A stretch of 64,000 bases of DNA, from contig NZ_SBIV01000006.1 of assembly GCF_004765795.1 (NCBI RefSeq), positions 62,001 to 126,000 on the forward strand, in the 5' to 3' direction. Each line of letters opens with the position of its first letter. The stretch's first letter is position 1. The DNA is from Halorussus marinus. GTDB lineage: Archaea > Halobacteriota > Halobacteria > Halobacteriales > Haladaptataceae. The position numbers and the translations under genes were made by a program. The notes beneath the pieces were generated by a model. The model did not search any database, was not told the origin of the DNA, and was given only the letters and a program-made list of their open reading frames with translations. Shown in pieces: positions 1 through 64,000 of this stretch.

Positions 1-198
1 ACTACGGTTCCGCGCGGGGTATTAAATGCTTGACCTTCCCAATCCGTGAGACCTTCCGGCGCCGCGTTCGGCGACCGGCGCCGGAGTCGGCGGGGCGTTC
101 CCGTTCGCGACCGCTCTCCGTCCGGACACGTCGCGGCGTCTCGGGTCCGACTGTTTCGAACCGAAATACTGATACTTCGATCGTCGCTGGTACGAGCC

Positions 199-1395
199 GT
201 GAAAGCAATTGTCAACGGAACGGTCCACACTCTCACGGAGGCAGGGACCGTCGAGGACGGTGCGGTCCTGTTCGAGGACGGCGAGATCGTCGCGGCCGGC
301 GCAGACGTGGACGTGCCCGACGACGCCGAGGTCGTAGACGCCGGCGGGCGCCACGTCACGCCCGGCCTCGTCGAGGCCCACAGCCACGCCGGGATGGGCG
401 AGTGGGGCGAACCCGAGGACGGCGACGTCAACGAGGGGACCGACCCGATCACGCCCCACGTCAACGCGCTGGACGGCTTCCACCCCCGCGACGAGGAACT
501 CCAGCACGCGTTTCAGGGCGGGGTGACGACCGTCAGCGCCCGGATGGGGAGCGGGAACGTCGTCGGCGGGATCATCTGCTCGATGAAGACCTACGGCGAC
601 GTGGCCGACGAGATGCTCGTTCGCGAGGACGGGATGAAGGCCGCGATGGGCGAGAACCCAAAGCGGTTCCACGGCGAGCAAAAAGACCGGGAACCGGTCA
701 CCCGGCCGGGCATCGCCGCCAAGCTCCGTCAGGCGCTGATGGACGCCGAAGACTACGTCGAGCGCCGCGCGAACGCCCGCGAGGAAGGCGAGCCGTTCGA
801 CCGCGACCTCGGGATGGAGAACCTCGCCCGCGTCGTCGAGGGCGACCTCCCGCTTCGGGTCCACGCCCACCGCGCCGACGACATCGCCACCGTGTTCCGG
901 ATCGCCGACGAGTTCGGCATCGAGGACCTCTCGATCGAACACGCCACCGAGGGCCACGTCCTCGCCGAGGAGTTCGCCGCTCGGGACGTGCCCGCGGTCG
1001 TCGGGCCGTCGATCTCGTCGGCGAGCAAGTACGAACTCCGAAACATCACCTTCGAGACGCCCGGCATCCTCCACGAGGCCGGCGTGAAAGTCGCGATCCA
1101 GACCGACGCGCCGGTGCTCCCCCAGGAGCACCTCGACGTCTGCGTCGGGCTGGCGGTCCGCGAGGGGCTCCCCGCCGAGGACGCGCTGGCGACCGTCACT
1201 CGCAACCCCGCCGAGATTCTGGGCATCGACGACCGAGTCGGCACGCTCGAAGCCGGCACCGACGCCGACGTCGTCGTCTGGGACGGCCCGATGTTCGATC
1301 TCGACTCGGACGCCCGACAGGTGTTCCTCGAAGGCGACCTGATCTACGACAGCGAGCGCGACGACGTCGACCCGCGCGAAGAGTACGCCTGGTAG
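199..1395 (+). CDS. Amidohydrolase family protein (imidazolonepropionase-like)
   Basis: GTG start (MKAIVNGTVHTL); metal-binding HxH in PGLVEAHSH, plus HAH, EH and TD motifs; C-terminal GTLEAGTDADVVVW. Confidence 0.88.
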   Translation: MKAIVNGTVHTLTEAGTVEDGAVLFEDGEIVAAGADVDVPDDAEVVDAGGRHVTPGLVEAHSHAGMGEWGEPEDGDVNEGTDPITPHVNALDGFHPRDEELQHAFQGGVTTVSARMGSGNVVGGIICSMKTYGDVADEMLVREDGMKAAMGENPKRFHGEQKDREPVTRPGIAAKLRQALMDAEDYVERRANAREEGEPFDRDLGMENLARVVEGDLPLRVHAHRADDIATVFRIADEFGIEDLSIEHATEGHVLAEEFAARDVPAVVGPSISSASKYELRNITFETPGILHEAGVKVAIQTDAPVLPQEHLDVCVGLAVREGLPAEDALATVTRNPAEILGIDDRVGTLEAGTDADVVVWDGPMFDLDSDARQVFLEGDLIYDSERDDVDPREEYAW

Positions 1396-1403
1396 CCGCC
1401 GGG

Positions 1404-3341
1404 TCACTCGACGCCGGTGATTTCGAACCGCGCGCCGCCGTCGGCCCCCTCGGTCACGCTGACGCTCCAGCCGTGGGCCTCGGCGACGTCCTCGACGATC
1501 GCGAGCCCGAAGCCCGTTCCGTCTCGGGCGGTCGAGAACCCGAACTCGAACGCGGCCTCGCGGTCGTCGGCCGGGATGCCCTCGCCGTCGTCTTCGACGT
1601 AGAAGCCGTCGCCGAGGTCGCCGATCGTGATCGCCACGCCGTCACCGCCCCGCTCGGGGGCGTCCTCGGGGCCCTCCGGGCGCCGTTCGTCCGTACCCCC
1701 GTGCTCGACCGCGTTCCGGACGAGGTTTTCGAGCAGTTGCTTGAGCCGGCCCCGGTCGGCCCGGACGGTCCGGTCGGTCTCGATCGAGAGCGTCGCGTCG
1801 GCCGTGTCGACGGTCCGCCAGCTCGCCTCGGCGAGGTCGGCGACCTCGATCGGCTCGGGGTCGGTCGCCGCCTCGCCCTCCCGGGCCAGCGTCAACAGAT
1901 CCTCGACGAGCGACTCCATCCGGTCGAGCGACCGCGCGACCGCGTCGAGGTGGTCGCTGTCACAGCTCTCGGTCGCGACTTCGAGTCGCCCCTGCGCGAC
2001 GTTCAGGGGGTTGCGGAGGTCGTGGGAGACGACGCTCGCGAACTCGTTGAGCCGCTCGTTCTGGCGTTCGAGTCGCTCGCGAGCGCGCTGGCGGGTGAGC
2101 TCGTAGCCCACCCACTGGCTCATCAGGTCGACGAGCGTCACGTCCCACTCGGAGAACTCCGTCTCGCGGGGCTGGTCGTCGTAGAAACAGAACGTCCCGT
2201 ACACCTCGCCGTCGACGCTGACCGGCGCGCCGAGGTAGCACGAGATTCCCTGCTCCGTGTACCCCGCCCGATCGGTCAGTTCGGGGGCGTCCTCAGCGAC
2301 GTTCGAGAGCACGAGCGTCTGCTCGGTCGCGACCGACCGCTCGCAGTTCGTCGACGACAGCGGGACCGTGTCGCCGGCCCGGACGCTATCGTCGGGCGAT
2401 CGCACGACCTCGTAGACGTACTCGTCGCCCCGGACGTCCGAGAGCGTGCCGTACGACGTTCCGAGGGCGTCGCGCCCGATATCGAGCAGCGCCCCGACCT
2501 GCTCGTCGAACGACCGGTCGGTGTCGGCGATGACGTCGTGGATCCGCCGGAGGTGTCGCTCGTACTCGGTCCGCTCGCTGACGTCCCGGCCGGCGGCGAC
2601 GATGGCGGTCGGCTCCCCGTCGGCGTCGGTCACGGGGTAGAGCGTCCCGTCGATGGTGAGCCGGTTGCCGTCGGCGTCGTAGTGGTCGGCCTCGTAGCGG
2701 ACGAACTCCCCGTCTGCGGCCCGGTCGATCCACTCCCGGAGGTCGGCCTGCATCGCCTCGGAGTGGTTCCACCACGGCGTCTCGGCGAACGGTTCGCCCT
2801 CGACTTCCGCGGCGGTCACGTCGCCGAACGCCCGGGCGGTCTCGTTCGCGCGCTGGACGGTGCCGTCGAGGTCGAGGATGCCCATGAACGAGACGGGGTT
2901 GTCGAACACCGCGTCGAACCGCCTGCTCGTTCGCTCCAGTCGGTGCTCGCGCTCGCCCCGCTCGACGGCGTCCAGAACACGCTTCGCGAGTAGCGTGTAG
3001 CCGGCGCTCCCGGCGGGTCGGTGTACGAAGTCGTCGACGCCGGCCGCGAGCGCGTCGGCGACCGCCTGCTCGCTCCCGGCGTCGGCGAACACGACGAACG
3101 GGAGGTCCGGGAACACGGACCGGACGGCGTCGCGGAGCCCGAGGGCGTCACCGTCCGGCAGTTCGAGCCCGCTGACGACGCAGTCGAACGACGCCGCCCC
3201 GAGCCGGTCGAGCGCCTCGCTCGCGCCGGCCGCGGACTCGACGCTGAACCGGTCGGTCTCGCGTTCGAGGGCCCTCGCGGTCTCGGCCGCGCGGTCGGCG
3301 TCGACACAGAGGACACGAATTCGGTCGGCGTACGATTCCAT
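1404..3341 (-). CDS. Sensor histidine kinase with degenerate REC, PAS and GAF domains
   Basis: H-box SHDLRNPL, N-box ENLVRNAVEHG, G-boxes DDGEGI and GTGFGL; PAS (ETPWWNHS) and GAF-like segment; receiver-like N-terminus. Confidence 0.9.
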   Translation of the reverse strand: MESYADRIRVLCVDADRAAETARALERETDRFSVESAAGASEALDRLGAASFDCVVSGLELPDGDALGLRDAVRSVFPDLPFVVFADAGSEQAVADALAAGVDDFVHRPAGSAGYTLLAKRVLDAVERGEREHRLERTSRRFDAVFDNPVSFMGILDLDGTVQRANETARAFGDVTAAEVEGEPFAETPWWNHSEAMQADLREWIDRAADGEFVRYEADHYDADGNRLTIDGTLYPVTDADGEPTAIVAAGRDVSERTEYERHLRRIHDVIADTDRSFDEQVGALLDIGRDALGTSYGTLSDVRGDEYVYEVVRSPDDSVRAGDTVPLSSTNCERSVATEQTLVLSNVAEDAPELTDRAGYTEQGISCYLGAPVSVDGEVYGTFCFYDDQPRETEFSEWDVTLVDLMSQWVGYELTRQRARERLERQNERLNEFASVVSHDLRNPLNVAQGRLEVATESCDSDHLDAVARSLDRMESLVEDLLTLAREGEAATDPEPIEVADLAEASWRTVDTADATLSIETDRTVRADRGRLKQLLENLVRNAVEHGGTDERRPEGPEDAPERGGDGVAITIGDLGDGFYVEDDGEGIPADDREAAFEFGFSTARDGTGFGLAIVEDVAEAHGWSVSVTEGADGGARFEITGVE

Positions 3342-3491
3342 CGGCGTACTCGCTAATTTATCGCGAGTCCGTACATATGTATCGCTGTGGACTCTGCCCG
3401 GCTTGTCACGCCACGGCGACGAGCCTGTCGGTTCGGTCCGTCGCTTCTGGCGGCCCTGCCGCGTCGCTCCGAACGAGAAAAGTCCCGCCGA

Positions 3492-5471
3492 TCAGGCCAG
3501 CCACTCCTCGGGCTTGGTATCGTAGTCGACCTCGGTCGCCGCGATCTCCTCGACCTCGCTCCACGGCAGGTCCTCCATCGTGAACTGCTCGCCGTCGTAG
3601 CGCAGGAGCTTGCCCTGCTCTTCGGGCTCTGGCTCGCGGTCCCGGCGCCGGGCGATCTCGGCGTCCCGGTCGTCGATCTCTTTCACGATGGTCTTGAGGT
3701 TCACCGGCCGGCCCCACAGGTCGAACACCCGTTCGAGGGTGCGTTTTGCCTGCTCCACGTCGAGCATCACGCCGTTGTAGTGGTGGCCCAACAGGAGCTC
3801 GTTGCGGTTGTTGTAGTTGCCGTCGTACACCGCGATGGTGGGCTTGCCGAAGTTGGTGAACTGCAACATCAGCTTCTTCTTGACGTCCTCGTAGTCGGTG
3901 CTCGCGACCCGGTAGTCGCCGGTGGTCTGGCTGAACTCGTAGGTGAAATACTCGTTGTCCGTGACGAACTCCTGGGTGAGATAGCCGTCGAGGAACGTCA
4001 CGTCGTTGTGGCTCTCGCGGATCTCCCGGAGCTTGTCCCAGCCGGCGGCGTAGTCGACGGCCGCGATCGCCGCCTCGATCGAGTCGTATCTGGCGTCGTC
4101 GAGCAGGTAGCGCGCGAACTGTTCGAGGTCCTGCTGGGAGACCGACCTGAGGAACCCCCGATTCTGGGGCTTGCAAAGCGAGAAGTGTCGCTCGGCCAGC
4201 CCCTCGTAGTCGAGCACCTTCCAGGGGTACTCCGCGACGTCTAGGTCGCCGGCCGCCGCGCGGTCGAGGGCCGCCTCGTCGATCTTCTCGGCCGGCAGGT
4301 CGCGCAGGTCCGCGAGCGTCTCGGGCGTGATTCGGTCGAGCGCGGGATCGGGCGCCAGAAGCTCCTGAACCCGATCGAAGTCGACGGTGTCGTGGAAGTT
4401 CCGCCAGGTGATCCCCTCGACCCGCAGGAGCTTCCGACACACCTCCCGGCGGTTCTCGGTGTTCTCGATGTACTCCCACAGCTCCTTGCCGAGCTTGTAG
4501 GGGTTGAGCCCGGGGGAGTTGAGCACCCGGGCCTGGTGGTCGGCGTAGCTGAGAAACTCGTCGTCGCCCGCGAACGTCTCCTCGCCCATCATCATCGACT
4601 CCCAGTAGGCGGCCCACCCCTCGTTCATCACCTTCGTGAGCTTCTGGGCCGCGAAGTAGTACGACTCTGCCCGGAGCATCTCTAAGATCTCGCGTTGCCA
4701 CTCCTCCATCTCGACGGCCTTGCCCGTCTCGCCGTCGAAGGCCTTGCCGTGGTCTCGGAGGAAGGCAAGCACGTCCATCTCGGGTTCGTCGAGGTCGGCG
4801 TCCTCCGACTGGGCTTTGACCCATTCCTCGTCGAACACCTGGCGTTTGACCTCCTCGCTCAGGTCCATCTCATCGAGCCGCTCGGCGAGCTCGTCGTCCT
4901 CGAACTCCTCGTCGTCGGCGCGCTCGAACTGGCGCTTGAACGGCTGGTGCTGGTCGATGTTGTCCTCCAGACAGAGCACGCTGTCGATCCAGCGCTCGAC
5001 GGCCTCCCGATCGATCTCGGGGTCGGTCATGTACGACTCGATGCGCCGGGCGTGGCGTTCGAGCATCGCGGCGGCGTCGAGGTCCTCTGCGAACATGCCG
5101 TACCACTCGTTGTTCGCGAAGAAGTCCGAGTGGGCCTCGACGTGGGTGATGACCGCCTTCTGGTCGGCCAGCGCGTTCGACTCCTGGAGGAAGGCGTGAG
5201 AGGGGTCGTCGTTGATGACGATCTCGAACGCCTTCCCGCCGGTGTACTGGCCCTGCTTTTGCTGGCGGTCGTACTGCATCCCCCACCGCCAGTGGGGGTA
5301 TCGCTCCTGGAAGCCGTTGTAGGCGATGAGCTCGTTCATCTCGTCGTAGTCGACCACCCAGTAGTTGACGTCGTAGGGGTCGAGCCCGAGCTTCATCGCG
5401 AGATTCCGGGCCTCCGCGGCGGGTTCGTCGAGCTGTTCGGCTGCCGTCCGGGTGCGGGGTCGGTCCCTCAT
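3492..5471 (-). CDS. spoVR: SpoVR family protein
   Basis: RYPHWRWG, FEIVINDDP, HVEAHSDFF, TKVMNEGWAAYW and NPYKLG motifs; last gene of the prkA operon. Confidence 0.93.
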   Translation of the reverse strand: MRDRPRTRTAAEQLDEPAAEARNLAMKLGLDPYDVNYWVVDYDEMNELIAYNGFQERYPHWRWGMQYDRQQKQGQYTGGKAFEIVINDDPSHAFLQESNALADQKAVITHVEAHSDFFANNEWYGMFAEDLDAAAMLERHARRIESYMTDPEIDREAVERWIDSVLCLEDNIDQHQPFKRQFERADDEEFEDDELAERLDEMDLSEEVKRQVFDEEWVKAQSEDADLDEPEMDVLAFLRDHGKAFDGETGKAVEMEEWQREILEMLRAESYYFAAQKLTKVMNEGWAAYWESMMMGEETFAGDDEFLSYADHQARVLNSPGLNPYKLGKELWEYIENTENRREVCRKLLRVEGITWRNFHDTVDFDRVQELLAPDPALDRITPETLADLRDLPAEKIDEAALDRAAAGDLDVAEYPWKVLDYEGLAERHFSLCKPQNRGFLRSVSQQDLEQFARYLLDDARYDSIEAAIAAVDYAAGWDKLREIRESHNDVTFLDGYLTQEFVTDNEYFTYEFSQTTGDYRVASTDYEDVKKKLMLQFTNFGKPTIAVYDGNYNNRNELLLGHHYNGVMLDVEQAKRTLERVFDLWGRPVNLKTIVKEIDDRDAEIARRRDREPEPEEQGKLLRYDGEQFTMEDLPWSEVEEIAATEVDYDTKPEEWLA

Positions 5472-5490
5472 GAGTCTGTCTCCGTGGTGG

Positions 5491-6804
5491 TCACGATTCG
5501 GCCTCCGTGCTGAGTATCTCGTAGATGGCGTCGGTCACGTCCTCGGGGCTGTTGACGTAGCTGACCGCCACCTCGTCCGAGTCCCCGAAGTGCTCGTCGA
5601 CCTCCTCGGCGTGAGTCGCGTTGATCGCCTTCCCGTCGGGCTGGGTCTCGACGTAGGCGTGGAGGTTCGCCGGGATCTCCTCCATCATCGGGATGACGTT
5701 CTCGCTCGTGTCGTTCCGGGAGTTCTCGCTGTCGCCGGCCGCGAACACGTAGCGGTTCCACTCGGCCCACGGGTACCGCTCGTCGAGGATCGCCGCCGCG
5801 AGCTCGTAGGCCGAGGAGATCTTGGTGCCCCCGCCCGACCGGATGCCGAAGAAGTCGTCGCGCTCTACCTCCCACGCGTCGGCGTCGTGGGCGATGTAGA
5901 CGAACTCCGCGTTGTCGTACTTGCCTGTCAGGTACCAGTCCAGCGGCGTGAAGGTGCGCTCGACCAACTCGCGTTTCTTCTCGCGCATCGACCCCGACAC
6001 GTCCCGGATGTTGACCACCACGACGTTCTTCTCGCGCTCCTCGACGATCTCGGGGTAGCGGTAGCGCTCGTCCTCCTTGCGGAACGGGACGTGCCGTATC
6101 CCCTCCTCGCGGATCTTCTGGGCGGCGCTCCGCCGGGGCGTGTTTGCCTCCATTTCCTCGAGGCTCGCCCACGTCGTGCGCTCCTCGGCCGAGAGGGCGC
6201 CGTACTGCTCGTCGAGCCAGTGGCGCGAGACGGTGATGCTCTCCTCGCGGGCCCACTCGAACGCCCGGTCGGGCCCCCAGCCCTCGATCTTCAGCGCCTC
6301 CCGGACGTAGTCGGGGTCGAAGTCCATCGCGAGCTTCCGCTTGAGCCCCTCCTTGAACATTCGCTCGAAGTCGAGCGTCGAGTCGGGCCCCGTCCGGGTC
6401 ATGTCGGTGAAGTCGCCTTCTTTCTCCTCGATCACCTCCTTGCCCTTCGGTTCGAGATCGAGCCCGAGCTCGTCGTCGAGCTCCTCGGCGAACTCCTCGG
6501 GGTCCATCTCGTAGTAGTCGTGCTCGCCGCCCTCCTCGCCGGGCTCGTCGCCCTCCTCGCCGTCGTCGCCGGGCTGGGGCTGGGGTTGGCCCACTGGGTC
6601 GCCCACGTCGGGCTCGCCCTGTCCGACGCCGCCCTGATCGAGTTGGTCGTAGGCGAACTCGGGCAGGTCGACGATCTTGATCGGGATCTGTATCTCGTCG
6701 GGCAGGCTCTGGCCGAGATCGCCGTACTGGATGAACTCCGCCAGATCCTCGCGCTTTGCCTCCCCGACCTCCCGGTAGCGTTCGAGGTCCTCTCTCAGTC
6801 CCAT
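5491..6804 (-). CDS. YeaH/YhbH (DUF444) vWA-domain protein
   Basis: Start [10 protein letters not shown] overlaps the upstream stop; MIDAS-like RDVSGSM, SGGGT and AGDSEN; acidic Gly/Pro linker. The longer ORF in the track is an out-of-frame extension through prkA2. Confidence 0.92.
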
Positions 6805-9146
6805 TTGTAGCTCACCTGGCTCATGACGTGTTGGCTGGTCAGTTCGGCCGACGCCGGCGAGTAGCCGAACAGCTCGACCATGTTGTCGATGGTCTCGGCT
6901 TTCAGCGCCGCGGTCTCGGTGTCGCTCGGCGGGTCGGCCCACTGGTCGGGGTCGAAGTCCTCGTACACCCGGCGGACGTCGTCCCAGTCGTAGTTCGCCA
7001 GCACGGTCTTGATGATCGGTATCTCCTTGGGGTCGATGTCGCCGACCTCGAAGTCCTCGTCGCGGCTCTGCCACGCGTGGCGGTTCAGCGCGGTGATCAC
7101 CTTGTTGCGCCGGAACTCCTCGACCGCCGGCGAGGCGGCGTGGTCGGCGGCGTAGCTCTCGGGACCGAACCGGCCCAGATGCTCGGTCTCGAACACCTTC
7201 ATCTTCAGGGCGTCGGGGCCGACGCGCTCGCCGCGGTCGTTCTCGACGGTCTCGTCGGTCGCCCACGCGTAGACGTGCTCGACGTACTCCTCGACGGTCT
7301 CCTCGTCGACGCGCTTCTCGCGCATCATCGCGTCGAGGACGTCCGCCTCCTGGCGCTGGAAGATGTGGTTTTTGACGGGCACGAGCCGGTTCTCGTACTC
7401 GGTGCGCTCGGCGGTCGAGAAGACGGGGGCGTCCGAGAGCCCCTCGGCCATCGCGTTGAGGATGTCCCGGGGCATGATGACTTCCTCGACCGAGTACTCG
7501 GCGTGGGCCCGGTCGCTCTCGTCGTTGAGCAGGTCGGCGATGCCGTCCCGGGTGTAGGTCACCGGGATCCCCTCCTCGCCGTCCGCGGCGTCGTCGTCGA
7601 ACTCGAAGTCGTCTTTGTCGAGCCGGTCGTCGCCGTCGAGCAGGTACCCCCGATCGAACAGCGTCGCCTTGTCCACGAGGTCGAGCCCCGCGGGCACGTC
7701 GTCGCCGTCGAGCCGAGTCACCACGCTGTAGAGCGCGGCGGCCTCGACGGCGTGTGGCGCGAGTTCGCGCTCGGCGACGCCGTCGCCGTCGCTCCGGACC
7801 CGGACCCGGAGGGGCTCGCGGATCAGCCCCTCGAGCTCGTCGTAGCTTTCGGCCCGCCAGACGTCGGTCTCGTTGGTCAGCTCCCGGCGGATGAGCTCGG
7901 CTTCGAGGCTCAGGTTGGTGAGGTACTTGAACCGCCGGCGGTCGAGCCGGCGCTTCAGCGCCTTCAGCGGGTCGGCGCCGCCGGCGTCGGCGTGCTGATT
8001 GAGCTGGGCCTCCAGATCGGGGTTCGAGATGATGACGAGCTGGGTGTCGATGTCCATCTGGATGCCCTTGTCGAGTTTCACCGTCTGCTCGTCGGGGACG
8101 TTCAACAGCTTCTGGAGCAGGTCGGCGTGCTGGGCGGCGTCCTCGACGATGGTCAGCAGGCCGTTGCCCTGCGAGAGCACGCCGTCGTAGCTGAACGCCT
8201 GGGGGTTCTTGCGTCCCCGGGAGTCGAGCTCCTGCAACATCCCGCGCATCCACGAGCCGACGAGGCGCTCTTTGGGCGGACCCGAGTCCTCCGAGTGGAG
8301 CACCCCGATCCCCTGACCGACGTCTACGACGTAGTTTTTGACCCGGAGGTGGCTGGGGTCGGTGATCGCCGAGAACAGGTCGTCCTCGCCGGTCCGGCGG
8401 TACTGCTCTTCGAGGAACTCGTAGGCCTCGCGGCTGAACGGATCGAGGTCGCTGTCGACTCGCACGTCGATGTGGTCGTCGACCCGCGCGTTGATCTCGG
8501 CGAGGATCTCCTCGCGGACCGCCGGCGGGAACACGGTCAGGGGGTTCGACTGGACCGGGCTGGCGTACCAGTTCTCCTCGTCGGTGGCGGCCCCGCCCTC
8601 GCCGTACGAGAGGCTCCGGCCGCCGCTGGCGCTTGCGACGTTCCACTCCATGGTGTAACGCCGGCCGGCCTCGGTCTTCGAGAACTCCCGGAGACCGTTG
8701 ACCAGACACCGCTTGAGCTCGGACTTGCCGGTCGCGGTCGGGCCATCGAACCAGATGATCTTCTCGGCTTTGCCCCGCTCGGCCGCGATCGACCGGAGGT
8801 CGTCGACGAAAGCGTTGAGCACTTCCGTGTTGCCGAGGATGGCGTGCTCGCCGTCGTTGGCGGGATCGTCGAAGAACCGGTAGCGCTCTTTTTCCTCGCC
8901 CTCCTCGATCACGGTCCGGGTGCCCATCGACTCGATGGCTTCGAGGAGGTACTTGCTCGCGTGGGCGGCGACCGTCGGGTTTTCGAAGGCCTCCTCGACG
9001 AACGTCGCGAGCCCCTTGGGCTCCTCGTAGGTCTCTCTGAGCTCCCGATCGGCGTCCTCGATGAACGTCTCGCCGTCGACGGGGTCTCGGTCCCCGGTTC
9101 GGGCGGCGTCCTCGCGGTGCGGGCGGTCGTCGTGGCCGGTCGCCAC
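6795..9146 (-). CDS. prkA2: PrkA/YeaG family AAA+ serine kinase, second copy
   Basis: Walker [18 protein letters not shown]; lies between prkA1 and yeaH; the GTG start is uncertain. Confidence 0.9.
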
Positions 9147-9148
9147 GG

Positions 9149-11212
9149 TCAGTCCTCCATCTCCGCGCGGGCGACCTCGGCGCCGGCGAACTCCAGCACC
9201 TCCTTGGCCCCCTCCCGCGAGTACCCCTGGTCGATCAGGGCGTCTATCCAGGCGTTCTGTTCGTCGTCGTCCATCTCGTTGGCCGACACCAGCGCCGAGA
9301 AGTTGATGTTGTGCTTCTTGTCCTCCCAGAGCTTGCGTTCGAGGGCGCGGCGCAGTCGGTCGTTGTCCTGGGGGTCGAACGGCGACCCCTCGCGTGCGCG
9401 CCGGGAGACCCAGTTGCTCACTTCCTGGCGGAAGTCGTTCTTGCGGTCGCGGGGGATGTCGAGCTTCTCCTCGACCGCCCGGAGGAAGCTCTCGTCGGGC
9501 TCTTGCTCGCGGCCGGTGAGCTCGTCTTCGACGGTGTCGTCGTCGATGTACGCCATGACGTGGTCCATGTACTTCTCGCCCTGGCGCTGGATCTCCTCGA
9601 TGTCGTAGGCCAGCGCGTGACGGACGTCCTCGATGGCCCGGTCCTTGTACTCCTCGCGGACCATCTCGAGGTAGCGGTAGTACGTCTGGAAGTTCTCCTC
9701 GGGGATCGAGCCGTGGTTCTCGAGGTTCTCCTCGAAGTGGTTGAACACCGACAGCGGGCTCAGAAAGCCCTTCTCGCGGTGGGTGGAGTTCATGATGGCC
9801 TCGGCGATCTCGTCGCCGATGAACCGGGCCGAGACGCCCTCCATCCCCTCGCCGATGTCGGCGCTCTCCTCGCCCTCCTCGCGGAGCTTCTTCACGTCGA
9901 CCTCGTCGCTCTCCTCGCTCTCGCCGTTGTACGCTTTGGTCTTCTGGAGTAAGTCGACCGTCTCGGAGTCTGGCTCCTCGACGCGGGTGAGCACGCCGAA
10001 CAGCCCGGCCATCTCCAAGGTGTGGGGCTCGATGTGGACGTCGGGCACGTCGGCGTTGCCAAGCATCTTCCGGTAGATGTTGGCCTCCTCCTCGAACTCC
10101 AGGACGTACGGGAAGTCGATCCGCTTGGTGCGGTCGTTGAACGCCTCCATCTTCTCGTCGCCTTTCTTGTCGCGGTACTCGGGCATGTTCGTCCGGCCGA
10201 CGATCACCTGATCGATGTCGATCCGGGGGTTGTTCTTGGGTTTGATCGTCTGCTCTTGGGTCGCGTGGAGGAAGTCGTAGAGGAACTCCCGCTGGAGCTT
10301 CAACAGTTCCTCGCCGCTGAAGATGCCGCGGTTGGCGTTACAGAACGCCCCCGAGTAGTCGAACGCCCGGGGGTCGGACTCGCCGTAGATGGCGATCTTG
10401 CTGTAGTTGACGTCGCCGGTCAGCTCGGTCTCGTCCTGATTTTTCTTGTCTTTGGGCTCGAACGTCTCGACCGCCTGTCGTTTGTTCTCGTCGGCGGTCA
10501 GCCGGATCACCTCGACGTGGTTCTCGAGCACCTGCTGGATGTCGTCGTCGTAGTGGGCGAGCAACTCGTCCATGTAGAACGCCGAGGCGGGGTCGAGCGA
10601 CTGCTCGTTCTGGATGGTGTAGGGCGCATCGAGGTTCTCGTTGAGGTCCTCGACCACCCGCTGGCGCTGTTCGACCGGGAGGAGCACGAGCGGGTCTTGG
10701 TTCATCGGCGACCGGACCACGTCGTCGGCGGGGTCCTGATCGTGGATCACGTCACAGAGGTTGGTCCACCGGTAGGTGTACATCCGGCCCTCCTCGCGGA
10801 GGGTGTAGTCCTCGAAGTAGGTCCGGACCTGTCGGTCGAAGTCGGACTTCCCGGAGCCGACCGGGCCGAGCAGGAGCTTGATGCGCTTTTCGGGACCGAG
10901 CCCGCGTGCGCCCGACTTGACCTTGTTGACGAACTCGTGGATGGCGCGGTGGATCTCGTGGCCGTAGAAGGTGTTCTCGCCGTCGTGGAGGGGGTCCTCC
11001 GAGGCGAGCAGGTACTCGACCACGCCGGCCTCCTCGTCGTACTCGGTGCCGTAGTAGTCGAACATGTCCGCGACCCGCTGGTGGGCGTTGCGGGCGACTT
11101 TCGGGTCGGCGTACACCTCTTCGAGGTACCAGTCGAACGACTTGGTCTCGCGGAGGTCTTCGGGCATCGATTCCTGGTATCGCTGGCTGAGTTCTTCCAG
11201 TGTTTCCGTCAT
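9149..11212 (-). CDS. prkA1: PrkA/YeaG family AAA+ serine kinase
   Basis: Walker [32 protein letters not shown]. Confidence 0.93.
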
Positions 11213-11545
11213 TGTATCACGTTTTGTTCGGTGGGAGAGGCGAGAGAGAAGCGACCGACTGCGCTTCGGTCGGAGTATGTGGTAGGCACACGCCTACTAA
11301 GCTCTGGCGGCCCGCTCGGGCCGCGTTCGTGCGCCCAGATGGACGGCCCGCTCCAGTCGGCGTCGTGAGCGTGCGCGCCGTCCCGCGAGAGTCCGGGCCG
11401 ATCCCGTGCTGGCAGTTCATGTGCGTGCCATCCCCACACCCCTCTCACGGCGGCCGGGCGTCGGAGGGCGACTGAATCGAGCGAACGTGAAGGGGGATTG
11501 TGTGCTACCGTGTACCGCGTGGATCGATACCACCGATACTATTTA
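11213..11545 (-). promoter_or_regulatory. Long structured 5' leader of the prkA operon (candidate cis-regulatory RNA)
   Basis: TATA-like TTATATG at 11570-11564; at least six stem-loops between it and the prkA1 ATG. Confidence 0.5.
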
Positions 11546-11755
11546 ATGGATGGGGCGAGAGAACATATAACTGTTGCCTCTAAACGAGACTGTAGAGGGT
11601 TAATTCAAGCAGTAGATAAAAGAAGAACTAGCGTGTGTCGTCGGCGTCGCTCGCGCGCGCCGTCGGGCTCGGAGCCGTGGCGATTCTCCCGTTTAAGTAC
11701 GGGCCGCTCCCGGGCGACCGCCAACGACTTACCGACTTGCACCCAACGACTCGCC

Positions 11756-12148
11756 ATGACCGACGACGAGTTGCCCGAGGGGTGGACCGTCTGGAACGAC
11801 GAGCCCGGCGGGCGGCGGATCCTCGCCTACCGGCCCGACGTGTTCGACGCCGAGCGGTTCCCGGCGGCCTGCCTCCCCACGCTGTACGTCGCGGCGGGCG
11901 CCCCGAACCGCCCGCCGGGGGAAGCCGAGGTCGGCTCGACCGACGTCTGGCGCGTCCAGTTCTTCCTCGAACCCGACGTGGAACTCACGAGTGCCCGGAC
12001 GTACGACTCCCGAGCGGACGCCCGGGCGGCCGCTCGCGAACTGGCCGCCGCGTTCGCCGCCGGCGAGCTCGACTACCGCGGCGCCTACCAACTGCCTCGC
12101 GAGGCGTACCTCGACCGACTCGACGAGCTCACGGGACGGGAGCCTTAA
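11756..12148 (+). CDS. Conserved haloarchaeal protein (DUF5820-like)
   Basis: LPEGWTVWNDE, YRPDVF, PAACLPTLYV, YRGAYQLPR; acidic; TTTAAG upstream. Confidence 0.8.
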   Translation: MTDDELPEGWTVWNDEPGGRRILAYRPDVFDAERFPAACLPTLYVAAGAPNRPPGEAEVGSTDVWRVQFFLEPDVELTSARTYDSRADARAAARELAAAFAAGELDYRGAYQLPREAYLDRLDELTGREP

Positions 12149-12173
12149 CCGCCCGGCCTTCGTACCCACGCTC

Positions 12174-12626
12174 ATGTCGTCCATCACGCTCGTCGGGACT
12201 CGCCTCGCCGAGCCCGACCGGGAGTTCGTCTACCGCGGGGAGTCGACGGCCTGCGAGGGCTGTCCGTACCGGAGCCAGTGTCTCAACCTCTCGGAGGGCG
12301 TCCGCTATCGGATCACCGACGTCCGGGAGGGCGCCCAGACGCTCGACTGTGCCGTCCACGACGCCGGCGTCACCGCGGTCGAAGTCGAGCCCGTCGGGAT
12401 GAAGGCAAACGTCCCCTCGAAGAACGCCTACGCCGGGAGCAAGGCCGAACTCGCCGGCCCCTGTCCCCACACCGACTGTCCGAGCCACGAGTACTGCGAG
12501 CCCGTGGGCGCGGCGTTCGACGAGGAGTACCAGATCGCCGAGAAGCTCGGCGATCCGCCCCACGACTACTGCATGCTGGACCGCGAGCTGACGCTTGTGG
12601 AGTTCGCGCCGAAAAGCGACAGTTAG
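12174..12626 (+). CDS. UPF0179 family protein
   Basis: ITLVGTRLA, CEGCPYRSQCLNL and further Cys/His pairs. Confidence 0.88.
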   Translation: MSSITLVGTRLAEPDREFVYRGESTACEGCPYRSQCLNLSEGVRYRITDVREGAQTLDCAVHDAGVTAVEVEPVGMKANVPSKNAYAGSKAELAGPCPHTDCPSHEYCEPVGAAFDEEYQIAEKLGDPPHDYCMLDRELTLVEFAPKSDS

Positions 12627-13429
12627 TCCGGGCTCGCGGCGCTGGCGTAGACGAACTCCCGGAGGAGCTTGCCCGCCAGCGCCGCGGCCTGCCCGTCGTC
12701 GCGGTCGTTGACCTCCACGACGTCGAAGCCGTCGGCCAGCGGCGCGACCGACCGCACCACCCCGCGCATCTCTCGGGGCGCGAGCCCGAACGGCTCGGTC
12801 GTCCCGGTCCCGGGTGCGAACCCGGGGTCGGCCGCGTCGATGTCGACGCTGAGATACACCGACTCCCCCTCGAAGTCGGGCGTCCAGTCGGCGACCGCCT
12901 CGGGTTCGACGACGGTCACGTCGGGCTCGCTCGCCCGGTCGTACTCGGCTTCGCTCCCGGTCCGGGCGCCCAGAATCACCGCCTCATCGGCGACCGCGAG
13001 CGCGCGGCGGGTCGCGGTCGCGTGGCTGAGCTCGTTGCCGTCGTACTCCTCGCGGAGGTCGAGATGGGCGTCGAGACAGACGAAGACGTCGGGGTCGACC
13101 GCCCGCACGCCCGCGACCGAGACGGTGTGTTCGCCCCCGAGCAGAACGGGGACGGCGCCGTCTCGGACCGCGTCGGTCGCGACCCCGCCGAGGTACTCCA
13201 GATACTCGGCGGCGTCGTCCCACGCGCGGACGTCGCCGTGGTCGTGGACTGCGAGATCCGAGAAGTGTCGGTCGGTTCTGGCGTCGTAGTCGTCGAAGGC
13301 CCGGGCGTACTTGCGGATCCGATCGGGGCCGAACCGCGTCCCGGGCTGGAACGTGGTCGAGACGTCGAGAGGCGCGCCCACGACCACGTAGTCGGCTCGA
13401 TCGCGGTCGGCGGACGCGCCGGGGAACAT
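12623..13429 (-). CDS. speB: Agmatinase (ureohydrolase family)
   Basis: GGEHTVS, LDAHLDL, SVDIDAADPGFAPGTGT. Confidence 0.93.
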   Translation of the reverse strand: MFPGASADRDRADYVVVGAPLDVSTTFQPGTRFGPDRIRKYARAFDDYDARTDRHFSDLAVHDHGDVRAWDDAAEYLEYLGGVATDAVRDGAVPVLLGGEHTVSVAGVRAVDPDVFVCLDAHLDLREEYDGNELSHATATRRALAVADEAVILGARTGSEAEYDRASEPDVTVVEPEAVADWTPDFEGESVYLSVDIDAADPGFAPGTGTTEPFGLAPREMRGVVRSVAPLADGFDVVEVNDRDDGQAAALAGKLLREFVYASAASPD

Positions 13430-13810
13430 CTACTCGAGGATCTTGCGCTGCTCGTCCATCTCGAGGTACTCGATCTCGTCGTCGGGCGAGAGGTCGACGT
13501 CCGAGGGGGTCTTGATGGTGATGGTCTCGTACGTTTCGAGGTCCATGACCTGTGCGATCTCGTCGCTCTCGACCGCGACGACCTGCCCCTGTTTGCGGTG
13601 GATGATGGGGACCCAGATCTTCGCGTCGACGGGCTGAGAGAGGCTTCGCTTCTTACCGTCGAAGACGCCTTCGGCGTCGATCCGGGCCTTCGCGCTACCG
13701 TGCTTGCCCGGCTTTGCGGTGCTGTAGGAGTTGATCTCGCACGCCGCGTCCTCGATCATCACGTAGTTGCCTTCCTGGAGGTCCCGCACTTCCTTCTGCT
13801 CTCTTGCCAT
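13430..13810 (-). CDS. eif5a: Translation initiation factor aIF-5A
   Basis: Hypusination motif [14 protein letters not shown]; directly abuts speB. Confidence 0.97.
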
Positions 13811-13954
13811 ACCGCCGGATAGCGTTCGCGGGGGTATAAACGGTTTGGAATGCGGTTCGGGCGCGTACGGGTGCCACGGGGCGCGGTACGGCCGTCGAGA
13901 GAACCGGGATGGGTCGCGTCGGGGACCTCGGGGAGGGCGTCGAGAGAATGAGAA

Positions 13955-14224
13955 TCAGTCGCGGCGGTAGTCGTGGCCGGCGAGGAGCGCGAGCGCGTGG
14001 ACCGCGACCAGCACCGCGAGCGTCGACCGACCGCTCGGGACCGCGCCCGAGAGCACCGGGACGTACGCCAGCGGGAGCGCGACCGCCGACCAGAACCCGA
14101 CGAACTCGAACGGGGCCGCGATCGACCCGAGCGCGTCGGCCGGCGACGCCGGCAGATCGACCGCCGAATCGTCCGGTAGATCGGGGAACTGTTCGCCGTC
14201 GAGGGTGGAGGGAGCGTTGGACAT
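13955..14224 (-). CDS. Small membrane protein with two predicted TM helices
   Basis: GFWSAVALPLAYVP and LVAVHALALLAGHDY; TTATATG box at ~14270-14264. Confidence 0.75.
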   Translation of the reverse strand: MSNAPSTLDGEQFPDLPDDSAVDLPASPADALGSIAAPFEFVGFWSAVALPLAYVPVLSGAVPSGRSTLAVLVAVHALALLAGHDYRRD

Positions 14225-14324
14225 CGTGGGGAACCTCTTACTCGTCCCGTGGAGCGCCACCGTCATATAAGGGGCCGAGCCTTCGTGGAGATTCGCGTGA
14301 TTTCGCGCTCAGGCGTCGAGTTCC

Positions 14325-14418
14325 GACGTTTTACGACGCGGTCGACGACGTTTTACGACGGTTTTAGAAGCGCCGAGACGTTTTACGATCCGTTCTCGTG
14401 GCGTCCCGATGTTTTCGA
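14325..14418. repeat. Phased direct repeats of GACGTTTTACGA
   Basis: Exact copies at 14325-14336, 14347-14358 and 14377-14388; degenerate copies at ~14357 and ~14408. Confidence 0.8.
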
Positions 14419-14513
14419 CGGGCGGGGCGACTGCGGCGGCTTCGGTCGCCCGATCCGGCCATCTGACCCGGGGTGCGGTCGGGTCGCCGGGGCCCGCGCG
14501 CTCGGCCCGCGGT

Positions 14514-15587
14514 TCAGGCGCGGTGGCGCTCGATGCAGTCGCCGACCCGCGCCAGCCCCTCCTCCAGTTCGTCGGTCGGCAGGCCGAACCCGATCCGGAA
14601 GTAGTCGTCGTACCCGAACATCGACCCGGGCGCGAGCACGACGCTCTCCTCCTCGACGACCGTCCGACAGAACGCCTCGCTGTCGTCGAACCCGTCTGGA
14701 ACCGAGACGAAGCCGTTGACGCCGACGGGGTCGTGCCACGAGAGGCCGTGGTCCTCGACGAACGCCCGGACCCGGTCGCGGTGGTCGGCCGCGAGTTCTC
14801 GGTTCTCGGTCAGGATCTCGTCTTCGTCCGCACCGAGCGCCTGCCGAGCGACGTGCTGGCCCACGATGCCCGGCGAGATCGTGGTGTAGTCTTTCCACTG
14901 GAGCGCGCCCTCGATCACGTCCTCGGGCCCGGCGATCCATCCGAACCGGAGGCCGGCGAGCCCGTAGGCCTTCGTCAGGCTCGTCGTGCTGATCCCGTGC
15001 TCGCCCAGCGACGCGACCGGCGGGAGCGGCTCCGCCGCGAGCAGTCGGTACACCTCGTCGCACAGCAGGTAGGCGTCGGCGTCCGCCGCGAGGTCGTAGA
15101 TCGCTTCGACCTTCTCTTGGGAGTGGTACCGTCCGGTCGGGTTGTTCGGGTTGTTGAGGACCACGATCTCGGTCTCCGGGCGGATCGCGTCGGCGACCGC
15201 GTCGACGTCGAGTTCCCACTCTGGGGGTTCGAGCGAGACTCGCGTCACCGATCCGACCGCCTCGGGGACGGCGTGGAGCGCCTGATAGGTCGGCGTGACG
15301 ACGACCGCGTGGCTGTCCTCGTCCATCAGCGACGTGAACGCGAGGAAGTTGGCCTCCTGCGTGCCGCAGGTGAACGCGACCTCCTCGGCGCTCCGGTCGT
15401 AGCGCTCGCCGACTTCCGCTCGGAACTCCGGATCGCCGTTCGTCGGGATGACGTACCCGAGCGTTCCGGGATCGAGGTCGAACCGGCTCGCGTCGAGGCT
15501 CCGGATGCCGCTCTCGGCGAGCATGATGTCGGCGTCGTGTTCGTACTTGTCGAACCACCGTTCGAGCCCGAATTCGGCGACGTTCAT
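14514..15587 (-). CDS. Class I/II PLP-dependent aminotransferase
   Basis: NNPNNPTG, DEVY, SLTKAYGLAGLRFGW (PLP-binding Lys). Confidence 0.92.
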   Translation of the reverse strand: MNVAEFGLERWFDKYEHDADIMLAESGIRSLDASRFDLDPGTLGYVIPTNGDPEFRAEVGERYDRSAEEVAFTCGTQEANFLAFTSLMDEDSHAVVVTPTYQALHAVPEAVGSVTRVSLEPPEWELDVDAVADAIRPETEIVVLNNPNNPTGRYHSQEKVEAIYDLAADADAYLLCDEVYRLLAAEPLPPVASLGEHGISTTSLTKAYGLAGLRFGWIAGPEDVIEGALQWKDYTTISPGIVGQHVARQALGADEDEILTENRELAADHRDRVRAFVEDHGLSWHDPVGVNGFVSVPDGFDDSEAFCRTVVEEESVVLAPGSMFGYDDYFRIGFGLPTDELEEGLARVGDCIERHRA

Positions 15588-15778
15588 ACCGGTAGATTGG
15601 CGGCCGAGAGCGTAAAGCTACGGGAAGGGGTAGTCTCGACGCCAGTCGTCTCCGCTTGGCCGGGCGTGAGCCAGAACGCTATCGCGTCCGGCGTCTCGCG
15701 GGTCGGCCTCCGGTCGAGTCGACCCGCACCGCCTCGTCGCTTCGCGAGGGCTCGCTGTCCGACGTCCGACCGCCGGGA

Positions 15779-16669
15779 TCACACCGCCAGTAGGGGCACC
15801 ATCGCCGCGGCGCCCGCGAGCGCGCCGACGAGGAGTTCGCGTCGGCCCTCGCCCGGCAGGTCCGCGCCGGTTTCGAGCGCCTCGGGCACGAACTCGGTGA
15901 CGACCAGATACACCATCGCGCCGGCCGCGAACCCGAAGCCGAACGGGAGAAACTCTTGGGCCCACCGGACGAACGCGAACGCGATCACCGCGCCGATCGG
16001 CTGGGGGAGACTGGAGAAGACCGCCGCCCCGACCATCCGCCAGTTCGAGAGCCCCATCGCTCGCATCGGAATGGAGATCGCCAGCCCCTCCGGGACGTTG
16101 TGGATGGAGATGGCGACGGTCATAAACACCGCGAGCACCGGGACCGAGAAGCCGAGCACTCCCACGCCGCCCTCCAGTCCCAGTTCTGCGAACGACACCC
16201 CGACCGCGACCCCCTCGGGGAAGCTGTGGACGGTCAGGATGCCGAGGATGAGCACGAGCTTCTTGAGGTCGCCCTCGGCGAACGCTTCGACCTCCAGCGC
16301 GTGCTCGTCGTGTGCGTGCTCCGGGTCGACGCCCGCGTTCGACTCGTCTGTCTCCTCGGGGTGGTCGTCGGTCCGACCGCTCACGTCGATCCGGTCGAGC
16401 AGCCAGTCGGAGACCTCGACGAGCACCACCCCGACGAGCAGGCCGGCGACCATCAGCGTGGGCAGTCCCTCCGAGTACGCCAGCCCCTCGTTGACGAGGC
16501 CGAACAGCGACGCAGAGACCATGATGCCCGAGGCGACGCCCCAGAGCGCGACGTTCCAGCGGTCGCTGAAGTCGTCGACCACGAAGAACGGGAGCGCGCC
16601 GAGACCGGTCGCGAGCGCGGTCATCAGCCCGGCGACGAACACGAGCACGAGGTTCTCGACGAGTCCCAT
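15779..16669 (-). CDS. ZIP (ZupT/GufA) divalent metal transporter
   Basis: HSFPEGVAVG and HNVPEGLAIS signatures; His-rich loop EHAHDEH. Confidence 0.92.
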   Translation of the reverse strand: MGLVENLVLVFVAGLMTALATGLGALPFFVVDDFSDRWNVALWGVASGIMVSASLFGLVNEGLAYSEGLPTLMVAGLLVGVVLVEVSDWLLDRIDVSGRTDDHPEETDESNAGVDPEHAHDEHALEVEAFAEGDLKKLVLILGILTVHSFPEGVAVGVSFAELGLEGGVGVLGFSVPVLAVFMTVAISIHNVPEGLAISIPMRAMGLSNWRMVGAAVFSSLPQPIGAVIAFAFVRWAQEFLPFGFGFAAGAMVYLVVTEFVPEALETGADLPGEGRRELLVGALAGAAAMVPLLAV

Positions 16670-16721
16670 GGTCGAACCGAGTCGCCGCCCGGTGAAAAGA
16701 TTTCTGATAAACGGAAAATAT

Positions 16722-16737
16722 TTTTGGCTATCCTAAA
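16722..16737. promoter_or_regulatory. Putative DtxR/SirR-type metal-responsive operator
   Basis: Imperfect palindrome TTTAGG-ATAG-CCAAAA (minus strand) about 55 nt upstream of the ZIP start. Confidence 0.6.
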
Positions 16738-16739
16738 CC

Positions 16740-18413
16740 TCAGTCGCCGCCGCGTCGCTGGCGCATCTCGTGGCGGGTGAACTGCGGGGTGACCCGGGTC
16801 CCCTTGCGCTTGCGGAACGTCCGGAAGAGCGCGAACGCGACCCCGAGCGACAGCACCGCCGCGACGGCCGCGGCCTCCACCTCGGTGGTGGCGTAGAGGA
16901 ACGCGGTCGAGAACGCGCCCGCGGCCACCATCATCCCGTAGACGAGCCGCTTTGCGAGCAACGCGAAGACGTCGTTGCCGTCCTCGATGTCCGCCCGGAC
17001 GTAGAAGTCGTCGCGGTCGATCCGATCGAGCGTCCGTTCGAGCTTCGGCGGGACCCGGACCGACGACAGCACCGACTGCTGGAGCTGGTCGCTCGCCTCG
17101 CCGGCGTACCGCTTGATCGACTCCTCGCGGTAGCCCTGCTCGGAGAGGTAGTCGGTCGCGACCGTGATGAAGTCGAACTCGGGGTCGAGCGTGACACAGA
17201 CGCCCTCGACCACGGTCGCGACCCGGAGGACCAGCGCGAGGTTCGACGGGAGCCGGAGCGGGAACTCGTAGATGGTGTCTTCGACCTGCTCGACGATCTG
17301 CTGGACCCGGTAGGTCTCGATGTCCTCTCCGCGGGCGTCCTCGATGGCCAGCTCCATCACGTTGCCCATCGTGGCGCGGTCGGCCTCCGGGCTCAGCGTC
17401 CCCATCTCGATGAGCGCGTCGAGGATCCCGTCGATGTCCTGGTTCGCGACCGCGACGTAGAACTCGATGATCTTGTTCTGGATGAACTCGTCGACCCGCC
17501 CGGACATCCCGAAGTCGTAGAAGACGATGGTGCCGTCCGGCCGGACCGCGAGGTTCCCCGGGTGGGGGTCGGCGTGGAACACGCCGTCTTCGAGCATCAT
17601 CTGGAGGTACGCCTCCTGGAGGTTGACCGCGAGCTGGTGGCGGTCGATCCCCAGTTCGTCGAGCTCCGCGACGTCGTTTATCTTCGTCCCCTCGATGTAC
17701 TCCATCGTCAGGACCCTCGGCCCCGAGTGGGAGTCGAGGACCGCCGGGATCACCACGGCGTCGTCGCCCTCGAAGTTCGACCGGATCTCAGCGAGCATCC
17801 GGGCCTCCCGGTCGTAGTTCATCTCCTGGCGGATGGTGCGGTCGAACTCGTCGGCGAGGTTCTCGAGCGAGAACGCCCGGGCCTGCCCGATGAACCGCAG
17901 GAGGATCGGGAGCGACCACCGGATGACCCGGAGATCGGCCTCCACCAGTTCCTCGATGTCCGGGCGCCGCACCTTGACCGCGACCTCTCGCCCGTCGACC
18001 TCGGCGGTGTACACCTGCCCGAGGCTCGCGCCGCTGATGGCGTCGGTGTCGAAGTCGTCGAAGTACTCCTCGACCGGTCCGACCTCGTCTTCGAGCACGA
18101 CCCGGGCCTCGGCCCACGGCGCCGGCGGGACCTCGTCTTGGAGCTTCGAGAGGACGTCGACGTACTCGGTCGGGAGCACGTCGGGGCGGGTCGAGAGGAG
18201 TTGGCCGAGCTTGATGAACGTCGGCCCGAGCGTCAACAGCGACTCCAGCAGGGTGTTGGCTCGCTCGATGCGCGTCTGGCTGTCGACGCGACGCGACCGA
18301 CCGAACAGCAGGAAGCGTCGGCGATCGCGGGCGTAGCTCACCAACAGCGGGAGGAAGTGGTACGCGACCACGAAGAACCGTCGGTACGCACGGAGGTTGA
18401 CCAGTGTGATCAC
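16740..18413 (-). CDS. AarF/ABC1/UbiB atypical protein kinase
   Basis: LGPTFIKLGQ, ASLGQVY, VAVKV, FHADPHPGN, DFGM; two C-terminal TM helices. Confidence 0.93.
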   Translation of the reverse strand: MITLVNLRAYRRFFVVAYHFLPLLVSYARDRRRFLLFGRSRRVDSQTRIERANTLLESLLTLGPTFIKLGQLLSTRPDVLPTEYVDVLSKLQDEVPPAPWAEARVVLEDEVGPVEEYFDDFDTDAISGASLGQVYTAEVDGREVAVKVRRPDIEELVEADLRVIRWSLPILLRFIGQARAFSLENLADEFDRTIRQEMNYDREARMLAEIRSNFEGDDAVVIPAVLDSHSGPRVLTMEYIEGTKINDVAELDELGIDRHQLAVNLQEAYLQMMLEDGVFHADPHPGNLAVRPDGTIVFYDFGMSGRVDEFIQNKIIEFYVAVANQDIDGILDALIEMGTLSPEADRATMGNVMELAIEDARGEDIETYRVQQIVEQVEDTIYEFPLRLPSNLALVLRVATVVEGVCVTLDPEFDFITVATDYLSEQGYREESIKRYAGEASDQLQQSVLSSVRVPPKLERTLDRIDRDDFYVRADIEDGNDVFALLAKRLVYGMMVAAGAFSTAFLYATTEVEAAAVAAVLSLGVAFALFRTFRKRKGTRVTPQFTRHEMRQRRGGD

Positions 18414-18422
18414 CCCGGCGTC

Positions 18423-18779
18423 TCAGCGACCTTCGATGGGGATTTCGCGGCTCGGCGTGGCCTCGCGCTTCGGCAGGCGAAGCTCCAGCACGCCCCGGTC
18501 GACGGTCGCCGACGCGTCCGCACCCGTCGCGTCCGGCGGCAGTGGGAGGTCGGCGTCGAGAAACAGCGATCGCTCCTCGCGGAGGTACGAAAACTCCATG
18601 GGCGCGTCTTTCTCCCGGCGGGCCTCGATCTCCAGTCGCCCGTCATCGACGCTCAGCTCCACCGTCTCGGCGGTGGCGCCCGGGAGGTCGACGACCAGCA
18701 GGTAGGCGTCGTCGCTCTCTAGCAGGTCGGCGAACACCGCGTCGGGCAACTCGCGCACCGCCTCACGAAGCGCTGACAT
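18423..18779 (-). CDS. Hsp20/alpha-crystallin family protein
   Basis: VDLPG and ATVDRGVLELRLPK; upstream of the AarF kinase on the same strand. Confidence 0.9.
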   Translation of the reverse strand: MSALREAVRELPDAVFADLLESDDAYLLVVDLPGATAETVELSVDDGRLEIEARREKDAPMEFSYLREERSLFLDADLPLPPDATGADASATVDRGVLELRLPKREATPSREIPIEGR

Positions 18780-18874
18780 ACCCGGGACTTGGGACGCGGG
18801 GGCGAAAAAGGGTGGGGTACCGTCCCGGCTCGCCGTCCCACACGCTTTTGGCCGCGGGCGGTAGATTTTCAGGC

Positions 18875-20155
18875 ATGAGCGACGACCAGCCGGACCGCAA
18901 GCGGTCCGGGTTCAAGGACAAGACGCGGCTCGCCGCGGCCCGCGAGCGCCTCCTCGACGCGGTCGAGCCCCACGACCGAACCGCGACCGTCGGCCTCTCG
19001 TCGGCGGACGGCCGGGCGCTCGCCGAGTCGGTCGAGGCCGCCCGCGACGTGCCCCACTACCCCCGGGCCGCGATGGACGGCTACGCGGTCCGGGCGGCCG
19101 ACACGTTCGGGGCGAGCGACCGGTCGCCGGAGGTGCTCCGGCGCGTCGGCGAGGCCGGCGAGGTCGAGACGGTCCCGCCGGACGGGGCCGTCCGCGTCCA
19201 CACGGGTAGCGAACTCCCCGACGGCGCCGACGGCGTGGTGATGATCGAGCAGACCGACGAGCGCGAGGCGCCCGGCGCCTCGGACGGCGCGAGCGCCGAA
19301 GTCACCCGCGACGTGGAGGTCTTCGACGCCGTCGCCGAGGGCGAGAACGTCGCGCCCGTCGGCGAGGACGTCGCCGCCGGCCAGCACCTCTACGACGCCG
19401 GCCACCGGCTCCGGCCCTCCGACCTCGGGCTGTTGAAGTCGGTCGGGATCGAGTCGGTCGCGGTCCGCGAGCGCCCCTCGGTCGCGGTCGTCCCGACGGG
19501 CGAGGAGTTGGTCCAGTCCGACCCCGACCCCGGCGAGGTGATCGAGACCAACGGCCTGACGGTCTCGCGGTACGTCGAGCGGTGGGGCGGGTCGGCGACC
19601 TACCGCGACGTGGTGACCGACGACGCCGAGGCGCTCCGGGTCGCGATCCAGCGGGACCTGACCGAGGACGTGGTCGTCACGACCGGCGGCTCCTCGGTCG
19701 GCGAACGCGACCTGCTCCCGGAGGTGGTCGCGGACCTCGGCGAGATCGTCTTCCACGGGGTCGCGCTGAAGCCCGGCCACCCGGTCGCGGCGGGCGTGAT
19801 CGAGGGGACGCCGATCGTGATGCTCCCGGGCTACCCGGTGGCGTGCATCGTCAACGCCGTCCAGTTCCTTCGGCCCCTGCTGAAGTACGTGGGCGGGCTC
19901 CCCGACGAGCCGTTCCCGACCACCGAGGCCCGACTCGACCGCAAGATCCGGAGCGAGCCCGGAATCCGGACGTTCGCGCGGGTCGAGGTCGAGGCCGACG
20001 GCGACAAGCGAGTGGCGACCCCGACCAGAGCCTCCGGGTCGGGCGTGCTGTCGAGCGTCGCGCTCGCGGACGGCTGGGTCGTCGTGCCCGAAGGCCGGGA
20101 GGGGATTCCGGCGGGCGAGACCGTCGCGGTTCAGGACTGGGAGTGGTCGGCGTGA
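18875..20155 (+). CDS. moeA1: Molybdopterin molybdenumtransferase MoeA
   Basis: AAMDGYAV, PTGEEL, TTGGSSVG, LKPGHP, LPGYPV. Confidence 0.93.
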   Translation: MSDDQPDRKRSGFKDKTRLAAARERLLDAVEPHDRTATVGLSSADGRALAESVEAARDVPHYPRAAMDGYAVRAADTFGASDRSPEVLRRVGEAGEVETVPPDGAVRVHTGSELPDGADGVVMIEQTDEREAPGASDGASAEVTRDVEVFDAVAEGENVAPVGEDVAAGQHLYDAGHRLRPSDLGLLKSVGIESVAVRERPSVAVVPTGEELVQSDPDPGEVIETNGLTVSRYVERWGGSATYRDVVTDDAEALRVAIQRDLTEDVVVTTGGSSVGERDLLPEVVADLGEIVFHGVALKPGHPVAAGVIEGTPIVMLPGYPVACIVNAVQFLRPLLKYVGGLPDEPFPTTEARLDRKIRSEPGIRTFARVEVEADGDKRVATPTRASGSGVLSSVALADGWVVVPEGREGIPAGETVAVQDWEWSA

Positions 20156-20198
20156 CGGGACCGACGACCCGCGGCGCGACCACGGGGGGTGAGACGCG

Positions 20199-22172
20199 AT
20201 GACCGATCGAAAGGAGTTCCGGGACCTCTCGACCCCCGCGCAAGCCCGCGACGCGATCGACGGCCTCGACCTCGCGCCCGACGCCGAACGCGTCCCGCTC
20301 GACGAGGCCCGTGGTCGGGTCCTCGCCGAGCGCGTCGACGCCGGCCTCGACGTGCCGGGGTTCGATCGGGCCGCGATGGACGGCTACGCGGTCGGGGGCC
20401 GGGACACCTTCGGCGCCGACGAGGCCGACCCCGTCGTCCTCGATCTCGTCGGCACCGTCCACGCTGGCGTAGAGCCCGACGTCGAGGTCGCGGAAGGCGA
20501 AGCCGCAGAGATATCGACCGGCGCGGTGATGCCGCCCGGCGCGGACGCGGTGGTGATGGTCGAGCGCACCACCGAGACCGAGGCCGGCGTCGAGATCCGA
20601 ACCGCGGTCGCGCCGGGCGACCATGTGATGTTGGCGGGCGCGGACGTGGCCGCCGGCGAGCGCGCGCTGGGCCCCGGGACGCGGCTCACGGCCCGCGAGA
20701 TCGGCCTGTTGTCGGCGCTCGGCGTCGAGTCGGTCCCGGTTCGGGGCGAGCCGGTCGTCGGCATCGTCTCGACCGGCGACGAACTCGTCCGACCCGGCGA
20801 GGACCTCGACAGCGCGGCGGGCCAGATCTACGACGTCAACAGCTACACGATCGCGGCGGCGGTCGCCGAAGCCGGCGGCGACCCGGTGCTCTACCCCCAC
20901 GCGGGCGACGACTACGACGAGATGGAGCGGCTCCTCCGGAAGGCGGCCGCCGAGTGCGATCTCGTGCTGTCGTCTGGCTCGACCAGCGCGAGCGCGGTCG
21001 ACGTCATCTATCAGGTCATCGAAGAACGGGGCGAACTCCTGTTGCACGGCGTGGCTGTCAAGCCCGGCAAGCCGATGCTGGTCGGCCGGCTCGACGGCCG
21101 CCCCGACGAGTCGGCCGACGACCCCGCCGAACCGTCGGGCGGCTCCGCGTACGTGGGCCTGCCGGGCTACCCCGTCTCGGCGCTCACGATCTTCCGCACC
21201 TTCGTCGCGCCCGCGATCCGGGAGGCCGCGGGACTGCCCGAGCCCGCGACCGCCACCGTCACCGCGCGGATGGCGGCCGAGGAGCGCTACGGCGAGGGGC
21301 GGACCCGGATGCTCCCCGTGGGACTCGTCGAGGCGCCCGAGGCGGTCGGCGAGGAGGGCGACGCGACCGGCGCCGCCGGCGGCGACCGCGACCTGCTGGC
21401 CTACACCGTCGACAAGGGCAGCGGCGCGACCACCAGCCTCGTCGAGGCCGACGGCGTGGTCGAGGTCGACGCCGACACCGCCTACGTCGGCGCCGGCGAG
21501 TCGGTCGAAGTCGAGTTGTTCTCGCCGGACGTGCGCCCGCCGTCGGTCCTCGGCGTCGGCGAGGACGATCCCGCGCTCGCCCGATTGCTCGACGCGCTCG
21601 ACCGGCCGCGATACCTCGCGGTCGGCTCCCGGGAGGGTCTGCGTCGGTTCCGGGACGGCGTGCCCGACGTCGTCGCGACGACCGCGGGATCGCCCGCGGG
21701 CGACCCCGAGCCGCTCGGCGCCTACGACCGCGAGTGGGGACTGGTCGTCTCGGCCGGTAATCCCGAGGGTATCGCGGGACTCGGGGACCTCGTCGACCGC
21801 GAACTGCGGTTCGTCAACCGCGGGACGGACTCGGGGCTCCGGACCAACCTCGCCGACGCGCTCGCCGACCTCGCCGACGAGCGGGCGACGACCCGCCACG
21901 AGCTGGTCGAGGCGATCGACGGCTTCGAACTCGCGGCCCGGGCCCACGAGAGTCCCGCACGGAAGGTCGCGGCCGGCGACGCCGACGCGGGGCTCGGGCT
22001 CCGGGCGACGGCCGAGAAGCTGGGGCTCGGGTTCGTGTCGGTCGGCACCGAGCGCGTCCGGCTGTTTGCCAACCCCGACCGCGCCGAGAAGCCGGGCGTC
22101 GAGGCGCTCGCGACCGCCCTCGACGAGCGACTGGCCGCGATCCTCGACGAGCTACCGGGGTTCGGCCAGTAG
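20199..22172 (+). CDS. moeA2: MoeA fused to a C-terminal periplasmic-binding-protein-like domain
   Basis: AAMDGYAV, STGDEL, VKPGKP, GLPGYP; C-terminal GNPEGI and FVNRGTDSGLR. Confidence 0.92.
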   Translation: MTDRKEFRDLSTPAQARDAIDGLDLAPDAERVPLDEARGRVLAERVDAGLDVPGFDRAAMDGYAVGGRDTFGADEADPVVLDLVGTVHAGVEPDVEVAEGEAAEISTGAVMPPGADAVVMVERTTETEAGVEIRTAVAPGDHVMLAGADVAAGERALGPGTRLTAREIGLLSALGVESVPVRGEPVVGIVSTGDELVRPGEDLDSAAGQIYDVNSYTIAAAVAEAGGDPVLYPHAGDDYDEMERLLRKAAAECDLVLSSGSTSASAVDVIYQVIEERGELLLHGVAVKPGKPMLVGRLDGRPDESADDPAEPSGGSAYVGLPGYPVSALTIFRTFVAPAIREAAGLPEPATATVTARMAAEERYGEGRTRMLPVGLVEAPEAVGEEGDATGAAGGDRDLLAYTVDKGSGATTSLVEADGVVEVDADTAYVGAGESVEVELFSPDVRPPSVLGVGEDDPALARLLDALDRPRYLAVGSREGLRRFRDGVPDVVATTAGSPAGDPEPLGAYDREWGLVVSAGNPEGIAGLGDLVDRELRFVNRGTDSGLRTNLADALADLADERATTRHELVEAIDGFELAARAHESPARKVAAGDADAGLGLRATAEKLGLGFVSVGTERVRLFANPDRAEKPGVEALATALDERLAAILDELPGFGQ

Positions 22173-22796
22173 CTCGTCGAAGCTCTCGATCCGGTAGTCG
22201 CCGAGCACGCACTGGCGGCGCCGGTCGTGGCCGTGGCGCTCGACGTGGACCGCGTCGAGGCCGGCGTTCCACGCCGCGCCCACGTCGTTGGCGCCGTCGC
22301 CGGCGAAGACCCCCCGCCGGTCGGTCGCTCCGACGCCGAGGTCGGCCATCGCGTGCTCGACGGGGCCGGGGTCGGGCTTCCAGCCGAGGTCGGCGTCACA
22401 GCAGACCACGGTGTCGAACCAGTCGCGGATGTCGAGTTCGTCGAGCACCGGCCCGGTCAGGAACGGCTGGCAGTGGGTCACCAGCCCGACCGGACAGTCG
22501 AGCTCAGCCACGAACCGGGCGTCGTCGTAGAGGTAGGTCTTCTCGGCCCGCCGCTGTGGGTCCTCGACGCCGTGGAACGCGTCCCAGAACCGCTCGGGGT
22601 CGATTCCCCACGCCCGGAGCTGGTCGTCGCGGCTCCCGCCGAGCCCGTGCCACAGGAGCTCTGCCTCCCGGTCGGTGAACTCCCGGCCCAGCCGGTCGCC
22701 GACCTCGTCGAACACCGACCGGGGGTACGACCAGTCGATGTCGATGAGCGTGCCGTCGAGGTCGAGCAGCCAGAAGTCGTACTCGCGGGCGACCAT
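22152..22796 (-). CDS. HAD-superfamily hydrolase
   Basis: DLDGTL, WKPDP, GDGANDVGAA. Confidence 0.9.
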   Translation of the reverse strand: MVAREYDFWLLDLDGTLIDIDWSYPRSVFDEVGDRLGREFTDREAELLWHGLGGSRDDQLRAWGIDPERFWDAFHGVEDPQRRAEKTYLYDDARFVAELDCPVGLVTHCQPFLTGPVLDELDIRDWFDTVVCCDADLGWKPDPGPVEHAMADLGVGATDRRGVFAGDGANDVGAAWNAGLDAVHVERHGHDRRRQCVLGDYRIESFDELLAEPR

Positions 22797-22837
22797 GGGA
22801 CCACTCGTAGGGACGGCGGAAAGATAAGTATTCTGCC

Positions 22838-23206
22838 CTATCGGAGTTCGACAGAGCTCCCGAGGTACTTCGTGAGCACCGCCGGGACCGAGTCGGCGTT
22901 GAACGTCGCCAGCTCCGTCCGGATCGCGTCTTTCAGCGCCTCGAAGTACTCCTCGTCGGTCTCGAACGCGCGGTACTCCACCGACCGGACGTCCACGCCC
23001 AGCGCCTCCTCGGTGAGCCGCCGGAAGTGCTCGTCGTCGTTGACCTCGCCGCGCCAGAGGTTGTCCCGGAAAAACAGCCACCCCTCCTCGCCCGGCGGGT
23101 CGGCCGCCCGGGCGAGGCGGGTCTCGAACTCGCCGGGGTCGACGCTCACGCCCTCGGCCGCGGGATCGAGCCGGAACCGCACCGCGAAGACGTAGCGGGC
23201 GTCCAT
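22838..23206 (-). CDS. lwrS: LWR-salt protein
   Basis: GWLFFRDNLWRGE and KYLGSS signature of this haloarchaeal family. Confidence 0.85.
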   Translation of the reverse strand: MDARYVFAVRFRLDPAAEGVSVDPGEFETRLARAADPPGEEGWLFFRDNLWRGEVNDDEHFRRLTEEALGVDVRSVEYRAFETDEEYFEALKDAIRTELATFNADSVPAVLTKYLGSSVELR

Positions 23207-23481
23207 CAGCGCACGTCGTTCACCAACTCGGCCATCTCGACGTCGGCGTCGGTGATGCCGCCGGCCTCGTGGTTGGTGAACCGCACCTCGACCTCCTTGT
23301 ACCCGATCCGCATCTCGGGGTGGTGAAACTCCTCTTCGGCGAGTTCGCCGACCTCCGAGGCGAACGCCACGCCCTCTAGGTAGTCGTCGAACTCGAACGT
23401 TCGGACGATCTCCTCGCCCTCGCGCTCCCAGCCTTCGGGCGCCTTCTCGCTGATCTCCTCGTCGGATAGCAGGTCACTCAT
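23206..23481 (-). CDS. Pterin-4a-carbinolamine dehydratase
   Basis: FHHPE and TNHEAGGITDAD motifs. Confidence 0.92.
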   Translation of the reverse strand: MSDLLSDEEISEKAPEGWEREGEEIVRTFEFDDYLEGVAFASEVGELAEEEFHHPEMRIGYKEVEVRFTNHEAGGITDADVEMAELVNDVR

Positions 23482-23617
23482 ACCGTCGAATTCGTCGCGC
23501 TCGTAAATAAAGGTCCGTGGCGGCCCCCGAGTTTCACTGAGCAGCGGGCATCCACGAACGCTCGACGGTCCATCGAGGATCCGCGAACGCTCGACAACCC
23601 ACCGGACCCACAAGCAG

Positions 23618-23672
23618 TTGGACCGCGAGCGACCGGAGGGAGCGAGCGGACCAAGGAACCCCCGAAGGGGGT
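23618..23672 (+). repeat. REP-like hairpin pair with GNA triloops and tandem G.A mismatches
   Basis: TTGG-A-CCGC-GA-GC-GA-CC[GGA]GG-GA-GC-GA-GCGG-A-CCAA followed by ACCCCC[GAA]GGGGGT. Confidence 0.6.
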
Positions 23673-23742
23673 GAGGCAGTGTTTTTGATCGAGCGTTTGC
23701 AAGGGAAGCGCGTTTATGCGCCGACCGAACAAAAGGTCGCGG

Positions 23743-25089
23743 TTAGTCGTCGTCGCCGGCGATCCGCTGGCGAACGTGGTCGGGCATGCCCGGGGCGGCC
23801 TCGTCGGGGAGTTCGTCGGCGTGATCCGCCGGTCGCTCGTCGTCGCCGAACTCGGGGTTGAACAGTTGGAGCGCGGTGTTGATCGTCGCCCAGTCGTCCT
23901 CGGCGGCGGCGTCGCGCAGGCTCTTGGTCGGGGGCGCGAGCAGCTGGGAGACCAGCGAGTCGGCCATCGCGTCGACGACCTCGCGCTGGTCGTCGGTCAG
24001 GTCGCCGTCGGCTTCGAGCTGGGAGATCGCCTGCGAGATCTCCCGCTCTTTGATGCGTTCGGCGCTCTCGTACATCGTGGCGATGACCTCGTCGGCGCGC
24101 TTGCGCTTGTACCCTTCCAGCAGGTGCTCGAACTCCCGGTCGATCATCGCCTCGACAGACTCGGCGGCCGCCCGACGGCGGCGCTCGGTCTCGCCGGTGA
24201 CCGATTCGAGGGCGGACATGTCGTAGACGGTGACGCCGTCGAGCGCGTCCGCGGCCGGCGAGACGTCCCGGGGCTGGGCGATGTCCACGACCAGCGCGCC
24301 GGTGTCGGCGAGGTCGGCGGCGTCGAGGACGTGGCCCTGACTTCCGGTGGCCGAGACCACCACGTCGGCGGCCGAGAGCGCGGCGTCGAGCGCGTCGAGC
24401 CCGAGTCCGCGAGCGTCGTCGTGGTCGGTCTCGGTCGCGAGCTTGACCGCCCGCTCGGGCGAGCGGTTGACCACGTACAGCGTCTCGACGGGGGCGTCCG
24501 CGAGTGCGTGGGCTGCGATGGCGCCCATCTCGCCCGCGCCGACGACCAGTCCGGCGGCGTCGCCGAGGTCCCGGCGCTCGCCGAGCAGTTCGACCGCCGC
24601 GCTCCCGACCGACACCGCGCCCTCGTTGATCGCGGTCTCGGTGCGGGCGCGCTCGCCGACGTGGATCGCCTTGGTGACCGCGTCGTCGAGCATCGGCCCC
24701 ATCGCGTCGGCCTCGACGGCGGTCTGGTAGGCGTCCCGGACCTGTCCGAGGATCTGGTCTTCGCCGAGTACCAGCGATTCGAGCCCGGCCGCGACCCGGA
24801 GCAGGTGGCGCAGGCTCTCCTCGTGGCCCATCTCGACGGCGGCGTGGCCCGCCGCGTCGGGCGCGAAGTCGCCGAGCACCGCTCGGCCCGTCGACTTCTC
24901 GTCTGTGACGACGTACGCCTCGAAGCGGTTGCACGTCTGGAGCGCGAACGCCTCCTCGACGCGCGGGATGGCGACCAGTCGCTCGACGACCGCTTCGGTG
25001 TCCGCGTGACAGGCCGCTTCGACGTCGTCGAGGCTCGCGTTCTCGTGAGTCACCCGAAGCCCCGAGACGACGCCGGTCGCTGCGGTCAC
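23743..25089 (-). CDS. hemA: Glutamyl-tRNA reductase
   Basis: LQTCNRFEAY (catalytic Cys), ESLVLGEDQILGQV, GAGEMG, DIAQPRD. Confidence 0.96.
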   Translation of the reverse strand: MTAATGVVSGLRVTHENASLDDVEAACHADTEAVVERLVAIPRVEEAFALQTCNRFEAYVVTDEKSTGRAVLGDFAPDAAGHAAVEMGHEESLRHLLRVAAGLESLVLGEDQILGQVRDAYQTAVEADAMGPMLDDAVTKAIHVGERARTETAINEGAVSVGSAAVELLGERRDLGDAAGLVVGAGEMGAIAAHALADAPVETLYVVNRSPERAVKLATETDHDDARGLGLDALDAALSAADVVVSATGSQGHVLDAADLADTGALVVDIAQPRDVSPAADALDGVTVYDMSALESVTGETERRRRAAAESVEAMIDREFEHLLEGYKRKRADEVIATMYESAERIKEREISQAISQLEADGDLTDDQREVVDAMADSLVSQLLAPPTKSLRDAAAEDDWATINTALQLFNPEFGDDERPADHADELPDEAAPGMPDHVRQRIAGDDD

Positions 25090-25139
25090 GGGAACCGACC
25101 CCCCGAGACGACGCCGGCAGTAGATGTTCCGAGAGTCAT
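25086..25139 (-). other. 17-codon upstream ORF MTLGTSTAGVVSGGRFP whose stop overlaps the hemA start (GTGA)
   Basis: ATG at 25139, TGA at 25088-25086; contains a 17-bp copy of the hemA 5' sequence. Confidence 0.4.
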
Positions 25140-25241
25140 GATTGTCTGAATGAACTCACCGCACTCGTCTTGTTCGGGGGTTTGAACCGCCGCTACGTAA
25201 AGCCTTCCAAACGCGACAGTTCGTGCCACGCCGTGTCGCGG

Positions 25242-25646
25242 TCACTCGCCCTCGACGCCGGTCACGTCGAACCCGAGCTCGCGGACGTCGTCGAGGATCG
25301 CCGCCTGATCGGCGTCGGCCTCGTAGTAAAACACCACGTCGAAGGTGCCCTCCCGCAGGAGCTGTTGGCACTCCCAGACGAACTCCTCGTCGTCGAGGGT
25401 GAGCCCCTGGTGTTGATTCGACGCGAAGTCGGTGTCGTCGGTGCCCGAGTAGACGAACGTGTCCTTGGGTTCGTAGCCGGCGTGCTCGGCGATGACCTCG
25501 CCCACGTCGACGGTGAGCTGGTGCATCTCGATGTCGTCGCTCCCGTCGAGGTCGGTGTGGACGATCGCGCCGTTGAGCCGGATCTCGCCGGGTTCGAGCA
25601 GCTGTTTCGTCCGGCGATACAGGTCCTCGTCGAGCGTCTCGGTCAT
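25242..25646 (-). CDS. Conserved haloarchaeal protein (DUF5778-like)
   Basis: LLEPG, FASNQHQGLTL, FVWECQQLLR; acidic. Confidence 0.82.
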   Translation of the reverse strand: MTETLDEDLYRRTKQLLEPGEIRLNGAIVHTDLDGSDDIEMHQLTVDVGEVIAEHAGYEPKDTFVYSGTDDTDFASNQHQGLTLDDEEFVWECQQLLREGTFDVVFYYEADADQAAILDDVRELGFDVTGVEGE

Positions 25647-25746
25647 GTCTCGACCAACGCGCTCCGGGCGTTAAACGCCCTACGATTCGGAGGACACCCG
25701 TCGCTACGCGGTCGGCGCCAAGAAAATACAGCTACGGGCGGAACCG

Positions 25747-25941
25747 TTACAGACGCGTGAGGTTCGTCGCCCGCGGCCCTTTGTCTGCCTGTTCGATGTC
25801 GAACTCGACTTCCTGTCCTTCCTCGAGGTCCGGGCCGCCGACGTCTTCCATGTGGAAGAAAACGTCCTCGTCCGCGTCCTCAGTGTCGATGAAACCGTAA
25901 CCGCCAGTGTCGTTGAAGAAGTCGACCGTACCTTTCGCCAT
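25747..25941 (-). CDS. cspA: Cold-shock protein
   Basis: MAKGTVDFFNDTGGYGFI, VFFHM, KGPRATNL. Confidence 0.96.
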   Translation of the reverse strand: MAKGTVDFFNDTGGYGFIDTEDADEDVFFHMEDVGGPDLEEGQEVEFDIEQADKGPRATNLTRL

Positions 25942-26075
25942 TGCAGTCGTACCAACTCGTTCCATCCTTAAAAAGCTATGCAAACGGGCGGAGCTGACCC
26001 GGATGTGAGTGACTCTCTTAGCGCGCCACAGGTCACAAAACTAATTGCTCTCGGCGGCGTCTGCTCGACAAAGCG

Positions 26076-26999
26076 ATGTTACCGTGGGTACAGCGCCGAG
26101 CGCGGGCCGCCTACGAGCGTCTCCTCAAACGCGAAATTTCCGGCGGGCCGACACACGTCGCGGTCATTCAGGACGGCAACCGCCGGTACGCCGACCGGAA
26201 CGGCGGCGAGGCCCCCGACGGCCATCGCGCGGGCGCCCAGACGACCGAGCGGATGCTCGATTGGTGCCGGGACCTCGGCGTCGAGGAGCTGACGCTGTAC
26301 GCGTTCTCGACCGAGAACTTCGACCGACCCGACCACGAGCGCGAGGCCCTCTTCGACCTGCTCGAACGGAAGCTCTACCAGTTCGCCGACGACGACCGGG
26401 TCCACGACGGCGAGGTCCGGATCCGGGCCATCGGCGACGAGACGATGTTGCCCGAGAGCGTCCGAGAGGCGATCCGGTACGCCGAGCGCCGGACCGACGA
26501 CTACGACCGGTTCACGCTCAACGTCGCGCTGGCGTACGGCGGTCGAAACGAGCTACTGGGGGCCGCCCGCGACGTGGCCCGCGCGGTCGAGGACGGCGAC
26601 CTCGACCCCGACGATATCGACGTCGGCGAGATCGACAACAGGCTCTACGACGACCCGCTCCGGGACGTCGATCTCATCATCCGGACCGGGGGCGACGAGC
26701 GCACGTCGAACTTCCTGCCGTGGCACGCCAACGGCAACGAGGCCGCGGTGTTTTTCTGTACGCCCTACTGGCCGGAGTTCTCGAAGGTGGACTTCCTCCG
26801 GGGAATCCGGACCTACGAGTCCCGCGAGGAGTCCTGGCGCCGGACCAAAGTCAAGCGCGCGGCCGCGCTCGTGCGGGCGGTCGGCGGCGTCGAACTCCGG
26901 GAGGCCCGCGAGGTCATCGACCGGTTCCGGGACACGCTCCCGGAGGGGACGACCGTCGACGAACTCGACGCGGAGGGCGAGAGCTCGTCGGCCGATTGA
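26076..26999 (+). CDS. uppS: cis-Polyprenyl diphosphate synthase
   Basis: HVAVIQDGNRR, YAFSTENF, YGGRNE, IRTGGDERTSNFL. Confidence 0.95.
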   Translation: MLPWVQRRARAAYERLLKREISGGPTHVAVIQDGNRRYADRNGGEAPDGHRAGAQTTERMLDWCRDLGVEELTLYAFSTENFDRPDHEREALFDLLERKLYQFADDDRVHDGEVRIRAIGDETMLPESVREAIRYAERRTDDYDRFTLNVALAYGGRNELLGAARDVARAVEDGDLDPDDIDVGEIDNRLYDDPLRDVDLIIRTGGDERTSNFLPWHANGNEAAVFFCTPYWPEFSKVDFLRGIRTYESREESWRRTKVKRAAALVRAVGGVELREAREVIDRFRDTLPEGTTVDELDAEGESSSAD

Positions 27000-27069
27000 G
27001 GTCAGAGGGCCCCGCCCGGCTCAGCGTCCGAACTTCCGTCGCCGTGCTTCGCTCGCGACGCCGTTCGGC

Positions 27070-27678
27070 CTACCGGCCGAACCGCCGCTGGCGGTTCTCG
27101 TAGTCGAGTAGCGCGCGGAGGTAGTCGCGCTTCCGGAAGTCCCGCCAGTTCACGTCGGTGAAGTAAAGCTCCGAGTAGACCGACTGCCAGATCATGAAGT
27201 CCGAGAGGCGCTCGGCGCCGGTCTTGATAACCAGATCGGGGTTTTCGGGGAACACGAGGTGTTGCTCGACGTCGGTCTCGTCGATCTCCTCGGGGGCGAG
27301 TTCGCCCGCCTCGACGTCCTCGGCGATCCGGGCGACCGCGCCCGCGAACTCGTGTTTGCCGCCGAGTCCGACCGATACCTGGATCGGCGCGTCGGCCCGC
27401 TGGACGTCCTCGGGACTGCGGACCGCCAGCGGGCGGGGCGCGCTCACGCGTTCGAGTTCGCGTTCGAGCGTCGGGACCGCGCCCTCGTCGAGGACGCTGA
27501 CGTACACGGTTACCCGGTCGGCGTCGTACTCGAAGGCCCACTCGAAAAACTCCTCCAGCGTCCGGTAGGCGCCCTGTTCGAGCAGGTCGCGCTCGGTGAT
27601 GACGACGGCGACGTGGCTGGGCGGGGTCGCCTCGTGGCGACGCAGGCGGGCGGCCAGATACCGGTCGTACAGCCCCAC
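27070..27678 (-). CDS. UppS-family paralogue lacking the DGNRR motif
   Basis: HVAVVITERDLL, PDLVIKTGAERLSDFMIWQSVYSEL, C-terminal RRFGR. Confidence 0.88.
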   Translation of the reverse strand: MGLYDRYLAARLRRHEATPPSHVAVVITERDLLEQGAYRTLEEFFEWAFEYDADRVTVYVSVLDEGAVPTLERELERVSAPRPLAVRSPEDVQRADAPIQVSVGLGGKHEFAGAVARIAEDVEAGELAPEEIDETDVEQHLVFPENPDLVIKTGAERLSDFMIWQSVYSELYFTDVNWRDFRKRDYLRALLDYENRQRRFGR

Positions 27679-27831
27679 TGAGTGGGAGTTGATCGGGGAG
27701 CGCCCTAAACGTCACGGACCGCGACGGGGCTCTCGGCGGGTCGTCCGTCCGCCGTCCGTCAGACGGCGCCGGGGAGCAGAGCCGGCGCTTCGGGAGGATT
27801 AAGTAGGCGTCGGCGGAAACGGGGAAGCAAC

Positions 27832-29142
27832 GTGACCACGAGAGTTCGTCGCGCGGCGGCGTACGCCGCGGTCTCGACGCTGTCGCTTGGGGCCCTCGCC
27901 GTCGGTCCGGCGACCGCCATCGCGTTCGGTCTCGTCGCGGTGGCGGCCCTCTCGATCACCGACGGCCCGGTGTTCGAGCTGTTCGCCCGGCCCGCCGACA
28001 GACAGGTGGGTCGGCTCGACGGGCTGGCGGGATTCGCCTTCGCCGCGACGGGGCTGGCTCTGCTGTCGTCGCTGCTCGGACTCCCGACGCGGGCGTTCGT
28101 CGCCAGCCTCCTCGTGGTCGGATTCGGCAACCTCGCCCAGCAGGCGGCCCGGGAGTACGGCGCCGACGAGCTTCAGCGCACCGGCGCGTTCGTGCTCGGC
28201 GGCCTGCTCGCGGCCGCGGTCGGACAGGCTCTGGTGCTCGAAATCGACGGACCCGGGATCGCGGGCGCCCTGCCGAAAGTGGTGTTTCTGGCGGCCAGCG
28301 GCGCGCTCGCGGCCGCGCTCCTCCGGTCGGTGCTGTTCGCCCGCGACGACCCGCTGGTGTTGCTGTCGGTGGCGTTCCTGCTCTGGCTGTTCGCGGATCT
28401 CGCGGTCGCGGTGACCGTCGAGAACGTCGCGATCGCGGTTGCGGTGACCGCGCTCTTTGGCTACGTCTCGTGGGCGCTCGACGCCGCCTCGATCCCGGGG
28501 ATGCTGACGGGCATGCTACTGGCGGTGCTCACCGTCGTGCTCGGCGGGTACGCGTGGTTCGCGGTGCTCATCGCGTTCTTCGGCATCGGGAGCCTCTCGA
28601 CGAAGTTCCGGTACGAGGACAAGCAGGCCCGCGGCGTCGCCGAGGACAACGAGGGCGCCCGCGGGAGCGGCAACGTGCTCGGGAACGCCGCGGTCGCGCT
28701 CCTGGCGGTGCTCGCGTATGCGGCCCACGGGAAGCTCCCGGTCGACGGCTCGCTGTTCCTGTTCGCGTTCACCGGTAGCATGGCCGCGGCGATGAGCGAC
28801 ACCCTCTCCTCGGAGATCGGCGGGGTGTTCGACGAGCCACGGCTCATCACCACGTTCGAGCGGGTCGAACCCGGCACCGACGGCGGCGTGACCTGGCAGG
28901 GCGAACTCGCGGGGCTCGCGGGCGCGTCGGTCGTCGCGGCGCTCGCGGTCGCGCTGTTCGGGGACATCGGGCTCGTCGGCGGCGCCGTGATCGTCCTCGC
29001 CGGAGTCGGCGGGATGACGATGGACAGCGTGCTCGGGGCGACCGTCGAGGGCGACCGACTCGGCAATCAGGGCGTGAACTTCCTCGCCACGCTGACCGGC
29101 GCGATCGTCGGCGCGGCGCTGGCGGCGCTCGTGGTCGCGTGA
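27832..29142 (+). CDS. DUF92 (TMEM19-like) membrane protein
   Basis: Multiple TM helices; GNVLGN, DTLSSEIG, PGTDGGVT, DSVLGA, NQGVN. Confidence 0.88.
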   Translation: MTTRVRRAAAYAAVSTLSLGALAVGPATAIAFGLVAVAALSITDGPVFELFARPADRQVGRLDGLAGFAFAATGLALLSSLLGLPTRAFVASLLVVGFGNLAQQAAREYGADELQRTGAFVLGGLLAAAVGQALVLEIDGPGIAGALPKVVFLAASGALAAALLRSVLFARDDPLVLLSVAFLLWLFADLAVAVTVENVAIAVAVTALFGYVSWALDAASIPGMLTGMLLAVLTVVLGGYAWFAVLIAFFGIGSLSTKFRYEDKQARGVAEDNEGARGSGNVLGNAAVALLAVLAYAAHGKLPVDGSLFLFAFTGSMAAAMSDTLSSEIGGVFDEPRLITTFERVEPGTDGGVTWQGELAGLAGASVVAALAVALFGDIGLVGGAVIVLAGVGGMTMDSVLGATVEGDRLGNQGVNFLATLTGAIVGAALAALVVA

Positions 29143-29558
29143 TCCGGACCGCCGTCGCCGCCGACGAACCCCGGCTCCGCGAACTTCAGGGTCACCTCCG
29201 GGAGCCGAACCCGCCGCTGTTGAGCTACGCGATCGACGGTCCGCCGATCACCCTCGTGTCGGTCGCCGACGGCGAGCCCGCCGGCTACCTCGTCGCGTTC
29301 CACGACGGAGAGGCCGGCTACGTCGCGGAGCTGGTCGTCGCGCCGGCCCGCAGGCGGGAGGGCCGAGCGCGGCGATTGCTCGCCGGCGCCTTCGACGCGC
29401 TCCGGGCGGCCGGCTGTTCGCGAGTCCGCCTCGCGGTCCACCCGGAGAACGACGCCGGGAGCGCCCTCTACGAGTCGATGGGGTTCGAGGAAGTCGGTCG
29501 CGACCCGGCCTTCTACGCCGACGGTAGCGACGCCCGAGTGCTCGGCCGACGGCTCTAG
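29139..29558 (+). CDS. GNAT family N-acetyltransferase
   Basis: [29 protein letters not shown] overlap with the DUF92 gene. Confidence 0.87.
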
Positions 29559-30931
29559 AACTGGTCTGCGGTCCGGATCCGGACGCCGGCCGGCTGCTTG
29601 ACGAACTCCCCGAGGTCGGCGGCGACGAGTTGCCCGACGCCGCGCTGGGCCGCCACGTCGAGGAGTCGCTGTTCGAGCGTCCCGTCGAGCACGACGGCGT
29701 ACGGCGTCTCGTCGGCGTCCCGAACCGCCTCGAAGGCGTTTTCGGCCGCCACCTCGCCGAGCGTCTCGTAGGACTCGCCCAGCAGTCGGGCCGTCCCGGT
29801 CTCGGCGTCGACGACGTCCTCGACGTGGCCCTCGAGGGTCGCCGGCGCTGGCTCGGCGTCGGTCGGGGCGTCGGCGTCGTCGCCCTCACGGGTCGACTCC
29901 GCGTTGGACGCGTCGGTCGCGTCCGGGTCGGGTTCGGCGCCGGGCGAGACCGGTTCGGCGTCGGCCGAAGCCGGCTCCTCGGGGCCGGCGTCGCCGTCGG
30001 GTGCGGGCGCGGGCCGGGCGCTCCCGTCGGTCGCCGCGGTCCCGGGCTCGCTCGCGTCCGAGTCGACGCTCGCGTCCGCGCCGTTCGGTGTCGCGTCCCC
30101 GTCGTCGGAGCGCTCGTCGTCCTCGCCGACCATCGACTTCTCGAACGGGCGCTTGCTCCGGAGCGCGGACATGACCTCGTGGCGTTCGAGGTCCTCGACG
30201 GACTTGCCGCCGGGCGCGAACGCCACGTAGTCGATGTCCCCGACCTGCGAGAGCTCTTTCCGGATGAGGTCGCCCCCGCGGTCGCCGTCGAGGAACGCGG
30301 TGACGGTCCGACCCTGCGTGAGGTCGGCGACGGCGTCGGGGACGTTGGTGCCCTCGACGGCGACGGCGTTTTTGACGCCGTACCGCAGGAGGTTCAGCAC
30401 GTCCGACCGGCCCTCGACCACGACGATGGCGTCGCTGTCCTCGACCCGCGGTCCCGCGGGCAGGCCCTCGTACTCGGCGATGTCCTCGACGCGGACGCTC
30501 TGGCGGACCTCCTCCATGATCTCTCTGGAGGACATCACGTCCTCGTCGAACGAGTCGGCGAGCAACTCCTTGGCGCGGTCGACGACCTTCCGGCGCTTGG
30601 CGGCCCGCACGTCCTCGATCTTGGAGACCGAGACGCTCGCGCGACACGGACCGACGCGGCTGATCGTTTCGAGCGCCGCCGCGAGGATAGAGGTCTCTAC
30701 CTTGTCGAGACTCGACGCGATGGTGACGGTTCCGAACGACTGTCCGTTCTGGCTGTCGACGCTGACGTCGATGCGACCGAGTTTCGACGACTGCTGGAGG
30801 TCGCGGAGATCGAGGTCGTCGCCGAGCAGGCCTTCGGTCTGCCCGAAGACCGCGCCGACGACGTCACTCCGCTCTACCACCCCGTCGGCGGTGATGTCCG
30901 CGTGAATGACGTATTTTGCTGTATCGTCCAT
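29555..30931 (-). CDS. dnaG: Archaeal DnaG-type primase
   Basis: [21 protein letters not shown] motifs VEGRSD and FLDGDRGG; long acidic linker. Confidence 0.96.
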
Positions 30932-31091
30932 GAGTGATGAACTGCCCGTGTGAGGGGCGTGATTGTGATGTGTCCATGTGCGGAAACGCGGCCATGGATG
31001 TTTTAAAATGACACACCGAAACTGAAATACCTGTCGTCACCGTGGGGAGCCGGGTGCCACCTTTTTTGAACTGTCGCCGAAATCGTCGGTC

Positions 31092-31445
31092 GTGAACCGC
31101 ACCGTTCGGTACGCCGTCGGGGTCGCGGTCGGTCTCGCCGTGCCCGCGGCGGTCGCGGCCGCCGCGCCAACCTCTCGCGTCCCGATACTGCTCGTCGCCA
31201 TCGCACAGGTGTACGCCGTCGGAACCGCCATCGCGCTCCGATTTCCCGACCGGCTCCGCCGCACCGACGCGCCCAACTGGACGAGCGGCGCGTTCGCCGG
31301 CGTCCTCACGTTCGGGACCACGGCGCTCTTGCAGGGCGTCGACGCCGGCCCGACGCTCGCCGCGACGGTTCTGGGGTGGGGGCTGGCCGGGTTCGGTTTC
31401 GTGACGGGAATCGCGTACGAACGGGGCGAGTCCGGCTCTCAGTAG
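31092..31445 (+). CDS. Small hypothetical membrane protein (about 4 TM helices)
   Basis: Four hydrophobic stretches; fills the gap between dnaG and nhaC. Confidence 0.6.
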   Translation: MNRTVRYAVGVAVGLAVPAAVAAAAPTSRVPILLVAIAQVYAVGTAIALRFPDRLRRTDAPNWTSGAFAGVLTFGTTALLQGVDAGPTLAATVLGWGLAGFGFVTGIAYERGESGSQ

Positions 31446-31521
31446 TCAGTCGCGGGCTCGCCGCCCGGCGTGCGGGCGACCGCTCACCTCCCCGAATCGC
31501 AAAAAAGTCGCTGTCGGTCGA

Positions 31522-33132
31522 TCAGTCGTCGGACGGCGCGGCGTCCCGGCTCGACCGCTGGGCTCGCGCCGTGAGGTTCTTGCGGTTGGCGTCCCACTCC
31601 GAGAGGCCGTAGACCAGCCCGTAGAGCAGGCCGACGCCGACCGGGAGCAACACGAGCGGCGTGACCCGAGTCGCGCCCCAGATGGTCAGCATCGCCGCCG
31701 CGACGAGGACGACGGTCACCGCGTAGTACATCTGGGTCCGGACGTGGTCGATGTGGTCCGCCCCCGTGAACGTCGACGACAGGATCGTCGTGTCCGAGAT
31801 GGGCGAACAGTGGTCGCCGAAGATCGCACCGCTGAACACGGTCCCGATCGCGACCGGTAGTAGCTCCGGCGTCGAGTTGCCGATGTTCCACGCCAGCGGG
31901 ACCGCGATCGGCGTGACGATCGCCATCGTCCCCCACGAGGTCCCCGTGGAGAACGCGATCAGCGCCGACGCGAACAGGATGATGACGGGCAACAGCATCG
32001 GACTGATCAGCGACTCGGCGACGTTAGTCACGTAGACGCCCGTCCCGAGCGAACTGGTGACGCCGCCGATGGTCCACGCCATGACGAGGATCGACGCCGC
32101 GGTCAGCATCATGCTGAAGCCGTCGATAACCGTCTCCATGGCCTCTTCGAGGTCCATCAGGCCCCCGACGGTCCCGGAGATGATCCCCATCGCGGCCATC
32201 GAGAACGCCCCCCAGAGGAGCGCGTCGACGAACTGGGCGTTGCTGACGACGTCGATGAACGCCGCGCCGCTCTCGGATCCCGCGAAGCCGGTGTAGGCCG
32301 CGCCCGCGAAGACCACGGCGATGAGCGTTCCGACCGGCAGGAGGAAGTACCGGAGCTGGGGCGAGTCGGTGAACATGTCGCCCAGACTGTCCTCGGCGCT
32401 TTGCATCGGCACCGCGTCGTCCCGAAGCACCTTCCCCTCCTTCCACGAGCGGTGCTCGGCGTCGAGCATCTCGCCGAAGTCACGCTGGGTGAGGATGATG
32501 ATCCCGACCATCGCCAGCGCGAAGATGCAGTACATGTTGAACGGGATGCTCTGGAGGAAGAGGCCGAACGACTCGGGGGCCTGACCGGTGATCCCCGCGG
32601 CCTCGTAGCCCTGTTCGATCATGCTCAGTTGGTAGACGACCCAACTGGAGATGCCGAACGTCGCCACCGGCGCGGCGGTGGAGTCGACGATGTACGAGAG
32701 CTTCTCCCGGGACATCCGCATCTCGTCGGCCATGTCACGCATCGTCGTGCCGACGATGGCGGTGTTCGAGTAGTCTCCGAAGAACCACAGCATCCCGAAG
32801 ATCCACGTCGCCAGCCCGACTTTCCGCTGGGAGTCCAACCGGGAGGTGGCGGCGTTCGCGATGGCGAGCGCCCCGCCCAGCCGCCATATCAGGGCGACTC
32901 CGGCCCCGAGGAACATCACGATCATCAGGATCTTCGCGTGGAAGAGGCTCTCGCCGATCGACTGGGCGGTCCACGTCAGCGTCTGGACGACGCCGTGGCC
33001 ACCCGTGTAGATGACCCCGCCCGACCAGATTCCGAGGAACAGCGAGAGGATGGCGCGGCGCGTGACCATCGCCAGTACGATCGCCAGCAGCGGCGGTACC
33101 AGCGAGAGCGCACCGAACGTCTCAGTCGCCAT
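31522..33132 (-). CDS. NhaC-family antiporter (possibly amino-acid or organic-acid transport)
   Basis: SLVPPLLAI, REKLSYIVDSTAAP, FSTGTSWGT, GAIFGDHCSPISDTT, HVRTQ. Confidence 0.9.
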   Translation of the reverse strand: MATETFGALSLVPPLLAIVLAMVTRRAILSLFLGIWSGGVIYTGGHGVVQTLTWTAQSIGESLFHAKILMIVMFLGAGVALIWRLGGALAIANAATSRLDSQRKVGLATWIFGMLWFFGDYSNTAIVGTTMRDMADEMRMSREKLSYIVDSTAAPVATFGISSWVVYQLSMIEQGYEAAGITGQAPESFGLFLQSIPFNMYCIFALAMVGIIILTQRDFGEMLDAEHRSWKEGKVLRDDAVPMQSAEDSLGDMFTDSPQLRYFLLPVGTLIAVVFAGAAYTGFAGSESGAAFIDVVSNAQFVDALLWGAFSMAAMGIISGTVGGLMDLEEAMETVIDGFSMMLTAASILVMAWTIGGVTSSLGTGVYVTNVAESLISPMLLPVIILFASALIAFSTGTSWGTMAIVTPIAVPLAWNIGNSTPELLPVAIGTVFSGAIFGDHCSPISDTTILSSTFTGADHIDHVRTQMYYAVTVVLVAAAMLTIWGATRVTPLVLLPVGVGLLYGLVYGLSEWDANRKNLTARAQRSSRDAAPSDD

Positions 33133-33262
33133 CGAGTCCCTCCGCGACGGCGCTCCGTTCGACGCGAACTGCGTTCGGCGTTCCGTCCCGCGTCGGTCCG
33201 GCCTCCGTTTTGGCTCCGTCGAAAACGCTTTTTGTGTATGACATATGTTGTGTTTTGGCGTA

Positions 33263-33276
33263 ACCCAGTACTGGGT
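33263..33276. promoter_or_regulatory. Perfect 14-bp palindrome in the AT-rich region upstream of nhaC
   Basis: ACCCAGTACTGGGT. Confidence 0.45.
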
Positions 33277-33479
33277 GGACAGTTGACGCAAATAAACCCT
33301 CCGGATTCACAGGTAGCTTGTCATTATCGGATTTTTCTCTGACTATCGTAGCGTAATACTTGAGCGGTTCGATAAACCATCAATTCGCTCGGCTCCAGTC
33401 CGAATCTCCGGGTGTCTCGCCGAGACCCTGTCGGCCGGTTCACACGAAAAAAGAGGCGTGAACGCGTCGCCCGCGACCT

Positions 33480-34202
33480 CTACGCGAGGAGGTCGGCCAC
33501 GCCGGCCGCGCCGCGGGCCAGCGACGCCTCGGGGTCGTCGGGGTCGTCGTGCTCGTACACGAGCCACTCGGTCCCGGCCTCGCGGGCCGCTCGGACACAC
33601 CGCTCGGCGTCGAGGTCGCCGTCGCCGAGTTCGACCGGCCGGTCGCCCGCCACGTCCTTGAGGTGGACGAGCGGCGCGCGGTCCCGGAGCCGACCCAGCA
33701 GTTCGGCCGGCTCTCGTCCCGCCGCGGTCGCCCACCCCGCGTCGAGTTCGAGATCGAGGTCGGTCTCGCCGACCAACAGATCGTACGCCGTGGCGTCGCC
33801 GACCGCGACGAACTCGTGGTCGTGGTTGTGGTACGCGAGTCCGAGCCCGCGCTCGCCGAGGCGGGCGTCGATCTCCGCGAGGAGTCGGGCGGTCTCGGTC
33901 GCGCGGTCGCGGCTCGTGAAGTGTGGCTCGTCGAGATACGGGACGACGAGCCGATCGCACTCGAGTCGCCGGTAGGTCTCGACGGTCGCCTCGAAGTCGT
34001 TTTCGAGCGCCTCGATCCCGACGTGGGCGGCGGCCGCGTCGAGGCCGGCGTCGTCGAGCGCGCGCCGGACCTCGCGGGGGTCCGCGCCGCCGAGCCCGGC
34101 GAACTCGACGCCGTCGAAGGCGGTCTCGCCGACCCGGGAAAGCAGTGCGGGGACGGGCTCGTCCAGTTCGCGGAGCGTGTACAGCTGAATCGCGGATCGC
34201 AT
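33480..34202 (-). CDS. Sugar phosphate isomerase/epimerase (xylose isomerase-like TIM barrel)
   Basis: AIQLYTLR, YHNHDHEF, ELDAGW, VHLKD, YEHD. Confidence 0.9.
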   Translation of the reverse strand: MRSAIQLYTLRELDEPVPALLSRVGETAFDGVEFAGLGGADPREVRRALDDAGLDAAAAHVGIEALENDFEATVETYRRLECDRLVVPYLDEPHFTSRDRATETARLLAEIDARLGERGLGLAYHNHDHEFVAVGDATAYDLLVGETDLDLELDAGWATAAGREPAELLGRLRDRAPLVHLKDVAGDRPVELGDGDLDAERCVRAAREAGTEWLVYEHDDPDDPEASLARGAAGVADLLA

Positions 34203-34306
34203 ACCGCCGGTACGCCGGACGGACCTAAATCGGTTGTTGCGCCCGACCCCCGGTCGGCGAGCGGGCCAGCAACAGCTATTACTCGGTGTCGGCCGACGCC
34301 GTAGAC

Positions 34307-35263
34307 ATGCCCAACGATCCGACCGTTCTGATCCCCCACTACCTCTCGGACGACGCCAGAGCGAGCCTCCGGAGCGCGCTCGCCGACCGACTGCCCGGCG
34401 CCGATCTCGCGGTGACCGCGACGCCGCCCGAGACCGACGACCGACTCCCCGACGCCGAGATCGTGGCGACGGTCCGGCTCCCCGACGACCGGCTCGACCG
34501 CGCCGAGCGCCTCCGATGGGTGCAGTCGCTGAGCGCCGGCGTCGACCACTTCGACGCCGACGCGCTCGAATCCCGGGACGTCGCGCTCACCAACGCCTCG
34601 GGGGTCCACGCCGAACCCATCGGCGAGCAGGTGCTCGGGTACATGCTGGTGTTCGAGCGCAACATCCACAAGGGGATCGCCCAGCAACACCGCGGCGTCT
34701 GGGAGTCGTACGGCGGGCGCGAACTCCGCGACGAGACGGTCGGTATCGTCGGCGTCGGCGCCATCGGCGCCCGCGTGGCCGAACTGGCGTCCGCGTTCGG
34801 GATGGAAGTGCTCGGCACCAAGCGGACCCCCGAGACAGCCCCCGAGGCGGTCGACGAGGCGTTCGGCCCCGACGGGCTCTTCGAGGTGCTCTCGCGGTCC
34901 GACTACGTCGTCGTCGCCTGTCCGCTCACCGACCAGACCCGGGGACTGCTCGGCGAGGAGGCGTTCCGGACGATGCCCTCGACCGGCGTGGTCGTCAACG
35001 TCGCCCGCGGGGAGATCGTCGATCAGGACGCGCTCACCGCGGCGCTCCAGCAGGACCGGATCCGCGGGGCGGCCCTCGACGTGTTCGACGAGGAGCCCCT
35101 GCCGGCCGACTCGCCGCTCTGGGACCTCTCGAACGCGGTCCTCACGCCCCACATGGCGGGGTCGACGCCCCACTACTGGGAGCGGTGTGCGGACCTGTTC
35201 GCGGACAACTACGAGCGGTACGTCGCCGGCGACCTCGACGGGATGACGAACAGGGTGCTCTGA
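34307..35263 (+). CDS. D-2-hydroxyacid dehydrogenase
   Basis: SAGVDH, GVGAIG, NVARG, ALDVFDEEPL, TPHMAG. Confidence 0.93.
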   Translation: MPNDPTVLIPHYLSDDARASLRSALADRLPGADLAVTATPPETDDRLPDAEIVATVRLPDDRLDRAERLRWVQSLSAGVDHFDADALESRDVALTNASGVHAEPIGEQVLGYMLVFERNIHKGIAQQHRGVWESYGGRELRDETVGIVGVGAIGARVAELASAFGMEVLGTKRTPETAPEAVDEAFGPDGLFEVLSRSDYVVVACPLTDQTRGLLGEEAFRTMPSTGVVVNVARGEIVDQDALTAALQQDRIRGAALDVFDEEPLPADSPLWDLSNAVLTPHMAGSTPHYWERCADLFADNYERYVAGDLDGMTNRVL

Positions 35264-35358
35264 GCGCCGGTCGAGCGGTCGATTCCCGAGCGGGCCCGGT
35301 GGCCCGATCGCGGACTCCCCCGAGGACGACGAACGACGATCGTACCGGAACCGCGCAA

Positions 35359-35379
35359 TTGAATAAAATTTTGATTCAA
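35359..35379. promoter_or_regulatory. AT-rich inverted repeat upstream of the DUF3311-SSS operon
   Basis: TTGAAT-AAAATTTT-G-ATTCAA. Confidence 0.45.
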
Positions 35380-35437
35380 AGAACTACCTTGGGTACTTTC
35401 AGCAATACTTATGCCGGCGTGGTGGCAATCGGCTGAT

Positions 35438-35656
35438 ATGGTCTCGAAACTGGAAGCGGTCGGGTGGGCGATCGCCGGCTTCGTCGTCGTCGCACTGGCG
35501 ATCCCGTGGTTCATGTGGCGTGACGCGACCGTGATCGCGGGACTGCCGGCGTGGCTCTGGTGGCACATCGGGTGGATGGCGCTCGCGGCCGCGACGTTCT
35601 GGGCGTTCGCCCGCCGCGCGTGGGGCCTCGGCATCGAGGCGGAGGTGCGACCGTGA
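35438..35656 (+). CDS. DUF3311-like small membrane partner of the SSS transporter
   Basis: IPWFMW...GLPAWLWWHIGWM; GTGA overlap with the symporter. Confidence 0.85.
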   Translation: MVSKLEAVGWAIAGFVVVALAIPWFMWRDATVIAGLPAWLWWHIGWMALAAATFWAFARRAWGLGIEAEVRP

Positions 35657-37122
35657 GCGACCTCCCGCTCCAACTCGGCATCATCGGCGGCTATCTGGTG
35701 CTCGCGCTCGCCATCGGCCTGTTCGCCTACCGGCTGACCGACCGCTCGGCCGAGGACTACTACCTCGCGGGCCGGACGCTCGGGACGGTCGTGCTCCTGT
35801 TTACCACCTTCGCCACCCTGCTGTCGGCGTTTACCTTCTTCGGCGGGCCGAACCTGGCGTACGGCGCCGGCCCCGAGTGGATCCTCGTGATGGGGCTGAT
35901 GGACGGGATCATCTTCGCGGTGCTGTGGTACGTGGTCGGCTACAAGCAGTGGCTGGTCGGCCGCGAGCACGGCTACGTCACCCTCGGCGAGATGCTCGGG
36001 GACCGCTTTGGCTCCCAGTGGCTCCGCGGACTCGTCGCCGCGGTCAGCCTCTTTTGGCTGTTCCCGTACGTGATGCTCCAGCAGGTCGGTGCCGGCACCG
36101 CGCTCGAAGCGCTCACCGGCGGGACCATCCCCTACTGGGCCGGCGCGGGGCTCATCACGGCGTTCATGATCGCCTACGTCGTGCTCGCGGGGATGCGGGG
36201 CATCGCGTGGACCGACACCCTCCAGGGGGCGTTCATGCTCGTTATGGTGTGGGCCGCCCTCGCGTGGGTGCTCTCGGCCGTCGGCGGGGCGGGCGCGGCC
36301 ACCGACCGGCTCGCGGCCTCGAACCCCGAGTTCCTCGCGCTCGGCGGCGGGCTCTACACCGTCCCGTGGATGCTCTCGCAGGCGATCTCGATCGCGTTCG
36401 GGGTGGCGATGTTCCCGCAGGTGAACCAGCGGTTCTTCGTCGCGAAGTCCAAGACGGTGCTCAAGCGCACCTTCGCGCTGTGGCCGATTCTGGTCGTGTT
36501 GCTGTTCGTCCCGGCGTTCCTGCTCGGGGCGTGGGCCCAGGGGCTCGGGCTGGCGGTGCCCGACGGCGGGAACGTCCTGCCGGTCCTGCTGAACGAGTAC
36601 ACGCCGGCGTGGTTCGCCGCGCTGGTCGTCGCGGGCGCGATGGCCGCGATGATGAGCTCCTCGGACTCGATGTTGCTCTCGGGGTCGTCGTACTTCACTC
36701 GGGACCTCTACCGGCCGTTCGTCAACCCCGACGCGAGCGACCGGCGCGAGGACGTCCTCGCGCGGATCGGTGTCGCCGTCTTCGCGATTCTGGCGTTCGT
36801 CGCCAGCCTGTTCCGGCCGGGCTCGCTCATCGAGATCGGCGACACCGCCTTCGGCGGGTTCGCCCAGCTCGCGCTCCCGGTCATCGCCGCCCTCTACTGG
36901 CGCGAGACTACGCGGGCGGGCATGTTCGCGGGCGTCGGCGGGAGTCAGGCGTTCTACCTCGCCAGCGTCTTCACCGGGTTCGTTCCCGACGCCTTCTGGG
37001 GCTGGAGCGCCTCGGTCGTCGGGATGCTGATCGGGCTCGCGCTCACGGTCGGCGTCTCGGCGTTCACCGCGCCCGCGGCCGACGAGCGCCCCGCCACCTA
37101 CGAGGGGCTCGGCGCCGACTAG
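35653..37122 (+). CDS. Sodium:solute symporter family protein
   Basis: DYYLAGR, SAFTFFGG, GMRGIAWTDTLQG, AAMMSSSDS. Confidence 0.92.
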   Translation: MSDLPLQLGIIGGYLVLALAIGLFAYRLTDRSAEDYYLAGRTLGTVVLLFTTFATLLSAFTFFGGPNLAYGAGPEWILVMGLMDGIIFAVLWYVVGYKQWLVGREHGYVTLGEMLGDRFGSQWLRGLVAAVSLFWLFPYVMLQQVGAGTALEALTGGTIPYWAGAGLITAFMIAYVVLAGMRGIAWTDTLQGAFMLVMVWAALAWVLSAVGGAGAATDRLAASNPEFLALGGGLYTVPWMLSQAISIAFGVAMFPQVNQRFFVAKSKTVLKRTFALWPILVVLLFVPAFLLGAWAQGLGLAVPDGGNVLPVLLNEYTPAWFAALVVAGAMAAMMSSSDSMLLSGSSYFTRDLYRPFVNPDASDRREDVLARIGVAVFAILAFVASLFRPGSLIEIGDTAFGGFAQLALPVIAALYWRETTRAGMFAGVGGSQAFYLASVFTGFVPDAFWGWSASVVGMLIGLALTVGVSAFTAPAADERPATYEGLGAD

Positions 37123-37158
37123 CCAAACCTTTTCTCGCGCTCGGAACAACCCACGCGC

Positions 37159-38046
<888 letters not shown>

Positions 38047-38110
38047 CGTCGTCCGATAGCTGACCTCGCCTGCTGGCGACCGCGTCGTCTTCTCGACTCG
38101 TTCGGCGCTA

Positions 38111-39319
38111 TCACTCCAGCCCGTACAGCAGTCCGTCCCCGGTCCCCACGTACAGCATCCCGTCGGCGGGCACCGGCGACCCGCTGACCGGCGGGTCGAT
38201 CCGGACCCGCCACCGCTCGGCGCCGTTCCGGGTCCACGAAACCACCTCGCCGTCGGCGCCGACCGCGTAGACGCCACGATCGCCGACGGTCGGGCCGCCG
38301 TAGTACTTCTCGCCCGCCCCGGTCCACTCGGGGTCGCCCGTCGCGGCGTCGACGGCCCGGAGCGTCCCGTCGAGGCCGGCGACGTAGAGGACGCCGTCGG
38401 CCAGCGCGGGCGAGGCCTGTACGCCGTCTGGCGGGGCGAGTCGCCACGCCTCGTCGCCGGTGTCGGCGTCGAGCGCGACCAGCGGGCCGGTTCCGGTGGG
38501 CACGTAGACGAGGCCGTCGCCGACGACGGGCGCCCCGACGGGGTTGAACCGCGGCGACTCGCCGAGCCGTTTGGACCACACCGCCGCGCCGTCGGCGAGG
38601 TCGATCGCGTGGACGGTGCCCCGCGTGTCGGGGTCGGCCTCGTCGTCGTCGCGGGCCGCGGCGTAGGCGACGCCGTCGGCGAGCGCTGGCGCGCCCCAGA
38701 CGGAGGTCTCGACGGAGTACTCCCACCGGACCGAGCCGTCGGCGCGCTCGACGGCCGCGACCCGGCCGCCGTCCGGGCCGTGACCTGCCGTTCCGACGCA
38801 GAGGACGAACGCCTCGTCGGCGACCGACGGCGACGACTCGGGGTTGGTGAGGTCGGTCCGCCATCGCCCGAAGCCGACCGCCCGGCCGAACGCCCGGAGC
38901 CCGCCGTCGGCGGCGACTCCCCGGAGGCCGTCGCGGTGGGGAACCGCGAGCGTCCCGTCGGCCAGCGCGGGCGTGAGCTGGGCGTAGTCGCCCGCGTCGT
39001 GCCACCGGACCGCGCCGTCGGCGGGGGCGAGCCCGAACACCCCGTCGAACCACGCGTTGGCGTAGACCGCGTCGCCCACGAGGGGCTGGGTCGAGTTGCG
39101 GTAGTAGCTACCGGCGGCGTGGACCCACGCCACCGTCGGCTCCTCGGACGGGCCGACGGCGTCGGGGTTGGCGGCGGCGTTGGTCGCGTCGAACCCGAAC
39201 TGGGGCCAGCGCTGGTCGTCGGGGACGCCGTCCGAGCCGGTACAGCCGGCCGTCGCGGCCGCGCCCGCGGTCGCCGCCGAGGCGAGTAGCTCGCGACGAG
39301 AGAGCGTCGTGGAGGGCAT
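38111..39319 (-). CDS. Tat-exported PQQ-like beta-propeller (lipo)protein
   Basis: SRRELL twin-arginine motif, TAGC lipobox, WPQFGFD, repeated A.DA.TG...W blades. Confidence 0.88.
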   Translation of the reverse strand: MPSTTLSRRELLASAATAGAAATAGCTGSDGVPDDQRWPQFGFDATNAAANPDAVGPSEEPTVAWVHAAGSYYRNSTQPLVGDAVYANAWFDGVFGLAPADGAVRWHDAGDYAQLTPALADGTLAVPHRDGLRGVAADGGLRAFGRAVGFGRWRTDLTNPESSPSVADEAFVLCVGTAGHGPDGGRVAAVERADGSVRWEYSVETSVWGAPALADGVAYAAARDDDEADPDTRGTVHAIDLADGAAVWSKRLGESPRFNPVGAPVVGDGLVYVPTGTGPLVALDADTGDEAWRLAPPDGVQASPALADGVLYVAGLDGTLRAVDAATGDPEWTGAGEKYYGGPTVGDRGVYAVGADGEVVSWTRNGAERWRVRIDPPVSGSPVPADGMLYVGTGDGLLYGLE

Positions 39320-39372
39320 CGGTTCCGAGATTACGGGCTCGGCTCAAAAGGATTTCGTCGCCGACGGGCGGC

Positions 39373-40053
39373 TCAGGCCTCGCGGCGGTCGGCTTCGAGC
39401 TTCTTCACCCGGGTCGACAGCGCCAGAAACGTCGCCCCGAGCGTGAGCGCGACCGCCCCGGCGGCCGCCACGTCGTGAGCGGCGAGCGCGTGGTCGTACG
39501 TCGAGCCGACCCACTCGGCCGGAACGGTCGTGTGGTGGGGCTCGCCGACGATCGGGACGAAGTAATCGACGAGGTCGTTGAACCCGTACCACGCGACCGC
39601 GACCGCGACCGCCCGGACCGAGAAGTCGGCGTATCGGTGGAGCACGAACGCCTCGGCGACCATCCCGAGGTGGCTCCAGAACAGGAAGTTGTACATCGCC
39701 CAGTGGAGATACGAGAACTCCGCGTTGAACGCGAGCAGGACGTACGGCGTCCAGAGCCCGAGCTTGATACAGCCGAAGAACGCGAGGGCGTCGAGCCACT
39801 CCCGGGAGCGCCCGAGCTTCCAGAGCGCCAGACTCCCCGCGATGAACAGGGTCGCGACGGGGCTGTCCGGGACGAACGGCCACATCACGACCGGCTCGAA
39901 CGAGAACTGCCCCTGATAGTACCAGAACCCGAACGCGGTGCCGACGAGGTTGATCGCGACGATGACCCACGCGTACCGGAGCGCGAACTCCTCCAGCCGC
40001 CCGGGCAGGGGCGCGACGTACCGCGGGAGGTCCTCCCGACTCGGCAGCGACAT
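39373..40053 (-). CDS. DUF1405 membrane protein
   Basis: NLVGTAFGFWYY, FVPDSP, SHLGM, NDLVDY. Confidence 0.85.
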   Translation of the reverse strand: MSLPSREDLPRYVAPLPGRLEEFALRYAWVIVAINLVGTAFGFWYYQGQFSFEPVVMWPFVPDSPVATLFIAGSLALWKLGRSREWLDALAFFGCIKLGLWTPYVLLAFNAEFSYLHWAMYNFLFWSHLGMVAEAFVLHRYADFSVRAVAVAVAWYGFNDLVDYFVPIVGEPHHTTVPAEWVGSTYDHALAAHDVAAAGAVALTLGATFLALSTRVKKLEADRREA

Positions 40054-40106
40054 ATCGGGACGGTCGCACGACCGGCGCAAAGCTCTGGCGGTCTCGGCGA
40101 GCCGCC

Positions 40107-41966
40107 TTACGGCCGCCCGAACAGCCGGCGCCGGAGGCTCCTGTCGGTCGCCCGTTCGGCGAGCACCACCGAGTTGTTCACCTCGTTGACGATGTCGAAG
40201 TGGAGCGAGTCGGTCATGAGTCGCGCGAGCAGGCCCTGCTCGGTCGCCCCGACCAGCAGCAGCGACCGATCGGCGGCCTCGCGGGCGATCGCGCCCTCGA
40301 CGTCGCCCGAGTCGTCGACCACCAGCTCGGCGTCTCCGAGGTCGTGGGCGTCGGCCCAGTCGGCGAGGAACCGCTCGCCCGCCTCGCGCTCGTCGGGGTC
40401 GTCGACGACACGCAACAGCGTCACTTCCGAGCCGGCCGTCTCGCCCAGCGCCCGGGCGACCTCGGCGTTCAGGTCCGCGTGGGCGTTGTCGGCCACCGGC
40501 AGGAGGATCCGGGAGGCGTCGAGCCCGCGGTCTTTGAACACGAGGAAGTCGGCCGGGAGCCGGCTCGTGAGCTCGTCGAGCGCGCGCTCGGCCCGCCCCG
40601 CCGACCACAGCCGGTCGTCACCCCAGCCCATCACCACGAGGTCGGCGCGGTTGCGCTCGGCGATGTCGAAGATCTCCTCGAACGACCGGTGGGAGACGAC
40701 CGTCGAGGTCCGCGAGTCGACGTCGTAGTGGTCGGCGATCTCCCGGATGTCGGCCATCAGCGCGTCGGACTCTTCGATGATGCGGTCGCGCTGGTCGACG
40801 TTGTACCCTTTCGGCGTCCGGTCGGGCGTCTGGACGATGTGGACGACGTGGACGCTGGCGTCGGGCTTCCGGGTCGCGAGCGCGCACGCCAGTTCCACGA
40901 GCGCGGTCTCGGTCCGCGGGTTCGAGATCGGGACGACGATGCGATAGCCCTCCCGGCCCTCGCCGCCGTGCTCGGCGGTGTCGATCAGCGGGACGTACGA
41001 TCGGCCCGCGACCCCGCCCAACAGCCACTCCCGGAGCGAGAGCTGGCGGTCGATCCCGTCGAACCGGGCGGATTCGAGGCGGTGGTCGGTGGTCTGGAAG
41101 TAGTTGACGATGGTGACCAGCACCACCCCGCCGATCGTGTTGCCGAGCAACACCGGCAACACGAACTCGACGATGCCGACCCAGAACGCGAGGTCGCCGT
41201 GAAGCACCAGATACACCATCTCGGTGAACGAGACCACAGAGTGGTACAGCCCTCCGAGCGGGATCGCGAGAAAGGCGATGTACACCACCGCGAGCCGCGA
41301 GATGGTGTCGCGGGCGGCGTACTCCACCCAGACGACCCCGGCGACGATGAGCCCCGCGAACGCGGCCTTCGAGAACAGGCTCCACCACGCGGTGTCGACG
41401 CCGGTCTGGCCGAGGTCCGCGGCGACCGCGGCCGCCTCCGGCGAGATGACCCCGCCGAACGCGAGCGCGGTCGCCCCGAGCGCCCCGCCGACGAAGTTGC
41501 CGGCCAGCACGACCGTCCAGTTTCGCAACAGCGCCGGGATGCTCGCCAGCCGTTCGAGCGCCAGCGCCACCGGCGGGAGCGTGTTCTCGGTGTAGAGCTG
41601 GTAGCCCCCGATGATGATGTAGATGAACCCGAGCGGGTACAACAGCGCGCTCACCACCGGATCACCGCCGGTGGAGGCCTTCAGCGAGACGTACAGCATG
41701 AAGGTGATGGTGATCGCGAACCCGGCCGCCAGCGCGCTGAAGAACAACTCGCGGCTCCCCGAGGTGATCTCCTCGTCGGCGGCCGCGATGATCCGCTGGA
41801 AGATCTCGTCCGAGGAGAACCGGTCGCGGACGACCGACCCGACCGCCGGCGCGCCGCTCCGCGAGCGCTCGACCGCCTCCCGCACCGACTCCTCGGGGTC
41901 GGGCGGCGCGCCCGAGTCGGGTGTAGTTCGACTCGACTCCGCAGGGCCGGTATCGGCGTCCGTCAT
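40107..41966 (-). CDS. Formate/nitrite transporter family channel fused to universal stress protein domains
   Basis: LYPLGF, LYTENT, GNFVGG, HSVV, LGNTIGG; C-terminal VVPISNP, ADLVVMG, RILLPV. Confidence 0.88.
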   Translation of the reverse strand: MTDADTGPAESSRTTPDSGAPPDPEESVREAVERSRSGAPAVGSVVRDRFSSDEIFQRIIAAADEEITSGSRELFFSALAAGFAITITFMLYVSLKASTGGDPVVSALLYPLGFIYIIIGGYQLYTENTLPPVALALERLASIPALLRNWTVVLAGNFVGGALGATALAFGGVISPEAAAVAADLGQTGVDTAWWSLFSKAAFAGLIVAGVVWVEYAARDTISRLAVVYIAFLAIPLGGLYHSVVSFTEMVYLVLHGDLAFWVGIVEFVLPVLLGNTIGGVVLVTIVNYFQTTDHRLESARFDGIDRQLSLREWLLGGVAGRSYVPLIDTAEHGGEGREGYRIVVPISNPRTETALVELACALATRKPDASVHVVHIVQTPDRTPKGYNVDQRDRIIEESDALMADIREIADHYDVDSRTSTVVSHRSFEEIFDIAERNRADLVVMGWGDDRLWSAGRAERALDELTSRLPADFLVFKDRGLDASRILLPVADNAHADLNAEVARALGETAGSEVTLLRVVDDPDEREAGERFLADWADAHDLGDAELVVDDSGDVEGAIAREAADRSLLLVGATEQGLLARLMTDSLHFDIVNEVNNSVVLAERATDRSLRRRLFGRP

Positions 41967-42104
41967 CGTCGGAACTGTCTCGCACAAAAAACTAAGCGTT
42001 TGGCATCTGCGTTCGGCTCGGCTCCGGGCGCGACCGGACCGCCCGACGCGGCAACCTCGTGGCCAACCGGTACGCATTAACCGTTCCCGTCGTAACCAAC
42101 CACC

Positions 42105-43013
42105 ATGGCCGACCCAACCGATATCGAGGAACTCAAGCGCGGTAGCGAACTCGTCAAGCGCGGGTTCGCCCAGATGCAGAAAGGCGGCGTCATCATGGAC
42201 GTGGTGAACCGCGAGCAGGCCCGGATCGCCGAGGACGCGGGCGCGGTCGCGGTGATGGCGCTCGAAGCCGTCCCCGCCGACATCCGCAAGCGCGGCGGCG
42301 TCGCGCGGATGGCCGACCCCGCCGACGTCGAGGAGATCATCGACGAGGTCTCGATCCCGGTGATGGGCAAGTCCCGGATCGGCCACACCAAGGAGGCCCA
42401 GATCCTCGAAGCGATCGGGGTCGACATGATCGACGAGTCGGAGGTCCTCACGCCCGCCGACGACGCCTACCACATCGACAAGCGGGAGTTCACCTCGCCG
42501 TTCGTCTGTGGCGCCCGGAACCTCGGCGAGGCGCTCCGGCGCATCGAGGAGGGCGCGGCGATGATCCGGACCAAAGGCGAGGCCGGCACCGGCGACGTGA
42601 ATCAGGCGGTCCACCACCAGCGCACCATCAAGGGCGCGATCCGGAAGATCGTGGGCATGAACCACGAGGAACGCGAGGCGTTCGCCCGCGAGATCGAGGC
42701 GCCCGCCCATCTGGTCCACGAGACCGCCGACGCGGGGCGGCTCCCGGTCGTCAACTTCGCGGCCGGCGGCATCGCCACCCCCGCCGACGCCGCGCTGATG
42801 ATGCACCACGGCTGTGACGGCATCTTCGTCGGCTCGGGCATCTTCGGTGCGGAGGACCCCGAGGCGATGGCCGACGCCATCGTGGCGGCGACCAACAACT
42901 ACGACGACCCCGAGCGCCTCGCGGAGATCAGCAAGGACATCGGCTCGGGCATGAAGGGCGAGGCCAACGCCGACCTCCCCGAGGAAGAGAAGTTGCAGGG
43001 CCGCGGCAACTGA
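42105..43013 (+). CDS. pdxS: Pyridoxal 5'-phosphate synthase lyase subunit
   Basis: [41 protein letters not shown]. Confidence 0.97.
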
Positions 43014-43032
43014 ACGGCGACCCGCCGACTTT

Positions 43033-43911
43033 TTATCGATAGATCTCCGCGCCCGATCCGACCTCGGTCGGGTAGGCGCGGGCGTCGACGCCCGCCTCCG
43101 AGAACCCCTCGACCATCGCGGCCGCCACCTCGCGGCGGTCGCCGGGCCGACACACCGCCAGCACCGACGGCCCCGAGCCCGAGACCGCGATCCCGGTCGC
43201 GCCCGCCTCGCGGGCCGCCGACTCGACCGCCTCGTAGCCGTCGATGAGTTCGGCGCGGGCGGGCGTGACGACCGGGTCGGCCATCCCCCGCCCGACGAGG
43301 TCGGGGTCGTCGCGGGCCATCCCGGCGACCAGCGTCGCGGCGTTGCCCACCGTCTCGACCGACTGATCCATCGTCACCGAGTCGGGGACGACCCCGCGGG
43401 CATCCCGGGTCGAGACGACGGTCTCGGGGAGACAGACCACCAGCGAGAGGTCGGCCTCGAGCGTCGTGATCCCGTCGTCGGTGACGATCGTGAACCCGCC
43501 GAGGATCGCGGGCGCGACGTTGTCGGCGTGGGCCTCGCCCGAGACGGCGGCCTCTCCCTCGGCGGCGACCCGGACCAACTCCTCGTCGGAGAGTCCGCGG
43601 TCGTAGAGTTCGTCTAGCGCGACAGCGGTCGCGGCCGCGCTCGCCGCCGACGAGCCCAGCCCCGAGGAGGGTCTGATCCCCTTGTCGATCTGGATGCGGG
43701 CCGGCGCGTCGAGCTCTCGGGCGACCACGCCCGCGGTGTTGTCGGCCGGGTCGGTCGGGATGAACTCCGCGCCAGCGCCCGTGATCTCGATCGTCGTCTC
43801 GCGGGCTCGCTCGACCCGCACCACGTCGCCCGGTCGGACGAGCGCGACCCCGAACACGTCGAAGCCGCTCCCGAGGTTCGCGCTCGTCGCCGGTGCCCGC
43901 ACCGTTAGCAT
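43033..43911 (-). CDS. thrB: Homoserine kinase
   Basis: PATSANLGSGFD, GLGSSAAS, HADNVAP, SGSGP. Confidence 0.96.
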   Translation of the reverse strand: MLTVRAPATSANLGSGFDVFGVALVRPGDVVRVERARETTIEITGAGAEFIPTDPADNTAGVVARELDAPARIQIDKGIRPSSGLGSSAASAAATAVALDELYDRGLSDEELVRVAAEGEAAVSGEAHADNVAPAILGGFTIVTDDGITTLEADLSLVVCLPETVVSTRDARGVVPDSVTMDQSVETVGNAATLVAGMARDDPDLVGRGMADPVVTPARAELIDGYEAVESAAREAGATGIAVSGSGPSVLAVCRPGDRREVAAAMVEGFSEAGVDARAYPTEVGSGAEIYR

Positions 43912-44030
43912 GTCCGACCGTTACGGGGGCCCCCGCAAAAACCTGCCGGGAGCCGGTGGCCCCGGCGATCCGCGCCGGCGGCCGGCGAGCTTCAACAAGA
44001 CCTTTGGCCGCCCGCGGCGAACCCGGTGGC

Positions 44031-45419
44031 ATGAAAGGTGTCGTCGGTGGGGGAATCGCGGGCCTCGCGGCCGCCTACCGCCTCCAGAAGCACGGTCACG
44101 ACGTGCAGGTGTTCGAAGCCAGCGACCAGATCGGCGGCCTCGCGGCGACGTACCAGACCCGGGGCGACCAGATCGAGAAGTTCTACCACCACCTCTCGGC
44201 GACCGAAGAGACCATCGTCGACCTCATCGAGGAGCTCGGACTGGCCGACGATCTGGTGTGGCCGATCGGCAAGAACGCCTACTACATGGAGGGGACCGTC
44301 TACCCCCTCGACAAGCCGTGGGAGATCGCGGCGTACCCGTACATGAGCGTCTACGACAAGTTCCGGCTCACGATGCTCACCCAGGAGATCGACGTCCGGG
44401 GCGGGGTCCCGAAGTTCGACACCTACGACGACCTCGAAGCGTTCGAGGACGTTCCGATCAAGGAGTTCCTGCTTGAGCACACCTCCCGTGGGGTGTACGA
44501 GAACTTCTTCGAGCCGCTGCTCGACGCGAAGTTCGGCGACCGCAAGGAGGACGTGAGCGCGGCGTGGCTCCTCGGGCGCATCAAGTTCCGGGGCGAGCGC
44601 GACCTCCTCCGGGGCGAGCCGCTCGGGTACCTCGAAGGCGGGTTCGGCCGCTTACTCGACGCGCTCGTCGCGGCGGTCGGCCGAGAGAACATCACCACCA
44701 ACGCCCGCGTCGAGGGGCTCGGCATCGAGGACGGCGCGGTCGGCGAGCTCACCGTGGCGGTCGAGGACGGCGCCGGCGCCGACGGTCCGGACGCGGCGGC
44801 CCACGCGGAGGCCGACGGCGGGACGACGACTCGGACGCACGCGGTCGACGACGTGGTGGTCGCGGCGATGCCCAACGTCCTCGAAGACCTCACCGGCTAC
44901 GAGTGCGACATCGACTTTCAGGGGGCGGTCTGTGCGCTCGTGACGATGGAGGAGTCGCTCACCGACACGTACTGGCTCAACATCGGCCACGACGCCCCGT
45001 TCGGCGCGCTCATCGAGCACACCAACTACGTCCCGCCCGAGCGCTACGGCGGCGATCGACTGCTGTACGTCGCGAGCTACATTCAGGACTACGAGGAGGA
45101 CCTCTGGCAGATGGACGACGACGAGATCGAGGCGCTGTGGCTCGACCACATCGAGGAGATGTTCCCCGACTGGGACCGCGACAGCGTCTCGCAGTTCCGG
45201 CTCGCCCGGAACCCGCGGGCCGCGCCGATCTACGAGCGCGGGTATCTCGACACGGTCGTCCCCTACGACCTCGCCGAGGAGGTCGCCGACGGCGTCTACT
45301 ACGCCGGGATGGCGAGCCGAGCCCAGTACCCCGAACGGAGCCTGAACGGCGGCATCCTCGCGGGCTACGAGTGCGCCGACCGGATCGTCGACCGGAAGGA
45401 AGTCGTCCGGACCGAGTAG
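44031..45419 (+). CDS. FAD-dependent oxidoreductase (protoporphyrinogen/amine oxidase-like)
   Basis: VGGGIAGL, IGGLA, EKFYHH, YPERSLNG. Confidence 0.85.
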   Translation: MKGVVGGGIAGLAAAYRLQKHGHDVQVFEASDQIGGLAATYQTRGDQIEKFYHHLSATEETIVDLIEELGLADDLVWPIGKNAYYMEGTVYPLDKPWEIAAYPYMSVYDKFRLTMLTQEIDVRGGVPKFDTYDDLEAFEDVPIKEFLLEHTSRGVYENFFEPLLDAKFGDRKEDVSAAWLLGRIKFRGERDLLRGEPLGYLEGGFGRLLDALVAAVGRENITTNARVEGLGIEDGAVGELTVAVEDGAGADGPDAAAHAEADGGTTTRTHAVDDVVVAAMPNVLEDLTGYECDIDFQGAVCALVTMEESLTDTYWLNIGHDAPFGALIEHTNYVPPERYGGDRLLYVASYIQDYEEDLWQMDDDEIEALWLDHIEEMFPDWDRDSVSQFRLARNPRAAPIYERGYLDTVVPYDLAEEVADGVYYAGMASRAQYPERSLNGGILAGYECADRIVDRKEVVRTE

Positions 45420-45450
45420 ATCCGATCCGTCCGGAACGCGCGACGATCGG

Positions 45451-46797
45451 TCACTCGGTCGGCTCTTCTCCGGGGGGCTCTTCGGACTCGGCTTCCCGCA
45501 CGAGCACCTTCGAGACACGGGCGCCCTCGACCCGCACGACCTCGAACGCGTAGCCGCCGGCCTCGATCCGGTCGCCGACCTCCGGGGCGCGCCCGAGCCG
45601 GTCGAGCACGAGCCCGCCGACCGTCCCGAAGTCGTCGATCTCGACGTCGGCGTCGAGTTCGTCGTTGACTTCCGAGATGGTGACGGTGCCGTCGACGGCG
45701 TAGCTCCCGTCTTCGCGGGCCTCGATCGACGGCTCGCGGGCGTCGACGTCGAAGTCGTCCCGGAGATCTCCGACGATCTGCTCGACGAGGTCTTCGACCG
45801 TGACGATTCCCTCGAACGATCCCCACTCGTCGATGATCGCCGCCATCTGGTTGCGCTCGCTCTGGAACTCGGCCAGCAGGTCGTCGATCCGGCCGGTCTC
45901 TGGCACCACCGGGAGCTCGCGAGCGAGGTCGCCGGCGGTCGCGTCCGACGGGCCGTCGCTCGACTCGCCGGCCCGCAACACGTCTTTCACGTCGACGAAG
46001 CCGACGACCTGATCGTCGTCGGCCTCCAGCACGGGGTAGCGGGTGTGGCCCTCGTCGATGATGACCTTGCGGAGGTCGGCCAGCGAGAGGTCGGCTCGGA
46101 CGCTCACCACGTCCGGCTGGGCCACCATGACCTCCCGCACCGAGGTGTCGTCGAGCTCGAACACCTGTTCGATCATCTCGACCTCCGCCTTGTCGATGTT
46201 GCCCTGACTCCCCGACCGCGACAGCACCATCAGGATCTCCTCTTCTTCGAGGGTCTCTTCGGTCTCGGAGGCCGGCGGGATGCCGAGCAGTCGGGTGAAC
46301 GCGTTCGCCGTGCCGTTGAACACGACGAGCCCCGGCAGGAACACGTAGTAGAAAAAGCGCATCGGGGGCGCGACGAACAGCGAGAGCTGTTCGGCGCGCG
46401 CGATCGCGATGGTCTTGGGCGCCAGCTCCCCGAAGACGACGTGGAGGAACGTGATGGTCCCGAACCCGATCGCGAACGCCGCGAGGTGGATCAGGTCCGG
46501 CGGGAGGATCGAGCCAAGAACCGGCTCGATCAGCGCCGCGACCGCGGGCTCGCCGACCCACCCGAGCCCGAGCGACGCGATCGTGATCCCGAGTTGCGTG
46601 ACCGCCAGATAGTCGTCGAGGTGTTTGAGCTCTTCCTGAAGCAGTTTCGCGCCCGACCGGCCCTCCTCGACGAGGCTGTCGACCGACGTCGACCGGACCC
46701 TGACGAACGCGAACTCCGCCGCGACGAAAAAGCCGTTGAGGACGACCAGAAACAGGGCGAACAGAACGCGACCGACCGAGAACGCGACGTCTACCAT
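45451..46797 (-). CDS. Hemolysin-family CNNM/CBS/CorC protein
   Basis: NGFFVAAEFA, GELAPK, HTRYPV, DEWGSFEGIVTVED, CorC domain. Confidence 0.92.
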   Translation of the reverse strand: MVDVAFSVGRVLFALFLVVLNGFFVAAEFAFVRVRSTSVDSLVEEGRSGAKLLQEELKHLDDYLAVTQLGITIASLGLGWVGEPAVAALIEPVLGSILPPDLIHLAAFAIGFGTITFLHVVFGELAPKTIAIARAEQLSLFVAPPMRFFYYVFLPGLVVFNGTANAFTRLLGIPPASETEETLEEEEILMVLSRSGSQGNIDKAEVEMIEQVFELDDTSVREVMVAQPDVVSVRADLSLADLRKVIIDEGHTRYPVLEADDDQVVGFVDVKDVLRAGESSDGPSDATAGDLARELPVVPETGRIDDLLAEFQSERNQMAAIIDEWGSFEGIVTVEDLVEQIVGDLRDDFDVDAREPSIEAREDGSYAVDGTVTISEVNDELDADVEIDDFGTVGGLVLDRLGRAPEVGDRIEAGGYAFEVVRVEGARVSKVLVREAESEEPPGEEPTE

Positions 46798-46802
46798 CCG
46801 GG

Positions 46803-47396
46803 TTACGCCTCGGCGTTCTCGTCACTGACGCCCGGCGCCTGACTCACGTCCACGTCCTCGGGCTCCTCGCCGCCGCCGACGCGGACCTCGCCGTCGGGAC
46901 CTTCGACGTACACGTCGTCGGCGAAGCCGCCCTCGGCGTAGGGGTGTTCGGGCTCGGCGAGCTTCTCGGGAGTCGAGGGGGCCTCGGGGATGTCGCTCGG
47001 GGGCGCGAACTCCCCGAGCGGGTCGTCGATGGCGATGCCGTGTCGTTCGAAGAACGTCTCGTAGCGCTCGTAGTGGTCGCCCAGTTCGTCGACCGGGAAC
47101 TCCATCATCTCGGTCCAGCCGTGGTTGTAGAAGTCGAAGTTGGCCTGGATGTGGGTGATCTCGCGGGCCTCGGCCTCGGGCGCGCCGTCCTGGAGCGCGG
47201 CGAGGTAGGTGTCCATCGTCGCGTCGAAGAAGGCGTCGAGGTGCTCGCGGCGCTCCTCGCGGCGCTCGGCGTCGGCCTTCCCGAGGAAGATGTCGGTGTG
47301 CATGTCGACGAGCTTCCCCTTCACGAGGTCCGAGACCATCGGGAGTTCGAGTGCCTTCTTCGATGCGAAGTGGCGGACGTTCTGGTTTATCTTCAT
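46803..47396 (-). CDS. Conserved haloarchaeal protein (DUF6149-like)
   Basis: AREITHIQANFDFYNHGWTEMME, GFADDVYVE. Confidence 0.8.
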   Translation of the reverse strand: MKINQNVRHFASKKALELPMVSDLVKGKLVDMHTDIFLGKADAERREERREHLDAFFDATMDTYLAALQDGAPEAEAREITHIQANFDFYNHGWTEMMEFPVDELGDHYERYETFFERHGIAIDDPLGEFAPPSDIPEAPSTPEKLAEPEHPYAEGGFADDVYVEGPDGEVRVGGGEEPEDVDVSQAPGVSDENAEA

Positions 47397-47501
47397 CACC
47401 CGAGAGTTAGGGCCGAACTCCTAAAAGATCGTTTGTTCGTGACTGTCTGTCACGATAGACAGATAGCAATCCACTTTAACCCCGACACTGAACGTTCGGC
47501 T

Positions 47502-48743
47502 ATGAGCGATTCGTACGTGATAATCGGCGACGGCATCGCGGGGAGTTCCGCTGCCGAGACCCTCCGAGAGGAGGCCCCCGACGCCGATGTGACAGTCATC
47601 ACCGACGAAGGTGAGGCCCTCTACAACCGCATCCTCATCAAGGAGTTCGCCAAGGGGAAGCTTCCGGAGGCTCCCATCTCGATCCACGAGCCCGACTGGT
47701 ACGAAGAGCGGGACATCGACCTCGAACTGAACACGTTCGTCACCGAGGTCGACCCCGACGCCCGCGAGGTCCACACCCACGACAGCGGCACCTACGAGTA
47801 CGACAAACTGCTCGTGGCGACCGGCGGCACCCCGACTCAGCTCCCGGTCGAGAACAGCGACGCCGAGGGTATCCACCACTTCTGGACGTTCCAGGACGCC
47901 CGGAAGATTCAGCAGGACGCCGCGGTGGCCGACACCGGCGTCGTCGTCGGGGCGGGACTGCTCGGGATCGACCTCGCGGCGGTGTGTGCCGCCCAGGACG
48001 TCGACGCCAAGTACATCATGCGGGGCAACCGCTGGTGGCGCTACGGGCTGAGCCTCGACGGCGCCGAGATCATCCACGACGCCCTCGAAGAGAAAGGCGT
48101 CGACCTCGTGCTGGAGAGCGGCGTCGAGCGCTTCGAGACCGACGACGACGGCGCGGTCGTCTCGACCGTCGACGCGAACGGCGAGACGTTCGACAGCGAG
48201 TTCGTCGGCGTCGCCATCGGGCTGAACTTCAACACCGAGTATCTCCAGGGCGCCGGCATCGAGGAGGACAACGGCATCGTCGTCGACGAGTACATGCAGA
48301 CGAACGTCGACGACATCTACGCCGCCGGGGACATCACCCGCTACTACGACACCATCCTCGACGAGCACGCCCAGAACGGCTCGTGGGGCTCGGCGAAAGA
48401 GCAGGGCCAGATCGCGGCCAAGAACATGGCCGCCGACGAGGAAGTCGAGTCGTTCCGGTGGGTCTCCTCGTACTCGATCACCCACTTCGACTTCCCGTTC
48501 CTCTCGTTTGGCTTCCCGACGCTGGGCGACGACGAGTGCGAGCGCAAGTACAGCGACACCGAGTGGCGCCGCCTCGCGTTCAAGGACGGCAAGCTGGTCG
48601 GCGGCGTCCTCATCGGCGACATCGCCCCGCAGGGCAAGTACAAGGACCTCATCCGCCAGGAGGCCGAGGTGGCCGACCAGAAGGAGGTCCTCCTCGAAAA
48701 GGAGTTCGACCCCGAGAACCTCGCGATCCGCCAAGAGCAGTAA
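47502..48743 (+). CDS. NAD(P)/FAD-dependent oxidoreductase (ferredoxin/rubredoxin reductase-like)
   Basis: IGDGIAG, ATGG, GAGLLG, TNVDDIYAAGD. Confidence 0.9.
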   Translation: MSDSYVIIGDGIAGSSAAETLREEAPDADVTVITDEGEALYNRILIKEFAKGKLPEAPISIHEPDWYEERDIDLELNTFVTEVDPDAREVHTHDSGTYEYDKLLVATGGTPTQLPVENSDAEGIHHFWTFQDARKIQQDAAVADTGVVVGAGLLGIDLAAVCAAQDVDAKYIMRGNRWWRYGLSLDGAEIIHDALEEKGVDLVLESGVERFETDDDGAVVSTVDANGETFDSEFVGVAIGLNFNTEYLQGAGIEEDNGIVVDEYMQTNVDDIYAAGDITRYYDTILDEHAQNGSWGSAKEQGQIAAKNMAADEEVESFRWVSSYSITHFDFPFLSFGFPTLGDDECERKYSDTEWRRLAFKDGKLVGGVLIGDIAPQGKYKDLIRQEAEVADQKEVLLEKEFDPENLAIRQEQ

Positions 48744-48824
48744 CCCGACCCGTTTTTTCGAATCCGATCGCCCCGGCCCTGTTGGCCGGCGTCCTTATCA
48801 GCGTCCGCGCCGAACGTCGCGCCG

Positions 48825-50345
48825 ATGGGGGAGTTCTCTCCGGCCGAGGAGCGCGACGAATCCGACGCCGACGACCCGCGACTGTCGGGCGCGGCGCTCC
48901 TCGACGCGGTCGCCGACGGCGTCTACCAACTCGACCGCGAGGGCCGGTTCGTGGCGGTCAACGACTCGCTCGCAGACCTGACTGGCCACTCGCGGTCGTC
49001 GCTGGTGGGCAGTCACGTCTCGCGGGTTCTCGACGTGCAGGACGTCGTCGGAGCCGAGACCGCCATTCGAGAGCTGTTGGTCGGCGAGTCCCGCGACGAG
49101 ATCCGGCTCACCTGCCCGGTGTTCACCGCAGGCGGCGACACCGTGGCGTGTGAGGTGCGGGCGAGTCCGATCCGGCTCAAGGGGGAGTTCCGCGGGACCG
49201 TCGGGGTCGTTCGCGAGGTCGACGACGCCGACGCCCCGGGAATCGATGACGTCGGCGAGCACCGGCAGGCGTTCGACGCGCTCGCGGAGGCGTCGGCCGA
49301 CGGCATCATCATGCTCGACGACGACAGCACGGTCCGGTACGCCAACCCCGCGGTCGAGCGCATCCTCGGCTACGAGCCCGACGAGCTCGTCGGCGCCTCG
49401 AAGATGACGATCATCCCCGAGCGGCTCCGGGAGGTCCACGCCGAGGCGCTCCAGCGGTACCTCGAAACCGGCCGCAAGCACATCGACTGGACCTACGTCG
49501 AACTCCCGGGGCGCCACGCCGATGGCCACGAGGTGCCGCTCGCGGTCTCGCTCAACGACTTCGAACACGCCGGCGAGCACTACTTCGTCGGCACCTTCCG
49601 GGACATCTCCGATCGCAAGGCGGCCGAGCGCGAACTCGAACGCCAGAACGACCGGCTCGAACGGTTCGCCAGCATGCTGGCTCACGAGCTCCGCAACCCC
49701 CTCGAGATCGCACGGGTGTCGGTCGAACTCCTCGACGGCGGCGACGAGGCGACCCGCGAGGAGATCGCGGACGCGCTCGGACGCATCGACGAGATCATCG
49801 ACGTGTTGCTGGCGATCGCCCGCGACCGCGAGCTGATCGAGGGCGTCGAGGCGGTCGCGCTCGCCGGCGTCGCCGCCGACGCGTGGGCCGACATCGAGAC
49901 CGGCGCGGCCACGCTGGAGAACGACGCCGAGGCGGTGGTCCGGGCGAACCCCAGCCACCTCCGCCATCTGCTGGAGAACCTGTTTCGGAACGCGATCGAG
50001 CACGGCTCGACCAGCGACGGTCCTTCGGACGACGGCGACTCGGAACCCGACTCCGCCGACTCCGACGACGCTCCGGTGACGGTGCGGATCGGCGACCTGT
50101 CGGACCCCGACCCGAGATCGGACGCGCCCGTCGGGGGCTTCTACGTCGAGGACACCGGCTCGGGCATCCCCGAGTCTCAGCGCGCCGCCGTCGCGGAGCC
50201 GGGTTTCACCACCGACGAGGCCGGAATCGGTCTCGGGCTCACCTTCGTCGCCGAACTCGCGGCGGCCTACGGCTGGGAGTGGTCGATCACCGAGAGCGAG
50301 GCGGGCGGCGCCCGCTTCGAGTTCGTCGGCGTCGGGCTCGCGTGA
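48825..50345 (+). CDS. PAS-PAS sensor histidine kinase
   Basis: Two PAS domains; AHELRNPL, ENLFRNAIEHG, DTGSGI, GIGLGL. Confidence 0.9.
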   Translation: MGEFSPAEERDESDADDPRLSGAALLDAVADGVYQLDREGRFVAVNDSLADLTGHSRSSLVGSHVSRVLDVQDVVGAETAIRELLVGESRDEIRLTCPVFTAGGDTVACEVRASPIRLKGEFRGTVGVVREVDDADAPGIDDVGEHRQAFDALAEASADGIIMLDDDSTVRYANPAVERILGYEPDELVGASKMTIIPERLREVHAEALQRYLETGRKHIDWTYVELPGRHADGHEVPLAVSLNDFEHAGEHYFVGTFRDISDRKAAERELERQNDRLERFASMLAHELRNPLEIARVSVELLDGGDEATREEIADALGRIDEIIDVLLAIARDRELIEGVEAVALAGVAADAWADIETGAATLENDAEAVVRANPSHLRHLLENLFRNAIEHGSTSDGPSDDGDSEPDSADSDDAPVTVRIGDLSDPDPRSDAPVGGFYVEDTGSGIPESQRAAVAEPGFTTDEAGIGLGLTFVAELAAAYGWEWSITESEAGGARFEFVGVGLA

Positions 50346-50454
50346 GCCACCGCCCGATCCACGAGTCGGGCCACTACTCTCTGGTCGCCGCGGGCGGCGG
50401 CGGAATCGAGACCCAACCCAACGTTGTTGTGGCTGGGGACAGAAGGTGGGCGGT

Positions 50455-50691
50455 ATGCCCCAACTCGAAATCGACCTCACGGACGACATGGACATGCAGA
50501 TCGACCAGCTCGTCTCCCAGGAGGAGTTCGTGGATCGACAGGAGGCCCTCGAAGAGATGCTCTCGCTCGGGATCAAGGAGTATCAGACGACCATGGGCAC
50601 CGACACGCGCGACGAGATGGAGTTCGCCGACGAGATGATGGAGACGACCGAGCGGTCGCTCGGCGAAGACGACGACGGCTATCGGTTCTGA
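50455..50691 (+). CDS. Small ribbon-helix-helix (CopG/CdrS-like) protein
   Basis: MPQLEIDLTD...IDQLV..EEFVDRQEA pattern with acidic tail. Confidence 0.75.
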   Translation: MPQLEIDLTDDMDMQIDQLVSQEEFVDRQEALEEMLSLGIKEYQTTMGTDTRDEMEFADEMMETTERSLGEDDDGYRF

Positions 50692-50804
50692 ACGCGCCCG
50701 TTCTCGGCGCCGAGTCGCTCCGTCGCTGTCCCGTTTTTTGTCCGGTCGATTGCTGTTAGGAGAAGATTTAAGTGTTTCCATGGTGTTTGTTACCTTGTAG
50801 CACG

Positions 50805-51041
50805 ATGGCAACGAACACGACATCCGGTTCGGACGCTCGAACGCTCCGCGTCCGTCCCATCGACGACGTGCCGCCGGACCGCCCGGTGTGGCACTTCGAC
50901 GAACTGCCCGAGCGCGCACAGCAGTTGCTCGCCGAACGAGACGACCGCGGCTGCGTCGCGGTCACGCCCGACCTCGCGTCGGCGTTCGCCGACGAGCCGG
51001 TCGTCGTGTTCTCCGAGTACCTCCTGATCGAGTCGGCCTGA
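50805..51041 (+). CDS. Small hypothetical protein
   Basis: HFDELPERAQ and VVVFSEY pattern; TTTAAG upstream. Confidence 0.7.
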   Translation: MATNTTSGSDARTLRVRPIDDVPPDRPVWHFDELPERAQQLLAERDDRGCVAVTPDLASAFADEPVVVFSEYLLIESA

Positions 51042-51085
51042 CCCGGACCGAAGGCGTTTTGCCCGCCACGCGCCCAACGGGGAGT

Positions 51086-51499
51086 ATGAACGGAAGCGGC
51101 GAGATGACCCTGGCCTTCGAGCTCTCCGCGCTGAAGGAGCTGGCCGAGCCCGGGACGGTGTTCGAGGACGCCCGGCGGTGGAGCGAGTACGTCGGGGTCA
51201 TCTCCGAGCAACCCACCTACGTGGTGACCAACTTCACTCGGAAGAACCGCATCCGACAGGACTTCTTCTCGGGGCCGAAAGGCCGGGGCGAGAGCCTCGA
51301 CAGCGTCGGCGAGCAGTTCGACACCGACCGCCACGTCTTCGTCGGCGTCGACGACGAGGACCGCGCGCTCGCCGAGGAGTACGACTGGGAGTACCTCGAC
51401 GTGACCGAGGCCGCCGAGGCCGCCGAGTGGCGACTCGCCGACGACGCCGACGACGAGCCCGACGCGGCCGACGACGACCAGCGCGACGACTGGCCCTGA
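51086..51499 (+). CDS. Conserved haloarchaeal HAD-like protein (DUF7124-like)
   Basis: MTLAFELSAL, ARRWSEYVGV, DTDRHVFVG, AEAAEW. Confidence 0.82.
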   Translation: MNGSGEMTLAFELSALKELAEPGTVFEDARRWSEYVGVISEQPTYVVTNFTRKNRIRQDFFSGPKGRGESLDSVGEQFDTDRHVFVGVDDEDRALAEEYDWEYLDVTEAAEAAEWRLADDADDEPDAADDDQRDDWP

Positions 51500-51596
51500 G
51501 CCGGCGCCCCCGATTTCGCGGGCGTTCCCCGCCGGTTTCGCGGGCCGCCCGACCGCAGTCGCGGCGTTTAAACGCCCGAATCTCTAAGTGCGTCCC

Positions 51597-52130
51597 ATGG
51601 CAGAACCGCGCGTTCCGGGCGGCCGCGGGGCCGAACTCGATCTCCCCTGCGGCGAGTCGGTCCACGTTCACGACCTCGACATGGGCATGCGAGAGTACGA
51701 TTGTGCGTGCGGGGCGTCCCACGCGGTCGTCACCGACATCCACCCGCCGTCACGTTTCTTCCCCGAGTTCCTCGTCGACATCCTCAGAGAGACAATCGAG
51801 ACCGACGACGACATGGGAGAGTTCGGTACCACCCACCTCATGGGGATCGTCTTAGAGGAGTTCCCGGGCGAGGTCGCCACCGAGAACGTCGAGGAGGATC
51901 AGGACGTCGGCTACGCGCTGGTGTGGGTGTCCGACTTCGACTCGCGGCGCCTCCACGAGATCGTGGTCGAACTCGTGGTCGAACTGATGGAGCACGCGCT
52001 GAGCCACGCCGACAGCGACGAGGCGATGACCCAGTTCGAGGCCGACATGCTCGATTTCGACGTGACCGAGTTCGTCGACGAGTACCGCCGCGAGCGCGAC
52101 TTCTCGGGCCCCCACGACACCCCGGCCTGA
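51597..52130 (+). CDS. Conserved haloarchaeal protein (DUF5815-like), possible Zn site
   Basis: MAEPRVPG, LPCGE, CACGASH. Confidence 0.82.
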   Translation: MAEPRVPGGRGAELDLPCGESVHVHDLDMGMREYDCACGASHAVVTDIHPPSRFFPEFLVDILRETIETDDDMGEFGTTHLMGIVLEEFPGEVATENVEEDQDVGYALVWVSDFDSRRLHEIVVELVVELMEHALSHADSDEAMTQFEADMLDFDVTEFVDEYRRERDFSGPHDTPA

Positions 52131-52226
52131 CGCGGTCGGGCCGATCGATCGACACCTCGGCGCCGGGACCGCCGTCAGACGCCCGACTGACTGAACACTA
52201 AGTGCGATTCGACCGAACCTCGCGGT

Positions 52227-52466
52227 ATGGTCGAGCGCGCGAGAGAGTACGATCGGATCCGCGCCGTTCTCGCCGAGGCCGACCCGGACGAACCGCTGAC
52301 CGCCAACGAGATCCTCCAGTTGCTCGACGCCTCCGACGGGGCGTTCGACAGCCCCCACCGGGTCGCCACCGTGCTGGGACGGCGCGCCCGCGAGGGCGAG
52401 GTGACGGTCATCCGGTCGTCGCCGTACCGCTATCGGCTCGACCCCGCGTCGGGGTCTGGCTCGTAG
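52227..52466 (+). CDS. Small winged-helix-like protein
   Basis: PLTANEI...SPHRVATVLG...PYRY; TAAG about 27 nt upstream (leaderless start). Confidence 0.7.
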   Translation: MVERAREYDRIRAVLAEADPDEPLTANEILQLLDASDGAFDSPHRVATVLGRRAREGEVTVIRSSPYRYRLDPASGSGS

Positions 52467-53389
52467 GCGTCGCCGACACACAGCTCCAGGGCCTTCGGTC
52501 TGGTCCGGAGCGCGAGCGACTCGTAGTCGCGGATTTCGCCGTCGAAGCTGAAGCTGACCGGGCTGTCGCGCCTGACGGTCACGTCCAGTTCCGCGGCGAG
52601 CAGGCGAGTCACGTTGTCGGTCTCGTCGCCGAACAGCCGCTTGATAGCGGCCTCCTCGAGCAGTTCGACGGTCGGGACCTGCTCGACGATGGTCACGTCG
52701 AGCAGTCCGTCCTCGACGTCGGCCTGCGTCCGGCCCTCGTCGGGGAACCGCCGGGCGTTACCGACGAGGACGGCGACGGCCTCGCCGCCCCATGTCCGGT
52801 CGCTCTCGGACCCGGTCGCCTCGACCCCCAGCGGGAGGCCGTCGAACTCCCGGGCGGTTCGCAGGCCGCTGATGACGTAGGCGAGCATCCCGAACCGGGC
52901 CTTCATCTCGGCGGAGGCCGAGGCGCTGGCGTCGGCGGTCACACCCGCGATACAGGAGTTCAGGAAGATCCGGTCGTTGCCGGTCCCGAGGTCGATCCGC
53001 CGGCGCTCGCCGTGCTCGGCGACCTCGAAGGCGTGAGGCGCGTCCTCGACGCCGACGTTCTGGGCGAAATTGTTGCCGGTCCCGGTCGGGACCACCCCGA
53101 AGGTCGTCTCCTCAAGCGCGTCGGCGGCGTCGAGCCCGCGGACGGCTTCGTTGAGCGTCCCGTCGCCGCCCGCCGCGAGCAGGAGGTCGGCGCCGGCCGC
53201 GCCGGCGATCCGACCGAACGCGAGCCCCTCGCCCTCGGCCTGGGTCTCCAGTACCGTGTAGCCGTAACTGTCGGCGAGTTCGCGCACGCGCTCGCGGTGG
53301 TCGGCGTCCCCGCTCTCGGGGTTCAACACCACCACGCGGTCGAGCGGCTCGGTCCCTGCGGTCGCGGCGTCGTCCCCGTCCCCCGACAT
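52430..53389 (-). CDS. Diacylglycerol kinase family lipid kinase (YegS-like)
   Basis: LNPESG, GGDGTLNE, PTGTGNNFA, DGE. Confidence 0.92.
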   Translation of the reverse strand: MSGDGDDAATAGTEPLDRVVVLNPESGDADHRERVRELADSYGYTVLETQAEGEGLAFGRIAGAAGADLLLAAGGDGTLNEAVRGLDAADALEETTFGVVPTGTGNNFAQNVGVEDAPHAFEVAEHGERRRIDLGTGNDRIFLNSCIAGVTADASASASAEMKARFGMLAYVISGLRTAREFDGLPLGVEATGSESDRTWGGEAVAVLVGNARRFPDEGRTQADVEDGLLDVTIVEQVPTVELLEEAAIKRLFGDETDNVTRLLAAELDVTVRRDSPVSFSFDGEIRDYESLALRTRPKALELCVGDAYEPDPDAGSSR

Positions 53390-53442
53390 GTAGCCCCGTT
53401 CGGGGCAGAAAGACAAAGGTCTACCGGCGCGTCACCCAGTGC

Positions 53443-54177
53443 GTGCTCGCAGTCGACCTACACGCTCACACGCGGTTTTTCCACGGCCACGAGGACGCCG
53501 CGGCGGCCTTCGATCCGCTCGGCGTCCGCCTGCTCGCGGGCGTCGCGCGGGCCCGCGGGCTGGACGGCGTCGCGCTGACCAACCACGACTACTACCGCGA
53601 GTTCGACCTCGGGGGATCGGAGGCGTTCGCGACCACGATCCCGGGCGTCGAAGTCACGACCACCCACGGACACGTCCTCGTCGTCGGCCCGGACCCGCCG
53701 CGCCGGACCGCTCCCGGCGAGCTCACGCCCGAGGAGACCGTCGAACTGGCCCACGACCGGGGCTGTGTGGCCATCATCGCCCACCCGTACCGCAACAGCA
53801 CCGTCCGGAACGTCGAGGCCGACTTCGACGCCATCGAGGTCAACGGCAAGCATCCCCGGACCGAGGAGTGGGTCCGACGGCTGGCCGAGACCCACGACCT
53901 CCCGATCGTCGGGGGGAGCGACGCCCACTACCCCGTCGAGGTCGGCCGGGCGTACACGAAGCTCGACCTCGGGACGAGCGGCCGGCCAGGCGCCGCCGAG
54001 CTCACGCCCGAAGCGGTCGTCGACGCGATCCGGGACGGCCGGGTCGAGTCGCGGGTGAGCCGCGGGCCGATCAACCGAGGCGTCCGGTGGCTCTACCGGG
54101 AGATCCACGAGGACAAGGGGTACCTCCAGCGCCCCGAGTGGGCCGAGTCGCCGGGCGTGGGCGAACCGCCGAAGTAG
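53443..54177 (+). CDS. PHP-domain metallophosphoesterase
   Basis: DLHAHT, TNHD, GVEV, AHPY, GGSDAH. Confidence 0.9.
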   Translation: MLAVDLHAHTRFFHGHEDAAAAFDPLGVRLLAGVARARGLDGVALTNHDYYREFDLGGSEAFATTIPGVEVTTTHGHVLVVGPDPPRRTAPGELTPEETVELAHDRGCVAIIAHPYRNSTVRNVEADFDAIEVNGKHPRTEEWVRRLAETHDLPIVGGSDAHYPVEVGRAYTKLDLGTSGRPGAAELTPEAVVDAIRDGRVESRVSRGPINRGVRWLYREIHEDKGYLQRPEWAESPGVGEPPK

Positions 54178-54248
54178 CCCGGCGAGCGCCCTGTGTATTG
54201 GGGCGGCGCGTCGCCGGGCGATTCGGGGGCGGCGCGGCGCGCTGTCTC

Positions 54249-54662
54249 TCACCCCAGTTTTTCGTCGAGAATCAGTCGCGTCTTGGTGTTGACGACCTCC
54301 TCCAGTTCGCGGGCCTTCGTGATGAGTTGGTTCACGCTCTGGGTGTCGGCGGCGTCGACGACCAACACGATGTCCTCCTCGCCCGAGACCTGCCAGACGA
54401 AGTCGACCTGCTCCCAGTCGGCGACCCGCTCGCCGAGGTCGGCGGTGTTGACGTCGACCGCCACGTCGAGTTCGATCATCGCCTTCACGTTCCCGGTCCG
54501 GGTCGAGACGGTGAACCGTTCGATGACCCCCTCCTCGGTCAGCCGATCGACGCGGTTGCGCACCGTCCCCTCGGACGTCCCGACTTCGTCGGCGATCTCG
54601 GTGTAGGGCTTTCGGGCGTCTCGGCGCAGTATGGTCAGAATCTCGCGGTCCAGTTCGTCCAT
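54249..54662 (-). CDS. Lrp/AsnC transcriptional regulator divergent from carA
   Basis: MDELDREIL...DAR.PYTEIA...SEGTVRNRV. Confidence 0.93.
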   Translation of the reverse strand: MDELDREILTILRRDARKPYTEIADEVGTSEGTVRNRVDRLTEEGVIERFTVSTRTGNVKAMIELDVAVDVNTADLGERVADWEQVDFVWQVSGEEDIVLVVDAADTQSVNQLITKARELEEVVNTKTRLILDEKLG

Positions 54663-54696
54663 CGAGGTGCGAACGTAGACGGCGGGAACACTTGAC

Positions 54697-54715
54697 GATT
54701 ACGAAATTCGTAATC
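54697..54715. promoter_or_regulatory. Perfect palindromic operator between lrp and carA
   Basis: GATTACGAA-A-TTCGTAATC. Confidence 0.75.
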
Positions 54716-54764
54716 TCGCTACGAAAGCAAGGTTTATGACGCCGGGTTTCGTATGAATCTCGTA

Positions 54765-55823
54765 ATGCCGGACGCATACGTAGCGCTGGAGGGCGGCAGC
54801 GTCGTGGCGGCGCGCTGTCGCGCTCCGGGCACGTCCCACGGAGAACTGGTGTTCACGACAGCCTACACCGGGTACGAAGAGAGCCTGACCGATCCTTCCT
54901 ACGAGGAGCAGGTCCTGACGTTCTCGTACCCCCTGATCGGGAACTACGGCGTCCGATCCGAGCGGTTCGAGAGCGAGCGCGTCCACCCCCGCGCGGTCGT
55001 CGCTCGCGAACTCACCGAGGACGTGGCCGAGTGGCTCGCCGAGGAGGGCGTGCCCGCGGTCGATCGCCTCGACACCCGCGATCTGGTTGGCCAGATACGG
55101 GAGGGCGGCGCGATGAAGTGTGGCATCTCGGCCGGCCCCGACGCCTCCGAGCAGAAGGCCCGCGAGGCGCTCGCGGACTGTCCCGGGATGAGCGACCACA
55201 CCGACATCGGCGCGCAGGTCAGCGTCGCCGAGGCCCAGACTCGCGGCGACGGGTCGACCGACGTCGCGCTCGTCGACTGCGGCGCGAAGGGGAGCATCGC
55301 CCAGTCGCTGGTCGAGCGCGACGCCACGGTCCACGTCCTGCCGTACGACACCGCGCCCGGGGAGGTCGCCGACCTCGACCCCGACGTGCTGTTCATCTCG
55401 AACGGCCCCGGCGACCCGGCGAACTTCGAGGCCGCCCAGTCGCTGGTCGAGGAGTTCGCGGGCGAGATTCCGCTGGCTGGAATCTGTCTCGGCCAGCAGA
55501 TCATCGCTCGCGCGCTCGGCGGGTCGACCGAGAAGATGGACTTTGGCCACCGCGGCGTGAACCAGCCCGTTCGGGACCTCCGGACCGACCGGGTCGTGAT
55601 GACCACTCAGAACCACGGCTACACGGTCGCCGATCCCGGCGAGCTCGAAGTCACGCAGGTCAACGTCAACGACGACACGCCCGAGGGGCTCGAAAGCGAC
55701 GCCCTCGACGTGTTGACCCGCCAGTACCACCCCGAGGCCAACCCCGGCCCGAACGACTCGCTGGGCTTTTTCGACGACGTGCTGGAGCTGGCCGACTGTC
55801 GAACGCCCGTGGCCGCCGACTGA
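54765..55823 (+). CDS. carA: Carbamoyl-phosphate synthase small subunit
   Basis: TGYEESLTDPSY, SNGPGDP, GICLGQQ, QNHGY, QYHPEA. Confidence 0.97.
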   Translation: MPDAYVALEGGSVVAARCRAPGTSHGELVFTTAYTGYEESLTDPSYEEQVLTFSYPLIGNYGVRSERFESERVHPRAVVARELTEDVAEWLAEEGVPAVDRLDTRDLVGQIREGGAMKCGISAGPDASEQKAREALADCPGMSDHTDIGAQVSVAEAQTRGDGSTDVALVDCGAKGSIAQSLVERDATVHVLPYDTAPGEVADLDPDVLFISNGPGDPANFEAAQSLVEEFAGEIPLAGICLGQQIIARALGGSTEKMDFGHRGVNQPVRDLRTDRVVMTTQNHGYTVADPGELEVTQVNVNDDTPEGLESDALDVLTRQYHPEANPGPNDSLGFFDDVLELADCRTPVAAD

Positions 55824-55850
55824 TCCGGCTACCCCTTCTGTTCTCCCGAT

Positions 55851-56846
55851 CTATCGCTCGTCGACCAGCGGTAGGTCCGCCAGTTGGGCCTCGACCATCT
55901 CGCAGACGTCCGCGCTCCGGGTCGAGTGATCCCGCGCGAGCTCGCGGGCCTCGGCGAGTCCCGCCTCGTCGGCGACCGGGACCTGTCGGAGCGTCGTCCC
56001 TCCGGGACCGATCTCCGCGAGCACGTAGGCCTGCGGGAACGACGACAGCGGCGGGCAGATCAGCCCCCGGAAGTCGCCCGACATCGCCGCCGGGAGGTGG
56101 ACGTGTCCCGAGACGTGCAGCGCGTCGTGGCCCGCGAGCGCGTCGGCGAACGCGGTCGCGTCCCCGACCGGCGGGTGAGGCGCGTAGCCGTCGGCGCCCA
56201 CCCGCGCGTCCAGCCCCGGGAGGTTGTGGTGCGAGACGACGAGCGGGGCCTCGGCGTCGGCGAGTGCGCCGTCGAGCCACTCGCGCTGGCCGGCCGAGAT
56301 CTCGCCGTCGTGGGTCGCGTCGAGTTCGCCGTCAGGCGCCGTCGCACTGTCGAGTCCCAGCACGTCGACGCCGCCGAGCCGCGCCCGGAACGGGAGCCCG
56401 TCGGGCGTGAACCGGGCCTCGAACGAAGCCACGGGCGGCGTCTCGTGCTCGTCGAACGCCTTGGGAACGTCGTGGTTGCCCGGCACCGCGACGAACGGCG
56501 CGTCCAGCGCTCCGAGGAGGTCGGCGACTCGCTCGACGTCGTCCGGCCGGCCGTCCTCGGTGAGGTCGCCCGTGAGAACGACGCCGTCGACCCCGCGCGC
56601 GTCGGCGTCGGCCAGCGCGGCCCGGAGTCGGGCCTCTGTCCGGTGGAACGCTTTCCAAGTCCCCGTCTTCGCGGTCGAGACGTGCGGGTCCGAGACGACC
56701 GCCAGCGCCGTCTCGGTGTCGGCTCGCGGGCGGGCGAAGCGAGCGAGCGTTCGGGCGCCCGCGGACTCGCACGTCGTCGAGGTCTCGGCGCCGTCGGCGT
56801 TCGTCCCGTACTCCGTTTCGGGTCGCCCCCGGTCTTCGGTTCGCAT
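55851..56846 (-). CDS. Calcineurin-like metallophosphoesterase (CpdA-like)
   Basis: SDPH, TGDLT, PGNHD, SHH, SGHVH. Confidence 0.9.
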   Translation of the reverse strand: MRTEDRGRPETEYGTNADGAETSTTCESAGARTLARFARPRADTETALAVVSDPHVSTAKTGTWKAFHRTEARLRAALADADARGVDGVVLTGDLTEDGRPDDVERVADLLGALDAPFVAVPGNHDVPKAFDEHETPPVASFEARFTPDGLPFRARLGGVDVLGLDSATAPDGELDATHDGEISAGQREWLDGALADAEAPLVVSHHNLPGLDARVGADGYAPHPPVGDATAFADALAGHDALHVSGHVHLPAAMSGDFRGLICPPLSSFPQAYVLAEIGPGGTTLRQVPVADEAGLAEARELARDHSTRSADVCEMVEAQLADLPLVDER

Positions 56847-56870
56847 CTCGATCGGGACTACCGGGCAGAG

Positions 56871-56927
56871 AGATATAAGGATGACGCACATAATATATAT
56901 TCAATACCATATGATATATAGATAATA
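56871..56927 (-). promoter_or_regulatory. Extremely AT-rich promoter with phased ATATA repeats
   Basis: TATA box CTTATATC at 56879-56872; ATRATATATA at 56890-56899 and 56911-56920. Confidence 0.65.
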
Positions 56928-57038
56928 GCGCCCGAGAGCCGATGTCCGGCGACACCGACACCACCCGAGAGTCGCGGGCCGGCGACGCCCCCGGCGCAAG
57001 CAGAAACTACAAGGCGCCCGCGTGCGCCCTTTCGGCGA

Positions 57039-57932
57039 ATGCTCGACCGACTGCTCGGGCGCGCACGGCTCAAAGAGCGCATCGAGGAACTCGAAGAGGA
57101 AAAGCGCCACCTCGAACGCCGCGCGGAGGCCGAGGAGGAGCGCCGGGCGGAGGCCGCCACCGCGCGGCAGGCGGCCGAGGAGCGGGTCAACCGCCTCGAA
57201 GACCGCATCGCCGAGCTCGAAGACCGGGTCGAGCGCACCGAGAGCGACGCCCCCGATCTGGAGTTCCGCGGCGTCGAGACGGTGCGGGGCGACCGACTCG
57301 ACGAGGTCCTCTCGCGGCTCGAATCGGTCGAGACCGACCCGGAGGGCGCGCTGACCGCGATGGTCGGTGCGGGCGGCTCCCGCCCCGACGCGGTCGAGGA
57401 GGCCTTTGGCGATCGGGCCGCGCTGGTCGACCGGGCCCGGCCCTGTCTCGCGGTGGCCGACGACGCCGGCCTCGTGAGCGCGGCGCTCGCGCCCCCGGTC
57501 GCGCCCGCCCCGTTCGCCGAGTGGGACGCGGGCTTCCGACTCGAACGGAAGTGGTTCCTCCCGACCGGTCGGTTCGCGCTCGCGCTCGTGCGCTCGGATC
57601 TGTTCGCGGTCGGCACCTACCAGGGCCGCGAGCGGGTCGACTTCGAGGGGTTCGAGAGCGACGTGAAAGCCGACCACTCGAAGGGCGGCTTCTCGCAGGG
57701 CCGATTCGAGCGCCGCCGGGACGCCCAGATCGACGAGCACCTCGAACAGGCCGAGGCGGCGCTGGCGGCGGTCGACGCCGACCGCCTGTTCGTCGTGGGC
57801 GAGTCGACGCTCTTGGGGGAGTTCGACGACCGCGCGGACGCGACCGCGGCCGTGGACGCGACCGGCGACCCGGAGGCGGCGCTCGACGACGCGTTCGGCG
57901 CGTTCTGGACGACGCGGCTCTACCGGATCTGA
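57039..57932 (+). CDS. Vms1/ANKZF1-like release factor (aVLRF1)
   Basis: N-terminal coiled coil; catalytic loop VKADHSKGGFSQGRFERRR. Confidence 0.88.
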   Translation: MLDRLLGRARLKERIEELEEEKRHLERRAEAEEERRAEAATARQAAEERVNRLEDRIAELEDRVERTESDAPDLEFRGVETVRGDRLDEVLSRLESVETDPEGALTAMVGAGGSRPDAVEEAFGDRAALVDRARPCLAVADDAGLVSAALAPPVAPAPFAEWDAGFRLERKWFLPTGRFALALVRSDLFAVGTYQGRERVDFEGFESDVKADHSKGGFSQGRFERRRDAQIDEHLEQAEAALAAVDADRLFVVGESTLLGEFDDRADATAAVDATGDPEAALDDAFGAFWTTRLYRI

Positions 57933-57945
57933 GAGCCCCGCCGGC

Positions 57946-58758
57946 TCACGAGCCGCCGATAGAGAGCGGTTCGGCCGCCTCCCATCGGGGGGCGAACTCC
58001 TCGCGGACGTCCGCGGCGAACTCGGGGTCCTTGAGGTCGATCATCGCGAACGGCTCGCCCGGGTTCAGGGGGTTGACGACCTCGATACAGACCTCCACGC
58101 TGTCGATGAGGTTGAACGTCCCCCGGAGCCCGTCGACGGTGCGGACCGCGAACGTCGAGCGGTCGGCGAGGCGCTCGGTGTAGCGCCTGCCGACGCTCGG
58201 CGGGAGGGTGTCGACGAGATCCGGCGCCATCAACAGCGAGATCTCGACCCCCCGGTCGAGCGCGGCTTCGAGGTGTTCGGCCACCCGGTCGCCCACGCTC
58301 CCGAGGTCGAACTGGGCCGACGACCGCCCGACCACCATCACGATCCGGCGGTCCGCGGCGTCGAGGCGCTCGATCAGCAGGTCGACCGACTCCTCGGCGC
58401 CCACCGACGCGGTCCAGAACTGCTCTTCGAGGGGCTCGGCGGCCTCGAGCTCGTCGGTGAGGGTGTCGACGATCTCCTCGTACTGCTCGGCCTGCTCCTC
58501 TAACTCCGCGAGCTTGTCCTCCAGTAGTCGGTTGAGCGCGGTCTCGGGCTCGACCGCGACGTACTTTTTCGGGCGGCTCGCGCTCTGGGACCGCACCAGG
58601 CTGTGGGTTTCGAGGCTGGAGAGGACGTCGTAGATGCGTCCCATCGGGACGTCGCTCGCGCGTGACAACTCTTTTGCAGTTGTCGGCCCCGCGTCGAGAA
58701 GCGATCGGTAGGACCGAGATTCGTACTCGGAGAGGCCGAGGTCTCGTAGACTCGCCAT
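57946..58758 (-). CDS. TrmB family transcriptional regulator
   Basis: LGLSEYE...TAKELSRASDVPMGRIYDVL...RPKKY. Confidence 0.92.
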   Translation of the reverse strand: MASLRDLGLSEYESRSYRSLLDAGPTTAKELSRASDVPMGRIYDVLSSLETHSLVRSQSASRPKKYVAVEPETALNRLLEDKLAELEEQAEQYEEIVDTLTDELEAAEPLEEQFWTASVGAEESVDLLIERLDAADRRIVMVVGRSSAQFDLGSVGDRVAEHLEAALDRGVEISLLMAPDLVDTLPPSVGRRYTERLADRSTFAVRTVDGLRGTFNLIDSVEVCIEVVNPLNPGEPFAMIDLKDPEFAADVREEFAPRWEAAEPLSIGGS

Positions 58759-58815
58759 ACGCCTCGACATTACGCTCCCGACATATAAACTCCCGGCCCG
58801 TTTGTTGATCCGGGG

Positions 58816-60516
58816 CTACTGGGTCGCCTCGCCGACGAGTTGGCTCAGTTGCGCGGGGTCGCTCGCGGTCCCCGCTCGCTCGCCGTCGACGACGACGTGA
58901 GCGGTCCCGGCCTCGTACTCGCGGTCCCGGAGCTCTCCGACCGCCGGGATCACGACCTTCTCGTGGTCGGCGACCCGGAGCGCGGCCCGGTGGAGGTCCG
59001 ACCCCGCCGGGTCGGCGACCTCGATCACGAGCGGCTCTCGGCAGAGCCGGGCGGCCGCGGTCGCGTAGCTCGCGACCTGCACCCCGAAGCGGTCGGCCGC
59101 GCCCGCGAACGCCGCGACCGCTTCGGCGGCGGCCTCGCGGTAGCGGTCCTCGCCCGACAGGATCGCGAGGTCGATCAGCGCGTCCGCGAGTTCGGCGTTG
59201 CCGTCGAGCGGTCGGAGCGGTCGGTCGAGCAGTCCCGGCCCCGACCGGGGACCGTCGACGAACGCCCCGGTGTCCTCGTCCCGGAGCGCCTCGAGCGCGC
59301 GGTCGGCAACCTCGCGGGCGGCCCCGAGGGACGCCGCGTCGCCGGTCACCTGTCGGGCGGTCGTCAGCGCGCCGAGGAGGTGGGCGTGGTCGGCGAGCAG
59401 GTCGGTCTCGCCGGTCCGACCGTCGGCCCGAAAGTGGGTGATCGCGCCGTCCGCGACCAGTTCGTCGAGGACGTGATCGAGCGCGCGCTCGGCGTACGTC
59501 CGGGCGCGCTCGTCGTCGGTGTACGCGTGGAGGGTCAACAGCGCGTCGGCGGCCATCGCGTTCCAGTCCGCGAACGCGGTGGCGTCGACCGCCGGCGGGT
59601 CGGCGGCCTCGCGGTCGCTCGCCGGCCGGTCGTAGTAGCCCGGCTCGTCGGCCTCGCTCTCGGAGTCGTCCGGGGCGTCTGGCTCGTCGCCGGGCGCCTG
59701 ACTCCCGGCGAACGACTCGCCCGTCCAGAGCGTCGTCGTGAGGTACTCGACCGTCCGGTCGGCGGGCTCGCGGTACTCCGCCTCGCCGGTGTAGAGGTAC
59801 GCCTCGGCGAACGCCCGGACGAGCGCGGCGTTGGTCGACAGCAGTTTCTCGTGGTGGACGTCGGTCCAGTCTCGCCCCTCGGCGAACCGGAAGAACCCAC
59901 CGTCGTAGTCGTCGAAGAGGTGCTCGCGGACCGCCGTGAGGCTCGCCAGCGCCTGCTCGCGCTCGCGCTTCAGGGCGAACTCCGCGGTGCGGGCGAGCGG
60001 GAACTTCTCGCTGTCGCCCCACCCGCCGAACTGGTCGTCGAACTTCTCGCCGAGCTGGCCCGCGACCAGCCGCTCGATCTCCGGCGACAGCTCGCCGGCG
60101 GGCGGGTCCTCGCGCAGGCTTCGCGGGACCCGGGCGGCGTCCCGACCCTTGTGGGTCCAGAGGTCCCGGACGCGCTCGACGACCTGCCGCATGCCGTCGA
60201 CTCCGAGGTAGGTCGCGCCGGTCAGCGTCTCGCCCTCGGGGGTGAGAAACACGTTCGAGGGGAACCCGCCGACGTTGTACCGCTCGCGGACCCGCGGCTG
60301 GCGGTCGATGTCGACCCGAATCGGGACGAACGAATCGTTGACGTTGGCCGCGACCATGGGGTTGCTGTAGGCCTCCCGGTCCATCCGGTGACACCACGAA
60401 CACCACGTCGCAGACAGCGAGAGCAGGACGGGCTTGTCGGCCGCTCGGGCCTCCTCGAAGGCGTCGGCGCCCCACTCGCGCCACTCGACTTTGGTTCGCT
60501 CGGCGCTCTCGTTCAT
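58816..60516 (-). CDS. DUF255/YyaL-like protein: thioredoxin domain plus alpha-toroid
   Basis: WREWG, WCSWCHRMD (CxxC), GGFP, GGFFR, EKLL. Confidence 0.88.
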   Translation of the reverse strand: MNESAERTKVEWREWGADAFEEARAADKPVLLSLSATWCSWCHRMDREAYSNPMVAANVNDSFVPIRVDIDRQPRVRERYNVGGFPSNVFLTPEGETLTGATYLGVDGMRQVVERVRDLWTHKGRDAARVPRSLREDPPAGELSPEIERLVAGQLGEKFDDQFGGWGDSEKFPLARTAEFALKREREQALASLTAVREHLFDDYDGGFFRFAEGRDWTDVHHEKLLSTNAALVRAFAEAYLYTGEAEYREPADRTVEYLTTTLWTGESFAGSQAPGDEPDAPDDSESEADEPGYYDRPASDREAADPPAVDATAFADWNAMAADALLTLHAYTDDERARTYAERALDHVLDELVADGAITHFRADGRTGETDLLADHAHLLGALTTARQVTGDAASLGAAREVADRALEALRDEDTGAFVDGPRSGPGLLDRPLRPLDGNAELADALIDLAILSGEDRYREAAAEAVAAFAGAADRFGVQVASYATAAARLCREPLVIEVADPAGSDLHRAALRVADHEKVVIPAVGELRDREYEAGTAHVVVDGERAGTASDPAQLSQLVGEATQ

Positions 60517-60593
60517 CGGTACCCCACGGTTCGTGTCTGTCTGGGATGGGTCTTGCTATACTCGCGCGGCTCGGCGGGCGGTCGGACTCGGGG

Positions 60594-60755
60594 CAAGAGA
60601 GCAGAAGGACCGGCGCCCCGCGGCCGGTCGGGCCGCGAGGAGTCGAACGGGCGCGGTCCTCCTGCGAGTCGCGTTCGAGCGCCCTCCGCCGGACGGCATC
60701 ATCGGGCGACTCCGGCCGGTCACCTGCTCGGAGCCGGTTCGCAAAACGCCGTGCG
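60594..60755 (-). ncRNA. Candidate structured small RNA containing a canonical kink-turn
   Basis: TTTAAG at 60783-60778; K-turn at 60708-60680; long hairpin 60665-60601 with two G-U pairs on the minus strand; pyrimidine tract at the 3' end. Ends are estimated. Confidence 0.55.
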
Positions 60756-60855
60756 TCCGAGTCGACGCCGCGCCCACTTAAATTCCGCGCCGGCAGACCG
60801 TCGGCCCGACCGCCGGTAGCGAGACGCTTACGGGGATGGGCGCCAACGTCGAACT

Positions 60856-61371
60856 GTGAACCGAACGCGGTTCCTGTTCGGACTGGCGGCGGTGCTCGCG
60901 GGCATCGCCACGCTCCAGTTCGTGCTGGCGTTCGTCTACTCGCCGGCCCTGCTGGGGGTGGCGCTCCCGTTCGGCGCGGCCGCGTATCTGGTGTGGTACC
61001 AGGCGAGCGGTCGACTCCGCGAGCGCGTCGAGCGCGGGCGGGCAGGCCAATATCGTGACCGCGGGACCGAGGCCGGGGGGTTCGGCGCCGGCCCGCGAGA
61101 GTCGTTCTCGGGACGCCGGGGCGGGTTCGGCGACCGCGAGGCCGGGGGCGGCCGTCGCCGCCGGACTCGCGGGGCGGCCGGCCCCCGGACCGACGCCGGC
61201 CCGACCGCGGCCGAGGCGTACCGAACGCTCGGCCTCGACGCCGACGCCGACGAGGAGGCGGTCCGGGAGGCGTACCGCGAGCGCGTGAAGTCGGTCCACC
61301 CGGACCGCGAGGGCGGCGACGAGGAGGCGTTCAAACGGGTCAACGACGCCTACGAGCGCCTCCGGGAGTAG
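60856..61371 (+). CDS. Membrane-anchored J-domain (DnaJ-like) protein
   Basis: Two N-terminal TM helices, Gly/Arg linker, C-terminal J domain with HPD. Confidence 0.9.
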   Translation: MNRTRFLFGLAAVLAGIATLQFVLAFVYSPALLGVALPFGAAAYLVWYQASGRLRERVERGRAGQYRDRGTEAGGFGAGPRESFSGRRGGFGDREAGGGRRRRTRGAAGPRTDAGPTAAEAYRTLGLDADADEEAVREAYRERVKSVHPDREGGDEEAFKRVNDAYERLRE

Positions 61372-61596
61372 ACGATCCGGGGTCGGCGGGCCGACCGCGG
61401 GGACGTGCTAAATATCAGTGTCTCGGCAGTTCCGAGATGGGACCTCTCAGTTCCTGCAAAACGACTACTGCTCTCTTGGCGATCCAAATCCTCCGCGACT
61501 GTCGGTTGTCTCGCTTTCGTATTCGGTCGCAGGGGTGATGTTTTTTATACGGGGCCTGCGGATGTGAGATCGAACGCAGTCCCCGCGGTGACTACC

Positions 61597-62613
61597 ATGT
61601 TGCAGGAAATGGACCAGTCGGAGTTCGGGCAGTTCGTGGCGGCCCTCTGGGACCAGCAGGGCTGGGAGACGCAGGTCAAGACCGACGACGGTCGGACGTT
61701 CGTCGCGGTCCAGCGCCCCGAGACCGGCGACGAGGGACTGCTCTGGGCGATCCCGGCCTCGGCCGGCGAGGTCGGCGGCAAGCAGGTCCAGCAGTTCGTC
61801 AAACTCTGTCGGGAGTACGGTGTCGACGAGGCCGCCATCGTCTCGGCGGGGTCGGCCTCCGACCACGCCGAGAAGGCCGCCCAGGGGACCCAGATCAAAC
61901 TGCTCGACGGTGAGGGCGTGATGACGTTCCTAGAGCGTCGCGACATGACCGATCTGCTCGAACGCCACGCCGGGGGCGCGACCGGAGGCGGATCGGACGG
62001 CGGGTCGCCGGTCGACCGAGTCCGGGCGATCGCCGAGACCGCGGTCGGGCGCGTCTCGGGCCTCGCCGGCGGGGTCGACTCGCGGGGGCTCGCACTCGCG
62101 GTGGTCGTCGCGGTCGCGATCGTCGCGGCCGGGGTGCTCGGCGTACCGTCGATCCCGTTCATCGGCGGGGGCGGCGACGACATCACCGCCGAGTCGGTCT
62201 CCCCCGAGGGGGCGAACGCCAGCCTCTACGTCGCGTGGAACGCCGCGACGACCGACACGATCGACCCCAACGAGTCCGACGAGTTGGCCTACCGGGCGCC
62301 CGAGGGGACCCGGTTCGTCGTGGTTCGGATGTCGGTCAACAACACCGGCGAAACACAGACGCCGTTACGACAGGCCGCGTTCCGGTTCCGAGCCAACGGC
62401 ACGACCTACGACAACCAGACGCTGGCCGACCACGACGGCTTCGTCGACCTCCCGATGGGGCCGACATCGAACCGCGTGGTCTGGACCGTGTTCGTGGTTC
62501 CCGAGGGGGTTTCGGGCGGCACGCTCGTGTACGACCAGAACGCGACCGACGCGACGGTGGCCGTCGAGTTCGAGCGCGACACCGCCATCTCGACGAACGT
62601 GACCGCGCGGTGA
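61597..62613 (+). CDS. Mrr-like restriction endonuclease-fold domain, TM helix and DUF4352-like extracellular domain
   Basis: LQEMDQSEF..FVAALW..QGW, VGGKQVQ, AAIVS, IKLLDG; one TM helix; C-terminal FVVVRMSVNNTG...VFVVP with many NxT/S sequons. Confidence 0.72.
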   Translation: MLQEMDQSEFGQFVAALWDQQGWETQVKTDDGRTFVAVQRPETGDEGLLWAIPASAGEVGGKQVQQFVKLCREYGVDEAAIVSAGSASDHAEKAAQGTQIKLLDGEGVMTFLERRDMTDLLERHAGGATGGGSDGGSPVDRVRAIAETAVGRVSGLAGGVDSRGLALAVVVAVAIVAAGVLGVPSIPFIGGGGDDITAESVSPEGANASLYVAWNAATTDTIDPNESDELAYRAPEGTRFVVVRMSVNNTGETQTPLRQAAFRFRANGTTYDNQTLADHDGFVDLPMGPTSNRVVWTVFVVPEGVSGGTLVYDQNATDATVAVEFERDTAISTNVTAR

Positions 62614-62685
62614 CTCCCCGAACCCGTGGTACTGCGCCTCACACTCCGGGCAAGGCTTTTGCCGACTCCGGCCTAATCGCGCGGT

Positions 62686-64000
62686 ATGTGCCCTAACCGG
62701 GCCACGTTGCAACGCGCTCTCGATCGCGGCGAGCGAGAGGGCGGCAGCGTCGAGTTCAAGGAGCGACTCACCAGAGACCTCCACCTCGGGGACGGTCGGA
62801 TGGAGAGTCTGGCGGCACAGCTCAGACACCGCGTGCTGTCGGGCGACGGCGAGGCCACTTACGTGGTCGGCGTCACCGACGACGGCGGGATCGCGGGAAT
62901 CAGCCACGACGCCTTCTCGGAGTCGATGGACGTGCTGAGCCTGCTCGCCGAGGAGGCGGGCGCCCACATCGAGGACGTCCAGACGTGGGGGATCGACGAC
63001 GACGGGTCGGTGGCGACCAACCGCGACGGCGGGGCCGACGGCCTCGTCGGCGTGGCGACGATCCGGGAGGGCGCGATGCTCGACACCGACAGCGACCACA
63101 TCGTCGTCGGGACCGCGGGCCACGTCGACCACGGCAAGTCCACGCTGGTCGGGTCGCTGGTGACCGGGCAGGCCGACGACGGCGAGGGCGGCACCCGGGG
63201 CTACCTCGACGTCCAGCCCCACGAGGTCGAGCGGGGGCTCTCGGCCGACCTCTCGTACGGCGTCTACGGCTTCGACGGCGAGGGGCCGGTCCGGATGGAC
63301 AACCCCCACCGGAAGTCCGACCGCGCCCGGGTGGTCGAGGAGTCCGATCGGCTGGTGTCGTTCGTCGACACCGTCGGCCACGAGCCGTGGCTCCGGACCA
63401 CGATCCGGGGGCTGGTGGGTCAGAAGCTCGACTACGGCCTGCTGACCGTGGCGGCCGACGACGGCCCCACGAAGACGACCCGCGAGCACCTCGGGGTGTT
63501 GCTCGCGACCGAACTCCCGACCATCGTCGCGATCACCAAGGCCGACGCGGTCACCGACGACCGCCTCGCCGAGGTCGAGCGGGCGGTCGAGCGCCTGCTC
63601 CGGGACGCGGGCAAGACCCCGCTCCGGATCGAGCGCTACGGCGTCGACGCCGCGGTCGAGGAGATCGACGAGAGCGTGGTCCCGGTGCTCACTACCAGCG
63701 CGGTCACGATGACGGGGCTCGACACCCTCGACGAGCTGTTCGAGCGCCTCCCCAAAACCACCGCCGACGCCGGGGAGTTCCGGATGTACATCGACCGGAG
63801 CTACTCGGTCACCGGCGTGGGAGCGGTCGCGTCGGGCACCATCATGGCCGGAGAGGTCGAGGCGGGCGACGAACTCCTGCTCGGGCCGATGGCCGACGGC
63901 GAGTTCCGGGAAGTCGAGGTGCGGTCGATCGAGATGCACTACCACCGGGTCGATCGGGCGACGGCCGGCCGGATCGTCGGCATCGCGCTGAAGGGCGTCC
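62686..64000 (+). CDS. GTPBP1-family translational GTPase (3' end beyond the window)
   Basis: N-terminal GGSVEFKERL; G1 GHVDHGKST, G3 DTVGHE, G4 TKAD; frame stays open to the window end. Confidence 0.92.
   Translation, partial: MCPNRATLQRALDRGEREGGSVEFKERLTRDLHLGDGRMESLAAQLRHRVLSGDGEATYVVGVTDDGGIAGISHDAFSESMDVLSLLAEEAGAHIEDVQTWGIDDDGSVATNRDGGADGLVGVATIREGAMLDTDSDHIVVGTAGHVDHGKSTLVGSLVTGQADDGEGGTRGYLDVQPHEVERGLSADLSYGVYGFDGEGPVRMDNPHRKSDRARVVEESDRLVSFVDTVGHEPWLRTTIRGLVGQKLDYGLLTVAADDGPTKTTREHLGVLLATELPTIVAITKADAVTDDRLAEVERAVERLLRDAGKTPLRIERYGVDAAVEEIDESVVPVLTTSAVTMTGLDTLDELFERLPKTTADAGEFRMYIDRSYSVTGVGAVASGTIMAGEVEAGDELLLGPMADGEFREVEVRSIEMHYHRVDRATAGRIVGIALKGV

Follow-up and report, generated by a model that had tools for sequence, protein, structure and literature searches.

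What lies between the DUF255 gene and the divergent J-domain gene of Halorussus marinus, and on what might it act? The surrounding window, a 64,000-nt stretch of contig NZ_SBIV01000006.1, had been read in a first-pass annotation as carrying an unannotated RNA of ca. 160 nt with a standard kink-turn (k-turn), either stand-alone or a leader of the DUF255 gene. The promoter, the k-turn and the conservation of the locus support a stand-alone RNA (Table 1). On the minus strand, the k-turn, both stems of the following hairpin and the complementarity between linker and loop are found at the positions first given for them, whereas the TATA box, placed one base off, lies at 60782-60777. We set the start of the RNA near 60752, taking the TATA-to-ATG distance of the aIF5A gene as a guide. 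A sigma-70 promoter/terminator scan, whose reach does not include archaeal promoters, found nothing.

Table 1. Features of the RNA locus and of its proposed target within the window
Feature	Position	Strand	Basis or remark
DUF255 thioredoxin-domain gene, neighbour	58816..60516	-	PF03190
Conserved motif upstream of DUF255	60560-60549	-	kept in 10/10 spacers
TATA box TTTAAG of the RNA	60777..60782	-	sequence; TTAAG kept in 6/6 orthologues at the locus
Predicted small RNA, ~160 nt	60590..60752	-	promoter spacing and conservation; both ends predicted
Variable 5' region	60709..60752	-	alignment A2; missing from shortest relatives
Standard k-turn hairpin, presumed L7Ae site	60680..60708	-	alignment A1, 31 sequences
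Linker/loop complementarity, 60678-60672 with 60649-60643	60643..60678	-	present in window, not conserved
Hairpin P3	60601..60665	-	basal stem contains 5' half of antisense element
Antisense element, exact complement of aIF5A mRNA nt 3-20	60592..60609	-
Divergent J-domain gene, neighbour only	60856..61371	+	PF00226
Target site, nt 3-20 of aIF5A coding sequence	13791..13808	-
aIF5A gene	13430..13810	-	NCBIfam PRK03999, E 5e-53
Agmatinase gene	12623..13429	-	TIGR01230, E 2e-52

Anatomy and distribution of the predicted RNA

A standard k-turn is described as a C helix, a 3-nt bulge, tandem G.A/A.G pairs and an NC helix (PMC4316175). The sequence of the RNA, alignment A1 and the pair counts all give this arrangement, in the order C-stem, GAU bulge, tandem G.A/A.G pairs, U.G pair, three G-C pairs and tetraloop, and most relatives carry the canonical CUGA on the non-bulged strand. 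The k-turn core was used to select the sequences, and covariation was tested by the outer pairs only. Conservation and covariation, proposed earlier as a check on the k-turn, are both seen: 6 of the 10 orthologous spacers retain the motif, the outer pair of the C-stem changes from C-G to U-A in 4 of 30 rows, and U.G and G.U are swapped at the pair after the G.A pairs. The covariation score of the pairs outside the selected core was reached by 1 of 500 shuffles, a figure that is inflated by related sequences. L7Ae binding is described as a general property of k-turns (PMC4316175), and the host genome has an L7Ae gene; by analogy, we infer that L7Ae would bind the k-turn of this RNA.

Hairpin P3 has a 12-bp basal stem (60665-60654 with 60612-60601, minus strand) and a 10-bp apical stem (60640-60631 with 60625-60616, minus strand). 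The apical stem is not conserved among relatives, in which the interior of P3 ranges from 4 to >100 nt. The 5' region of the RNA is dispensable, and the shortest relatives (L051, L053) are about 90-100 nt long. The folding energy by itself is only modestly unusual (z = -2.2; 7 of 200 shuffles are equally stable), and in the unconstrained minimum-free-energy fold the k-turn is not cleanly formed and the 3' toehold described below is partly paired.

Of ten orthologous J-domain/DUF255 spacers, six retain the whole set of promoter, k-turn, basal stem and 3' element, a degree of conservation that chance does not explain, and the other four lack all of them. These spacers speak against the suggestion that the RNA might be a leader of the DUF255 gene, which has an upstream motif of its own in all ten, including the four without the RNA. 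Many family members, moreover, face a convergent gene. A cis-regulatory 5' leader of DUF255 was rejected on the grounds that the RNA is missing in four of the ten spacers and is found at many other loci. The possible pseudoknot between linker and loop fared no better: of 8 relatives, 3 can pair over at least 7 nt, each time through unrelated sequences, and 5 over no more than 5 nt. We therefore regard the RNA as stand-alone and the linker/loop pairing as incidental. Among named organisms, the DUF255 gene has its closest relatives in Halorussus species. Beyond the J-domain gene, positions 61405-62613 (+) of the window encode an Mrr-type endonuclease domain fused to DUF4352 in a membrane-anchored arrangement.

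Pattern and model searches found the RNA in 15 of 20 genomes of the host genus, as well as a contig-cut k-turn in a sixteenth; it was not found in the remaining four (G002, G005, G015 and G018). Up to four copies coexist in one genome. Members also occur in six other families, with a patchy, multi-locus distribution within the Halobacteria; some are on plasmids, including named plasmids of Halobacterium, Haloplanus, Halorussus, Natronosalvus, Halomontanus and Natronorubrum. The k-turn pattern matches 22 of 401 Halobacteria genomes, with two hits for the reversed control, and the covariance model matches 22 of 151. Most of the Halobacteria genomes searched gave no member of the family, which, together with the four genomes of the genus that lack it, argues against a role in core homeostasis. 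Five plasmid records, pHV4 of H. volcanii among them, gave no credible model match (the best, at E 0.1, falls within a reading frame), and the surroundings of the plasmid-borne aIF1A gene in two species of Haloferax contained no copy of the RNA.

Scans with the first k-turn pattern gave 48 loci in metagenomes and a single locus in viral sequences, none with the antisense tail. In a second viral scan, none of 42 k-turn-pattern loci scored above 13.5; scores of at least 14 are reached by 30 of the 37 family RNAs. Fifteen of the 48 metagenome loci (L060, L061, L063, L067, L070, L073, L075, L077, L079, L080, L081, L091, L092, L095, L098) share a near-identical k-turn hairpin with a longer C-stem, located between an ORF ending in ...KKFEDQM and an ORF starting with MRHG. 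The arrangement resembles a bacterial rpoA-rplQ spacer, and the hairpin is a candidate bacterial k-turn.

Complementarity to the start of the aIF5A mRNA

The tract at the 3' end of the RNA had been read as U-rich. It is an antisense element to the start of the aIF5A gene, a match that the first-pass annotation overlooked and that points to a target for the RNA and to how it probably acts. This 18-nt complement sits directly after the AU of the AUG. It is the only exact complement of the 3' element elsewhere in the genome and the longest complement in the genome to any part of the RNA, with 4.6e-5 copies expected under a fourth-order Markov model. aIF5A is also the top-scoring of 2527 predicted gene starts (18 vs 14.5 for the runner-up), and cofolding of the RNA with this start yields a net ddG of -23.3 kcal/mol, with 0 of 150 control starts as good. 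Nine of the 18 antisense nucleotides lie in P3 and nine lie outside it; the latter (60600-60592) are likely to serve as a toehold. The 5' strand of P3 is an imperfect mimic of the mRNA that varies between A and G opposite an unchanged U, whereas the antisense (3') strand is nearly fixed, as would be expected if an outside partner constrains the antisense strand.

A TTTATA motif at 13840-13835, beginning 30 nt before the aIF5A ATG and similarly spaced in all 35 aIF5A genes listed, implies that the mRNA is leaderless here. The agmatinase ATG directly follows the aIF5A stop with no gap, so the two genes probably share one mRNA. Just downstream of this pair, window positions 6795-11212 (-) hold two adjacent long ORFs (687 and 710 aa), which we take to resemble PrkA-type kinase genes. 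The H. volcanii orthologue of aIF5A, HVO_2300, is listed as leaderless, at distance 0, in dRNA-seq data (PMC4983044 Table S1). The same table lists two antisense start sites at chromosome positions 2169368 and 2169383, 50 and 35 nt inside the H. volcanii aIF5A gene; if extended to the gene start, these antisense transcripts could cover the same mRNA region in cis. Both aIF5A and agmatinase are reported to be essential in H. volcanii (PMC3828320, PMC5178350). The aIF5A transcript is described there as short-lived, and its depletion is associated with a mild growth defect only, in the rows of the source considered here (PMC3828320).

The reading that we favour, and hold with moderate confidence, is that of a stand-alone, trans-acting antisense RNA, bound by L7Ae, that would repress initiation on the aIF5A-agmatinase mRNA. 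L7Ae would bind the k-turn and stabilise the RNA. The single-stranded 3' toehold would then capture the opening codons of aIF5A on its leaderless mRNA and go on to displace P3, the computed product being an 18-bp duplex over nt 3-20. A duplex over the start codon would keep ribosomes from loading at the 5' AUG and may also hasten decay of the mRNA. Levels of aIF5A, and probably of the adjacent agmatinase, would fall, and translation would slow under some stress or resting condition.

The sequence of the tail tracks that of the aIF5A gene in its host. In family f1, the tail position facing codon 3 of aIF5A matches in 20 of 20 RNAs, with C in all four RNAs from hosts with AGA and U in all 16 from hosts with AAA; on a FastTree phylogeny of one locus, the hosts with AGA occupy three places. 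The RNAs of G001 and G016, which were found by the k-turn model alone, carry the predicted codon-3 variant. Across families, 32 of 37 RNAs pair with the aIF5A of their host better than with at least 99% of 300 control starts, and for 29 of the RNAs no control start does as well. The control starts all come from G000. Several RNAs are near-duplicates, so that these counts overstate independence. The 99% control is passed by 22 of the 27 RNAs found independently of the tail; the other 10 were found via the tail and are circular in this respect. Three loci judged to be chance matches in coding sequence (L150, L153, L157), one locus without a tail (L162) and one truncated by a contig end (L147) were dropped before this count; with the first four of these counted as misses, the figure is 32 of 41. 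The five RNAs that fail to beat the control (G110, G310, G203, G333 and G439, among 17 outside f1) still match the host start over 6-9 nt, several of these matches lying in predicted loops.

Tails also change with lineage in families f2, f6, f13, f16 and f18. In G390 and G052, 13 of 13 nt match the local aIF5A start; the match extends over 15 nt in both G316 and G190, where it fits a CAA codon, over 17 nt in G198 and over 19 nt in G405. Among three further tail matches in f6, a k-turn lies upstream of two and is missing from the third. G436 and two f1 copies fit the aIF5A of another lineage as well as or better than their own, which suggests recent transfer and weakens the view that the tail is always adapted to its host. 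The long members have extra hairpin loops complementary to aIF5A nt 1-5 to 1-8 and nt 10-17, and the first of these loops tracks codon 2 of the host (GCG or CCG). This long subgroup comprises L155, L158, L159, L160, L161, L152, L154, L134 and L205; such loops are missing from the RNA of the window. In G461, two aIF5A starts with the same upstream sequence (L268 and L269) lie at opposite ends of one contig, possibly as a result of assembly overlap.

These lineage-specific changes bear on the idea that the tail is a non-functional relic, whether a fragment of the aIF5A 5' end left in inverted orientation or a U-rich terminator with a chance match. Archaeal terminators are U-rich, as is the tail, and in a few members the opposite strand still has an ATG; however, changes in both tail and loops track lineage, and the promoter and k-turn are linked to the tail at many unrelated loci, which leaves a relic barely credible. 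From these sequence comparisons, we judge the RNA family to be real; its target is strongly supported and the antisense mechanism is what we propose for it. Targets of archaeal intergenic sRNAs are described as hard to find, and sRNA regulation of leaderless mRNAs, the majority in haloarchaea, as an open question (PMC5867862). The family supplies one target supported by covariation, a natural form of the compensatory-mutation test.

Comparison with known RNA classes

The RNA was taken to be new, and Rfam 15 contains no family for it: the two weak hits (E 1.2 and 4.2) are below the gathering threshold. When eight homologue loci were searched against Rfam, the single match was a tRNA. The k-turn strands have what we take to be a resemblance to the SAM-I riboswitch, which was rejected because the connectivity is reversed and there is no Rfam match.

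With a predicted promoter of its own, a gene located away from that of its target and conserved complementarity to an mRNA, the RNA has the attributes of a trans-acting antisense sRNA. It is like sRNA162 of M. mazei, reportedly an archaeal trans-acting sRNA, and like sRNA41 and SHOxi in being intergenic, in having its own promoter and in its proposed pairing with an mRNA encoded elsewhere. M. mazei sRNA41 is described as masking ribosome-binding sites (PMC5867862), and H. volcanii SHOxi as destabilising its target (PMC8583180). The RNA is set apart from all three by its k-turn, by a predicted, almost perfect duplex of 13-23 nt that covers the beginning of a leaderless mRNA, and by one target, an essential translation factor, across several families with covariation.

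Box C/D guides, including the haloarchaeal guides for tRNA-Met and 23S, similarly combine box C-like and CUGA strands in a k-turn with an antisense element. They are defined by C and D boxes at the ends, internal D'/C' boxes and spacers (PMC2584109), whereas here a single motif is closed by a tetraloop, the antisense element forms the 3' end and is not followed by a D box, and the partner is an mRNA. In such guides, the antisense element directly precedes a D or D' box. The absence of a D box or ACA box in guide position, noted in the first reading of the locus, holds across the family: CUGA follows 0 of 30 tails (within 8 nt) and ACA follows 1 of 30, in a set in which two regex picks are not the true tail. 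A box C/D guide was rejected on this count and because there is one motif only, with a 4-6-nt loop. The H/ACA guide sR-h45 of H. volcanii (PMC7075261) is described as having an apical k-turn on a hairpin, a stand-alone gene and a size similar to that of the present RNA, which differs from it in lacking an ACA/ANA box, a bipartite pocket below its k-turn and any match to rRNA. A proposed scan for complementarity to rRNA and tRNA yielded nothing beyond chance, the longest matches being 9 nt to 23S, 8 nt to 16S and 9 nt to a set of 81 predicted tRNAs, while shuffles reach 9-12 nt against 23S; a box H/ACA guide was rejected on these grounds and on the ACA count. sR-h45, the tRNA-Met guide and the 23S Gm guide are described as broadly conserved, whereas the present family is patchy, a distinction drawn from description.

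These data also make it highly improbable that the RNA is an atypical modification guide, in which a C/D-like k-turn would bring fibrillarin or Cbf5 to the start of the aIF5A mRNA. The box C-like and CUGA strands of most members and the guide-like length of the duplex would suit such a role, but the short loop joins the C and D strands and leaves no guide ahead of D, the antisense element lies elsewhere than in an internal-loop pocket, and the tail counts and the 9-nt ceiling on rRNA and tRNA complements do not fit it.

K-turn RNAs outside the guide classes have been described as L7Ae-bound leaders and orphans in Sulfolobus (RIP-seq) and as sRkB and sRkC in P. abyssi. As described, these bind L7Ae and either work in cis or have yet to be given a target in trans, whereas a trans target is proposed here. 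A literature search, made largely without subscription papers, found no title or abstract on a k-turn sRNA, or on any sRNA, directed against aIF5A mRNA. The family has apparently been undescribed so far.

Neighbouring genes and rival modes of action

We surveyed the neighbours of the RNA at 40 loci of 1.5-7 kb each. Recurring genes encode a DUF7504 protein (13 loci), a copy of aCPSF1 (11), a small zinc-finger protein (7), a macro domain (5), a copy of aIF1A (4), TFB (3) and RNase J (3), and none is universal. These spare expression factors suggest a stress or resting programme. Two annotated plasmid regions place the RNA within an island that also carries genes for aCPSF1, RNase Z, RpoM, macro-domain and DUF5786 proteins. 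The G000 copy is solitary, flanked by a pair of ordinary genes on the chromosome. The genes downstream of the RNA show no conservation, and the next one is convergent in at least eight loci. No Cas-operon protein was found among 47 neighbouring ORFs, the only related feature being a TnpB-type zinc-ribbon domain in two, and three annotated plasmid regions of 24-31 kb contain no cas operon.

This setting bears on whether the same pairing might act as an RNA toxin, such that silencing of aIF5A arrests growth and the RNA serves the mobile island as an addiction or abortive-infection device, checked by P3 or by an unseen antitoxin. The target is essential, and the family is patchy, multi-copy and often found on plasmids or in low-GC regions near transposases. 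A precedent is CreT, of the type VIII toxin-antitoxin systems, which like the present RNA is a small haloarchaeal RNA that could arrest translation; it is described as adjoining a cas operon together with the CreA repeat RNA, and known cases sequester a rare tRNA via a mini-ORF (PMC8501985, PMC9458426). CreT/CreTA was rejected, given the survey for Cas-operon families and the fact that no tRNA-sequestering mini-ORF was seen. A toxin of any kind is unlikely in view of the same survey, the lack of a partner gene common to all loci, the solitary G000 copy and the presence of up to four copies per genome.

The frequency of RNase J-type and aCPSF1 genes among the neighbours would accord with a protective or storage role, in which the duplex and L7Ae cap the 5' end of the aIF5A mRNA against 5'-to-3' decay and keep it silent but intact for restart. 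Pairing that begins 0-2 nt from the mRNA 5' end and the reported instability of the aIF5A mRNA (PMC3828320) point the same way. Pairing at the start codon of a leaderless mRNA should, however, stop translation for as long as the RNA is bound, and no release mechanism is visible; we regard storage as unlikely as well.

A version of the leader idea would make the RNA a sensor: aIF5A mRNA would open P3, and the RNA would refold or bind so as to act elsewhere, for example on a downstream gene. The toehold-and-displacement anatomy lends itself to this, and some loci have a same-strand gene downstream (DUF255, aIF1A, TBP). Such a role is nonetheless very unlikely, as the downstream genes are unconserved and often convergent, and DUF255 keeps its upstream motif where the RNA is missing.

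If repression by a trans-acting antisense RNA, the reading preferred here, is correct, k-turn/L7Ae RNAs would extend from modification guides to mRNA regulation in trans, and cells or plasmids would control the essential factor aIF5A after transcription. A bolder proposal built on the same sequences, which we put forward only tentatively, is that the family may represent a new class of archaeal ribonucleoprotein, in which an L7Ae-bound k-turn RNA would recognise the capless 5' end of one leaderless mRNA via toehold and loops and silence or destroy that mRNA, possibly with the co-carried aCPSF1 or RNase J. It would then amount to a mobile switch that imposes dormancy or growth arrest through aIF5A and the enzyme that modifies it.

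Two gene arrangements recur around the family. One is a haloarchaeal plasmid island with extra genes for aCPSF1, RNase Z, RNase J, aIF1A, RpoM, macro-domain, DUF5786 and amphi-Trp proteins and hisI, in varying order; it is represented by L185 (NZ_CP096663.1), L285 (NZ_CP098520.1), L188, L190 and L286. The other is the DUF7504 gene, often accompanied by the small zinc-finger gene, which is missing at G000 and at its 13 loci can lie on either side of the RNA (for example, L054:1821-2504, L009:1620-2366, L130, L132, L152, L156, L160 and L166).
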